A program made the position numbers and the translations under genes. Of a stretch of 64,000 nt of DNA, positions 1-64,000 are shown in pieces. The DNA is from Corallochytrium limacisporum Hawaii (Eukaryota; Protista; Pluriformea). Position 1 is the first letter of the stretch. Every line of letters begins with the position of its first letter. The DNA is taken from assembly GCA_002811645.1 (NCBI GenBank), contig PDIP01000073.1, positions 1-64,000 of the forward strand. Reading direction: 5' to 3'. The notes below the pieces were generated by a model, which saw nothing but the letters and a program-made list of their open reading frames with translations, searched no databases and was not told the DNA's origin.

Positions 1-1369
1 CCTTATATTACGGTGCATGTTTTTAGGCAGATTCCTCCTTAACTTATGGGGCAGAGGTTGGTAGTCAAAACCTTTTCCTTCACATTGGGGTTCAACATGC
101 ATGGAATGGAGCCGGAGAAGCGGGAGTCTATTTTCTATCCCCCAAACTCTCCCGTCCCGCATTGCAAAATGTCGAACGTCCGCATTTGGAGAACCGCCAC
201 TTCCTTATGTCTGGTACTGGCCTTTACGTGGAGACACCCCACCAACACAGACTGTAACGGTACCATCAATCCACAAATAGCGGTGTATTCGCAGAGGGAA
301 CCATATGGAGGACCCCTGAGGCACTTGACACCGCATGCCGCACACCGGACCCGTAACCCTTTATGTAGGCGGCACTTGTCCCGCAGTGTCCCCGATGGCC
401 CTAGCGGAAGCAAAAGAGAAACCCCCCAGAGGGGCGTGTTGGATCTAACGAAGGACCCGGTGTTCTGTTGGGTACTGAAAGTGCAGTCCATCCGTGGTCC
501 CCCTCGCGTGCGAAAAATAGGAACCAAGGGGAGCGAATTAAATGTACTGCAGAGCAGCCGCGCTGTTTTGGGAACGTCTCTTGGTCTGGCGTGCTCTGCG
601 TCAAATGCACCGCAAGGAGAACTTCCTGTATGTCTAGCAATGTGCCCCCCCGCGGGGGGGGGGGCACCCTCGAGAGAATCGACCCAATTTGAATTGCTGA
701 CGGACGGTTGCGTACAGAACGGCCCCCTGGCTCCCCTTAACCTTTGCTAGCGCATGATTCCCGTCACACATTCCTGGCTGTTCCGGCCTTCCTTTTGCTC
801 GGTCTGCTGTTACGGTTTGGTGTCGGTTGTATGCCTATGTGACATTTTCCCAATCAGCGAACGAAACTGTCAGCGGCCCTGGTTTGACAGCCATAAGACT
901 TGCGGGTGAGAGAGCTCGGTATCAAAGTAGGGCCAGAGTGCAAGTCACACCCGTCCCTCCACCACGCACACGCACACGCACTCAAGAACCACAGCATTGA
1001 TCTGTATCATTTCTATTAGGTCACCGTATGTGCCATGAGCGAGGGGGGTGACTATCCGGTCATGTGGTCTGCTTCAACGGTGGGGAGTGTTTGTATAGGT
1101 GGTCCTCTTAATCTCGTCTCATCCACTCCATCTTAGTTCCGGAAGGTCAGCACGGTTCGGGTTTCCTGTGTTCAGTGGGAAAGTGGTCTGTCAAGTGTTT
1201 TCTGTTTGCCGAAAAGTGTGTAGGCTCGGACTACGTTTCATGTATAGGAGATCTGAAGTGATATAAGAGACTGGCAACCACAGCATGTGTACGGTTCATA
1301 CATTACAAGTCAATATTCATAGAACTGCCAAGGGTTAGTTCAATACTCAAACAGAAAAGTACAATCACA

Positions 1370-2302
1370 ATGGCTACCAACGCAAACGGTGTCCACGCCA
1401 ACGGCAACGCCGCCCCTTCTGCCCTTGAGGGTTCCTTTCGCGTGAAGGCCGGCCACGCCCAGATGCTGAAGGGTGGTGTCATTATGGACGTCATCAATGC
1501 CGAGCAGGCTCGCATTGCCGAAGAGGCTGGTGCTGTCGCCGTGATGGCTCTGGAGCGTGTGCCTGCTGACATTCGCAAGGATGGCGGTGTTGCACGCATG
1601 TCTGACCCCGCAATGGTTAAGGGTATTATCGATGTGTGTTCTCTACCCGTCATGGCCAAGGCTCGCATCGGTCACTTTGTCGAGGCACAGATCCTTCAGG
1701 CCCTCGGCTGTGACTACATCGACGAGTCTGAGGTGCTAACGCCCGCAGACGAGGAGAATCACATTGACAAGAACGCCTTCAAGGTGCCCTTCGTTTGCGG
1801 CGCTAAGGATTTGGGAGAAGCACTTCGCCGCATCAACGAGGGCGCTGCGATGATCCGCACCAAGGGAGAGGCCGGTACCGGTAACGTCGTGGAGGCTGTG
1901 CGCCACCAGCGCCGTATGTGGTCGGATATCCGCAAGGCCCAACTCATGACCAAGGAAGAGCTGTACCGCTACGCCAAGGAGCTTGGTGCCCCCTACCACC
2001 TGCTGGAGGAGACTGCTAAGCTCGGCCGTCTGCCCGTGGTCAACTTCGCCGCCGGTGGCATTGCCACTCCGGCCGACGCCGCCTTGATGATGCAGATGGG
2101 ATGCGATGGTGTGTTTGTGGGCTCAGGTATCTTCAAGTCCGGCAACCCTGCCCAGCGTGCCCGCGCCATTGTGCAGGCCACTACCTACTACAAGGACCCC
2201 GTCAAGCTGGCTGAGGTTTCTGAGGGTCTTGGTGAGGCCATGGTTGGTATCAACTGTGACGAACTGACACCTGACCAACAGTTCGCTAAGCGCGGATGGT
2301 AA
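1370..2302 (+). CDS. PDX1: Pyridoxal 5'-phosphate synthase subunit PDX1/SNZ/PdxS
   Basis: 310-aa ORF with [62 protein letters not shown] and [10 protein letters not shown] motifs; C-terminus RGW. Confidence 0.97.
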
Positions 2303-2802
2303 AGACTCGAATCGGTATCGCTTGGAACTCAAGGACAGGACACAAAACAGCAAGAACGGGTGATTTGGCTAATGGTCGACACATGGCAAACTGAGAGCAA
2401 ATGGGAGAAGTCCCAGTGGTCTACGGGAACAGATATTTGGCCGTGATCTTTGGGGATGCCATGCATAGCTTGTTTCAGGGAGCTGGTGGTCATGGGTTGA
2501 TTGTATACTCTGCACTCCCTCATCGCGAGCAAGACACTCCGCAGATCATAAAGAAACAGAGGCCGAGTTTTGGGTGACAGACATAACCTCCATGTCTCTG
2601 TATGCAGTGGTACCTTGTCAGTCAAGCATCATCAACCATGATCTATATAATTTTTAGTGCATAGCAGTCGCGTAAATATACAGCATCTTATGAAAGCAAC
2701 ATGATTACCATAACCACACACAGCCACCTCCCTCACTGGCCCTCTCGCTTTTGTTTTGATGACTCCGCCCTCCCGCGGGGACCCGTCCCACCGATCGGTT
2801 TC

Positions 2803-2889
2803 GTACGGGTTTTTGCGGCTCTGGCTGTGCACGCACAGTGACGGGTATTCGAGAGCAATGCTCTGGTTACGCTTGGGTTTACTAACTAG
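2803..2889 (+). other. Predicted 5'UTR intron pair of GSKIP: 2803-2838 (36 nt), 6-nt exon TGACGG, 2845-2889 (45 nt)
   Basis: GTACGG...CACAG, then GTATTC...TACTAAC-TAG with a perfect branch-point heptamer at 2880-2886; ends 50 nt upstream of the ATG. Confidence 0.55.
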
Positions 2890-2939
2890 AGTCCAAAACA
2901 CAATCAAGATAATTGGAGGCAGGGATGTAGAGATTGCTA

Positions 2940-3329
2940 ATGTCCTTTGCGAATCCAGACGGTCTCGAGGAGCCGAACAATGCTGCGCACGAAATTGCTG
3001 AGATTGTGAGAGAGTTTTCGCAATATGCGCGCAGCATTGACGTCGTGGATCAGACACCCGAAGAGACGCCACTGATTAGTGTGACTACTTTGGAAGGAGA
3101 TATATGGGCTTTGCACGTTGAGAAAAGCGGTTTCCATGTGGATCCGACTCAGTCGCAAACGCTGCCTGTAACGGATGCTGATAGGCTTTTAGCACCTACT
3201 GAGGGTGCGTTTGACAGCTTCAGTGCCTTTTTAGACACGGTCAGCCCAGCCTACAGGCAACGATTTGCTGCACACCTGGCGTCGAAACTGTCTTATTTGC
3301 AACAAGATCAGGAAGGAGAAAATCGGTAA
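2940..3329 (+). CDS. GSKIP: GSK3-beta interaction protein (DUF727 family)
   Basis: ISVTTLEG...SGFHV and FDSFSAFLDTVSPAYRQRFAAHLASKL resemble the GSKIP family pattern; first ATG at 2940 (the ORF-track start at 2934 is TTG). Confidence 0.85.
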   Translation: MSFANPDGLEEPNNAAHEIAEIVREFSQYARSIDVVDQTPEETPLISVTTLEGDIWALHVEKSGFHVDPTQSQTLPVTDADRLLAPTEGAFDSFSAFLDTVSPAYRQRFAAHLASKLSYLQQDQEGENR

Positions 3330-3420
3330 GGTGCGTGATATGCACTAGGAAGGTAAAGGTAGTATTTGTAGCGAATAATACATGTTTTAATAGAGGTATT
3401 GTAAAGTAAGGTTTGTTTCT

Positions 3421-6400
3421 TTAAAACGGAGTAATAGAAGCTCCAATGTTGCTCATGCGAGACACAAGTTGTGAAAACTCAGACTGCGGCTTCGACAAAA
3501 GCATGCCGGGCGCATCGTACTCTATCATGGATCCATTGCCCATGACCAGTATACGATCGTAGTCAAGGATGGTATCCAAACGGTGCGCAATGGTAATCAC
3601 CGTGCTCTCCGCGAAGGCGGTGCGGATAATTTCCTGGATCTTCGCATCGGTGGCCGGATCGACGGTCGCAGTCGCCTCGTCCATTATGAGAATCTTGCAC
3701 TTTTGCGCTAGAGCACGGGCCATGCAGATCAACTGGCGCTGGCCATGACTGTAATTCTCACCATCCTCTGATACTTCAGCTGTAAGGCCCCCTTCTCTAG
3801 CAGCGATGACCTTATCCAACTGCGCGACGCGGAGAGCTTCCCACAATTCGGCATCCGTGTGCTCATCAAAGGGATCCAAATTATAGCGCACGGTACCCAT
3901 AAAAAGAGCCGGATCTTGCGGAATGATGCCAATGCGGCGGCGCAGCGTTTCCAATGCCACATCACGGATGTTCACTCCGTCGATAATAATGTCACCGTTG
4001 CACAGATCGATCATGCGGAATAGTCCAAGGGTCAACGTAGACTTGCCGGAACCAGTCCGACCACAGACGCCCACCTTCTCAGTCGATGCAATTGTCATGG
4101 AAAGGTTCCGCACCGCAGGATCCAGTTCTTTCCGGTACCTCAAGGAAAGGTCCTTAAACTCGATCCTGCCCTGATTTGGCCAATTTTCAGGCAACTGGCT
4201 TTCCTTTAGGCCTTCTTGCTGCTCGACATCCATGTCTCGGTACTCCACTACACGCTCAACGGCGTTCATGTGCATCTCTGTGTCTGTCCAGGAGCGGATC
4301 AGCCAGTTGAGAATGGACGTAACCTGCAAAGCATATGCCATAGCAAAGCCAACGTCGGACGGCGATGTGGAGTCGGCGAGGATCACCACACAAATAGCCG
4401 AGCTGAACACGACAGTAGCACCGATCAGGTCAAGGCGGGTTCCGAGCCAGCGATTGGCCGTATTCAAAAACAGAAAGGCAGTGGTGTTTACATCTACCTT
4501 GGTGTGGAAATTGGTGATCGCCTCACGCTCGACATGGTAGGCCCGCACCGTGGACAGTCCATCCACTGTCTCACTGAATTGCGAGAAGAAGGGTGACCGA
4601 GTAACCGAATCCAGGCGCTGAAGTTCGCGGGAAGTGTGCCGGAAGAATTTTTGAATCTTGAAGTACACATAGCTCAGGGGTACCATCGCAATGAGGAAGA
4701 AGGGTGCGATCACGGCGTTGACCACTATGGCTGCCAACACCTGCAGTGTCTGACGCAAGAAGTTTTCAGCAGTTTCCATCAGCTTCTGGTCGATCAGATT
4801 CGTGTCGGCACTGAAGCGATTCATAATGCGGCCCATTGGTGTAGAGTCGAAGAAGACCATGGGTCCACGTACAATAGATGCAAGTAGGTCAGCGTGCAGT
4901 TTGCGAGACGCTCGACGGCTACCAAAGGCAGCGGTGCTAGTACCAAGTAGGAGGAAGATCATGGTTGTTAAACTGAGCAGTCCGTATCCCATGATGTAGT
5001 AGTCAGTATCCCTATCTGGATCCTCGCTGGATATGTCGTCACTCCAAATGGTCAGCCAGAAGTCGGTGGCCACTTGAGCGCAACGCGAAACCACAAAGAA
5101 GGCAAAGATGGCACCCATCATAGCAAAGCCCATAGCGGCGGTATAGCTGAGGTAGTAGCGCAGGCGCACAACTCCTTCTTCCTTGGATTCCTCCTTAATC
5201 AGTTTGCCATCCCCATTTTGCGTCTTGGTAAGTCCACCAGTAGCAGCCTTGGCGCGGTCCGAATCTGACCAGTGCTGGGTCTCCTGCGACGTTGCGTCGC
5301 TGGGATTGCTCAGAGAGGGAGGTGAGTTCTCCTCATCGGCCACCTCAAGTATCTCATCAGCTGTTTCATTTGCTTCAATCACTGGGGTCATCGGGTGCGG
5401 CGGAGACGGTGGACGAGGAGCCTCCAGTGAGTTCTTCTCCTCGCCACCGTCCTCTTCGCCCATATACTGCTGGAGATCGGTAGGACCTCGAAGCAATTCA
5501 TGATAGTTGCCCTGCAGCTTCATCATACCATCCTCAAGTACGGAAATATGTGCAGCGTGCTCTAGAGTCCAGAGTTGATGTGTCACCAACACAACGGTTT
5601 TCCCCCGCCTCACCAATTCGAGGACTCCGTTCATAAACACATCACGACCAACGTGGGCATCAAGGGCACTCAGAGGATCGTCCAATAGGTAGACATCGGC
5701 ATCAAAGTAGAAGGCACGGGCCAAAGCAACCCTCTGCTTCTGTCCGCCGCTGAGGTTGATACCGCGCTCTCCAATCTCGGTCTCTTCCCCCGCTGGGAAG
5801 GTCTCAATGTCCGGCCCTAGACCAGACATCTCAATTGCCTGACGATAACGATTTTCATCCATGGACTCGCCAAAAAGAATGTTCTTCCGGATGGTGGCAT
5901 TGCGGATCCAGGCCTTCTGTGCGCAGTAAGCAACACTCAACTTCGGAAAGACGTTCAGAGGTTTGTAGTCTCCCTCAGCCGTCTGGCGTACCTCTCCCAC
6001 CAAGGCAAGAAGTAGACTACTCTTGCCAGCGCCAACAGTTCCGATGATGATATTTAAAGAGTTCATGTGAAGCCGGATGTCAACATCCGTCAGTGTGATC
6101 TCCGGTCCACGGACCACTGAGGAACTACTGGAATTTTGTTGACTGGTAAAGGTACCATCCAAATCCGGCTGATCCCAGGCAAAGGATCTTCTTCCTAAAT
6201 CGATAATGCCCGGTTCCTTTCGCGTATTGATGTCAACAAGCTCAGGTTCAGGGAGATCGTCGATTAGATAGTATTTGCGCAACCTTTCTGCGCTCACTCG
6301 AGCCTCCATTGTGGCCTTGAAAGTCATGGGAAGCACGAAGAGAGGAGCTTGCAGCAACTGTATCAGTGCAAGAGAAGTGAAAGCGCGGGTGGCCGTCAAT

Positions 6401-8208
6401 TCCTCATCAGAAAGGGCAGTAAAGGCACCGAAGCTGACCAATGTGACCAGGGTAGGGGCGGTGGCCATGATGAATACATTAAAGGCATTCAGCAGCATTC
6501 CTTTCATCAATTGCTTGAGTTCACGTTCACGTGCTTCCGTTATCTTCATCTCGAAGGGCAACTCCCATCCCTGGAGCTTGATTATCTTGATGCTCTGCAA
6601 GAGTTCGTTTGTGAGCTTCAGGCGCACATCAGTGAAAGCCAATGCTGCTTTCTGCAAAACACCAATCTGTGCCGCCACACGCATTTGAATTGGTATCAGG
6701 GCAACGACGACCAGCGCACCAATAAAGCCAGCCACGCCAATTTGTGAGTAGAGCAGTATGATCGTGATCGTCGCCTGCAGAGGTGCTGCCCACAGATAGT
6801 GGACAAAGTAGAAGAGAAACATGACCTTGATTGGATCAATGCTCAAATGATTAATCATCTCACCACCTGTGACAATCTTACCTTTGGAATACAGCGGCAC
6901 ACGCAATGCTTTCCGGAATACCATGCTCTGCAATGCCTCCCGCTGCCGGATACCCTCACGAATCACGAGATGGTGATGTTGCTGGTACAGCAGATTCTGG
7001 CTTGACGCAGCGATGAACAGCGTACACGCCATTACGTAGCCATTGCCGAAAAAGTCTTCCACACTTAAGTCCTGAGCTGGCGCGGAGGCATCCACCGTAA
7101 TGGGATTGTCGCTCTGCAATTCTTCGGCATACTGTACAATCTGATTGATGGCCAAGGGTCCCACAAAAGCGAGCATGTCACCGATAAATTTGCAGATACC
7201 TGCCACAGTCATGTACTTCTTGCTGGTTTGCCACATAGAAACCCAAAGAGACGCATTCTCTTGCGGATCTGGTTTGCTTGTCTGCTTATCCCATTCAGCT
7301 TTCAGGCCATCGTACCGAACTTCGCTGCGGTCAACAGTGGGCAAGCGACCCAAATCCTCACTTGCCAAGATCTTTTTGCTACCCGCACGCACTACGGGAT
7401 AAATCCACCAGAAGACCGATCTGTTGAAGATGGTCACCTTCTGGTCAAAGTATCGGAGAGGCCCGGTGTATGCCGATGGCATAGTCATTTCATCTGCTAG
7501 CTGTGCCTTGTCGGTGGACTTTCTAATGCTATTTCGCCCGCTAACACCGAAGTGTGTGTCTGCCTCTGCCTGTTCAAGCGCTGCCGCCTCGTCTTCGTAC
7601 GTCGGGTGCATCATGGTGAAGTATTCGAGAATCAGGACAATGCCCAACAAACCCATGTAAGCCACTTCGACTCCAAACAAGAACTGCAAAGGGTTGGCAT
7701 CACTCTCCATCACAACTCTATTGCGAACTTGCAGACACTGTGCCGCCAATGAGAATCCCCAAAAGAGCCCAAGAGGCACTCGATGGTTAACACTTACACC
7801 CCAGAATTCCAGCATACGATCGTACCGAAGAGAAACCATATGCAGTACAATTATCAGCGTGTATGCCAGTGGTGCAGAAATTCGCCCGGCGATTCCATTC
7901 TCAGCGCTAAAAATAACTTCGTACCCTGCCAGCAAGGACAAGTTGCAAAGGATCATTAGAGTGACCAAAACATATCTCCCTACGTTGAAGCTCTGGAGCA
8001 CAACCTGATCCAGTGGCTTCTTTTCACACTGCCGTAGGTACATGAAATAGTTGTATGCAATTGTGATGATCAGAAGCGACCCAGGAATTCCTAATTTCAT
8101 GATAGATTCGGTAAAGCACGGAGTGAGAACCCAAGTTTCATCCCCGTCCGATTCAACGAAAGACACCTTGGGACCCCATCCCATGGGGCCGCAAAAGTCT
8201 CTGGTCAT
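3421..8208 (-). CDS. Long-form ABCC transporter (TMD0-TMD1-NBD1-TMD2-NBD2), sulfonylurea-receptor (ABCC8/9)-like
   Basis: Walker A GTVGAGKS and GRTGSGKS; signatures LSGGQ and YSHGQ; Walker B LLDD and IMDE. First ATG at 8208 gives MTRDFCG, typical of a TMD0 start. 1595 aa. Candidate 44-nt 5'UTR intron at 8258-8301 (GTGAGT...CTAG). Confidence 0.92.
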   Translation of the reverse strand: MTRDFCGPMGWGPKVSFVESDGDETWVLTPCFTESIMKLGIPGSLLIITIAYNYFMYLRQCEKKPLDQVVLQSFNVGRYVLVTLMILCNLSLLAGYEVIFSAENGIAGRISAPLAYTLIIVLHMVSLRYDRMLEFWGVSVNHRVPLGLFWGFSLAAQCLQVRNRVVMESDANPLQFLFGVEVAYMGLLGIVLILEYFTMMHPTYEDEAAALEQAEADTHFGVSGRNSIRKSTDKAQLADEMTMPSAYTGPLRYFDQKVTIFNRSVFWWIYPVVRAGSKKILASEDLGRLPTVDRSEVRYDGLKAEWDKQTSKPDPQENASLWVSMWQTSKKYMTVAGICKFIGDMLAFVGPLAINQIVQYAEELQSDNPITVDASAPAQDLSVEDFFGNGYVMACTLFIAASSQNLLYQQHHHLVIREGIRQREALQSMVFRKALRVPLYSKGKIVTGGEMINHLSIDPIKVMFLFYFVHYLWAAPLQATITIILLYSQIGVAGFIGALVVVALIPIQMRVAAQIGVLQKAALAFTDVRLKLTNELLQSIKIIKLQGWELPFEMKITEARERELKQLMKGMLLNAFNVFIMATAPTLVTLVSFGAFTALSDEELTATRAFTSLALIQLLQAPLFVLPMTFKATMEARVSAERLRKYYLIDDLPEPELVDINTRKEPGIIDLGRRSFAWDQPDLDGTFTSQQNSSSSSVVRGPEITLTDVDIRLHMNSLNIIIGTVGAGKSSLLLALVGEVRQTAEGDYKPLNVFPKLSVAYCAQKAWIRNATIRKNILFGESMDENRYRQAIEMSGLGPDIETFPAGEETEIGERGINLSGGQKQRVALARAFYFDADVYLLDDPLSALDAHVGRDVFMNGVLELVRRGKTVVLVTHQLWTLEHAAHISVLEDGMMKLQGNYHELLRGPTDLQQYMGEEDGGEEKNSLEAPRPPSPPHPMTPVIEANETADEILEVADEENSPPSLSNPSDATSQETQHWSDSDRAKAATGGLTKTQNGDGKLIKEESKEEGVVRLRYYLSYTAAMGFAMMGAIFAFFVVSRCAQVATDFWLTIWSDDISSEDPDRDTDYYIMGYGLLSLTTMIFLLLGTSTAAFGSRRASRKLHADLLASIVRGPMVFFDSTPMGRIMNRFSADTNLIDQKLMETAENFLRQTLQVLAAIVVNAVIAPFFLIAMVPLSYVYFKIQKFFRHTSRELQRLDSVTRSPFFSQFSETVDGLSTVRAYHVEREAITNFHTKVDVNTTAFLFLNTANRWLGTRLDLIGATVVFSSAICVVILADSTSPSDVGFAMAYALQVTSILNWLIRSWTDTEMHMNAVERVVEYRDMDVEQQEGLKESQLPENWPNQGRIEFKDLSLRYRKELDPAVRNLSMTIASTEKVGVCGRTGSGKSTLTLGLFRMIDLCNGDIIIDGVNIRDVALETLRRRIGIIPQDPALFMGTVRYNLDPFDEHTDAELWEALRVAQLDKVIAAREGGLTAEVSEDGENYSHGQRQLICMARALAQKCKILIMDEATATVDPATDAKIQEIIRTAFAESTVITIAHRLDTILDYDRILVMGNGSMIEYDAPGMLLSKPQSEFSQLVSRMSNIGASITPF

Positions 8209-10362
8209 ATTCGCGCTCTGAACGTTATCGTCTCGCTTCACATTTTTTCTCCACCTTCTAGATGTGAGAGAACGAACCTTAATACAATCACCTTTACTCA
8301 CTAAAGCGAGTGCTCTTGCAGGCACAGCCGAACCTTGCTCATCAATGATCCACATCCTCCGGTGGATACCATGCTATTCTGGTAGAAATACCAACCCTCT
8401 CGCTCAGACAAGCTCCATTAACACCGCCCTAAACTTCCCACGTACAACACACTGGAATTCTTGTGGACGGTGTGCAGACCATGATGACACCTAATCTCTC
8501 CCGTAAACTGGTGTAGATCCATCCCGTTCCCGTGTGTCTGCGAGGGTCGTCTGTACCAGGGCCTCCCGTGCATGACCGAGGAACAGGTATGACTTTTCCC
8601 TTCCCCCCCCCCGGGGGGGGGTGTGTGTGTGTGTTTCCTCGGGCGGAGCCGATCGAGATAAGATCCCTGCGATAGGTCCTTTTGTTCCCCCGAGGTCTGC
8701 CAGAATAGTCAACATATTAGCCAAAACAGATGCATGGTCGTATCCTATTCATCCTGGTCCTTGCCTGCGCTGGCCCCGTGATTCCTTTCCAGGACCCCCC
8801 GTTAATTTTGCGCAAAAGACTCTGGAACTTTTTCGACCGGCAGCCAGTGCTGCTCGGTACGAGCCTTGGGCGCGCGCCGGTGCACGCTGCCGAAGCCTTG
8901 ATCCGTGCAAAGCGGGGGAACCGAACCCAGGGCGGGGCAGGGCAGGGGTAGTTGAAGGTTGGGGAAGCTTGAGTTTTACCACGCCCCCGCCCTCGTTCTT
9001 CCGTGGAGCGCCGACAATCGCGAGTTCGGTATGGGGCGAGTGCGGTGTTTTTTTCACCCAGAAAATTTCGCGTTCGAACAATTTTTCGGCATTCCCTGCC
9101 CTCCCCGACGACGTCAGGAGCACGGGTTGCTTGGAGTATTACAGTGATACCACGGACGCAGAGAGGGAGAGAGAGAGAGAGTCACCCAAAATTAGAAATA
9201 TTGACAGTCATATCTCCAATATGTTCAGTATGAAAATTAGTAGGAAATATGGTATATCTCTCGAGGTCTTGGACAAAAAGGGGGGGAGGGGGGTTGATCA
9301 TGCCATCTTTTCCGTTTTTGATTCTTTCATAATCGTACCTCTTGGGGCTTCGCGGGGGCTGTCCTTGCCTTAGGCTGTTGGACCCGTTTCCACACTTCCA
9401 CGATTCGCGTGTGCGCCGTGTTCCCTCTCCGTCCGCGCGCCTTCCCTGCAGCAGTCGCCCTGCTGGCTGTGCAAAGGTCAGCAGTGTCTTGTGGCCCCTG
9501 GGAGATCGCCATCTTTAACCATGAAGCACATCCATCAGCACGGCGACTTGGTGTATGCGCTTTCTCTTCTCTTCGGGACGATGCCAAAAAACACCAGGAC
9601 AAAGAGAATTGGGAAGAGCAGGTTCGAGCATTCGGAGGAGTTGGCAGTAGGCACATATGATTCGATGGACTGTGCAATCGCTGGATACGATGATCATTAA
9701 ATTGGGCGGGTTTCGTGGGCCTGTGCGTTGCAGAGAGACCCCACTGAGGAATCAGAATATATTCACCAAATCCAAGATATCTAGATTCTGTGTCGTACCC
9801 CACGGTGGCCGTCCGTACTTTTCCCTGTGGCTGGTTTGGGGGGGAGGGGGAACTCACAAGCCGGGGGTGGCTGTTCCGGCGCTGTTTCCCCTTGCGCTCT
9901 GGTTTCCACTTCGGAGTACTGGGAGACTGCCGCCACACCCGCAGAGATTGGGCAGACTAAGGAAAAAAGTCGGTAGTTTCAGTGTGGATATGGAGGGGGT
10001 CTTCGAATTTTTGGCGCGCCTGGTGAGTAGTTGGCTACCGACGAGAAAATTGGGTTCCTGTTTCGGAGGTCCGATTCCCGCCCCGGGGGGGGGGTGTAGT
10101 GGCTATGGTGATAGTTGAATCGACGAGCGTGCCCAACTGAGAGTCCTGCTGAGACCTGTACATCGTTTCGTACACGACGATTCGCTGCTATTCCATACAG
10201 GCCAGGTACGTAATCAGACTATGTGAGCAAAAGTCCTTGTATTGAATGATATGAGTGACGATTCACGGCGGTAGAAAGGAAAGAGAAGGCTAGGATAGTA
10301 AGTTTAACGATCAGACTGCAGAGTCCTTTTCACATAACATTTAGATCTAACGGACAAACACC

Positions 10363-12039
10363 ATGCCCATGGTTGACACAGCAACGGGCGGCAGAAGCTT
10401 TGATGCAAGCTATGCTGGTGGTACACCATATCCGTCTACAAGTGTAAAACCGCTCGGGATCAACCAGAAATCGAACATCATCGGTGGTGTACAACAGCAG
10501 GGAAATCCTAATCCAATGCATGGAGCTGGAAAGTTCTTCTTCCGCAAGCGCCGCGAACGGGTCAACTGGAAAAACGTTGCAGCACTGGACCTGGACCGGG
10601 TGATCCGCACGGTGGACGTCAAGGCTTTGGCCATCAACCTCGACAACATTTGTTTTGCGGATCTCGACGCAGAAGACTTCCAATTCTTGGACCCTAACTT
10701 TAGCAAGCTCTTCCGACTGTCACAACTTATTATTGAATATCTTTGCCACTCCCAGGAACATTTGGTGAAGCAGATTGAAACTGCCCGAAAGGATGCGAAT
10801 GAAATATATGGCGAACAACAAAAGCTTGTGGAAGAGATTCGTCTACGCGACAGCCAAATCCTGGACCTTCGCAAAGAACTCAAACAGCGACGTAAGATCA
10901 TCGCCGCCTACCAGACCATGCTCAATACCGGCGGCGGTGGCTACCATCGCTGTACCTACTGCCGGAAGGCTTTTGTCACCGTGGCCTACCTACAGGCGCA
11001 CTTGGAGCGTCGTCACCCCGAATATGTGGTGCCCAACCCTCCTGAACCTGTACGCATCCATTTGGACAACCCACCGGAGCCAGTAAAGATTCCTGCGTCT
11101 GTTACCGCCGAGGATGTGCAGCGTATGATGAAGGAACTTACGGACAGTCTAACCAGGCAGTTTACAGCATCACAGGAGAAGCTGCGCGGCGAGCTGGCGT
11201 CAATGCAAGATGCACTGGACGAGGAGCGCCAGCATGCTAAGGGCCGAGAGGCCGATTTTGAGTCGGAGAAGGAGCGTCTGCGCCTGGAGCACCAGGAGGC
11301 CTTACTGGGCCAACGCGAGCATATGCGTGAGGGCCCAACACAGGCACGTAGCAGTGGCCGTGGGGCCGGTCCGGTTGGTCCATCCTCCATGGTCGGTGGC
11401 CGGCCTCGCGGTGCCCAAAACAAGCAGTCTCGCACTGCAGCGACCCATGGAACCAACGGCCCATCCTCAATGGGTGCCTTCCAGCGAAGTGGAGCAGGCG
11501 CATCGTCTCCTGGGCGTAACCCTATGCTCCCGCACAAAATTGCAGCGGGAGGTGGCATGGTCAGCCAGGAGCGTGAACCAGCCGGGGGAGCCCCTACCAG
11601 CGCACCGGTCGCAGCAACTGCACTGACCGACGACGATGAAGAGTTTTTCATGTCTGATGAAGAGGAGGATGCAACAGTTCCACGCGGAGCCGCTGGCAGT
11701 GATGATCACACCGACATCGTGGCGGAGTTCTCGCGGGCTCTAAAGCAAAATGGGTCAGGTATACCACAGATGGGTGAAGACTTTGGTGATATGGATGAAA
11801 TCAGCATGGACCAGGAAGAGGAAGGCCGCGATCCGTACGATGCTCCGGACGGCGATGACTCGTTCGAAGTCGACGTGCCGGAGGACATGGAGGAACGGGC
11901 AGGACGGACGCAGGAAAGCATTTATTCTTTCGACCATATACGCGTCGATAACAACCGCGCTGCCGCCAACCAGCCTCCCATTGAGGAGGACATGGCCGAC
12001 TTTGACGATATTGATCTGGATGACTTAAGTGTTGTGTAA
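10363..12039 (+). CDS. DZIP1: DZIP1/DZIP1L (Iguana)-like protein: Dzip-like N-terminal domain, C2H2 zinc finger, coiled coil, acidic tail
   Basis: FFFRKRRERVNWKNVAALDLDRV...NICFADL...DPNFSKLFRLSQLIIEYLCHSQE; C2H2 finger CTYCRKAFVTVAYLQAHLERRH. Confidence 0.88.
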   Translation: MPMVDTATGGRSFDASYAGGTPYPSTSVKPLGINQKSNIIGGVQQQGNPNPMHGAGKFFFRKRRERVNWKNVAALDLDRVIRTVDVKALAINLDNICFADLDAEDFQFLDPNFSKLFRLSQLIIEYLCHSQEHLVKQIETARKDANEIYGEQQKLVEEIRLRDSQILDLRKELKQRRKIIAAYQTMLNTGGGGYHRCTYCRKAFVTVAYLQAHLERRHPEYVVPNPPEPVRIHLDNPPEPVKIPASVTAEDVQRMMKELTDSLTRQFTASQEKLRGELASMQDALDEERQHAKGREADFESEKERLRLEHQEALLGQREHMREGPTQARSSGRGAGPVGPSSMVGGRPRGAQNKQSRTAATHGTNGPSSMGAFQRSGAGASSPGRNPMLPHKIAAGGGMVSQEREPAGGAPTSAPVAATALTDDDEEFFMSDEEEDATVPRGAAGSDDHTDIVAEFSRALKQNGSGIPQMGEDFGDMDEISMDQEEEGRDPYDAPDGDDSFEVDVPEDMEERAGRTQESIYSFDHIRVDNNRAAANQPPIEEDMADFDDIDLDDLSVV

Positions 12040-12132
12040 GTTTACGGCAAAGGCAACATATTAACGGGAAGTTCTCAAAATAGGCTAATACGACTGCACA
12101 GACATTCTCTATTGGCCCTTTTCAACAAGAAT

Positions 12133-13224
12133 CTATTGACATCTGAACACAGCCTTGCCGCCCCTGGCACTTTCAAAAGCGCGGGCAACGCATTCCTTGC
12201 CCTGGTCGAGGGAAAAGAATGCATCAATGGGCACATCTAGCGTGCCTTCCTTAATCATGGCAATAAGATAATCATACATGATCTGAATTTCCTCTTGGCT
12301 CTTGCGAGGCATATACATACCCAGATGGAAGCCCTGGAAGGTCATTCCCTTGAAAATAAGAAAGCCATTCGGAATGGTCAAAGGCTTTAGGCTCATGGCT
12401 CCATAGGTAAGGACGTAGGCGAACTCCTCGAGACATTTGGCCATCTCCTTGCACGATTCTCCTCCAACGCCATTCAATCCCAGCTTTGCCTTTCCCGTGC
12501 CCTTGGACCTGATCTGAGGGATCACGTCCTTTGCGTAGGGAGTATCATCCACCACAACAATGTCAGATCCAAGTGCTTTGATCTCATCAACAGATTCTGG
12601 CCGCCGCACGGTGGTCACAACATGTAGACCCATCTTCTTTGCGACCGCAATCACTGCCGCCGCAATCGCAGAGGTGCCTAGGTTCTGAATGATCCAGTCA
12701 CCCGGTTCAAGGTCCACCACCCATTTGAGCATAGCATAGGCTGTGCAAGGATTGACATGAAGCATGGCAGCTGCAGCCTGTCGTGTTTCGCTTGCATCAG
12801 CGGGCAATCCGACTTTGAAACAGTTTGAGGTCGGCGCTACAATGTACTCTGACCACAATCCACCACCCCACTTGGGACCCCCGTTGTTGTGTTCGGTGCA
12901 TTCCTTCAGAGGCATGCTGCCTTTCACCGCGACATCATCACCGGCCGCGAAACCTGTGGTATCAGGACCGACTGCTTCGATTCGTCCGTAGCCCTCGAGG
13001 CCGACTGGGGCCGGTAGCCCTGCAGGGACCATGAGATAAGTGCCCTCGCAAACGTTGATATCGGATGGATTCACCGGGCTATACAGCATCTTGACGAGGA
13101 GCTCGCCCTTCTTCAGGGAGTTGGCAGCTGGTGGGGGTACATCCCGGACTTCAATGCCCTTGGAGGGATCGCCTCTGTTGAAACTTGTTAATGTTACTGC
13201 CTTCATCGTTTGATCGTTTTGCAT
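12133..13224 (-). CDS. MECR: Trans-2-enoyl-thioester reductase (MECR/ETR1 family, MDR superfamily)
   Basis: SPVNPSDIN.EGTY, GLEGYG, VNPCTAYAML, GDWIIQN, LNGVGG, TYGAMS and LIFKGMTFQGF motifs; start at 13224 or 13206. Confidence 0.85.
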   Translation of the reverse strand: MQNDQTMKAVTLTSFNRGDPSKGIEVRDVPPPAANSLKKGELLVKMLYSPVNPSDINVCEGTYLMVPAGLPAPVGLEGYGRIEAVGPDTTGFAAGDDVAVKGSMPLKECTEHNNGGPKWGGGLWSEYIVAPTSNCFKVGLPADASETRQAAAAMLHVNPCTAYAMLKWVVDLEPGDWIIQNLGTSAIAAAVIAVAKKMGLHVVTTVRRPESVDEIKALGSDIVVVDDTPYAKDVIPQIRSKGTGKAKLGLNGVGGESCKEMAKCLEEFAYVLTYGAMSLKPLTIPNGFLIFKGMTFQGFHLGMYMPRKSQEEIQIMYDYLIAMIKEGTLDVPIDAFFSLDQGKECVARAFESARGGKAVFRCQ

Positions 13225-14110
13225 AAAAGTCAATTTATCCTTTGCTGACTATTCACTGGGACTGCTCAACCATCTGCCGCTTTCTTACACCTGTGAAGGA
13301 ACACAGCAAGCGAAACAACTACAGATAAGGTGACCATCACAGACATCTTGCTATAAGCTAGCCGACGCATCTTTACACCACACTCACTCACACTTTCTCG
13401 CTCGCTCAGTCCCATGGACCCGTGCTCCTACCTGGAGTGCGCAATGAGTGTCGCTCACTACTGCTTCTCCGCCTTCAGACTCCGAAGTGTCTCGGTTGGA
13501 CGTGGCTTTGTTAGTGCTTGCCCCCCCCCCTCCCCACGATTATTGAGGTCCCCACGGGGCACACAATCACCAGTGCTCGTCATCTCCGCCTCCCTCGAAG
13601 GCCAGATGATAAATATAGCCTCGCCCTTCCCCAAGAGCGTAGTGGACAGAGCGCGCACGCACAGATCCGGACAAAACTTGTGATGTTTTAAATATTCCCC
13701 GTATATAAATATGATGAAAATGGTAGTTGTTCAAAGATGTACGTATATGTAAATGAATCCGCTCGGTCCTCCGCCCTACTCCTTAGGTTTTGTTAAAACC
13801 TCTCAGTTGGCTAGTGAAACCCCCCTCCTCCCTTCTTCCCTGGGGAGGGGGGGGGGGGGAAAGGAAGCAACGAAGATAATTTGCCTACAACCATCGCATC
13901 GCATCTTTGTTTGTATTGATTAGAGACGAAGGAAAGCAGGTGAACGGACCGGGTTAATCGATCCATTTGCCTTCACCACCACCACTCAATACGTCGATGT
14001 TAACGGAGAAAACAATAAACATGACATGCAAACGGTTAGTATGTGCAAAACTATGGATGTATGACATGTAATTCTATGAGATGCTAGATGTGTCTGGATT
14101 TGATGACATT

Positions 14111-15553
14111 TCAGGCCGTAGGCCTTGCGTTCTTTACAGGGACTCGGTGGCCGTTGATGTAGACCTGGTCGTTTTCAGTGGCCTTGTTGGATTCCCCTTC
14201 TCGCTGTAGTTTGGAGAAATCCTGGGAGCCGGTGGTGACCTGGGAGTCTTGGTAGGCGTCACGGGGATAGGCAGGCTCTCCATGCTTGTACAGATCAATA
14301 CCTTCTAGTTCAACCTTCTCAGTCACGCGCACTAGACCAAAGAAATTGCCTGTGAAGAAGGCAATGCTCATGGTGACGCCAACCCATGCAATGATGGTGA
14401 GACATCCAACAATGTTCCAGCCGAACTGCTTGAAGGAATCCGAATCCCACTGGTAGAAGATACCGGTGTCGACGGAGAACAGAGGAGCAGCCAGAGTACC
14501 CCAGATGCCAGCACCCAGATGGACGGCGACAGCTTCAACAGGGTCATCAATTCCAGCCTTCAGAACCATGTTGGCCCAAATGACTTCAGTGATACCGGCA
14601 ACTATGCCGATCACGTAGGCGGCCCAGGGATAGACAGAGTCTACGCCGGCGCAAATTGCAACCATACCCCCGAGGGCACCGTTCACGGCACCAAGGAAGG
14701 ACCACTGCTTGTTCTGGATCCATAGAAAGATCAGAGCAGCGTTGGCACCGCCAGCACCAGCCAACAGAGTGTTGACGATGGCAGCATTCAGGGTGTAAGA
14801 GGAACCACCAACAACGGTCAACTCGGATCCACCATTAAAGGCCAGGAAACCGAACCAGAGGATGAAACCACCAAGAGCAGCCAGGACCGTAGAGTGACCA
14901 GGCATGGGCAAAGGACGACCAGCCTCGTCGAAGCGGCCAATACGGGGGCCAATGATGTAGGATCCGACCAGGCCGGCCATACCACCGACACAGTGGACCA
15001 TTGTTGAACCAGCGTAATCCTGGAAACCAATTGCTCCATCGTTGGGACCTTCGGTATCGAGCCAGCCACCGCCCCAGTGCCAGTGAGTAGCAATGGGGTA
15101 GACAAAGCCAGTCAAGATAATGGAATACATCGCGTATCCCTGAATGGTCATGCGCTCAGCGACCGCACCAGACACGATGGTGGCGGCAGTGGCAGCGAAG
15201 GCGAACTGGAACCAGAAGTCAGCGAAGAGACCACGGTTTTCGCAGTTATTCAGATCGTGCAAAGCGAAGAAGTTGTTGCCAGCAAACTCATTGCCGCCAC
15301 CGTAGGCGAAACCGTAACCGAGCAGCCAGTAGGATGTTGCACCGATCGCAACATCCATGAAATTCTTGAATAGAATGTTTGTGGCGTTCTTTGACCGAAT
15401 GGAACCAGCCTCGAGGAAGGCGAAACCTGCTTGCATTAAGAAAACGATCATACCAAAGATAGCCAGGAACAGCTGGTCAATGGAGACCTCAAGTGCGTCA
15501 ATGCGCTCAGTATCTGTCGTGGCCACAGGGCAGTTTGTCGCGCCGGCAACCAT
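14111..15553 (-). CDS. Ammonium transporter (Amt1-type), paralogue A
   Basis: FLMQAGFAFLEAG, FQFAFAATAATIVSGAVAER, DYAGSTMVH, GPRIGRF, LWFGFLAFNGGS and IDDPVEAVAVH motifs; twin His intact. Confidence 0.97.
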   Translation of the reverse strand: MVAGATNCPVATTDTERIDALEVSIDQLFLAIFGMIVFLMQAGFAFLEAGSIRSKNATNILFKNFMDVAIGATSYWLLGYGFAYGGGNEFAGNNFFALHDLNNCENRGLFADFWFQFAFAATAATIVSGAVAERMTIQGYAMYSIILTGFVYPIATHWHWGGGWLDTEGPNDGAIGFQDYAGSTMVHCVGGMAGLVGSYIIGPRIGRFDEAGRPLPMPGHSTVLAALGGFILWFGFLAFNGGSELTVVGGSSYTLNAAIVNTLLAGAGGANAALIFLWIQNKQWSFLGAVNGALGGMVAICAGVDSVYPWAAYVIGIVAGITEVIWANMVLKAGIDDPVEAVAVHLGAGIWGTLAAPLFSVDTGIFYQWDSDSFKQFGWNIVGCLTIIAWVGVTMSIAFFTGNFFGLVRVTEKVELEGIDLYKHGEPAYPRDAYQDSQVTTGSQDFSKLQREGESNKATENDQVYINGHRVPVKNARPTA

Positions 15554-15588
15554 GTTTGCTATTTGTGTTTGACGAACTTCTATTACTA

Positions 15589-15712
15589 CTACAGAATGCT
15601 TGTTTCCGATGTTATCCGATGTTTACTACTAAAGCTTGATGTTAAAACTTTTCAAGGTTAGACGATCCTACTTTCTGTTAATACCCGTAGGAGCCACCTC
15701 GAGACAAGTTAC
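15589..15712 (-). other. Predicted 5'UTR intron chain of AMT-A: 38 nt / AAA / 43 nt / TA / 38 nt
   Basis: Minus strand: GTAACT...AACAG (15712-15675), GTAGGA...TTTAG (15671-15629), GTAAAC...TGTAG (15626-15589). Confidence 0.45.
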
Positions 15713-16060
15713 TTCAGATATCAGTCGCACGCGAAGCAATGTTCGGACGCGTTCACTGACTCCGGTTTCCTAAACCGCATAAACTTTCCGACAATCCTTT
15801 TCTGGCACGAGTCCCAACAAATCGAAGGAGTGCGAAGAGAGTGAAGAAGCTTGTATTCAGCATCACAGGGACCCCGCGTATCATGGGCTTGGTGGGTTGA
15901 CGGGAACGGCAAAAGAGTTAGAAATCGAACGGACCGAACACTTGAACGTCCATCGGTACACAGGTAAAGTCACCGCACATTTTTCTCTCATTTCCTAGAA
16001 GTGGACGGGCGGTTGATCCGGGGATGAACGAGGAGGGGGAGGGAGGGGAAGGGGAAGGAG

Positions 16061-16270
16061 NNNNNNNNNNNNNNNNNNNNNNNNNNNNNNNNNNNNNNNN
16101 NNNNNNNNNNNNNNNNNNNNNNNNNNNNNNNNNNNNNNNNNNNNNNNNNNNNNNNNNNNNNNNNNNNNNNNNNNNNNNNNNNNNNNNNNNNNNNNNNNNN
16201 NNNNNNNNNNNNNNNNNNNNNNNNNNNNNNNNNNNNNNNNNNNNNNNNNNNNNNNNNNNNNNNNNNNNNN
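16061..16270. other. Assembly gap (N run)
   Basis: 210 N, flanked by G-rich low-complexity sequence. Confidence 1.
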
Positions 16271-19200
16271 GGGGGGGGAAAGGGTCCACAGAGGCAGATG
16301 CTGGAAAAAAAAAAATATGTAGCCAACGGCGAAAATTTGCGACGAGCCCTTCTGAGAACTGGGCGCCCGCAAGACAACACTCTATCACATTTCTTCTACT
16401 CCCTTTCTCTTTTCCTTAGTGGTGTATGTTTTGGCCCACCGCTGCCTTCCCGCTCCCCTCTCCTTGCCTCCGGGTAGGTAAGGGAAGGAGTAAGAAACGA
16501 AACGGGGACTTTATTGCGTTTGCCTGCCGCTCCCCCTCCCCTCCTCTGTCCTCGCTCTCTCTCTCTGCTCTTACTGCGCGTGTGTGTTCGTCCTCAGCTG
16601 CTTCATCCTTCCCTCCTCCTCCTTCGGTTGGTGGGGCGAGTACGCTCCCCGGGACCATCACACACGGGACGTGGGCGGCGATGCGTGGTTGGGCAAGGCT
16701 AGTGGGCTTGTCTGAACCGTTCAAAGTAGAACAAACTGTGCGTCACCACGGGTCATCATCACCCGGTAGCCCCGGGCAAAATGCGTCCAGGAAAAAAACT
16801 CCTTGAGGCCCTGCGGGACTACACACTGTCTCCACCATTCGTGTTACGAGAACAGGTCGAAGTGGAATCGAAAAGTACTATCGTCATTGCCACTCAGAAA
16901 GTGACGAACCCCTCTGGTGGAGAACGCCCTGGGAAACTTAATACTGGATGGCCCAGCTCTCTTGATCAAGGTCGTAGAGTTGCGGTACACCGGAAAAGCC
17001 CTTCAAAGTTGCATGTTCGAAAAAAATAAGGTTCCAGATCTGATATAGACAACTGTGTGGTTCACCCCTCGACAGAGCGCCCCCAACCTGACTGCACATT
17101 TATCAATTCATTTTGCTTCTCATTTCGTCGAGAGATAGAAATCAGTTTGCGCCGCTCATGTCGCTCAGCTTTAGAGCCGGATCAGTCCGGGGCATCAACC
17201 ACCAGCCCTGACACGTCGATGGTCAGTACGTCGGAATGAAGCAGGAAACAGGGATCCGACATATCAAACAGTCATTGCGTACTCCATGTCCGGCGCACTG
17301 TGATTCCAGGGGCCAATCAAAGTGACACGTACAAAGGAATCATACACAAGGCCAGGGCAGGACTTCAGGAACCACTCTTTCTACATTATCAAGGTCGTTG
17401 GTCCGCGCATGGTTTATCATGTACTTAGTCAATGGTAACTTTTTTATTTGTTGGGACAAGGTTTGATTTCTTTCGCCATCCTCAAGTGTCCGCTGTACCT
17501 TAACATCACCAACTCGCTTCCAGTTGGCCCTATCGATACCCTTCTTAGATAGAGTGCTTGGGTTGGACAGAGTGAGATGGAATCCAACTCTCGCAACACG
17601 GAGCCCTTGTCCGAAGGAGCAAGCCCCTTCCCTGCCATTGCCTACGACCCGGGCACCGATGGAGGACAGGTATAGTTAAGCATATGTACAAATTTAGCAA
17701 ACAAGACCCGTCAACGAGGCCCAAGATGGCAGGAAATCTTCAAACGCACAAGCCAGTGAATCTTCGAGTGGCTGATATTTTCCTGCCCACTTCGGGAAAA
17801 CCAGTCCAGTCCTTCCTGTTGTATCTACCGATGGGACACGCACCAGAGAACACAGAGTGAGCACTTTGCTTGTCGAACGTACCATCGACCCGCCACGGGA
17901 TTTGCTGTGTGCCTCACGAGGCCAGACGAGACAAACAACTTCCAATTCCGGATGGTATTCTTACAATTGAGGCAATGCTACCACCAATGCCACTGCTGGC
18001 GGGCTGGCTTAGTTCCCTTCTGCCCGCACCACTTCACGGTTCGGTAGCTGAAGATTTTTGTGCGGTAAATGTATGGGGGATTGTGGGCAAACTTTAAACC
18101 AAACGGCCCTGACAACATTTCCTTTGGTTGTACGGAAAGCGTGAGGTCGTTTGTCACATGCTTTCAACATTACTTCTCCACGACATCAACATTGGAAGAC
18201 TCTTCTCCTGTCCCGCACAGGGTCCCCCTTGCCGATGAGAGCAGGAAGAATGGCACGAGTACTAAATGTGTGTGTCCTTCTTTTCACGAGTTTCCCATTC
18301 TCGTTAAAGTTGGTAGGGACAGTCTTTTGTTCCACGCACTGATTGCGGAATCGCTTTGCCACCAGCAGTGTGCCCACCGTCCACACACAACGGCATGCTG
18401 ACAAGCGAAAGAAGTGAAGTACCCTAAGAAAATTTGGGGGATGGTTCTGTATGGGCCCTTTCCAAACAACACTATCACAGTCAACTATCGATGCGGAATA
18501 TCATGCACGGGAGACGTACGCTATCAAAATTGCACCAACTTCGCACCATGTCGGGTGTGCGATAAACAATCGAAGGGGACAAGAATGAAAAAAAAAACTT
18601 GAGCAAACAGTATACAGAACTACGAATTGTCTCTTAGTCAACAAAGTATTACGGTGGCGTATTGCGGTAGATCACTGCTTGGCGTATGTCCAGACCAAGT
18701 TTTTTCCTCTCTTTTCGTTTTCTCTCCATCCTGGAACCCCTCCCACCCGGGCAGAAACAGGGAATCGGGTGGTGGGGTGCAGCACAGGGGCTTTTTACTG
18801 CGGCTGGCTCGCCCCGCACGAAACCTCATGATTCTACCTATCAATAGGAACAGTGCTGCCTGATCTTCGCTCTGCAGATCAGTGTGCGATGGGTTTTTTA
18901 ATTTTGTTTTTGATTTTGAATTTTTGGTGACCCTGCTCGAGCTCTCAAAATGTTCGTATCCCTCCCACACAAGTGAAATGTGTCTACACAACCGCTCTTA
19001 TACCGGGGCAGTCTTCTTTTCCTTTTGACAGGCAGGGCATAATACTTCTTTCCATTGGAGTCAAAGAGCCTCAACAGAGCACACGGCAGTCGACAGCGGA
19101 GTGTCCAAATACAAACACCCCGCCATCAGGGCTGTGCATGTCCGTTCGGGTTCGGTCCTGTGGTGCAAGAAGCTTGCGTTCAGGGGGGCCCACATCACGC

Positions 19201-20522
19201 ACATGACCCTTGGGGAGTTTTTTTTTGTCTCCCTCCGTCCCCTTCGCGACGGTCCTTGTGCCAGATAAGGGACGCGTGCTATATACCTCACAAGATTTCA
19301 GTCGTAAACAAAAGGATGGGGAAGGGTACTTGATACACCGCACAAGTATGGCCAAACTATAATTCGTGATGGATTCCGGTGTGCTGTCTCGAGTCGAAGA
19401 CCGATTACCGGGAGGAGGAGGAAAACGGAAGAGTTTGAAACATGGCTACAAACCCAAAGCAATACATAAGTAAACAATAATTGCTTAGTTGTTGAAAATG
19501 GTAGCGAAATCGTCAATGGTGAAGTGTATTTCCCAATCTAGAGAAGCAGCGGAGAAGGCGGGAAGGGAAGGGGGGGTAGGCCGGCCAGAAAAAGAATGCG
19601 TATCTCTGGGAACCTGTAAGAAAGGTCCTTTAGACAAGATAAGATCGATATAATAAAAGTACGACAAATATTCTCCACTGCGGGAGGGTGCAGCTGGTTT
19701 GGGTACGAACTCCTCCTCCCCCCCTTTTTTTTTTGAGCTGTGATCTCAGTTGGCCAGTACCCCCCCGGGAGGGGGGGGGGCTCCTCCGAAAGTCCGTCCC
19801 GAACTCCCACTCCCGGTTGAAAGGAAAAAAAATGGGAAAAAAACACCGAACACTCCCTACGGTGGTACCGTGATAGCTACATACCCCTCCCTTTCAGCCA
19901 CACAAATTCATTGGAATGTGTGTGTCTGTGTGTGTCGGGTGGAGCGGGGAGGGGGAATAAAAGAGCTGGTGTCATCGGTACCTTCACCTGCGGTGCAATT
20001 CCCTTTGTTTTTTTTCTATCCGTCCGTGGCTATATGAAGACTACGCTACCTTAAATCTCTTGTTAATTTTTTGGTTGTCTTTTATGGTTGGTGATGCCCG
20101 CTTGCCCCGGACAGCCAAAGCATGAAAAGCCATTTTGTGTTCCTCTATTTAAAAAACTGTCCCAGATTTTCCACCACGTGACATTCATTTCTGCGACATT
20201 AGTCGCGGATAGGAGCGGCTCGAGTAGGAAACGGAACGGTAAGATAGGAAATTTTGTCGAAGAAGACCCGCCGACTGAAGTGACCACAAACCATCCCTCG
20301 TCGCACACAACACACACACGCACAAAAAAAAAATAGAGACACACTCACTAAAACCAAAACTGTAAAATTGGGGTTTGGCACTTCACCTGTCTCGATTTGG
20401 CTTTGAAAAAGAAAGATAATCAGCCCCTCTCCTCCGAGGCGTGGGTGTTGTTCTGGTTTTCGATGTGTGTCCGCCCAATCTGCGAGACGAGGGGCGGGGA
20501 AGGGAGGAAGGGAGTGGAGAGT

Positions 20523-20523
<1 letters not shown>

Positions 20524-20588
<65 letters not shown>
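20524..20588. repeat. (CTG/CAG) trinucleotide microsatellite, ~21 units
   Basis: Perfect TGC tandem run in non-coding DNA. Confidence 0.97.
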
Positions 20589-20591
<3 letters not shown>

Positions 20592-22695
20592 GTGATGCTA
20601 TTGCTGCTGTTGTTCCGGCTGTCCCTGTCTCTCTTCGCTGTGGTGACCGACAGCATCTCGCGAGGCCAGACTGGAAAAAGAAATAATACACGAGCCAAAG
20701 GCGGACAAACGGACCAGATAATTTTTTTTTTCCTTTGTCTGCTCGGACTCGGAGGACGAGGCGGAATATCTCGATGGCGGTTTCAATACGTTTTCTTCGC
20801 TGGCTTTCCCCTTCCCCCAATGTCTTCCTCCTAGAAATTAGAAATCGATCATCATCCGCTCCTTTTACCGCTGAATTCGTCCGGCTTTGCGATGGAGGGG
20901 GACCCCTCGTCTTCTCAAATACCGTGTCCCCGTCTCGTCGAAGCCTGCTGATTGGCTGAAGGGGATCATAGATTGAACAAAATGATGTGATCGACTAAAA
21001 CAAAAAACGACACAATGCCCCGTGACCAACCTCTTTTTGGCCCAGTTATGGGGAAAGGGAACTTCGGGCAGTTGACATTGCAGGCAGGTTGGTCACTACG
21101 TGAAATGTGGCAGTTCTAAAAATACCTGGCCGTTCGTATTCATTCATAGTGGGCCGTGGAAAGTCGACAGAGAAAGGAAGCTGACCCCGGGGGAGGGGAG
21201 GGAGGGGGACAAGTTCTGTGCAAGGTTCCATTGCGGGTAGATCAGTAGATGTCACACACTTTACTATCAGTGTGTGTACGTGTTGGCGCATATTATCTCT
21301 GCTGCAGCTCAATCAGCATAACAAGGTGTAAATCACATGGACATCATGGAGGCAAGCCGACCCTCCCTACATTGGCCCACCGGCGAATTTTTAGTCTCCC
21401 CGACACCAGTTCTTTGATGTTTGTCAGGGTCATGTGTCAATCCACATAGGCTCACGCTTATTGCTGACTTGGCCGCAGTGCCTCTGGTTTCATTGTCTGC
21501 TGTGTCCGGTGGAATCCGACAGCGATTCGCAGGAGGCAACCAGTCTCAGCCACTGAAGTTTCCTTTTCAGCTTTGCTTCCTGCGGTCAGTATCGACAAAG
21601 GAGAGTGCCTGTTTACATTAAGACGAAACGGTGACGGAGCTCGTTGATACCTTCATATGCCCAGTGGCGAAATTGACTTGTCTCATCTTGACCCGAGATC
21701 AGGAGAACCGCGTGTTTTTGTTGTTGGTACAAGTTTGCCTCTTGTGAGTATTTTGTTTTATTTATTGTTTTTTTAATTAGGTTGGTTGATGTTGCACAGC
21801 GCGGTCCAAAGACGGGCTCGGTACGTTAGCCAGGTTTGGCATTTTACCCAAGCCCTCGATTCAGCTTTGGCGCGATAATTCGGCCGATTGGGCTCCTTTA
21901 CTACATATTAGCACGTTTACTATGATGAAGTCCCGCCCCCTCCTGCCCCACTGTGGCCTTACGTTCACGGTTTCCCGAACCGAGGCCCCTTATATGAACA
22001 TTTTCCAAATTTCTGGCGAAAGACTTCTCCTGCTTTATTCGTTGCCATTGCGTCCCGCGCTCCTGCTCATTCGATCGCCGATCGGCTTGGACGTGTTGGG
22101 CCCGTTGAAGCCTCAACAAGTGGGAGAGGCTGTCGTCAATATTCAACTAAGAAAAAAACTGGAAATACCTGTTTTAATAGTGAATGTATTGATGTGTTGG
22201 CGTTGCTGTGGCGGGTCTCCCGGGACTGGGAACCCAACCGAAAGTTCGCAAACGAGGCTAGCCTAGCCTTGGGAAATGTCGGAGAGGGCGACAGGCAGCT
22301 CTCGCGGGCGCCCCAAGGGGTACCCGGGAGGGGGGACAGAGCCAAACGAGAGATCCAATAGTTTTAGAATGCTGGCATTCGCGATGACCGACTGCGCAGT
22401 CAGTCAAATCGGTTCATCAGTGGCAGCGAAGGTAACGCTGATGAGATGAATCTGAGCTGTTCGCACACGCATCAGTCGTCCGGGAGAGCCTCGCTTCATG
22501 GTGAAATATGTCATTATACACAGATCCCAGCTGCTGGCCCTACGATCCATCTCAGCGTCATGGCCAACCCATAGCAAGGCACCGTGCTATTGAAACACTT
22601 CGTCGGGGTTATGTTGTGACTATTATGCAGAATGTACTTGATAAAATTTGACAATGGAAACGTATGCACTCAATGAATAGTTGAGTTGTCGAAAT

Positions 22696-24114
22696 TTAAA
22701 CCTCGTTGCCGTTGACAAAGACGGGTTCACCGGCGTCAGAGGCCTTGACGGCGTCACCGGGCTTCTTCATCGTTGAGAAGTCCTGAGAGCCAGTGGTGAC
22801 TTGAGAGTCACGGTAGGCGTCACGGGGGTAAGCAGGCTCTCCGTGCTTGTACATATCCAGACCCTCAAGCTCGACCTTCTCAGTCACACGCAGCAGACCG
22901 GTGGCCTTGAAACCGAAGAAAAAGATGGCCATGGTGACGGCAACCCAAGCAATGACGGAGATGTTACCCACGATATTCCAGCCGAACTGCTTGAAGGAAT
23001 CCGAATCCCACTGGTAGAAGATACCGGTGTCGACGGAGAACAGAGGAGCAGCCAGAGTACCCCAGATACCAGCACCCAGATGGACGGCGACCGCCTCAAC
23101 AGGGTCATCAATTCCAGCCTTCAGAATCATCTTGGCCCACAAAACTTCAGTGATACCGGCGACAATACCGATCACGTAGGCGGCCCAGGGGTAGACAGCG
23201 TTTACACCAGCGCAAATGGCAACCATACCGGCCAGGGCACCATTCACGGCTCCGAGGAAGGACCAGGCCTTGTTCTCGGCACGCAGGATGACCAGGGCAG
23301 AGATAGCACCACCGGCACCAGCCAACAGAGTGTTAACAATGGCAGCGTTCAGAACATAGGCGGAGCCACCAACAACGGACAATTCAGAACCACCGTTGAA
23401 AGCGAAGAAGCCGAACCAAAGGATGAAACCACCGAGGGCAGCGAGGACGGTAGAGTGACCGGGCATGGGCAGAGGGCGGCCAGCCTCGTCGAAACGACCG
23501 ATACGGGGACCAATAGCAATGGCACCGACCAAACCAGCAGTACCACCGACACAGTGGACCAGAGTGGAGCCAGCGAAGTCCTGGAAGCCAATGGCACCAT
23601 CGTTGGGACCTTCAGTAGCGAGCCAGCCACCACCCCACTGCCAGTGAGTAGCGATGGGGTAGACGAAGCCAGTCAGGACAATGGAATACATCATGTAGCC
23701 CTGGAGGGTCATACGCTCGGCAACGGCACCAGACACAATGGTGGCGGCAGTGGCAGCGAAGGCGAACTGGAACCAGAAGTCAGAGAACAGACCACGGTTC
23801 TCGCAGTTGTTCAGATCGTGGAGGGCGAAAAAGTTGTCGCCAGCGAACTCGTTGTCACCGCCATAGGCGAAACCGTAACCGAGCAGCCAGTAGGATGAGG
23901 CACCGATCGCAATATCCATGAAGTTCTTGAACAGAATATTTGTAGCATTCTTGGAGCGAATAGAACCAGCTTCGAGGAAAGCGAAACCTCCCTGCATCAA
24001 GAAGACGACCATACCCATGATAGCCAGGAACAGCTGGTCAATGGAGACCTCGAGGGCATCAATGCGCTCGACATCAGTCTCAGCAGTAGGACAATCAAAA
24101 GCACCAGCAACCAT
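22696..24114 (-). CDS. Ammonium transporter (Amt1-type), paralogue B
   Basis: Same Amt motifs as 14111-15553 (DFAGSTLVH, GPRIGRF, IDDPVEAVAVH); colinear and highly similar to paralogue A. Confidence 0.97.
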   Translation of the reverse strand: MVAGAFDCPTAETDVERIDALEVSIDQLFLAIMGMVVFLMQGGFAFLEAGSIRSKNATNILFKNFMDIAIGASSYWLLGYGFAYGGDNEFAGDNFFALHDLNNCENRGLFSDFWFQFAFAATAATIVSGAVAERMTLQGYMMYSIVLTGFVYPIATHWQWGGGWLATEGPNDGAIGFQDFAGSTLVHCVGGTAGLVGAIAIGPRIGRFDEAGRPLPMPGHSTVLAALGGFILWFGFFAFNGGSELSVVGGSAYVLNAAIVNTLLAGAGGAISALVILRAENKAWSFLGAVNGALAGMVAICAGVNAVYPWAAYVIGIVAGITEVLWAKMILKAGIDDPVEAVAVHLGAGIWGTLAAPLFSVDTGIFYQWDSDSFKQFGWNIVGNISVIAWVAVTMAIFFFGFKATGLLRVTEKVELEGLDMYKHGEPAYPRDAYRDSQVTTGSQDFSTMKKPGDAVKASDAGEPVFVNGNEV

Positions 24115-24126
24115 TTTGAAGGAGTG

Positions 24127-24218
24127 CTATGTGAACGTAGATATTAGAACAACTCTACTTTAGGATACTGATTCAGCAAAAACTTTTCCACTGAAGCGAT
24201 CTGAATCACTTTAAATAC
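24127..24218 (-). other. Predicted 5'UTR introns of AMT-B: 51 nt / 9-nt exon / 32 nt
   Basis: CAG|GTATTT...ATCAG (24218-24168), exon TATCCTAAA, GTAGAG...CATAG (24158-24127); ends 12 nt before the ATG. Confidence 0.45.
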
Positions 24219-27200
24219 CTGGGCCCAGCACACCACGTTGCGCTTCTTTCGCCGGCCGACTCTTTGTTGTGATGCAAACGTCTCATCACATTGTTCGCGT
24301 TTACAACAACTCCCGATCGGAAGGAACCACAACCAAGCAGGTGGGCTTACAGGAACCCCAAATTTGGATTCCCTGCGAGTTCCTCAGTCAAACAGCACCA
24401 CCCCCCCTTGAGTATGTAAGTAAAGGCTTATGCGCTTGTCAAACAGGAGATTTGATAACAGATACGTGTGTTAGTTCACTAGTAGTTTGGACAGAGTGAC
24501 ACGCAATGGACGGGCTGCCGATAGTATTTGAATGATAGTTTTTCATCTCGAAACAAACAGGGTAATGTCCACTTTCTCGCCGGGGGCCCTTCCCCTCTTC
24601 CCCCCTCCCCTCTTTCCCTTCCGTTCCGCCTTCCCCCCCCCTCTCCCCCGGGGGCCCCTCCCGCTTTGGTTCCCCAAGGCCTGAGAAGCTCTCACACCTA
24701 ACACCAAGCCGACCCCCTTCCCCCTCCTCTTCGGGAGGTGAAGAGCGAAAGTCCTTTCCCCTTCCCCCCGGCCCTCTCTGGGATGGGCTAAGCTTGTATT
24801 ATTGTGCACGGTCCCGTTCAAAACACTGTGCGGGGATTGCCTCTTGCAAAAGCGTCTGGGTCAGTGCTGCCATTGAGTCATAGAATCTCGACTTAAAGAC
24901 ATACAGACCAATCACGCGTATTACGTTGAACAAGTCAGAACCTCACATTTCCCTTTCTATTTGTAACTCTGTGCATCATCTGGCACCATGTCGATGTCCG
25001 TTGGAAAATGCAAGTGTGACCACCATTGCTACACATCCAATTGTGCTGCGTGTGTGGAGGCATGGGTTTGCGCAGAAAGAGAGCTAGGGAGCGGTCAAGG
25101 CTTGGACACCTTTCGGCCCGGAGAACCATGGTGTTCCGGTAACCAACGCAGAGGATTGCCCACAAACCCTTGCATTCTCTGTCCAATTTCAGGTTCCGTA
25201 TTCAGCACCAAGAAACGAAGTTTTCTTCACGTATCACACCCATCTTCGCTTGTTCGGCAGGTTTTCGTGTACGAATGTGGGCCTATAGGTAGGAAAGCAA
25301 GGTTAAAGTCTTATGTTTCTCAGCGACAGTAGTATCTCCATGATGGAGATGAGAGTACACTTGCCTACCCGTCACATCATTGAGAACCGGGAATCATTCA
25401 CTGAGCATCCTGTCGAAACTTCTTCTTCATTCTTCTGCCTTTTCTTGGCCCGCTGTTTCCTAGCCGGCCAAAGCCACCATGTTTGCTGTATTGTTGTTTT
25501 TCTTATTATATCCTAGCGTCCCCGTTTCTTTCGCTTTAAAAATATGCCAACAAGTTCAGACGCACGAAGCACTGATAGTGACTAGGCAGCAGCACGTACT
25601 CAACGTCGCGAGACGTTACGAAAAATGGACATGAAGCCCATCGAGGGACGAACTAGTCCGTCTAAGCATTGAACATCTGCATGCTGAGAGGGCATTGAAC
25701 TGCATGCTCACCCTTTGAGGTGAGCAGGGGATGGAACAAGACAACCGGGTATTCAGGAAGTGTGTGGGTGTATGAATGGACTCAGCTAGAACGCAAAAAG
25801 AAAAAGAAACGGATTTCCATAGCGGTTCTACGCCGACAATCAGGCACAGATTCTTCGGTTTTCCACCAAACCAAAAAAATACTGTCATACTCAAACGGGG
25901 CTGTTCTACACGAGTTTTCCGGGACGCCAAGAATGGCCATCGGGACCAAAGAACAAAATAATCGGATGACTCTCCGTCGCGTAGGGAATATATACGGAAA
26001 CCGCGGCTGTGACAGAGAAGCACAGGATATTCGTGATCGTCTGAGGCCAGTTTCCTGAACTCACTGGTATCCGGTGACGTCCGCGAACACACGGGTGAGT
26101 CAGTGCAATGGTGCAAGTCCACAGGTATGGACAGATACCCAGCAAACTCAGACGGTACAACCCCTATCGTAGTATGTGCGACCTTGGGTGTAAATGGTGC
26201 AAGAAAAGAAGAAGAACTTTGAACCTGTTCGGTGTTTTCCGTCAGCGGCTGTGCCCAATTTTCCGAGGGCTTTTTGGGCGGTGCAAGACAACTGGTTTTG
26301 GGGCAGAACGTTCTCTATAGACTCCTTGCAGGTGGGCGCTGCGTGCCGAATTCTCCCGGTTTTCGATGTGCAAGCCAGTTTCTGGAGATGGCTATTTCCT
26401 ACCAAATGACACCATCGCCTTCGGCGATAGAAGAAAATGCTGAAATTGGCGGGCGCACTCGGCGGGCCCAAAAGTAGCCAGTTGAAAGACATGGAGTTCT
26501 CCAACCCACTGCCAAAATACCTTCAAACAAGACCACTGTCCGCTGGACATGAGCAATATACAGTTTATGCCAGGCTCGACGACAGTTGATTGATGGAAAG
26601 TGGATCATACTCCACGGGTTTAATGATGTCCATTATTGCTACAGTCAACAACAGAAAGCTCTCTATTCTCCTTTCAAAACAGTCCCGTTCACCCGCCCTA
26701 ACTCCAACCAGTTAGAACACTATGGAGGGGAGGGAAGAACCACGCTTCTGCGCAGAATCACACTCTCTCGCTGTCGTTCACGGACAATGACGTGATTAGT
26801 CTGCCGCGGGCGGTCTTCCCATATATTCAGTGTTATGCGTCATGTAAAGACACCTTCGGACGAAGCGAAATTCCATCCTGGAACGAATTGACTCTTGCTG
26901 AAGAGAAAGGTGACGGGGTCCATCTAGCAATGAACTCTTGCTTCAGCGCAATTGACATTGCGGTGATTGTGATGATATGGTGAACTGGTAGGCTTGTGTA
27001 GATCTGTTGTGTCTGTTCACAAATCTGTCCGTTTCATCCAATACATAAAATTCTACACCATGTGACTTCCCCTGTTCGCTAGGGGTGAGAGTACCTTTGT
27101 GTTCGGACTGTCACAAAGGCGGTTGGGGAAACAATCAATTCCACACCCTTGTGTATACCCCTGTTGTTCAACATGTTTGGCGTTGCTCGTGCATGATCAA

Positions 27201-30200
27201 CGTGCCCTTGATGTTGGGTAGTAAGTGAAGGAGGGCCTCAAATGAGAACCTGTCCTTGCTCATGCATGCATGTCATTGCAATGCGTATACCAACAGCAGG
27301 AGTGCACACCCTTATACGCCTGGTACTAAGAATCCTATAGACCGGACCCCATTGATACGTAACTGCGTATTATCTGTAGTACGGTGTGGTTTCGAAACGT
27401 GGAGGAAATCCGTCCCTCCACTGGAGCTCCACCTTTTGTTAGAAATAGATGACCATCTCAGTTACGTCAAAGAGTCTGGCCATGCAGTGTCTCTCTGAGT
27501 TTGTGTTATCAACTCTGTCCGCTCACATGCTCGCACCATGTCTACGAGTATGTATCTCTTAACCTGCGGACGTTGAGGTCACTCGAGTTCGTGCCGCTGT
27601 GCTGGAGAATATGCTGAACTAATCGACTACTTCCCTTCCACCAACATCACACGATGCATCCAACCAGCAGTAGAATCTTATCAAGGAATTTCAACAGACA
27701 CCGGGACACAATAGTACCATCTGATTCTCGAACCAACTCCGCGGCAGTCTCCCCTGGAATCCAATGTACAATTGCTTCCTTCACAACCCCACGCCCCCGG
27801 GAGTCAAATTTTCCGACCACCTCAGACCGTGCTAAAAGTAGTTTTGTAGCAACCAGCGGAAGCCAGAGTTCCAGACTGAAATGTGGCACTTCAGCCATGG
27901 AATAAGAAGTTAGAAACAATCTGACGTGATATCAAATGGTTTGTCGGCTCCATCAGCAATGACTAGGACCGCCGGTATGCATTACACATAGTAAAGCGAT
28001 AGAGAGAATGACGGAGCGAGGCAGAAGACGCACGGGAGGGCGGGCAGGCCGGAGAAGCTCTCCCCTTAATTATTCCGCACACATTAATGCTGAGTTGGTT
28101 CATGAACTGCATAACGAATGTACGAAGAAAACCAGTGCAGTGTATGGTAAGTAGGCTACTCTCACATGTTTTTGTGCGAGTAGTGAAATGTACCAGGAAT
28201 GTAGCATCAGCAACCGCGGACGAGTTGACCCACCACCAAAACACTTAGGCATGTTGGGGGTTTGAGCTAAGCAACCAGCGCGGTGGACGGAGGCGTGAAG
28301 CCGGAACGGACATTCACCCGAGTCAAACGGTGAAACTCACGGGACAGGGCGTCGAGTCTGACAGAGCGGTCATCATACGCCTAGGTGCGGTTGAACACAA
28401 TGACATCCTCTGCTAGACACTTAGGGCCTAAAAGCGTGGCCGTGAGCGGTGTGTGTTTGTCTTGCATGCTTCATTGGGTGGATAATATGATGGATCTAGG
28501 CGTGCAGACGATGCCAGCCACGTTTGGACGTCGACGATGAGGTGATTTGGGGTCGGAACCTGCACATTCGGAGCGCCTGGGTCAGATCTGAGGCCCTTTC
28601 AGGCGCTGTTCCTCATTATTCTTCTTCGAAAATTTCCTTTTTGTATACAACGTGTGGGCAGCAGAGAAGCTTCCCTACCCGCTGCTTCCCCGACGGATCA
28701 GGGTTTCGTTAAACAAGGTCCACTAAGTCACTTGTAAACTCTCTTTGTAGGTGCTGTGCTTCATTTTGACTGAATTGGACAGTTTTGCTATTGAAAATTT
28801 ATTCACGCATAGCAAATCGATAGTTGCCAACACCGGCCGGTGTTTACCGGAACGTGTGGGCGAGGCTACCAACGCACGAAACGCTCGTATTCTTGTCGAC
28901 ATGTTTATACCTCGCGCTTGGTAATCATCGTGAAGGTGTGTTCCCACCTGCGCAACGTGCAAAGTGAGTTCTTCAAATCCCCTGTTGATACCGAACCCAA
29001 AAGTTTTATGCAATTTATTATGTAGCGCTGAAGGAACACAGTAAAGGACAAATCAGGGCACGCGCCCTCCTCCGTTCAGAACAGAAATTGGATCATCGCG
29101 CGGTATCCAGAAAAAAAATCATCGACCGCGAACCATTTTTGGGGAACTAATACCGGGGACAATGTATGCAAAAGGCGCAGCTACCATTCGCGACCCTGCG
29201 TAGACGAGCGACAAGGCTATCCCCAACACCCGGGGTGCTACGTCACGGCGATCTCGAGAATGCAGGCAGGCAAAGCTGTCGAGTTTCTGCCAATCCTTGT
29301 CATACTAAACATATGCGTCCGGCAGATCACATGTTTTCGGACCCGTTCAAAATTCAGTAATATTGATGGGCTACCCCTGTGCACACCAAAACTGTCGTTG
29401 TCAAAACACAACATACAGACATGCACTATCCAGTAAAGCTAAAATGAGTTCGTACTTTCTTGGATTCTTCCCCAAGTAAAATACGAGCAAATGTCAGTGT
29501 TTGCAAGAGTATTGGATTCCATGCCAGGCGTCACCAAACGAGTATTAATTGGACATGGTGTAGCAAACCTAATGGATACAGAATATTGCGGAGTTGGTGC
29601 CCAGTGCAAGATGTTCCATGTTTCATACAAAATGAGAATCTCAGGGGGGCACGATTCACCACAACCAACCGCGTGCGATTCGTGTTGACGCGCCTTCCGA
29701 ACTGAATATGTTGAAGGCTTTGGTGGTTGGCGTGAAAGAGCCACTCCCTCGTTCTCAATAGCGTTTGCGTTGCTTGTTCGATCTATTCGTATTCGTCGTT
29801 GCATCGATGGTTAACGCACTTCTGGTGGCGCGGAGGGTTTGCCCGGTCGTGGCGATTTCGGACACGTTGAGTTTTACGCTCGGAATGCAGGACCATTCTA
29901 TTTTTAAGCACCCTCGAACGGGTCCTGGTCGCTGGTGGCCATACTCTGCTACCACAACCCTCCGATAGAATTCGCCAGTAAACGGAAAGCCCGCATACCG
30001 AAAATAGACTCCTAATTTTGGCCTCCGTCACTCTTCCGAAGGGCCAGCCGGATAATCACGTCATTTGCACGGGGTCTATAGTGAATATACTGGATCCGCA
30101 ACACGCCGCGCGGGTAAAGGCGGAAAGGGGAAAGGGAGCCCTTTCCCCCTTCTCTCCCGGAGTGCGTAGCCAGGAAATTGATCCACACTGGCACTGTTCA

Positions 30201-33200
30201 CACTGATCGCTCCACAATTTGCACAGACCACGGATCCAGCCATTCCTTCGGTTTGAGAGTGAGCATGATACATGCATGATGAACACCTTTGGTTCCAAAC
30301 TATTCACCGGCAGTTCACAACAGAGACTAAGTGTTACCGGATCGACATTAAGCAGCCTCGTTTCATGCATGAGTACCGTGATTGTACGGTAAGGGATCAA
30401 TCTACTCTGCGACGACATGCGTATGTCACATGGCCCAAACTTGTGATGTATATAGGAGATGTGGAACGCCTCCCAAATTCTCATGTTTGGTCTTCCATCA
30501 ATACAGAACTTTCCAAACGAAAAATGCAATATGTTAAGTATGGCGCTTCACACGTCACAGCTATTTTGGAATTGTCGCACAGTCTTTAGAAACTCTTAGT
30601 GAACTCGCGGTCATTTGTTACCGTTGCCTTATTGAAAAGCCGGTAGACTGGGATAGATTTGCGAACGCAAATGCATTTCCTCTCTGAATAGTACGCAGAT
30701 TGAAGAACAGGATGTAGGCCGCGGGATGTGTGACACTAAAATCAATCATGTAAGTGTCCTTCGCGACCATGACTGACATCTTCATGCTTTCTCGCGACGA
30801 TACACGATTTGGCCACCCTGTTTGTACTACAGATTCACCATCTCCACTTGTCACAATCAGCGTGAAGACGATGATGATCCATCATCCACGAATCATGTGA
30901 GAACCTTATTTCCGGAGACAGATGCGGACACACCTACAATCGTCATCATGTTTGGCCCGCTTCCTTGACCCCGCTCGCGTTGATAGACGATGCTGTCCGT
31001 TTGCGTTGATGATGACGGTTGATATACTTCTCCATGATACCGGCTCTGTCAGTTGAGTCGGCCGCCTTACAGTGTCCTACGGACTTACTGGCCCGTCCGT
31101 ACTTTCGGTTCAGGACCTGAAAGCAACCAACGACACTGCTTTGCGGTACTTGTGCACGATTGTGGGTTGGGTTGGGGTCGTCTGAGGAGCGTCTGTGCAA
31201 GTTGTGGCCCGGCCCCAACTAAGGAATGCCCGACTTAGAAAAATGGGGTCAGAACCGACGCTTCTTTGTCTTCCTCCTGGACAGCAAAATCTTCTTTGGC
31301 CATTTTTACCTTCGAAAGCACATCATCCGTGGAAGGCGGAAGAGGTGGGTCGATGTAGTCGAGGCAGCTGAAAACATCACAGCAACCAAAAACCGACAAA
31401 CCTGAGCACAACATTTAACTCACCACAGAGAAACGATGAGAGTTGGCAGTTACAAGGGACGCAGGAGGAAAGGGAAGGAAAATTTAGTTGATTGGGGCGA
31501 ACACTCTCCAAGAAACCAGCAAACAGATCGGACCATCTATCGTATATATCGATGAATACATCTTGACTGACGCACCGTGTCAAACTGGTAGATAATAAAC
31601 AACAATATCGTCGACAAGCATAACAGACAAGCATGATAAACTCAGGGTCCGCAGCTGATCATCACAAGGCATGTGGAGATGTCAAGGGCATCTGGGCATG
31701 GGTGTGAGGTTACTGTGACATACCGTCTCGACTCCTCTCCTCCTCTACTCCTTGCTCCAGTAAAAGTATGGAAACGGAACTCCTTCACAACGGGCACTCA
31801 GACACAGTGGAGCGTCCCCTGTATTGCACAGCTTGAAGTGTTTGGCGAGCTAGAACCGTTCACTCATCCCCTGGCCGTATGTAGAGCAGGTAGGGGAGGT
31901 GAGCATGGTTGAGCTTCGTGGAACATTTCGCCGCCTTGCTCAGTCTCTCACTCCTTCTCGGAACAAGGGTAGAGGGTAACACAGCCGAGGTCCCTTCTCT
32001 GTGACCGAAAAAGCTCGAAGGCAATGGCCTCCTCTATTCCATTGCTCAACGGTGTGGTGATCACGAGTTCCCGCGCTGTGTCGACTTGCGCACACACGTC
32101 GCCGTGTTTTTCGCGACCGATGACGCGGTTGATCACATCATTGAGGATAATCATGTGTCACACAGCCAGGGGCAACAGCAGCAGTGGAATGCAGTAGTGG
32201 GTCCGAACTGGTTGAGTGTGCTGTTCGTCGGGTCGGTGTAGAAACTGCCAGGCCGAAGCAACCCACTCCCTCCCCTCGTTTCGGTGGGGGTCATCTAAGT
32301 AAGGAGGGGCTCTTGCACGGTCACTCATTGCAGGCGCACCTGTGGACACTTGGTCTCTGTTCTCCATGTCTGACCTATGTGTGGAGCTTGGTGGATCTCT
32401 TTATATACAGTTGATGCTTGTCATTACTTGAAGCAAAGTAGTATGCATAATATATTTGTAGGAACAAATCGGATGCACAACTGTGGGTAGTAAGTCGATA
32501 CCGCTATGGAACCTGCAATGAAACATCTTGTACGGGAACAATAGACCACGACTCACCCTTGAGCATCCGAGCATAACTGTGGACCACCATGTGATGGTCT
32601 CAGATAGTCTCTCCCGGCGTATGTTCGGAGTCGGTCGGGGAGCAAGTAGGTACCGGCACCGCACTCAAAACAGTATTCTACAGTTCAGCATCCACATCGG
32701 CGCCAGTTGCGCCGTCTCCATGTCAATGACGAAACTGTTGTACCACAGGACTGTCCTGGGTTCCATGGCCAACTGCCAGGGGCATAGGCCTAAGCGCCTC
32801 GTCGTCAACTCGGAAGCCAGCTTTCTGAGAAAATCTTCAATGCGTCGCGGGACAACTTGACAAGGTCTGGGAAGATTCCTATCAACTATGACGTTTTGAA
32901 TGGTTCGAGTTGACGTATCGCAAGAGTCCTGTAGTAGTAGTAAAGGAGTACTGACAACGGATTCCATGATCTCATAATACAGTCCCAATCCAGGAAAGAT
33001 AGTTCTAACAACCCCCCTGTATCAATGACTTCCTCAGAGTCCCGGTCACTGTAAGATCTGGAGCCCAACCTGGCCAGCAATACCCTCAAGTCTTGAAGGC
33101 AAGCAGACACTGGGGACTTGCAGGCAGCTCAGCAGAATCATCTCGTGCTATTTAACCTCCCTCCGGTGCGTCAATGGACAGGCACCATCCAGTTAAAGAA

Positions 33201-34082
33201 TTCAGAACAGCAGGAACCGCACAGACGGGGTTCGCAGATTCCTTCTTGGCACTGGGCCCGAGGAATTGTGACGTACTTGTTGAGACAAACCCGTCCAAAG
33301 AGCTCAGGGATGGGATTCTGGGTCTGAAATCCCCATCCGTTCATGCGCACACGAGAGATCAAACAAACAGAGTGGTTTCGAAATGCACGGGGAACCCGGG
33401 CTGCAATTGCGTTGGAGGATGACACACATCAGCACCCACAGAGTGGAGGACTCGATGAAATGATACCTATGCAGATTTCGTCTGACGATTTAGCTTGGGC
33501 ACACTCACTTCCCAACCAAATAACGAAGTGTCAGAAGCTAAACCCACCAAACACCTAAGATGTTATGTTTGATTGATCCACTGGTGCTTCAGAGGCCATG
33601 ATATGATTTGCTGAGTACTGAAACAGGTGGTAAGCACCAGAGGGCCACTGGGTGATTGCTCTGGCAGGTGCCCGATGCAGATCATACGGCACTCAGAATC
33701 ACGACTCATCCACGGAATTCTGTTAGGACCAGCAAATGGGAGGGGGCCGGTCCGAAAAATGGACTCGCCTCCATCGCAAAAAATAAATTGCGCAGACTCC
33801 CAAAATAATGGCGGGTCTTTTGGCGCCCCGCCCACCAGGCCCCCCCCCCCATTCCCGGGGCCGGAGAGGGGAATTCATCTAAATTAAAAAATTGTTAGGT
33901 TTCGGTTTTTGGGAAAATATTCACAGAGGGCAGGGCCCCACATTCCCTTTCCGGACTGTCCGCGACCGCTGCCGGTCAGGCCATTGAATTTCATAAACTC
34001 TTTGCACTCTGGGAATTGGGCGACGTTAAGTGAAATGCAAAGGTTTGATCAAGATCAGGCTCGGACAATCGTGAGTACATGT

Positions 34083-34167
34083 CGGCTTGCACGAAATCGG
34101 CCTACAGCTTGTTGACGATGAAGTCTTTGCAAGCTGAGGCGTCATAGAAGAAACGCAGTGGGAGCCG
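34083..34167 (-). promoter_or_regulatory. Eukaryotic SECIS element (type II) in the 3'UTR of the FrnE/DsbA selenoprotein gene
   Basis: Minus strand: AUGAC (34145-34141), helix II GCCUCAGCUUG/CAAGCUG-U-AGGC, unpaired AAA (34128-34126), ministem GAC/GUC, CGAU (34099-34096), lower helix CGGCU/AGCCG. Confidence 0.9.
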
Positions 34168-34238
34168 GTCGAGGATAGAGTTTATGATAGCTCTCGACGA
34201 CTAAGTGTCTGTGGAAAATTAGAAGAACGTTCGCAACC

Positions 34239-34922
34239 TTAATCCGATGGTGCGTCGCTGGAAGCCCCGTTGACCGTACCTTTATCCAAGACCTGTTGAA
34301 TAATGTCCTGGAACGCGTCAGCCTCCTGTGCACCGGACACGGCAAACTTGCCGTCAAGAATAAAGAAGGGCACACCACTCACATAATCAATCACTTCGTT
34401 GATTTGTGAAATAACCTTTTCTCTGTACTTAGTCGGATCCTTTACCACAACCTCGGCCTCAGCCGCGTCCAGGTTGCTTTCCTTAGCAGCATTAACGAGC
34501 ACGGCAGGGTCGCTGATGGTCTCATCGTCCTCGAAGTATGCCTTGAAGAGGCGTTCCATAAGGCGATCCTGCGCCTTCCAACCCTTCTCTTCGAGGCACC
34601 ATTCCGCTAAACGATGCGAGTCCATGGTGTTACTCACCTTTCCGGCATAAGGCATCTCAATCCCTTCATCTCGAGCCGCTGACTGTACAGTGTCACGGAT
34701 CGCCTCGGCCCGAGCTCCGAACTTATGCCGATAGGACTGCATCTTATCGCGACCCTCCTGTGGCAGGGAAGGGTCCAAGAAGAATGGCAACCATCGAATC
34801 TCAAAGTCTGCCTTGTCCTTGAATTTGGCTAACGCCTTTTCCAGTCGCCTTTTCCCAATGTAACACCAGGGTCAGATAGTGTCACTGACCACCGCAATTT
34901 TCATTACGCGTCTGGTAGCCAT
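34239..34922 (-). CDS. FrnE/DsbA-like thioredoxin-fold oxidoreductase, selenoprotein (Sec at codon 17, UPWC motif)
   Basis: MATRRVMKIAVVSDTI-TGA-PWCYIGKRRLEKAL...EIRWLPFFLDP...NTMDSHRL...VSGVPFFILDGKFAVSGAQ; TGA at 34872-34874 aligns with the first Cys of the family CPWC motif; SECIS downstream; 227 aa. Confidence 0.92.
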
Positions 34923-35649
34923 GTTTAGCTCCAAGCGGTTACCTTCACAGCTTCCTGCTTTGAACTTGACCCACGCACTATGGAGAGAGCAGCACACTTC
35001 AAGATCTCACCTACCTGCAAAACACGGCATCCTGTCTGAACAGCACGTCCGTACGAACATTCCACCGCCGGTTCACATGGAGCCTGATACGCATAATATG
35101 CCCTGAAAAGTATGGCACAACCTGCCAAAAGTGTTGGTGCCGAAGGGGGGCTCCCGGGCGAGAAAGAGAGGGGTAGCAGGAGCCGGTGTTGCAGGTTTTG
35201 CCTCCACCTGCCCTTGCAGCAGTATATTGACCATCCGGGACACAGTGGAAGAATTCGCGAGATCAGAGATTAGCGTAGTAAGGGGGGAGTCAGATTCTTT
35301 TTCGTCAGTCGGCACACCTGGTTTCAGCATTGGAGGCGTTTTCACAAATAGAGGTATATTAAATTAATTTTCAATAATTTTGCCCGTATATATATATTTA
35401 CATCGGTCAGTACATTTCTATCTTCATCTCGGTCAGCGAAAGTGTCATGCGCAAGTCGGGAAGCTACGAGGGGTCCAAACCTGTTTGGGGCTGTTTATTG
35501 CTTGGTAGCGCCGAAGCATGCATTTGGCCGCGACCCGAGATCTTACCACAGAAATATTAGTGCAAACACGAGTTGTCATGATGATGATGATGATGCTCAT
35601 AATGCCATGTATTCGTCTATATTGTCAATTGCAACGCAAAGGCTATGCC

Positions 35650-38600
35650 TTAGCCAGAGGACTCGTCAATGTCCTCATGGCTCGCGCGGAATCGCTTCAG
35701 TGGAGGACCTTGTACATCGTTGGGATCTGGCACGTCCTCTGTGTCCGCGTCCGAAGCGTTGCCCGGTCCATCATTACCGTCGGACCCGTCGTCTTCAATG
35801 TCGTCTTTGTCGTAGCCCTGCTCGTTGTCACTGCCCTCCTGGTCTTGGTTCGCACTATCACTGTTTTCATCACCGGCGGCCAAATCTCCCTGATCGTCTG
35901 AAGGGGCCTTCGCTTCGTGCACCATATTATCGTTCGCCCCGGCATCCTCCTCCTTCTTATCCGCTGCTTTGTCACTGCCAGTTGGTGATGGGCTGGAGAC
36001 TATGGCTTCAGCGGTGCTACCATCTAGCGCGTCCTCTCCTTTTTCGCCTGCGAGGCTGCCCGTGCCGGGCTTAGAGTCATTGTCTCGAGCACCGCGTTCC
36101 TCGTCCGTTTCTTCGTCGTCCTCGGCAGTATCGTCAAGATTTTCATCTTCTTCCGCTGCCACGGCCGACACACCGTTGAAGGGCTGATCGCCACCTTCAG
36201 AATCGCTATCCTTCTCAAGCTGAACATTGCTCGGCTCTTGACCGGACGTCGGTGAGGCAATCTTGTTGCCCTGCAGTTCATCGCTGCTGCCTCCGCCATC
36301 GACACTTTCGCTCTTTCCTGGCATCTCACCATCACTACGCGGCATTTCACCGGCAGTGAGGGCTCCCTCAGACTCTTCTGATTCGAACCATTCCTCGTCG
36401 CCGAAGTCCAAGCGACCTTGACGGCGGCGCAAAATGCCGGCGTCGCTCTTCTTGCTGTTCTCACAATGTTTTGTGATCAGCTGCTTGAAGGTGTTCACAT
36501 AATTAACCTGATCGAGAGTTGGACGGAAGTTCTTGACACAATGATCCACCAGAGTGAAAATGTTGTGCCGTTGAATGAAGTCAAACAATTCAATGATGGC
36601 GCTGTTCAGCAGATTGTAACGGTGGCCGTTCTTCTGGAAGATGCTAATCAGCACATGGAAGCCTCCGTTCTGGATGATGGCCCGATTGTACACTTCGTCT
36701 TGTTGAGCTACGATCGCACGAAGAAGTCGAACTGAGGCAAGCACTGTGGGGGAGTCATTACGGTTCAACAATTGAATCAAACGTGGAATGACACCCATGC
36801 GTAAGAAAGCGCTCTTGACATGTTGGTTGTGCTGTGTCACAAGGATGTTGAGCAAGTCGAGGACGTGGCCCAAGACTGTAGTGAAGCGGTAGCTTGTGTA
36901 CCGGTTACGGTCAGTGCGCGTAGTCAGAGACGAGCCATAGTGCACATTGGTTGCACTGGTGATCTCAATAATAGGCTCCATAAGCTTTTGCACGACATAG
37001 TCATCGCTGAAAATGGCCTTCACATCCGATGGCTGATGGCTCATAAAGTACAGATTGGAACCCTTCACGTCAAAAAGAATACGCAACATTTCCGCAATGT
37101 GGGCCTTCATGCCAATGTCCTTGTCCCGAATGAGACGGTGCAGCAACAGCCAGAGAATGTTAGATTGCACCTGTGAGCGTGCCACAGGGCCTGAATGCAT
37201 GCCGACACTACTTCGGCGTCTACCACCTGAGGGCTTATTGTTTGGTGACCAGAACGATGGTTTTGAAGGATTGTTGGAACCGGCAGCGCCAGTGGCAGGG
37301 CTGCCATTTGCCTGCTGGGCCACCTGCTGCTGCTTGGGATTTGGTCCTTTGGACGATGATGATGCCGCGACTGCCCTACTGCCACTGTCACCTATGCTTG
37401 ACACGTCTGGCTCAATGCCTGACGGATTACCCGAGCCGAATGGATCCGATTCCCGACGACTATGGTATAATATAGAGCGGACCATGCCAACGTCGTAGCT
37501 CAGCAGCACACTGAAAATATTGGCAGCCGCCATACGCTGTTCCAAATCTCGAGATATCAAGTGTTGGCTGATCACATTCAACAGGCCACGCTGGCAAAGC
37601 ATCTCGTACAGCGACCCTCCTCCGCGATCTTTGCCGGCCATTTGGATGTTCTTTGCCATCTGGCAGAAATGTTCAATGAACCGAATAGCGTCACGACGCT
37701 CAACCTGAGACAGTGAGCGGCTGTTCAAGCGTTCAAATAGTTTGGACAAGAATTCTTCATCGCCCTGCAACTGGTTGATGATATCCACATTATTGAAAAA
37801 GATGAGCGAGTTAAGGGTAGAAAAGGTTGCTTCATCCAGAATGCGGGGTAACACCACATCCTTCAGGTATTGAACTCTGAATGTTTGATGGATCTTGGCG
37901 AGTAATTGCGGTTCATTGAAGGGCACAACTTCCTTGAACTGAACATTCCGAGCCAGAAATTCCCGATGGTGTTGGCGTTGAGGAATGCCGTGGTCATACT
38001 CTAGCATACCCAAGACATCCCAAATGAGATCTTCCTGAAAGAGTATCTCGAAGAGGGCATTTCCATTGAGCAAAATCATACCCTTCATGATGTCAAACAA
38101 TGTGTGCAAAGCTTCCAGGTCCTCAGCCTCCTCACAGGCGCGGAAAGTCTGAGCCAATGATACAAGGTATGACTTATTCAGTAGTAACGAGGCACAGCGA
38201 TCCCGGTGTGCCGGATGATTAATAATTCGACTCAGCAAAGGCAGATTGGCAACAATAGGCTCAGGTAAGGAGTCCAGTTGAGTGTAGTAGAGATTATTGT
38301 CGCTCAAATGTTCAACTGGAATCTCATCTTCCTTGTCACCGGCCTCCATGCTGTGACGTAGCGTCGATGGCGGCAGGGTGTCATCATCGTAGGTATGTTG
38401 AGGAATGTTTTGCTGTCGTACGACGTCTGCTTCCTTGCCTTCCATTTCCAAGGCTTTGGCCTCATCATAAACACTGTTTCCCATTGACTCGTCAATTTTA
38501 CGCTGGTGGTGTCCACCTCCGCTATCGCTGCCACCAGCAGTGCCTGCACTGCCCCCATTGGAGGTGGGTGTCCCAGCGGTGTTGCCAAACTTTTCCAGGT

Positions 38601-39204
38601 CCAACGGTTCCCGGCCCTGATGCGCACAAATGGCACAATATATTCTTGCACACCCGCTCTTCTCCTGGAAACTCAGAGCCACGTCCCGTTTCAGAGTGGC
38701 GTCTGTCCATACTAATAGTGTCTGTTGTTGAACGTTGTATACTTTGTCTCCCACTCTAGTGTTAAGCAATACCCGAGACCGATCCTGGTCACTAACTACG
38801 ACAATTCGCCGGTATCGTGGCTCGCCATGACTGGAGTCCTCCGGAACAATATGCACATGACCAGTTCCCACGGGATCCCAGTCGCTTCTGTCATTCAACT
38901 TATAGTATTTGACCAGTGGTGGTGGCCGTACATTTAGGGCAACTCTACCCGATGAAGCAATGTGCACCGACCCACTAGCTTCATCTTCGTCTTCTAATGG
39001 ACCATCATCAGCTATCTGATCCTTACTGCTTAATGTGTCCGACATTGTTTTGTCTTGGGAAGTCTCCCTACTATTATTGCTGCTAGAATCGATGGGACCT
39101 TGGCCATCCGATATGTTGGGCTCGGTGGTGTCCTCTTCGATATCCTTGTCCACATCCCGGTTTTCTTTTCGCCGGGACTTTAATGATTTCCCATTCGAGG
39201 GCAT
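35650..39204 (-). CDS. PPP4R3: Serine/threonine protein phosphatase 4 regulatory subunit 3 (SMEK/PSY2)
   Basis: EVH1-like VKYYKLNDRSDWDPVGTGHV...QQQTLLVW...ALSFQEKSGC; SMK-1 region LEYD...HREFL...FKEVVP...KIHQTFRVQYLKDVVLP; RYNLLNSAIIELFDFI; first ATG at 39204. Confidence 0.93.
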   Translation of the reverse strand: MPSNGKSLKSRRKENRDVDKDIEEDTTEPNISDGQGPIDSSSNNSRETSQDKTMSDTLSSKDQIADDGPLEDEDEASGSVHIASSGRVALNVRPPPLVKYYKLNDRSDWDPVGTGHVHIVPEDSSHGEPRYRRIVVVSDQDRSRVLLNTRVGDKVYNVQQQTLLVWTDATLKRDVALSFQEKSGCARIYCAICAHQGREPLDLEKFGNTAGTPTSNGGSAGTAGGSDSGGGHHQRKIDESMGNSVYDEAKALEMEGKEADVVRQQNIPQHTYDDDTLPPSTLRHSMEAGDKEDEIPVEHLSDNNLYYTQLDSLPEPIVANLPLLSRIINHPAHRDRCASLLLNKSYLVSLAQTFRACEEAEDLEALHTLFDIMKGMILLNGNALFEILFQEDLIWDVLGMLEYDHGIPQRQHHREFLARNVQFKEVVPFNEPQLLAKIHQTFRVQYLKDVVLPRILDEATFSTLNSLIFFNNVDIINQLQGDEEFLSKLFERLNSRSLSQVERRDAIRFIEHFCQMAKNIQMAGKDRGGGSLYEMLCQRGLLNVISQHLISRDLEQRMAAANIFSVLLSYDVGMVRSILYHSRRESDPFGSGNPSGIEPDVSSIGDSGSRAVAASSSSKGPNPKQQQVAQQANGSPATGAAGSNNPSKPSFWSPNNKPSGGRRRSSVGMHSGPVARSQVQSNILWLLLHRLIRDKDIGMKAHIAEMLRILFDVKGSNLYFMSHQPSDVKAIFSDDYVVQKLMEPIIEITSATNVHYGSSLTTRTDRNRYTSYRFTTVLGHVLDLLNILVTQHNQHVKSAFLRMGVIPRLIQLLNRNDSPTVLASVRLLRAIVAQQDEVYNRAIIQNGGFHVLISIFQKNGHRYNLLNSAIIELFDFIQRHNIFTLVDHCVKNFRPTLDQVNYVNTFKQLITKHCENSKKSDAGILRRRQGRLDFGDEEWFESEESEGALTAGEMPRSDGEMPGKSESVDGGGSSDELQGNKIASPTSGQEPSNVQLEKDSDSEGGDQPFNGVSAVAAEEDENLDDTAEDDEETDEERGARDNDSKPGTGSLAGEKGEDALDGSTAEAIVSSPSPTGSDKAADKKEEDAGANDNMVHEAKAPSDDQGDLAAGDENSDSANQDQEGSDNEQGYDKDDIEDDGSDGNDGPGNASDADTEDVPDPNDVQGPPLKRFRASHEDIDESSG

Positions 39205-40798
39205 GGTTTTGTAGAAATATTTTTGATACAATTCCCTAGTATGTCTCACATTCTTCTTCGTAGGTATGAGTCCCTAGATAAGCGTTCTCAAGAAAGAATA
39301 GAACAATTATTACTTTTGTGTTCGAGTTATTAGTTGTTTAGCTGCTTATTTTTAAATAGCCCTTCTGAAAACCAAGAAATTATAGATTTAAAACACACCG
39401 TCCACACCTTTCACGCCACCATTGCGCGCCCTCAACTTGTCGGAGTTTGCACACAAAGTACCGCCCCCCCCCCCCCGCCGCTTCCCGTTCTCCCCAGCGG
39501 GGGCCCTCTTTCTGCTCCTTTGTAGGCCCATCCCCTCGGGAGGGGGGGGGGAGGGGTTTCTCCGCCTTTGAGACCTTTTCCTTTTTTTTTCCTGCCTTTC
39601 TTCTTTTTCGGTTCGGACTCTCTGAGCTAGGCGGCAGCGCGCCCTTCACAATCTTCTACGCGTGACGCACGCATGCCCCCCACCGCGCAGGGAGATAGAG
39701 CGCCGTGGCAAAAAAAGGGAATAAAACCGGGAAGTGCGCCGGTGAACAAAGCCAGTAAAGAGCACCTGGTCTCCCTCCTTTTCAACTCTCTGACCTGCTG
39801 CTGCGTGTCCTTCGCCTTTTCAATTTTCCTTCCTTGTTCAGCCACACACGCACACAACCCCCGGTGATAAAGTTCTCTCACCCGCACAGGCTGCTCCTCC
39901 CCCCCCCGGCCGCCCGCGTTCCCGATCGCTTCCGGGCCGTTTATTTCCCCCTTTTTTTGTCATTGCCAGCCACACAGCACCGGGGGGGGGGGTTGGCCAA
40001 AGTGCCGCACTCTCTCTCTCTCTCTCCAGCTGTCCGAGACGAGGGCCACATACCACCCCGGGGCGGTGGGAGGGAGGAGGAGAGACGGACTACGGCAAAA
40101 GGCCGGCACGTTCCCCAAACTCAAAGGCACCGAACGAAAGCCGGGAACAGTGACTACGACGGAGGATACCATCTATCTTACCTCCCCCAATACCCCCCCC
40201 CCCGGGAGGGGGTGCTCCACGAATCTCTCTCTTCCTTTTGGGTTTAAGTTTCCTGCGAACACTTCAGATTTTCACTTTTATCTTTTAACTTTTTTCGCCA
40301 TTTCGCTCGCTGCCAAATCAATCGTCGGGTCCTGGTATAACTCCAGGGTGAACGTGGTTGAGCCGCCTTCAAAATCTCTGAGCTCCCGGCTCCCGTATCT
40401 TTCCTAGTTAGTGCTCTGGCATATTTTCATTCTTATATAATTTTATTGTTGTTCTGTTTCCGTTGTGAGTTCCTGATCTTGCGTTTTCGGGTAAAACAGT
40501 TTTCCTCGACGGGAGAATGTGTGTTTCCCATAGTTGTCCTGTGCGAAGAGAGAGACAGAGAGAGTTGGGGTGTGTGTGTGTGTGTGTAGTGTGTTGTCGT
40601 CGTGTGCAGCAAGTCATTACTATGCACAGTTGCAGATGATCTCCGGAACCCCGTGTGTCCGGCTCATGACGCGACATTTTTATCGCGCAGGGTGAAGAGA
40701 GGAGGTTCAGGGGCCGGCTGAATTCCCTCTCCCACTCACTGCCTGGCCCCGTCCCTCCAGATTCCAATCACGAACCATTGATTTCAAATTTCGCCAGT

Positions 40799-40808
40799 AA
40801 TATATATA
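40799..40808 (+). promoter_or_regulatory. TATA-like element upstream of the tRNA gene
   Basis: AATATATATA about 20-30 nt upstream of tRNA position 1. Confidence 0.5.
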
Positions 40809-40828
40809 CTATTTTTTTGCCTCGAGAC

Positions 40829-40954
40829 AATTGAGTAGCTTAGGGGTAGAGCATTGCACTCGTAGTGGATCAGTCAGCGGCCCTTCCATCTTCGGAGGAG
40901 GGTCGCTTGATTCAGGACATGCAAAGGTCGTGGGTTCGATTCCCATCTCAGCCT
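40829..40954 (+). tRNA. tRNA-Thr(CGT) with a 54-nt intron (40865-40918) and a mismatched 5' acceptor end
   Basis: D arm GCTT-AGGGGTA-GAGC; anticodon stem TTGCA/TGCAA with loop CT-CGT-A^A (intron at canonical 37/38); variable loop AGGTC; T arm GTGGG-TTCGATT-CCCAT; 3' acceptor CTCAGCC-T against 5' AATTGAG. Confidence 0.88.
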
Positions 40955-40975
40955 GGTCGCTCAGGCCAAGTTCAC

Positions 40976-40985
40976 TTTTTTTTTT
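40976..40985 (+). terminator. RNA polymerase III terminator (T10)
   Basis: T run about 21 nt after the tRNA 3' end. Confidence 0.8.
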
Positions 40986-41442
40986 CTCCATTTTTTTTTT
41001 GGGACAATATTTCCCCTCGTTTTTTTCGTCCTTTTCTTTTTTGTCCAGTTATTCTCTATGGTAGTCCCCTGGTCTCTATTCTTAGCACGGGCAGGGCGAA
41101 ACGTGCCGGTCCGCCCGCCCGACCAGCCAGCCATCCGAAATGACCCGCGCGGCTGGGCGGGAGCTACGTGGAGCGTGGCGTGCAGAGAAGTGTCCTGCGT
41201 CGCCGCCTGAGACAGCCTCTCGGTTTAAAATTTCGTTGTGGTGACGTGTCCTTGTTAACATGAACTCCGATCAGGTATAAATCTAGAATATGTGGACAAC
41301 CATATGGTTGTATGGCAAACGTGCTCGCATGTAACCTTGCATCGGTTTAGAAAGCGGACGTTGACCCCAGGAGAGCATGGTTCCATCGCGAAGACATTGT
41401 ATGAATACATAATTCAAAGACATAGCTACACATTAGTGAAAC

Positions 41443-42540
41443 ATGGCCAATCAAAAGCAAAGGTTGGCCTTTGAACTGCTGGCCTTTGCCATTTCGCAGG
41501 CAGCCCTCTACTTTGGCATTCGGTACATTATGGACAGCATGGACCCTCAGAAGGACAAGAAGCAGGCGAGTAAGCAAAAGGGCCAAGACATTTTGAAGCG
41601 CATCGGACGGCCAGATGTACGGTTGGATGAGTACGAGTATATGGTTGCTTCTAACATCATTGATACAAGTTCAGATATCGACACGGACTGGAGTGATATT
41701 GGTGGTCTTGATAGTGTGATTCAGAGCCTGAAGGAGTCAGTTGTGTTTCCGTTCAGTCGACCTGACATTTTTAAGGGCCACAGCAAGCTCCTACAACCAC
41801 CAAAGGGTATTCTCCTGTACGGTCCCCCGGGGTGTGGAAAGACCATGTTGGCAAAAGCCGTCGCCAAGGCAAGTCATTGCGTCTTCATAAATGTGCAGAT
41901 GAATTCGCTGACTGACAAGTGGTTCGGAGAAAGCCAGAAGCTGGTGTCTGCGCTCTTCTCCCTGGCCCGCAAGCTGCAGCCCGCCATTATCTTCTTAGAT
42001 GAGGCTGACGCTCTACTGAGGAACCGTGCAAGTAACGATCACGAGGCTACAGCGATGATGAAAGCTATTTTTATGTCGCAGTGGGACGGTTTAACGACGG
42101 ACCCAGACTGCCGTGTAATTGTCATGGGTGCCACAAACCGCCCCTATGATGTTGACAAGGCGTTCCTGCGACGTATGCCCCAGACCTTCAAGGTTAGCCT
42201 GCCAAACACTCAGCAACGTGAAGCAATTCTGCGCGTTCTGCTGAAGAGCGAGCCCATTGATGACACTGTCAATCTACAGCGCCTCGCTGAGCAAACCGAA
42301 CGGTACTCTGGCTCTGCGCTTTCCGAATTGTGTAGAAACGCAGCAATGTACGTTGTACGGGAGTACATGGCCAGGGAGGGTAGCATGGATCCGCCGGAAC
42401 TGGTGGATGGGACCAACACTGCCACGGGACTGCGTCCTCTCAGTATGAAGGACTTCGAGGCCTGCCTCCAAACTCCCCTGCACAATGGCAAGTCCTATGA
42501 AGTCAAAATCCCCTCCATGCCGGCCGACGACTTGGATTAA
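41443..42540 (+). CDS. ATAD1: Membrane AAA ATPase/extractase ATAD1/Msp1
   Basis: N-terminal TM helix, WSDIGGLD, PKGILLYGPPGCGKT, DKWFGESQKL, IFLDEAD, DHEATAMMKA.FMSQWDG, GATNRP and LRRMP motifs. Confidence 0.94.
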   Translation: MANQKQRLAFELLAFAISQAALYFGIRYIMDSMDPQKDKKQASKQKGQDILKRIGRPDVRLDEYEYMVASNIIDTSSDIDTDWSDIGGLDSVIQSLKESVVFPFSRPDIFKGHSKLLQPPKGILLYGPPGCGKTMLAKAVAKASHCVFINVQMNSLTDKWFGESQKLVSALFSLARKLQPAIIFLDEADALLRNRASNDHEATAMMKAIFMSQWDGLTTDPDCRVIVMGATNRPYDVDKAFLRRMPQTFKVSLPNTQQREAILRVLLKSEPIDDTVNLQRLAEQTERYSGSALSELCRNAAMYVVREYMAREGSMDPPELVDGTNTATGLRPLSMKDFEACLQTPLHNGKSYEVKIPSMPADDLD

Positions 42541-42797
42541 GAAGAAGTGTTTTCACGGCTCTTGATGTTCATTCAAAAACAAATTCTGTCGATTGTCATG
42601 TACCATCACTGCCCAACATTTTCTCATACAGCATAAACATGTAAAGAAACATCACTGTTATAGTCTGAAAATGAAGCTGACGATTTGTTTGTATTTCGTG
42701 TAATGAAAAGTTCATGCGGTGTGCTCTTTGTGCTATAACGAGGTTTTTGTATGCCTGTGAAGATTCACAGATCAAAGAAGTTTGTCTTTAAATTAGT

Positions 42798-44660
42798 TTA
42801 CATGGACTGCTCCTCGAGCTGGCGGAAGCTTGCACTGACCTTCTCGTTAAGGGCCTTGTACTTCTTGATCAGGGCCTCCTTACCGTCGGAAGGCTCCTCA
42901 AACTTCATGCTGACCAGTTCGTAGATCAGATCACCCAAGTTCTCCTTGATGACATTCCAGGTAATCTTGGTGTCCTGGTGAGCAGTGGACTCAATGACCT
43001 GCAGAGCCTTCTCGTGGAAGAGAGCAATATTGCGCATCATCCAGGTGGTCTTGTACAGGGGACAGAACTGATCGTAGGTGCTGAAACCATTCTGCTGCAG
43101 GAAATCGTCCTTGATCAGACCAGCCACTTCCAGGTGGACCTTGTCAGTCTCAGCCAGAGAGGACTTACCGACCAGCTGCACAATTTCAGACAGATCTTCT
43201 TCGATCTGCAGAATCTCGCGGAAGGTCTGGCGCAGACGCACAAACTCTGGCTCAAAGTCTTCGTAGAACTTGGACAAGGCCTTCTCGTAGTTGGAGTAGG
43301 AGATGTTCCAGTTCACGGACGGGAAATGCTTGCGCTGGGCCAGCTTCTTGTCCAGACCCCAGAACACCTGCACAATACCCAAAGTGGACTGGGTGACGGG
43401 ATCGGAGAAGTCACCACCCGGCGGGGACACGGCACCGACAATGGAGACGGACCCTTGACGGTCCGGAGAACCGAGGCAGGTCACCTTACCAGCACGCTCG
43501 TAGAAGGAAGCGAGACGGGCAGCCAGATAGGCAGGGTAACCGGAATCAGCAGGCATCTCAGCAAGACGACCGGAAATTTCACGCAGAGCTTCGGCCCAGC
43601 GGGAGGTGGAATCAGCCATCATGGCAACGTTGTAACCCATGTCGCGCATGTACTCGGAAAGAGTAATACCAGTGTAAATAGAAGCCTCACGGGCAGCTAC
43701 AGGCATATTGGAGGTGTTGGCCACCAGCGTAGTGCGCTTCATAATAGATTCCTTGCTGCCATCGGGCAGGTCCATCTCGAGTTCAGGGAACTCGGCCAAT
43801 ACTTCGGACATTTCGTTACCACGCTCACCGCACCCGACGTAAATGATAACATCGGAATTAGAGAATTTGGACAGGGCCTGACTGATGACAGTCTTGCCAC
43901 AGCCGAAGGCACCGGGGATGGCAGTGGTGCCACCCTGCACACAAGGGAAAAGAGCATCCAGCACACGCTGGCCCGTAATCAGCGGATAGTCGGCGACCAT
44001 CTGACGAGCGACCGGGCGCGGGGAACGGACGGGCCAGTTGTGGTACATCTTGAGCTTCTTCTTCTTGCCGTTGAACTCAATCTCCATGACATCATCCTTC
44101 AGAGTGTACATCCCTTTGGGCGCGAGCCAAGTGACAGTACCCTTGTCACGGGGAGGTACCATGATCTTTTGGGTGATCAGGGCGGATTCCCTAACGGTGC
44201 CAAAAATGTCGCCACCAGTCACCTGGTCTCCTACTTTGACATCGGTAGGCACGAACTCCCATTCCTTATCCTTGTCCAAAGCAGGAGTCTCCACACCGCG
44301 GGGAATATAAATGGAGTCAGTCATGTCACTAATTTTCTGCAGAGGACGCTGAATACCGTCATAAATGTTGTTCATCAAACCGGGACCCAGTTCTACGGAC
44401 AGGGGTTTGCCAGTGCGGAACACGGGATCGCCGACACAGATACCTCCAGTCTCCTCGTAGACCTGCAGAGTAGCAGTGTCCTTCTCGAGACGAATAATCT
44501 CAGCGACCAACTTTTCGTGACCGACACGGACCAACTCGTACATAGTAGCACCCTTCATGTTGGTGGCCGTGATAACAGGACCGGAAACAGTGGTGATCTT
44601 ACCGACGGCCTTTTCGGAATCGATAGGCGTCTTCTTCGCATTTTCCATCATTCCCGCCAT
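42798..44660 (-). CDS. ATP6V1A: V-type proton ATPase catalytic subunit A
   Basis: [55 protein letters not shown] motifs; first ATG at 44660; no intein. Confidence 0.98.
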
Positions 44661-46616
44661 GGTTGCTGTGTTGTTTCGATTCTGTATACAAAGGACAGCG
44701 GTTTTACACAACCCCCGTCTACCCGACTATAAGAATCCAATTGATCTCAACGATGGTGTAACTGGTCGGAAACCATCATCTGTATGATACGGTGCTTGAT
44801 CGACTCTTGTACCTATAGAATGGATCAGATCATAGTGCTTATTTCAGAGTCCCATTGCCATCAAGTGTCAACGCCTATGGGCGACTACCAGAAACACGTT
44901 CCAATCGGTTGTGCGCAAGGGGATGTCATGAAGCTCTACTCGAAACAAGTGGATCAGAGGTTTCCACCATACCCAAACACGCTTCAGCCACCAGTCAACA
45001 AAGTACACCCCAGAGCTGAGTTGGCACTGTGATCTATGTGTTGTGTTTTCACTTTCAATTCCCTCAGAGGGTGTGTGTGTCTAACTAACACGTTCATGTG
45101 CACCAGCACCGAAAGGTGATCTATGTTTTCAAACGCCAAGCTGAGAACCCGGAGGCCGACACTTGAGAGAGGGACACATTCAACTGTGGGTCAGAACCCC
45201 ACCTGGGACCGGTGCGTCATCAACGGCAGAACTCTGCCCCTGTGTTACGCCTTTGTCATTTCGGAAAGCTCACACTCCCAGTCCACTCTCCCCCCCCCCC
45301 GCGGGGCAAACAGCAACCAAAATAAAGCAAAAAAAAAAGGGAGCCGGGGGGGGGGCCAAAGCGAGGTAAAATTGCTCAAAAGAAAACCTCTTCTTTTCCC
45401 ATGGCCCGTACAGAGACGGCTTGACAGGAAGACCGTTGGGGCACACACACTCACACAGCCCATTAAACCAGCCACCACCACCACGACCACCGCTGGCTGG
45501 CTGTTGGCTTAATATCCAAGTCAACACTGTCTCGTTCCTCCTTGCACACACACACACACACACTTCCGATGGCGAGTCACATACACCAGTGCCAGCCAGT
45601 GCTTGCGGGGCCCGTGATACACCACCCCTCCCTACTCTCAACGAATGAGTCAACCCAAAGGGGCCCCTCTGGCACAGGTGTGTAAGGCCGGAGCACCAAA
45701 AACATAATATAAGTCAAAACGGGCGGGTGATTGAGTTTGCCCCCCTCCCTACCTCCCTCCCTTCGTCCCGACTTCCCACAGTCAGACCATTCCCGGTTTT
45801 CTTTACCTATTTTTGTTTTTTTTTCTTTCTTTGGTGTTTGTAAAACTTGCCGGTGGGCTCTGTTGTTGTTGTTTTGACTTCCCTATTGCCCCGGTTCTCA
45901 CTCAAACGGCACCTGGTACGGGATCTCACGACTCCCGTTGCCTTTGTGTGAATGGGCACACACACACACACGCAGGGAGGAGGGGGAGGGGGGCAGCAGC
46001 CTTTGGGGAAGACCCGGAAGCCTTTCCACTGAAGGTGGGGATTCCAATAAATAACAAAGAAAACAACAAAAAAGAGAAATGAAAGGAAAATTGGAGAAGG
46101 ACCCAGGACACCGGGAGTGGGGGAGGGAGGGACCACGGGACCCAGGCAAACAAAATAAAAAGAAGGAACCAAAGTTGAAAATGAAAATAAGAATAAAAGA
46201 CAGGGACTCTCCCAGTTGGGGTAGAGTAGTCCAGATCAGATCGCTCGTGTATCACCCAAAAGCAGACGGAGCCTTCTTGCCGATAGATACGATGGGAGAG
46301 GGGCCCGCCGAGTTTACTGATTTGGGCAGGAAAAAAGGGAAGGGAGGGGGGGGGTTGGTTCGTGAGGGCCAGGTATATTTTACTATGACGGTCAAGTGCC
46401 CGGTGATTTTCCAGGAGAGCCAAAAAGTGTTTGTTATGGCCCCCCCCCGGGGGGTTTTTGTGGCGCAGAAGGAAATAACGGAAGACCTCGTTCAATGAAT
46501 TCAGCCACCGCGGACGCAGTGCCCGGATGCGATGCAAGACCGAGAGCCGGTCTCTGATGGGCGGGATTGGAGTGGGCAGATGTAGTAAGATGTCTATGTC
46601 CTTTACTATGGTTTGG

Positions 46617-47552
46617 TTATAACAGGTCTTCAAGCCACTGTTTCATGTAGATGCAGGTGCGTGGATTGACCAGACCGTCCGGAGAGCAGTCCTTGGCAAC
46701 TGGACAGACCCCACAGGGCACGCTTAGGGTGCTATCCACCGGGTGTGTGGTGGCGTGGAACCTGTAGAGCCGTGTTGTGTCCGCACCGCGCGCCGCTTGT
46801 ATGCGCAGTGGATGGCTAGGCGGACAACCCGTTGGAATACCACTCACAATCATGGCCCGACGATCGTATACCAGTGTATCCAAAATGCTGCGCACATCGT
46901 CATTTGACAAAGGCACTGTTGAGATACCAATTTGCGCTATGCGGTCCTTAACTTCGTCAATAGTGCACAGACAGTCTAACAGTTCGCCAAAGACATCACC
47001 CGTCTTCGCTTCTTGGGACCGCTCCTTCAAGTATTCGGCCACTGTGTCCTGCAGAATGGCAACAAATTCGCTCTCGAATTCCTGATCCGAGTACCACGTT
47101 CCACCGGTAAGCGAGCGATCGGGGGTAAGCTCGTACAGCATGTACATTTTCTTTTTCGAACTGACCGCGTTCACAGCTTTAACCAGTTTCTTCGATTCCA
47201 ACAGCTTTAGGGCCTTATTCATTTGCGTACGCTGCATGTTGGCTTGGCGCATGAGATCACGGGTCCACACACCCTGTGTGCCATGCTGCTGAATGATCTG
47301 ATACAAGAGGCGCTCTTCATGACCCAGTTCATCGAGTCGACGGTCTTCCGCAGTTCTAAGTTGATATGCCACAAATTTACTGTTGGGAATCTTTGTGAGT
47401 TTGATTTCTCCCTTATTCAGTAAACTGTTTAGTGCTTCTGCCCTCTCTGTCTGCGAAAAGTCCTTCAGGTGGACAGCCAGGTCCTCGTTGGTGATCTTTC
47501 CATTGGCTGCCTGCCTCATGGAGGCCAGCAGAATTTGTTCTGCGTCCCCCAT
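46617..47552 (-). CDS. POLR3F: RNA polymerase III subunit RPC6/C34
   Basis: Winged-helix region GVWTRDL...KKMYMLYELTPDRSLTGGTWY; C-terminal 4-Cys motif PCGVCPV..C......PRTCIYM..W; candidate 61-nt 5'UTR intron at 47555-47615 (GTAAGA...GCAG) ending 2 nt before the ATG. Confidence 0.93.
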   Translation of the reverse strand: MGDAEQILLASMRQAANGKITNEDLAVHLKDFSQTERAEALNSLLNKGEIKLTKIPNSKFVAYQLRTAEDRRLDELGHEERLLYQIIQQHGTQGVWTRDLMRQANMQRTQMNKALKLLESKKLVKAVNAVSSKKKMYMLYELTPDRSLTGGTWYSDQEFESEFVAILQDTVAEYLKERSQEAKTGDVFGELLDCLCTIDEVKDRIAQIGISTVPLSNDDVRSILDTLVYDRRAMIVSGIPTGCPPSHPLRIQAARGADTTRLYRFHATTHPVDSTLSVPCGVCPVAKDCSPDGLVNPRTCIYMKQWLEDLL

Positions 47553-48740
47553 GACTGCGTGAATCCGTAACTTTGTGTTTCAAACGATAACCACAATGTG
47601 GTCACGGTATCTTACATGACCAAGCTTGCTTCTACGACGTCTGACTTCGCCATAGTTTGTCGAGTGGCTCTCGCTCAGATCCTCCGGTCGAACATGTGAT
47701 TTCTTTTGCATAGGCAACATGCGGTTTCTCACTCTAGTCAATGCAATTCCACAAATTTATGTACCATTTGAAGAGAAAGCGTATAAATATGATGTATTCT
47801 AAAGTCAAAAGGTTGGCAGACGCCTGCAGGACCAGTTGCCTAATCGGCCCGCTTCAGAAGACAAACAGCCAGCAGCGCATAGGGATGCAGCACCGGGGAG
47901 ACCCGCCTTGTGGGCCCCCTCCCTCTCCCGCCCCACGAGGCTGGAAAACTAGGAGAAAAATGGGCGCCCTTCCAGCACAGGATGTAATTGCCTGCAGCAG
48001 CGAGATCCGTGCTCCCATAGAATGATCGGGAAACCGAAAACAGGAGCATCGTGGCATTCATAGAGATGTAGATGGATGCTTGTGGACCATAACACACTGC
48101 AAACTCAGCAGCAGCCAGACCGATCGGAAGAGGAACCTAGCATGGAGCGCAAGAATATTAGTTTCTAGAAAGTGATGATAAGGTGAGAAGGAAGATGGGG
48201 CGAGAAGAAATGAGTGAGAGTAAGATATTCACAGATAATCTGGGGATATACCCCCCCAATAGTACGACATGCTGCATGGAGATATTGCTTCCGCCGAGTG
48301 GAGATGGGATTGGGGCACACACACACTATACCGTGCACATTGTTCTCTGGCATGGGTCTGGGATTCCACACCGGAGTTTACTTAGGCCGGATCTTGATTC
48401 TTAAGGAAAAAGCTTCCTGGTTTTCACACAAACACCTAAGGCGTCCTGAAATAGTCGCATGAGGTCAAAATTAAGAACGAAATCTAAGTTGACGTCCCTT
48501 GTTGCGCACACACGCCCGCGCTTGCTAAGCTTCTAAGGCCCCTGGAGCAGCTGCCGGCCACCGCCCCCCCCCCAGCCCAGCGGCGGGAGCGGGCCAGCCG
48601 CGACTGTGGAAGTATTGCCCGGTCTTGGCTCCAGCAGCCACGGGGACCAACGCCGCTTGTGGTGGAGGGGGGGGGCCGGGAACGGAGCGAGCGAGCCGTC
48701 CCCTACCCGGGCGGGGAAGGTGGGCGGTGAGACCTTTGGG

Positions 48741-49080
48741 NNNNNNNNNNNNNNNNNNNNNNNNNNNNNNNNNNNNNNNNNNNNNNNNNNNNNNNNNNNN
48801 NNNNNNNNNNNNNNNNNNNNNNNNNNNNNNNNNNNNNNNNNNNNNNNNNNNNNNNNNNNNNNNNNNNNNNNNNNNNNNNNNNNNNNNNNNNNNNNNNNNN
48901 NNNNNNNNNNNNNNNNNNNNNNNNNNNNNNNNNNNNNNNNNNNNNNNNNNNNNNNNNNNNNNNNNNNNNNNNNNNNNNNNNNNNNNNNNNNNNNNNNNNN
49001 NNNNNNNNNNNNNNNNNNNNNNNNNNNNNNNNNNNNNNNNNNNNNNNNNNNNNNNNNNNNNNNNNNNNNNNNNNNNNNNN
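48741..49080. other. Assembly gap (N run)
   Basis: 340 N, flanked by G/C homopolymer-rich sequence. Confidence 1.
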
Positions 49081-50000
49081 CCCCCAAACTCTCCCCGGGG
49101 AGAGCCTTGGGTGAAGCACCGCAGGCAAAGAACGAGTGGCTTTTTTGTCACATCCCTAGAAAATGTACGGACGTACGTACTGGGTCTACACCTCCACCCG
49201 TCCTTTTCCCCTCCCCCCTCTCTTCCGAAGCCCTCCCTCTCTCTGTTCACCCTGTCCCCCCCCCCCCCCGCTGTCGCAGAACGCCAAAACTTCCCGGTGG
49301 CGGCTACTGCGGCGAGTTTTTTTTTTTCGTCTTTTTCTTCTCTGTGTGGTGTCCTCTGGTGTTTTGTGGTGTTACTTCTCCTCGCTACGCTGCCGTCTTG
49401 TGTCTCTCCCGTACGCCTCGCTTCCCCAACTTTTGCCAAGGATCTGTCTTTATCCCCTACTGTCCGTCCTTGCTCGCTCCCTTAAATTAGGAGCCGCCAA
49501 CAAGGTCCTCATTCTCCGCCATTCTTTTACTATGGCGTGTGGCAAACGGCCGACAGACAACCGTCCTGCTCCGATGCACGAAAGATTTTTTATTTGGAGG
49601 GGGGGGGGAGAGGTTGTCCCCCCGCAGCTCACGGGGGGAGGCTGATGACCTGACTGGGAGTGGATGGCTGATGACGACGATGATGAGGTGGGTTTCTTGG
49701 ATGTGCCTGTTTATTTGTTTTGAGATTCGGGAAGTTCTTGGTACCAATGACAGGTGGGAGTAGATTCATTCAATCATCGCGCAGAAATATTCCCAGGTAT
49801 ATCAGAGCGGTGCTGTCTGCGATGATTTGAGCGATGGTATCGGGAGTGCAAGGCTTTGCAACAAGATCTGTCAGCAAACTTTTTGAGACGTGACCGTGTG
49901 ATCACTGCATTATCGTCCAGGAATTGAAGGGAAGGCGCCAACTTGTGCACATCAAATCGAGACAAGTGATCCTTCAGGTAAGTAACATTCATCGCCCGCA

Positions 50001-50576
50001 ATGCCAGGGATCGCAGCGAGCGATATCAAGACTGTGGCGCAGTTGATGAACATCAACACCAGCCGGGCTGTCGCTTCGAAGCTGTGCGTGTGGCAGGGAG
50101 ACATCACTAAACTTCAGGTCGATGCCATTGTTAATGCGGCGAACAATAGCCTACGGGGTGGGGGTGGCGTCGATGGAGCCATCCACCGCGCAGCAGGCCC
50201 GGATCTGTTGAAGGAGTGCGTGACCCTTAACGGCTGTGATACTGGTCATGCCAAGATCACCGGTGCGTACAACTTGCCAGCTCGTTGTGTGATCCATACC
50301 GTCGGACCCGTCGGTGAACAGCCTGAGCTGCTCCAAAGCTGCTATGAAACCTGTCTGAACATTGCGGCTTCACGACAGCTGCACTCCATCGCGTTCCCTT
50401 CGATCTCCACAGGGGTCTATGGGTACCCAATCCAGGCTGCAACGCGGGTGGCAATCCGGACTGTGATGAGCTGGTTAGAGGAGAACAAGGGAGCGAGCGT
50501 TGACCAGGTTATCTTCTGCGTGTTTAGCGATCGGGACCGTATGGTGTACGAGGAAGAGATCGAAAGAACTCTCTGA
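50001..50576 (+). CDS. MacroD-type macrodomain ADP-ribose glycohydrolase (MACROD1/2-like)
   Basis: WQGDITKL.VDAIVNAAN.SL.GGGGVDGAIHRAAG, VIHTVGP and IAFPSISTGVYGYP motifs; true start may be 50046 if 49978-50016 is an intron. Confidence 0.93.
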   Translation: MPGIAASDIKTVAQLMNINTSRAVASKLCVWQGDITKLQVDAIVNAANNSLRGGGGVDGAIHRAAGPDLLKECVTLNGCDTGHAKITGAYNLPARCVIHTVGPVGEQPELLQSCYETCLNIAASRQLHSIAFPSISTGVYGYPIQAATRVAIRTVMSWLEENKGASVDQVIFCVFSDRDRMVYEEEIERTL

Positions 50577-50713
50577 AAGGGTCTGGGCCATCTCATCTCC
50601 TTGCATTGGGCATCAAGTTCTCCTCCACTGTTGTTCCATACTTGTATTGTAATGAGTTTTTAATTTAGTTTTATTGTTAGATGATATTATACACATACAA
50701 AATCAAATTGTCT

Positions 50714-53700
50714 TCATCGCCTGGGTCTGATGCCATGGCGCAGGGCAAGCTTGTCACAATTTTCAACCAGAGCCAAGTTGCCATCCTTACGTGCTGCCTG
50801 ACGTACGAGGTTGATGGCTTCCTCAGTGTGAAGCCGTTCTTTACAGATCAAGAATGCATCTCGCATATTCTTGACAGCAATGGCCGCCTCCAGTTGGGCC
50901 TGCGGTTCGCGGATGTACACTGTGAAGTAGCGAGCAAGACGCTGCCTCTTTGTAATGTTATCAGCCATAAGATGCCTGATCGCACTCAGCACTGCCTTGT
51001 CGACGAAATCCGTGTTCCGCCCATTGTCAAAGAAATGGATGAGTAAATTGCTGAGCGCATCCAAGTCTCGGCTCAGATCGAAGGAGAGGATGGTGGACAC
51101 GACAACATCCTCCATGCTCATGCCGTAGATTTCTACCACTTCAGTAGCAAGATTGTACTCGCACAGTTTGAGTAGGTGGATGCAAGCACGGTGCCTGCCA
51201 CTTTCACGGTCAAGAATGATCGGTGCATTACTCTCCGCAGATCTGCCGCCGCCATAGGGTTTGACGCGCGAACTGCCCACGACCATCCGTGCCAACCGAT
51301 TGGCGAGTGAGCTGCGTTCCGAAACCCCTTGCGAAGTTTCTGCTTGCACACGAGAGCGGCGGAAGTGGACACCATGCGAACTTTGCGGATTCCACATCGG
51401 GCTGACATCGCAGATTCGGAGCTGCAGGTCGGTCACTGCCAGCATGTGTTCTATGGATTCATCATCATTCTGACCTGCCAAATCCTCTGTCGCGGAGATG
51501 AGGCCAGGAGCAGCTTCAAGCATCCGCTTGGAGCGTAAGCTATCCAGAAAAGATCTGCCCTCGCGAAGTTGCAGAATGCGGTCGTAGTGCGTAAGATCGA
51601 TGCGCAAAAATGTGTCAATAGATGCCTCAAAGGCCTTGACATGGTCACCGCAAGTCATGCTGAGTACCATGGCCACAGTGCTCAATCCAGTAGAGCGACA
51701 GGTGTGCGCCAGCTTCCGCAACGTTGACATTGTGGACCCGTATGCTACAGTCGACTGCTCAATGAATGCCAAAAACTCCCAGATGCTATCTCGACGAAGC
51801 AGGTGCTGTAGTGCCGCGAAGTTGGTCTCATCGTCTTTGCAGATGGACAACTCTACGGCAAGTTTGTCCCAACATTTCCAGTCAATGATGGTCTTCATCA
51901 AGGTTAGTGTATCAGCAATGCGACGCATGTACAGCACGACTTGGTCAATATATGTATCCGCGTGGCCAACCTGCAAGTCCAGGAAGAATGCGACCCCCAA
52001 CTCCTCCATAATCCTGGTTGATGGCAAGAACTCCGAGACGTCCAGGTTCTGGGCTTCGATTTGGTCCATGGCCCGATCAAAGAAGAAAAAGGCTTCGTCC
52101 AGAGCCCGGACACGAAGAGCCTGCAGGAAACGCTGACTGTCCATCTGTGGTCCGTCGGCGGCCATATCATGCATGAGTCGCCGAATCCGGGTACAGACAT
52201 TGTGCCGTACATCGTGCTGAATTGCGTTGTCCAGCGCTCGCTGCAGTCCATCATTGGTTGGTGACAACAAATCGCGAAGACAGAGGCCTGTATCAGGACC
52301 ATATTCTGTCTCAATGTCGAAGAGAATATCTAGCCGTGTCTTCAAAGCGTTGAATTTCTTGTCCTGTTCCGACAGTTTGCTTGTGCCCTCAGCCACAATT
52401 GTGGCGCTAAAGTCGTGCATTAGCTCCAAAAGGTCACTGCGATTCAACTGTCGCCCATGGGTACGACGCCGCGGGATCTGAAGGCTCGGCTGACGCGGAA
52501 AATTATCGATGGCAAAGATGCGCAAAATATTGGATTGTCCGATACAGTGAAGTACGTTTGCCAATTGCAGGAACATTCGGCGGGTAGGCATCCATCGAGA
52601 AAAATATTTGTCCTTGGTAACCTTGTCAATCCCTGCAACACCTGTGAAGAACCACAGGTCGAAGTCCTCATCAACGGCTTTGCTCGCGTCGATTTCAATG
52701 CGGAAAGGATCATGATCCTTGAAGTTTATGGCGAACAAGTCATCCGCTAAGTCCATAAGGCGACAGTCGACCGCTTGCTGGGTCTCAGTAGCAGTCTTTC
52801 TTATTGGCAAGCTGGATCCACCCTGGCTATTGTCCGCGGTGGCCAGACAGTACGCACAGTAGGCATGCAGCGGCAAGGTCTTGGCCGCACCACTGCTGTG
52901 ATCACCTTGCAGGCAGACCTCACAGAGGGGCATTTCACACTCTCTGCAAGTATAGCCGTCCGCATTCAAAACACAGGACCTCCTGCAGTTGATACAACTG
53001 TCCTGAGGACTGCGATAAATCGCCATCAGATTGCTTCCCGCGATTGAATCCCCGAGGACCCGTTGGACGGACGCAATCCGCGTTTGACTGTAAACTCGAC
53101 GTCTCTGAAGCCAGCTGGAAGACTCAGCAGGAATGCCGAGAATATGATTCGCAATCTTGTGTACAGATCCAGATTCACTATCGCCTGTGATGAAAGAGTC
53201 CCAGCACCTCTTAAGCATCATGAAGATCTCATCGATAATGTGGACCTTAAGGTCTGGATGGGCAGCCAGTAGTTGCAAGACATCCGCAAATCGTCCATTG
53301 TACACAAGGAAATCAGCAACTGTGTCATGACGCAGGTAGACACCTAAGAGTCCTAATGAAGGCAGATCTCTCAAGTATTCCATACACCATTGAGCCATTT
53401 CCGCTGCTTTCAAAACCTTCTTGACACCACTCACTTGTCTGCCATCTTCCAATGTACCAGATAGCAGCAGATGACGCGAGATCTCCGCACGCTTATGGTG
53501 TTCTGTAGTCTCAATAAGACACATAACGGACATCTCTAAGATCTCCTTCGTCGACGCAGATGACAACAACCGATTCCACCTGGCATAGGCGTTCTCAGAA
53601 TGCAACAATTGTCGCGCAGTCAACGCATCTAGAAGAGGCTTAATGGCAGCTCTTGTTGGGTCAATGGAAACATCTAGAGCCATCCATCGCTGAAGGGTTT

Positions 53701-56700
53701 CTCCATAGCCTGCAGCAATCAGCTGACATCCGAGTTCTCGAGCTATCCTCGGTGATTGTTGCCAGATATCCAAGAAGAACACGCCAGGCTTTGGATTGGT
53801 GTCCTCTAGGCCTTGCAATGCTTGATCTTCCACTACAATACGATCCAGAACATTAATCAATGGTTCTCCGGTGACATCCCAATCAAGTATCTCCATCAGT
53901 GCACGGTACATGTCCTTATTCTGCCGAATTTCACTGGTGCGTGGCATGTCATCCAAAGTACCCGCCAATGCCTTTTCGGCGGCGTAGTGCTTTGTCCGTG
54001 CCTTCAGTAACGCGACTCGCCACAACGAATCTCCTGGCGCAAGCTCATCAAATACAGTCATCAGCAGCTCTTCGTTCGGTGCATCATCCAGGTTCGACGC
54101 CTTCCAAAACACTAGTGCCGCCTCCGCCTTTCCCAGTTCCGCCTCATAGGCAATGATGGAGCGCTGAAGGCGGTCCGTGACCAGACCGACACTATCTGCC
54201 AACCAAAAAGCACCGTTGGGGGCAATAGATGCCGGCCATACCAGTCGCTCATCAATACGATAATGGTCTCTGCCATATCTATGAACATACAAATGTGCCT
54301 GACTGACATAACGTGTCATAGTACTGCCAGGACTGACAACCGATGCAAATTCAGCTATAGCCTCGTTGTATGTGAGGTCCTCACGATTCAGCGATAGGGT
54401 TGCCAAATCAAAGAAGCGACCCAGATCTTCGCTGCGAGACCTCAGTACGTGAAGAGCCCTCTGTCTTTCGTTCATGGACACGCTTACAGGGCTCCAGGCA
54501 TTGAACGCTTCGGGATATGCTGTGGAAGGTACATTCTCAATATCGTCCAGTGATAAAGCGGACGCAGTAATAGGAATATCATTGATGGCATGACATGAAT
54601 GGGTCCAGCGAAGTCTGAGAGGCCGATTCAATTCACGCACCAGTTTTAGGGCTGCGGCCATATCTGAGTTAGGGACGAGACGTTCCACAAAGAGAATCAA
54701 ATCTCTGATGTCATCTGAAGACGTAATGTCTTGGCGACTGCTCCACAGTACACGGGGCAAAGCAATGTCGGCCCTGCCCATGTCTACAAAGAAGAATCCT
54801 CTTTGTCGGGGGTTGGCAAACTTTGTACTGACGCGGACAGTACGCGTAAGGTAGAGCTTGGCGTTGTCACTAAGCTGATCCCTTAAGGTCGAGCTCTCAT
54901 ACAGGCGCAGGGGCGGTGCATCCAAGCAGCCAAAGTTGAGAGCGAAGCTCAAGAGCGGATAGGCTGAGTCAATCGCGTACCTGCGAAGGAGAGCAGCTCG
55001 TTTCGGTTGACTGCTTCTGTCAACAGAGGTCATGCCGTACAACAGCGGCACACGCATGTTGATACGCAGGAGGTAGACATCGATTTCCCAGGCCGTCAAT
55101 TTTCCCAAACCCGACATTGTGTACCCAGTTGACTGCAAGTAGTCTAAAACTTCCAGACTAGTTACTGGAAGTGTATCTGAGGAAATGTATGCATGTAGCA
55201 TCATGAGAAGGTACAGATTAATGTATGTCGCTGGCCGCTGGCCAGGGCTGAGGACTGACAGATCTACACTTACAAGACCAGCAGTCTTCTGGACAAACAG
55301 CACGTACTCTTGACGCAAGCGGATTCTGCGACGATCCTCTAGACATAGCACTCCGTATCCCTGCGACTCAAGCTCGTCATCGTAGTCAATAAAAGGTTTG
55401 ACCACGTCTAATAGCTCCTGCAGCAGGTCATTGACAAACACTTTTGGATCCAAAGTGCCTGAGTTCTCGAAGGCTTCCCTCACGAGATCTGGATCACTAC
55501 TGTTTAGTGGATCTGTCCAGGACACACGTCCGCGTCCGTGAAGACCACCATGGGAGAGTGCATTCGCTTCCGTGTAATGAACGAGCAAGCTCTCTGCAAT
55601 TACCATCTCCAGTGTTTTGTGCAGCACAGCGGCAACCCGTCGCGCCGTTGCCTCATCTGCCACCACAATAGCCAGTCTCCAAATCTGATCCTCCAGACGT
55701 GTATCCATCATGTCACTGAGAGACTTCGTTGGAGACCCAAAATCGCCTTCATGGCGATTGCTGATATCCTGTATATGTGTCACAAACCTACTGCCAATCG
55801 ACGCAGTTCCGTGTTGAGACTGCCAGTCAAGATCACCAAGGCAAAACGCTAGGGCCTGATCAATCCAAAGAGTGTCCATATCCCCTTCACCAGCAAATAG
55901 TTGAAGTACATGTTGATATCGTTTGATTTCAAGGACATCCATTGACCTTCCCTGTCTTCGCAGAATATCAGCTAGCAGTGTTGGTTTCACACTGACGAAA
56001 GCACTAAAGGAGTCCGGAACGGTTTCGATTGAGTGCAATGCGAGGGCCAGATTAACCACCTTCTGGAGCACAAGGACGCGGTCTGAAATGTCATCGGTGT
56101 CTATCGAAGGCTTACGTGGAGGGCTGACACCAATCGAATCCCGTAGGAAGTCCAATGTGCTCCTTTGGTCCCTTTCCTTGCGAGTAGAGATTTTGCTTAT
56201 GTCTGACACATACTGATTGACCTGGGCTTGGATGATCATGGCCTCTTGTGGTTGCAGTACACCCCGAAAATGCATACCCAATACAGCATCACAAAACTCT
56301 GCAACCGCACCTTTGCGTAAAATGTGCTGAAGAGACTCAAACAGATCATCATCTTTTTCCAGCATGGAGTGCATTTGCAAATGCCGGACGATGCATTCAA
56401 GCTCATCATTCCCAGTGCTTTCTTGAACCAATCGTGTCCACAAGCCTCTGTCCTCGATGGCATCATCCAAGAGATCAGCCCAGGCGAGGGCCTTCAACAA
56501 AATTGGCCACTCTACAGCCAGCTGCAGAGTGCTTGGCAAACTCCGAATGCGTTTTGATACGAAGCTGTGCTCGTCAGGCACGTTGGTGAGAGCGTCCACA
56601 ATCTGTGCTCGTTGCATTATGTCGCGTACGGCACTTTGTAAGGAACGAATGCTCCTGCCCCGAGTATCCACATTCGACGTCTTTGCTTGCCACTGCTCCA

Positions 56701-58765
56701 GGATGTCAGCGAGCGCCTCAAAAAATTGCCAAATTCCTTGATTGTATAAGCTTCTCCATTGTGCGATCGGGTCCTTCGCCGTTGAGTGATAGTTGGGAAG
56801 GTAAACAAGGGTAAGAATGACTTCCACAGTCTCAATGACGCAATCAATGGAATGCATGCCAAGAAGGAGCTCCTCCAACCCTGCGATTGCTTCCGTCAAA
56901 TGTGGTACCGGACCATCGTCCCGTTCTCGAGTCATGCGGTCAATGATGAGCTTGAGCAATCTGAAAGACTTGAGAGTATCCGAATCGCGATGCCGCGCAT
57001 CGTCGTCGTCTCGGTCACTGTCGTGATTTTGGTGTGCGCATAGTGCGGCCTCAATCTCCGCCCAATGTTCTGCCTGTTCCAACATGGCATCCGGGATGTC
57101 CTCAGGCATGATGTGTCCCATAGTAGACAACACGCCGTTCTGGATGATTCCGTTCAGCAATTGTGTTATGGTCCATCGGTTGTTGTCCTGTAAGCCGAGA
57201 AGAGAGTTCGCCACCGATAATGTAAAGGCAGCTCTTTGGCGCCCGTATTCGATACGATGCAATCCCCGCGGTGGCACCCATTCCCGTAGAATGGTCTGCA
57301 GGCGGCTCAGTGTCCCATGTCCATCCAATGCATGCCTTGCGAGGTCATCTATGAAAAAGATCCAGAACAATCCTTTGATGGACTCGTGAAGGGGACTCTT
57401 TTGAATCAGATCGGTGACCTGCTTTAGTGACGGGTCAGTGCGCACCAGAATCGACAAATCACCAAGCATGTACTCTGACATTGGTCGAGTTCTGGCCACG
57501 CTTCGGATAAAAAATGTCTGCCATATCTCAGGCAAGGTTTCCGGGACATGCGGCTCATCGGACATCAGGCGATGTAATTCTTCAGCTTCATATGCCTGCA
57601 ATTTGGCAACAGTTTCTGTGCCGTGTGCTAATATATACGCATACATAGCGTGAATCTCATTAATTTTCTGTCCAACACCTTGGTCAATAATCAGACGTCC
57701 GATATCAAACGCAAGCCAGTCGTCATCACCGACAACCATAAGTAGATCACACGCGGCCTCCGCAGCCACTTCACTTGGCTGCTCTGCAAGCTCCTTGAAA
57801 ACATCCTTTGCTATTCCGCGCAATACTGGCATCTGCGAAGTGATCAAACCACAGAGCCCGGGATGCCTCCTCAGAGCATTTGCAATATATGATTTCTCAT
57901 CCTCCGTGAATCCCAATCGTCCCACCATCTCTGCTTGAGTGCTGTACGTAAAGCTATGCATCTTATTGACGATTTGCATGCCTTTGGGGTCTATACTGTG
58001 TACCTCCCATTGATTAGGTCGTGCACTAGATGGGGTTGACCCACTCGCGCTGGCCAATTGTCCCATTGCTGCAAGAATGGTGCTCGCACTATACCGAGGC
58101 GCACTGGTCCTACGATTCTCGCTGCCCTGGCGCGCTATGTCAACAGATCCATGTGGAGTCCCGGACGAAGGGCTGTGACTGCGACTTCGGCTTGTGTTTT
58201 CGTTGTCTGATCTTGTCCTGGTGCCTCGTCCTGCTCCCCGAGAACCAGATACCTCGTCTGCATCATCTTCAAAAGCTGTAACCAGAGCTGCCATGGCATC
58301 AGCTTTGGTCTGCAGAAGATGTATCTCTCCCCTTTGCAGAGTTCCATCGAGAAAACCGTGTTCATCATCGGGTAGATCCAAAAGGCAGTAGCAATAGAAC
58401 CATGCCATATGGTACTTGCTCCGAACCATTGATTTGCACAAATGATCTATCGGCTGTGGGTTTAAGACGAAATCATATAACTTCCGAACCGCCCGCTGAA
58501 ACAATTCGTGGCTGTGGGTGTGTAACATTGGGTCTACGGTATACTCGTGCAGTGTCCTCAGAGCAAGTCGGAGAAGCTGTGTACATCCATCAGCAAGGTA
58601 TTTCTCGAACAGTGTATACATTACCCACGACTTTGATGCCCGTCCAGTAGGTACACTGGTGAGGATTGTCAGATCAGTATCCGCTGAGTGTTCCATCATG
58701 CCCGACAGCGGTCGCTCCGGGCCATACCCAACGGAGTCCGAGTCAAAGCTGTCCATTGTGCTCAT
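50714..58765 (-). CDS. Spastizin/ZFYVE26 (SPG15)-like protein with an internal DUF547 domain and a degenerate FYVE finger
   Basis: 2683-aa ORF. C-terminus (QLEAAIAVKNMRDAFLIC...INLVRQAARKDGNLALVENCDKL) resembles the spastizin terminus. Cys-rich finger at ~52840-53010. DUF547-like motifs YINLY..MLHAY and PLLSFALNFG...PPLRLY. Confidence 0.7.
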   Translation of the reverse strand: MSTMDSFDSDSVGYGPERPLSGMMEHSADTDLTILTSVPTGRASKSWVMYTLFEKYLADGCTQLLRLALRTLHEYTVDPMLHTHSHELFQRAVRKLYDFVLNPQPIDHLCKSMVRSKYHMAWFYCYCLLDLPDDEHGFLDGTLQRGEIHLLQTKADAMAALVTAFEDDADEVSGSRGAGRGTRTRSDNENTSRSRSHSPSSGTPHGSVDIARQGSENRRTSAPRYSASTILAAMGQLASASGSTPSSARPNQWEVHSIDPKGMQIVNKMHSFTYSTQAEMVGRLGFTEDEKSYIANALRRHPGLCGLITSQMPVLRGIAKDVFKELAEQPSEVAAEAACDLLMVVGDDDWLAFDIGRLIIDQGVGQKINEIHAMYAYILAHGTETVAKLQAYEAEELHRLMSDEPHVPETLPEIWQTFFIRSVARTRPMSEYMLGDLSILVRTDPSLKQVTDLIQKSPLHESIKGLFWIFFIDDLARHALDGHGTLSRLQTILREWVPPRGLHRIEYGRQRAAFTLSVANSLLGLQDNNRWTITQLLNGIIQNGVLSTMGHIMPEDIPDAMLEQAEHWAEIEAALCAHQNHDSDRDDDDARHRDSDTLKSFRLLKLIIDRMTRERDDGPVPHLTEAIAGLEELLLGMHSIDCVIETVEVILTLVYLPNYHSTAKDPIAQWRSLYNQGIWQFFEALADILEQWQAKTSNVDTRGRSIRSLQSAVRDIMQRAQIVDALTNVPDEHSFVSKRIRSLPSTLQLAVEWPILLKALAWADLLDDAIEDRGLWTRLVQESTGNDELECIVRHLQMHSMLEKDDDLFESLQHILRKGAVAEFCDAVLGMHFRGVLQPQEAMIIQAQVNQYVSDISKISTRKERDQRSTLDFLRDSIGVSPPRKPSIDTDDISDRVLVLQKVVNLALALHSIETVPDSFSAFVSVKPTLLADILRRQGRSMDVLEIKRYQHVLQLFAGEGDMDTLWIDQALAFCLGDLDWQSQHGTASIGSRFVTHIQDISNRHEGDFGSPTKSLSDMMDTRLEDQIWRLAIVVADEATARRVAAVLHKTLEMVIAESLLVHYTEANALSHGGLHGRGRVSWTDPLNSSDPDLVREAFENSGTLDPKVFVNDLLQELLDVVKPFIDYDDELESQGYGVLCLEDRRRIRLRQEYVLFVQKTAGLVSVDLSVLSPGQRPATYINLYLLMMLHAYISSDTLPVTSLEVLDYLQSTGYTMSGLGKLTAWEIDVYLLRINMRVPLLYGMTSVDRSSQPKRAALLRRYAIDSAYPLLSFALNFGCLDAPPLRLYESSTLRDQLSDNAKLYLTRTVRVSTKFANPRQRGFFFVDMGRADIALPRVLWSSRQDITSSDDIRDLILFVERLVPNSDMAAALKLVRELNRPLRLRWTHSCHAINDIPITASALSLDDIENVPSTAYPEAFNAWSPVSVSMNERQRALHVLRSRSEDLGRFFDLATLSLNREDLTYNEAIAEFASVVSPGSTMTRYVSQAHLYVHRYGRDHYRIDERLVWPASIAPNGAFWLADSVGLVTDRLQRSIIAYEAELGKAEAALVFWKASNLDDAPNEELLMTVFDELAPGDSLWRVALLKARTKHYAAEKALAGTLDDMPRTSEIRQNKDMYRALMEILDWDVTGEPLINVLDRIVVEDQALQGLEDTNPKPGVFFLDIWQQSPRIARELGCQLIAAGYGETLQRWMALDVSIDPTRAAIKPLLDALTARQLLHSENAYARWNRLLSSASTKEILEMSVMCLIETTEHHKRAEISRHLLLSGTLEDGRQVSGVKKVLKAAEMAQWCMEYLRDLPSLGLLGVYLRHDTVADFLVYNGRFADVLQLLAAHPDLKVHIIDEIFMMLKRCWDSFITGDSESGSVHKIANHILGIPAESSSWLQRRRVYSQTRIASVQRVLGDSIAGSNLMAIYRSPQDSCINCRRSCVLNADGYTCRECEMPLCEVCLQGDHSSGAAKTLPLHAYCAYCLATADNSQGGSSLPIRKTATETQQAVDCRLMDLADDLFAINFKDHDPFRIEIDASKAVDEDFDLWFFTGVAGIDKVTKDKYFSRWMPTRRMFLQLANVLHCIGQSNILRIFAIDNFPRQPSLQIPRRRTHGRQLNRSDLLELMHDFSATIVAEGTSKLSEQDKKFNALKTRLDILFDIETEYGPDTGLCLRDLLSPTNDGLQRALDNAIQHDVRHNVCTRIRRLMHDMAADGPQMDSQRFLQALRVRALDEAFFFFDRAMDQIEAQNLDVSEFLPSTRIMEELGVAFFLDLQVGHADTYIDQVVLYMRRIADTLTLMKTIIDWKCWDKLAVELSICKDDETNFAALQHLLRRDSIWEFLAFIEQSTVAYGSTMSTLRKLAHTCRSTGLSTVAMVLSMTCGDHVKAFEASIDTFLRIDLTHYDRILQLREGRSFLDSLRSKRMLEAAPGLISATEDLAGQNDDESIEHMLAVTDLQLRICDVSPMWNPQSSHGVHFRRSRVQAETSQGVSERSSLANRLARMVVGSSRVKPYGGGRSAESNAPIILDRESGRHRACIHLLKLCEYNLATEVVEIYGMSMEDVVVSTILSFDLSRDLDALSNLLIHFFDNGRNTDFVDKAVLSAIRHLMADNITKRQRLARYFTVYIREPQAQLEAAIAVKNMRDAFLICKERLHTEEAINLVRQAARKDGNLALVENCDKLALRHGIRPRR

Positions 58766-60395
58766 GATTACGCTTGGGTGGCAACTAGCCGACCCGTCAC
58801 CAATACGTTAAATTAGGTCATTTTATGTGACCGAGCTCTGTCATATTCCTCACATCGTGGAACTTGATCCGACTGACCAATCGAACAACGTCATTCGGGA
58901 CACCACAGTATCATCACCATTGTGGATTTTATATGCACTTTATATGAACTGGACCGAAATCTACCAATAGACTCTGAGTACCAGTGTTAAACAAAGGCCT
59001 GCGCACCCGTTTGCAAATGATACCGGCAGCACCGAAAACCAAACCAAATCAGCCCGTCCCTACAGAGACGGCCTCGTCGCAAATCGCGCTGCCTCCCGCT
59101 TCCCGCTCAGTCCGGGACCTGCGTATTGCTCACTATTGAAAACTACTAGAAAGTCATTTACGAAGACTCAGTATATTTCTATACGAATATTATATCCTGA
59201 TATTGTACATTTTACATTATTCAGTATATCAAATATACGCGGACCGTGAGGGCTCAGTAGTGAATATACCCAGTCGTGACCGAGCCGGTCTGGCTGGTGA
59301 AAACCCTGCGAGCCCCATTTTCCACACCGTGCACCGTGGGCTTCGAAACAGCCATTCACAGCGGGAGCATCAGCGGGTCTGCAACCATCTCCCGAAGGCC
59401 ATCTGTGTTAGATGTGGCGTTTGTGCTACATACTGTCCTGCGAAGACCGTTCCTACCATTCTTATCTGTCCTTTGCTGGTTAGGTCATGTCTAAATGGGC
59501 GCCCGGACTCATTGCGCCCTTTTCTTCTTGCCAACATGTCATTGATAAGTTATTGCTCTGTGTGGTACATTCTCCTGTTGACGTAATGATCGGGTGGGTA
59601 ATAATTTTCTCGTATTTTTCACCCCAGTGCGTGACAGTTGGTGATTTATATTGGTATCAACCGCGCATGGAGCCCGTTGATTTGACAGAATTGTGCATTT
59701 GGTACGCAAGCACCGTTGTACGGTCCAGACGTGCTCCCCAACGCCCACTTCGTCCTCGTTCTCACCGTAGTCTCAGTATAGAAATCTTTCCCTGGCGAGA
59801 AAGGGGAAGGGGGCGGTGGGAGGTCCGTGGTGTTGAAACCCGGAGATGTCAGTGGGACCTGGTATCCCGAAGTTCGGCCGTATACGTCCCTTTGAAACAT
59901 AGGGCGAAACGCAACGGCGGAACTCTATGGCGCGTGTATAGTTGTTTTGTTGTGCGGGCGAGACCGGGAGGGAGGGTGTCCGGGGCGTTTTGAAATTTTT
60001 GTCTTCCCTCTGGGGGAACCCCCTCCCCCCGTGTCTCTTGCGGGCTCCCCTGCCCCCCCCAGTCGCGCTTCCGCTTACTAACTTGCTTCACTCCGTCCCA
60101 CAGTGTGTTCATTTCTGGAGGGGAACGAAGCGGGTCTCGGTCGGGAGCTGGCACCAAGTGCAACAACGGTTGGGTGTCCACGGACTTTTATGGTAGTCGT
60201 GAGGATCGCAACAACATTGGATGGAGGTGGCGGGCTGTGAGTCTTACTGAGACACTGGCTTCCCCATGAGATCACGTATTTGAGGGAGTACACGTCACCG
60301 GGATTTCTATCAGCGAAAATGGTTCCACCGTGCTTTAGATCAGTGTTTGTTGACATCCTCGAACAGTAGTATATCCAAACACCAACAGAAACACA

Positions 60396-62444
60396 ATGAC
60401 GAACGATACAGCACCACCCGAGATTGAGACCCTCTACAAGATGGATGGGTACCTCAAGCCATTTGATGGCTACATTCGCTACCGCTATGATCACTACATT
60501 CGGTTCAAGCGACGCATTCAAGAATCTGAAGGGGGCTTAGATGCTTACACTCGTGGGTACGAGAACCACGGGATCTGCACACGTCCTGATGGAGTCTACT
60601 ATCGCGAATGGGTGCCGAATGCACAGGAAGTCTACTTGGTCGGAGAATTCAACAATTGGGAGAAGTCTCATAAGTGTACACCTGACCAATACGGCAAGTG
60701 GGAGATTTTCATTCCGAACAACAAGGATGGCTCACGGGCTATTCCGCACGGCTCCAAGATCAAGACTCTGATCCACACCAAGGGTGGAGAATGGCTGTAC
60801 CGTATCTCCCCCTGGGCTGAGCGTGTGGAAGTCGAAAAGGATAAGCCGATTTTTACATCCGTATTCTGGGATCCTCCTGAAGGAGAATACGTTATGAAGA
60901 ATCCTCACCCAAGCATTCCCAAGTCCGGATTGCGCATCTATGAAGCTCATGTCGGTATCGCCAGCCAGGAGCCAAAAGTAGCGTCATACGAAGAATTCCG
61001 GACCAATGTATTGCCTCGGATCCATAAGCTGGGTTACAACTGCATCCAGCTCATGGCTGTGATGGAGCATGCCTACTATGGATCCTTTGGCTACCAAGTG
61101 ACTTCTTTCTTCGCCGCCAGTTCACGGTACGGCACACCGGAGCAATTGAAGCACCTTGTTGACGATGCCCATGGGATGGGTATTACTGTGCTTCTCGACG
61201 TCGTCCATTCCCATGCCTCGAAGAACGTCGACGATGGTTTGAACCGTTTTGACGGTACAGATCACTGCTACTTCCACGAGGGAGGCAGGGGTTTCCATGA
61301 TCTTTGGGACAGTCGCCTGTTCAACTACCAGAACTGGGAAGTTAGTCGTTTCCTGCTGAGCAATCTGCGCTACTGGATCGAAGTGTACGGCTTTGACGGC
61401 TTCCGCTTTGATGGTGTGACTTCAATGATGTACTATCACCACGGTATCGGCACAGGATTCAGCGGTGGTTATCACGAGTACTTTGACGACCACAAAGTTG
61501 ATGTTGAGTGCATGACATACCTGATGTTGGCCAACGACTATTTGCATGAGTACTACCCGAGTCACATGATCACAATCGCGGAGGATGTCAGCGGCATGGC
61601 CACCCTATGTCGTCCAGTAAAGGAAGGTGGTGTGGGCTTTGATTACCGCCTGGCCATGGCGATCCCCGACACATGGATCAAGCTGTTGAAGGAGCAGAAA
61701 GACGAAGACTGGAACATGTCCCACATCTGCCATATCCTGACCAACCGTCGCTACAAGGAGCCAGCCATTGCATATGCGGAGAGTCATGATCAGGCCCTTG
61801 TGGGTGACAAGACACTAGCCTTCTGGCTCATGGACGCAGAAATGTACACTCACATGAGCGTGTTTTCAGAACGTACACCTGTTATTGATCGGGGCATGCA
61901 ACTGCACAAGATGATTCGTCTGATTACGTTCGCATTGGGCGGCGAAGGCTATCTGAACTTCATTGGCAACGAATTCGGGCACCCTGAGTGGCTTGATTTC
62001 CCGCGCGAGGGCAACCAAGAGAGCTACCACCATGCACGGAGGCAGTGGAATCTAGTGGATGATGACACGTTGCGATACAAGTTCTTGAACGCATGGGATG
62101 CTGCCATGATGCATCTGGAGAACAAGTTTGGCTGGCTGCTCACGGACCAAGCTTATATTTCGCTGAAGCACGAATCAGACAAGGTCATCGTCTTTGAGCG
62201 TGGCAACTTGCTCTGGCTATTCAATTTCCATCCTAGCAATTCGTATCCCCACTACCGCGTGGGTACGTGGTGGAAGGGTAAGTACACCGTGGCGTTGTGC
62301 AGTGACGACTCGCAATTCGACGGTCATGGCCGCGTGCACCATGACACGGAATTCTGGTCCCAGGACCATCCATTCAATGATCGTCCTAACAGTCTGCAGA
62401 TTTACTTGCCCAATCGGACGGCCATTGTTCTTCAGCACGAGTAA
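60396..62444 (+). CDS. GBE1: 1,4-alpha-glucan (glycogen) branching enzyme, GH13
   Basis: [52 protein letters not shown] and [14 protein letters not shown] motifs. Confidence 0.98.
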
Positions 62445-62653
62445 GAAGGTCATTGTTCCTTCTGTTACAGTAGCAATAGCATAGTATCACATTGTACAAA
62501 GTACCACCGACATTCAAGAACATTATCGGTTAGTCTCTTGTGGTTGACTGAAACAAATCAACTATGTATTCGATATAGAAAACAAAATGTAATAGACCAA
62601 ATGAAAACCAACCCATGCACCTTGACAGCGGGCCATAATCCGGGATTAAGCCT

Positions 62654-64000
62654 TCAGTGCTCACCTGCCTCAAGATGGCAAAGACTACTGAAGATCTCGT
62701 CCCAGAATTCGCCGTTCTTACCCGTCAGTCCACGGAGGTCATCATCATAGCATCCCGTCCTGGCGATATCGCTAAGGAACTCCAAGTCTTCCTCCTGTAC
62801 AGTGCCGCAGTGTTCCATGAAAAAGGCATGCATGTAGTGCGTGCAGTCCATGGGACTTGGCTGGATGTCCTGACCAGTACGATTGTCATTGGTGTCTCCG
62901 CGGTACAGCAAATCCATGATCGCTCGACTGGTGGCATCACGTAGATTCTTCATGTAGTCGACGCGGGAATAGTAGGCAGTTAATTGCGCTGCTGCATCCT
63001 GAATGGTATCCAAGTGCCTGTGTACTGCGTCCAAAAACATACTGAGAAGGACTGTCCTTTTCACTTTGCGACTGTCTAGACTATTCATACCATGCGGCCC
63101 AATGGGCTTGACTGGCGGGGCGTTCTTCATGCTTTCAATCCCAGGCTTGCCTGCAGTCAACCATTTGGACAGAGGAGCCTCTTGAATGTCTTTATCGCCG
63201 AACTCCAGCACGGTGGAGGTCTGCGTGAGATTTTTCGCCGTCTCATAAATCTGCTCAATGGTCTCAGAGGTTGGCACACCATAGTCCAAAGTTTCCATCC
63301 ACTTTACGCTGAAAACGTCTCCCAAAAAGGTGCCAAGCTTTGCATCGTAATAGCAGGCAAAGCTGCTGTGGGTGGCATCCGCGCTGCTCACTGCATAGAC
63401 TCCAGGAGTCCTCAGATTCTCCCACATACTACCACTCTCACACGCCTCCAGGTAGAACACCATGGTGTCAAACATGCCCCGCTCCTTCATCTGCTCTAGA
63501 GTATCAAGCAGAAGCTTGGCGCTCATCAACTTTCCGTCCGGCATCAGGATGGCTCCAACGGTGCCATGGTCGACAAAGTTGATAAAAATGCGGTCATGGG
63601 GACCGGACTGCAGAACGCGTCCTGTGCCAACGCCGCGCACGGCATCTTGATCACCCAGCAAGACCTTGACTAACGTCTCTGCGGTCACATCGGACCCTGT
63701 GTAGTCTGCAGGGACGCCATCGTACACATCCCCTCCGTTTGGATGGTTCACAACCACGCCAGGGAAGGGGTTCGCAATGTTATGAGCAATGTCATCATAG
63801 TGCATCACAATAATACGCTCCTCCCGGAAGCCATTACGTCTGAGAATGTGGTAAGCATGGTATATATCTGCTTGATGACGGTAGTTCCACCAACCCCGGC
63901 TTCCCGCAATCAACACAGCCCAATTGTCACCTTGCTCTTGGTGGTGCCAGGGCCACCATTGGATCGGGGGTTTGTCGTCATGACCTTTGAAGTCGTGTGG
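62654..64000 (-). CDS. LGMN: Legumain/asparaginyl endopeptidase (peptidase C13), 5'-partial
   Basis: NWAVLIAGSRGWWNYRHQAD, YDDIA, FVDHG (catalytic His) and LEACESGS (catalytic Cys); the frame stays open to the window edge. Confidence 0.92.
   Translation of the reverse strand, partial: PHDFKGHDDKPPIQWWPWHHQEQGDNWAVLIAGSRGWWNYRHQADIYHAYHILRRNGFREERIIVMHYDDIAHNIANPFPGVVVNHPNGGDVYDGVPADYTGSDVTAETLVKVLLGDQDAVRGVGTGRVLQSGPHDRIFINFVDHGTVGAILMPDGKLMSAKLLLDTLEQMKERGMFDTMVFYLEACESGSMWENLRTPGVYAVSSADATHSSFACYYDAKLGTFLGDVFSVKWMETLDYGVPTSETIEQIYETAKNLTQTSTVLEFGDKDIQEAPLSKWLTAGKPGIESMKNAPPVKPIGPHGMNSLDSRKVKRTVLLSMFLDAVHRHLDTIQDAAAQLTAYYSRVDYMKNLRDATSRAIMDLLYRGDTNDNRTGQDIQPSPMDCTHYMHAFFMEHCGTVQEEDLEFLSDIARTGCYDDDLRGLTGKNGEFWDEIFSSLCHLEAGEH

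Follow-up and report, generated by a model that had tools for sequence, protein, structure and literature searches.

Five nuclear tRNA genes of Corallochytrium limacisporum with defective 5' ends and a close upstream promoter: candidates for an internal Pol III start and templated completion

Five nuclear tRNA genes of Corallochytrium limacisporum, those for Thr(CGT), Ser(AGA), Ser(TGA), Leu(TAA), and His, are damaged at positions 1 to 4 only, with arms, introns, and terminators intact, and each lies at a fixed distance from an upstream promoter (25, 25, 25, 25, and 24 nt). The best explanation, to which we give a somewhat better than even chance, is that Pol III would start inside the tRNA and that a polymerase of the TLP class would then fill in from the triphosphate end; templated fill-in of some kind, whether after such an internal start or after trimming, is probable. 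Four things read from the DNA carry this explanation: the mismatch pattern, the promoter distance, a calibration of the transcription start, and a gene for the enzyme.

Thr(CGT) is the one tRNA gene in the window, by which we mean the whole 64,000-nt stretch of DNA analyzed here; a script and manual reading placed its positions 1 to 73 at 40829-40954 (+). An earlier note, made from the letters alone, had described canonical D, anticodon, and T arms, A1xC72 and A2xC71 mismatches with a U3.G70 wobble ahead of Watson-Crick pairs at positions 4 to 7, and a TATA-like element upstream with a T10 terminator downstream. The sequence bears out all of this, and Rfam family RF00005 matches the gene with 40.3 bits, over model positions 4 to 67 only (40832-40950). 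Absent from that note was a 54-nt hairpin intron at 37/38, called by ARAGORN at a relaxed threshold, i(37,54), together with the fold; at default settings ARAGORN missed the gene. The locus lies on a nuclear contig with eukaryotic genes around it (Table 1). By DNA search of the genome the gene is single-copy. As to whether it is the only Thr(CGT) gene, a point the earlier note had raised, family and pattern searches also found no second one, these being lower bounds in an incomplete census, and a loose pattern search gave hits at background level only.

Table 1. Features of the tRNA-Thr(CGT) locus, in window positions, and loci of T-loop introns in the genome
Feature	Position	Strand	Remarks
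Upstream Pol III promoter, TA-repeat then T-run	40801..40818	+	Anchor (offset 0) at 40804, 25 nt 5' of position 1
Promoter-tRNA spacer (5' flank in the earlier note)	40819..40828	+	Predicted untranscribed; leader-trailer pairing, p=0.137
Genomic tRNA positions 1-4	40829..40832	+	Mismatches at 1 and 2, wobble at 3, pair at 4; G1 G2 C3 U4 expected after templated synthesis
Predicted transcription start G5 (offset 29)	40833	+	First pyrimidine-purine step at an offset of at least 27
Possible alternative start A1 (offset 25)	40829	+	Pyrimidine-purine step
Exon 1: acceptor 5' strand, D arm, anticodon CGT (40861-40863)	40829..40864	+	
Hairpin intron, 54 nt, canonical 37/38 site	40865..40918	+	ARAGORN, fold
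Exon 2: anticodon stem 3' strand, T arm, acceptor 3' strand (putative fill-in template, 40947-40953), discriminator U73 (40954)	40919..40954	+	
3' trailer	40955..40975	+	GG at 40955-56 is the donor if the gene were circularly permuted
T10 Pol III terminator	40976..40985	+	Sequence
T-loop introns	L045, L044, L093, L166, L161, L105, L101		

The mismatch in Thr(CGT) is confirmed as real and beyond chance. A sequencing or assembly error at 40829-40831 is a negligible prospect, since the two source DNA runs contain all words sampled from the stretch (81/81) and the pattern recurs, linked to promoter distance, in four further genes. A marine metagenome contig from an independent sample is identical over 40904-40988, and its three differences from the locus all fall 3' of the terminator; it stops short of 40829-31, as do the reads of four runs, which is what an error would have in its favor. 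The 5' part of the gene comes from one strain only, and an exact-protein look-up and a metagenome pattern scan for a homologous locus including that part in another strain were both blank. Coverage of the locus in two RNA runs was that of the neighboring mRNA only.

A census of the assembly (24.1 Mb, 286 contigs, including a 40-kb mitochondrial contig) gave 44 conventional nuclear tRNA genes and one permuted gene; it covered tRNA types other than Tyr, Arg-TCT, Ile-TAT, Gly-CCC, and SeC. Position 1 is unpaired in 4 of the 44, namely, Thr(CGT), Ser(AGA), Ser(TGA), and Leu(TAA). In the first three of these the mismatches are limited to the first three acceptor pairs, with a canonical 3' strand; Leu(TAA) deviates at position 4 as well, and in His position 3 forms a wobble pair and position 4 is mismatched. 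The defect for which the earlier note had proposed a tally is thus found in three or four nuclear genes besides Thr(CGT). None of the 39 remaining nuclear genes has a mismatch at positions 1 to 3; two have one at position 4 (both Lys-CTT copies), and Ala-TGC has one at position 6. The 3' strands of the odd genes are conventional: the complement for Thr(CGT) is G1 G2 C3, as in Thr(AGT) of the same genome, which begins G1 G2 C3 and has U73; that for Ser(TGA) is G1 A2 C3 A4, as in Ser(GCT); and that for Leu(TAA) is G1 G2 U3 G4, as in Leu(CAG) and Leu(AAG). No further copies were found for the anticodons of the odd genes in this incomplete census.

The promoter element, a TA-repeat followed by a T-run, has 50 hits in the genome, compared with 18 for the reversed pattern, and precedes 33 nuclear tRNA genes and the 5S rRNA gene. 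The four genes that leave position 1 unpaired all have it exactly 25 nt from the promoter, and in the 29 other genes with a called promoter this distance is 33 to 101 nt (Fisher p=2.4e-5, for a pattern noticed post hoc); that of Arg-CCG, for example, is 58. His stands at 24 nt by the T-run anchor, which groups it with these four: T-run-anchored distances run from 15 nt in His to 16-17 nt and then to at least 24 nt. Four further hits combine the promoter with an A-box-like sequence at a distance of 24 to 27: C262:105670-105707 (-), which would have an A as its first base and an initiator step at 4, C196:19506-19544 (-), C241:44434-44473 (-), and C276:11545-11581 (-). The C196 candidate, of Ser/Leu type, might be a second copy. 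The same element also precedes structured sequence at L095 (C44:96544+), L099 (C278:92500-), and L096 (C173:7678+), candidate unannotated Pol III RNAs that have no Rfam match and, in two cases, end in a T-run.

The distances also bear on whether these are pseudogenes or dispensable isoacceptors, in which loss of the leader put the start inside the gene and the dead gene drifts, with Thr(TGT) reading ACG. Thr(TGT) is indeed intact, a T6 run in the Leu(TAA) intron could terminate transcription, and a second Ser-type gene may exist. Decay would not, however, be expected to give a distance of 24 to 25 nt five times, nor to confine the damage in five unrelated genes to positions 1 to 4 while sparing arms, introns, and terminators. 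Moreover, no second copy was found for any of their anticodons, and decoding depends on His, Ser-AGA, Ser-TGA, and Leu-TAA; that 85 nt are unchanged in a second strain is a weak further point. We therefore regard decay as quite unlikely and lean, at modestly better than even, toward a functional single-copy nuclear tRNA-Thr(CGT) gene, as the best explanation would have it.

Where Pol III starts relative to the promoter was calibrated in three ways. Eukaryotic 5S rRNA retains its primary 5' end. The 5S gene carries the same promoter element, with an Rfam match that begins at offset 27 from the anchor; a U6 gene was not found in the genome, so that 5S is the sole RNA with a known primary 5' end available for calibration. 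All 29 of the 29 long-leader genes have a pyrimidine-purine step at offsets 27 to 29, where shuffles give 19.4 (p=4e-5; 1e-4 when all 3-nt windows are counted), and Pol III is known to prefer to start at a step of this kind roughly 27 nt from the TBP site (PMC11005993). Finally, stems between leader and trailer are frequent in this genome, and significant ones were present in 7 of 15 long-leader genes from offset 27 on and in none of the 15 at offsets 14 to 26 (p=0.006); the stem begins at offsets 27 to 31 in 6 of these 7, and the long stem of iMet runs from offset 29 through to the terminator. The three calibrations agree in placing the Pol III start, by inference from sequence, 27 to 29 nt from the promoter. 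The helix between the flanks of Thr(CGT), which the earlier note took to be a maintained feature, corresponds to offsets 15 to 24. It can be drawn, with a duplex energy of -9.6 kcal/mol, but is not significant against trailer shuffles (p=0.137); given that value and the probable position of its bases upstream of the start, its maintenance is unsupported.

With position 1 at offset 24 to 25, offsets 27 to 29 fall on tRNA positions 3 to 5 in the five odd genes. Transcription is predicted to start at the first initiator step there, which falls on A3 for Ser(AGA), on A4 for Ser(TGA), and on G5 for the remaining three, Leu, Thr (40833), and His. Upstream of the predicted starts 13 of 17 positions are non-Watson-Crick, and from the start on none of 18 is, a tally that is partly built in because the genes were located via pairing at positions 4 to 7. 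Unlike the tally, the gene-by-gene fit of start to mismatch is not built in: Ser(AGA) is correct from position 3, Ser(TGA) from position 4, and the two genes that are wrong at 4 have a predicted start at 5. A further pyrimidine-purine step lies at A1 (offset 25) in Thr and Ser(TGA). A start at A1 is thus possible for these two genes, but the calibration would put the mismatched bases upstream of the start.

A start at A1 or earlier is what editing by removal and replacement would call for, with a nuclease trimming the mismatches before a TLP refills the end. The mismatch pattern and the enzyme speak for this equally well, and the step at A1 in Thr and Ser-TGA suits it. However, it leaves the 24- to 25-nt distance of all affected genes unexplained, position 1 is a pyrimidine in Ser-AGA and Leu, and offset 25 lies outside the calibrated window of 27 to 29; we consider it unlikely. 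Of the nuclear 5' editing put forward in the earlier note, the part in which a Thg1-like polymerase rewrites the end with the 3' strand as template is supported as probable, and trimming as the origin of the truncated end loses its support, because the promoter geometry suggests that the mismatched bases are mostly never transcribed.

Use of the tRNAs as encoded, with a frayed acceptor end, is very improbable. Single internal mismatches are tolerated in this genome, as in Lys-CTT at position 4 and Ala-TGC at 6. Two terminal mismatches and a wobble, however, abolish the 1-72 pair, on which tRNA processing, charging, and elongation factor binding rely, and the predicted start leaves these bases out in any case. 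In silico, the Thr(CGT) exons with a filled-in 5' end fold as a cloverleaf (-25.5 kcal/mol), and the genomic exons alone do not (-16.6 kcal/mol).

We propose instead a programmed nuclear route independent of RNase P, in which Pol III would start within the acceptor stem and a 3'-5' polymerase would write the first two to four bases with the 3' strand of the same RNA as template; we put this at marginally above even. With the promoter only 24 to 25 nt before position 1, the primary transcript of Thr(CGT) would begin at G5 with a 5'-triphosphate, four bases short. The DNA at positions 1 to 4 would act as a promoter spacer, free to drift, which would account for the mismatches. The TLP would use the triphosphate as an activated end and add U4, C3, G2, and G1 opposite positions 69 to 72, and the intron, trailer, and CCA would be processed in the usual way. 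Since the wrong bases are probably never transcribed, neither RNase P nor a trimming nuclease would be required; that RNase P is present is implied by the 39 genes with leaders. The actual starts in the five genes, the link between enzyme and substrate, and the mature sequences are predicted from the gene structure. Two points weigh against the proposal: a start at G5 leaves just three acceptor pairs, and published 5' editing is limited to positions 1 to 3 (PMC4284800).

The genome encodes two Thg1-family proteins, a canonical Thg1 and, as the earlier note's reading would lead one to expect, one TLP. The latter matches bacterial and archaeal TLP structures with E values of 3e-22 and 9e-16, compared with 1e-4 to 1e-5 for Thg1, and keeps both catalytic Asp residues and the conserved loop; the protein is identical to EukProt Clim_evm18s3. 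Its nearest relatives are proteins of Capsaspora, Creolimax, and dictyostelids. Identity with the Dictyostelium protein is 39% over the core, and the Dictyostelium hit has TLP4-type loop and helix motifs, which brings the Corallochytrium enzyme near to TLP4 with a putative orthology; TLP4-like genes are present also in species not shown to have 5'-defective nuclear tRNAs. The N-terminus is lysine-rich, basic, and not presequence-like, and predicts a location outside mitochondria. Positions 1 to 3 show no mismatch in any of 23 mitochondrial tRNAs, and G-1 is encoded in mitochondrial His, so the TLP appears to have no editing task in that compartment. TLPs can extend triphosphate ends without re-activation (PMC12632743, PMC4284800) and restore 5'-truncated tRNAs from the 3' strand independently of the anticodon (PMC4284800, PMC12632743). 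The canonical Thg1 (L050:1039-2091, -) has an arginine-rich, presequence-like N-terminal extension ahead of the usual start. On the mitochondrial contig, a tRNA with anticodon TCT (L046:6686-6770) resembles a copy of tRNA-Ser(GCT).

The genome also contains a circularly permuted tRNA gene, Ala(CGC) (C242:177990-178160, -), in which the 3' part (16-73) is followed by a 26-nt spacer and the 5' part (1-15). Its junction at 15/16 forms a bulge-helix-bulge with 4/4 central pairs and a 5-bp outer helix. Permuted tRNA genes have been published from algae and one archaeon (PMC3978253), and we found no report of one from Corallochytrium in the literature searched. T-loop introns (59/60) with a bulge-helix-bulge were seen in Cys, Arg-ACG, Gly-TCC, Gly-GCC, Leu-CAA, Ser-CGA, and Leu-TAA. 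That of Leu(TAA) (L101:148-204, contig C238) contains the T6 run, and a long T-run after the gene is absent; either Pol III in this species transcribes past T6 or the gene is truncated.

Thr(CGT) might itself be permuted, with its junction at 2/3: the splicing endonuclease would cut a bulge-helix-bulge across the acceptor stem and the body would be circularized, so that the GG after U73 becomes G1-G2 and mature position 3 is U. The permuted Ala(CGC) gene and the strict bulge-helix-bulge introns of Cys, Arg-ACG, Gly, and Leu-CAA show such splicing motifs in this genome, and motifs as good as that of Thr (3/4 central pairs) and that of Leu (11-nt spacer) arise in 1.5% of flank shuffles and 0.9% of shuffles, respectively, by criteria set after looking. 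This reading would, however, require 40819-40830 in the RNA, 5' of the calibrated start, and a 0-nt spacer, sterically tight and below the 1 to 74 nt published for permuted genes, among whose tabulated junctions none is in the acceptor stem (PMC3978253). Donors for Thr(CGT) after a 9-nt spacer have 1 to 2 of 4 central pairs; Ser-TGA has no donor, and those of Ser-AGA and His are poor. As the Ser(TGA) defect lacks a donor and the calibration leaves the leader untranscribed, both this scheme and the U at position 3 that it entails are highly unlikely. Two other constructions were rejected: a pair of acceptor-stem introns (10 and 13 nt, giving C73), for which a manual check found no good motif on either side, and a 5' exon within the leader, since the Thr and Leu leaders have no usable GG.

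An internal start followed by fill-in would work like the 5' editing of mitochondrial tRNAs in Acanthamoeba, Dictyostelium (DdiTLP3), and chytrids (PMC4284800, PMC5041481), with which it shares mismatches at the start of the 5' strand, a canonical 3' template, and a TLP gene, but it differs in compartment and probably in the removal step. The genes here are nuclear, and the mitochondrial tRNAs have no need of editing; the deviation reaches position 4 in Leu and His; and the defect is tied to promoter distance, with removal probably absent. The closest enzyme is DdiTLP4, an essential cytosolic 3'-5' polymerase of Dictyostelium (PMC5041481, PMC12632743), whose TLP4-type motifs occur in the 39%-identical protein and which repairs truncated tRNA in vitro (PMC12632743, PMC5041481). 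DdiTLP4 has no known substrate among truncated cytosolic tRNAs, whereas five are predicted from gene structure in Corallochytrium. The leaderless tRNA genes of Nanoarchaeum equitans (PMC4284800) likewise use a fixed promoter distance to set the 5' end without RNase P; there, however, transcription starts at +1 of an encoded sequence, whereas here the start is predicted at +3 to +5, positions 1 and 2 are wrongly encoded, and only five genes are concerned, in a eukaryote that has leaders on its other tRNAs. With the permuted genes of Cyanidioschyzon, prasinophytes, and Thermofilum (PMC3978253) Corallochytrium shares TATA-led tRNA genes, bulge-helix-bulge splicing, and the permuted Ala(CGC); a permuted Thr(CGT), in contrast, would have a junction and a spacer that are not on record and would need untranscribed bases.

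A 2014 review knew of no nuclear-encoded tRNA that is 5'-edited, except for G-1 on tRNA-His, and listed variation in start sites as a source of TLP substrates that had yet to be tested (PMC4284800). A 2025 preprint describes the essential role of cytosolic DdiTLP4 as unknown, as are those of many other TLPs, because a source of truncated tRNAs cannot be predicted (PMC12632743). We found no report of internal start and fill-in of nuclear tRNAs in the literature searched, which covered few subscription papers. Outside mitochondria this essential enzyme class has no known job, and the candidates would be its first natural substrates; the genome names five of them, with expected starts and mature sequences, in a holozoan that is in culture, a unicellular relative of animals. 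If the proposal is true, a cytosolic or nuclear TLP gains a job, the never-identified trimming nuclease is no longer required, five tRNAs each contain bases that the sense strand of their gene does not encode, and tRNA "pseudogenes" with 5' mismatches elsewhere merit a check of their promoter distance.

Some smaller observations were made along the way. The 3' halves of tRNA-Asp and tRNA-Ser(GCT) are duplicated beside the intact genes (L064, L052), perhaps as remnants of integration sites or as assembly duplicates. The window contains two paralogous ammonium transporter genes 7 kb apart (14111-15553 and 22696-24114, -) and a Dzip1-like ciliary gene (10363-12039, +), the latter in a species without a known flagellum.
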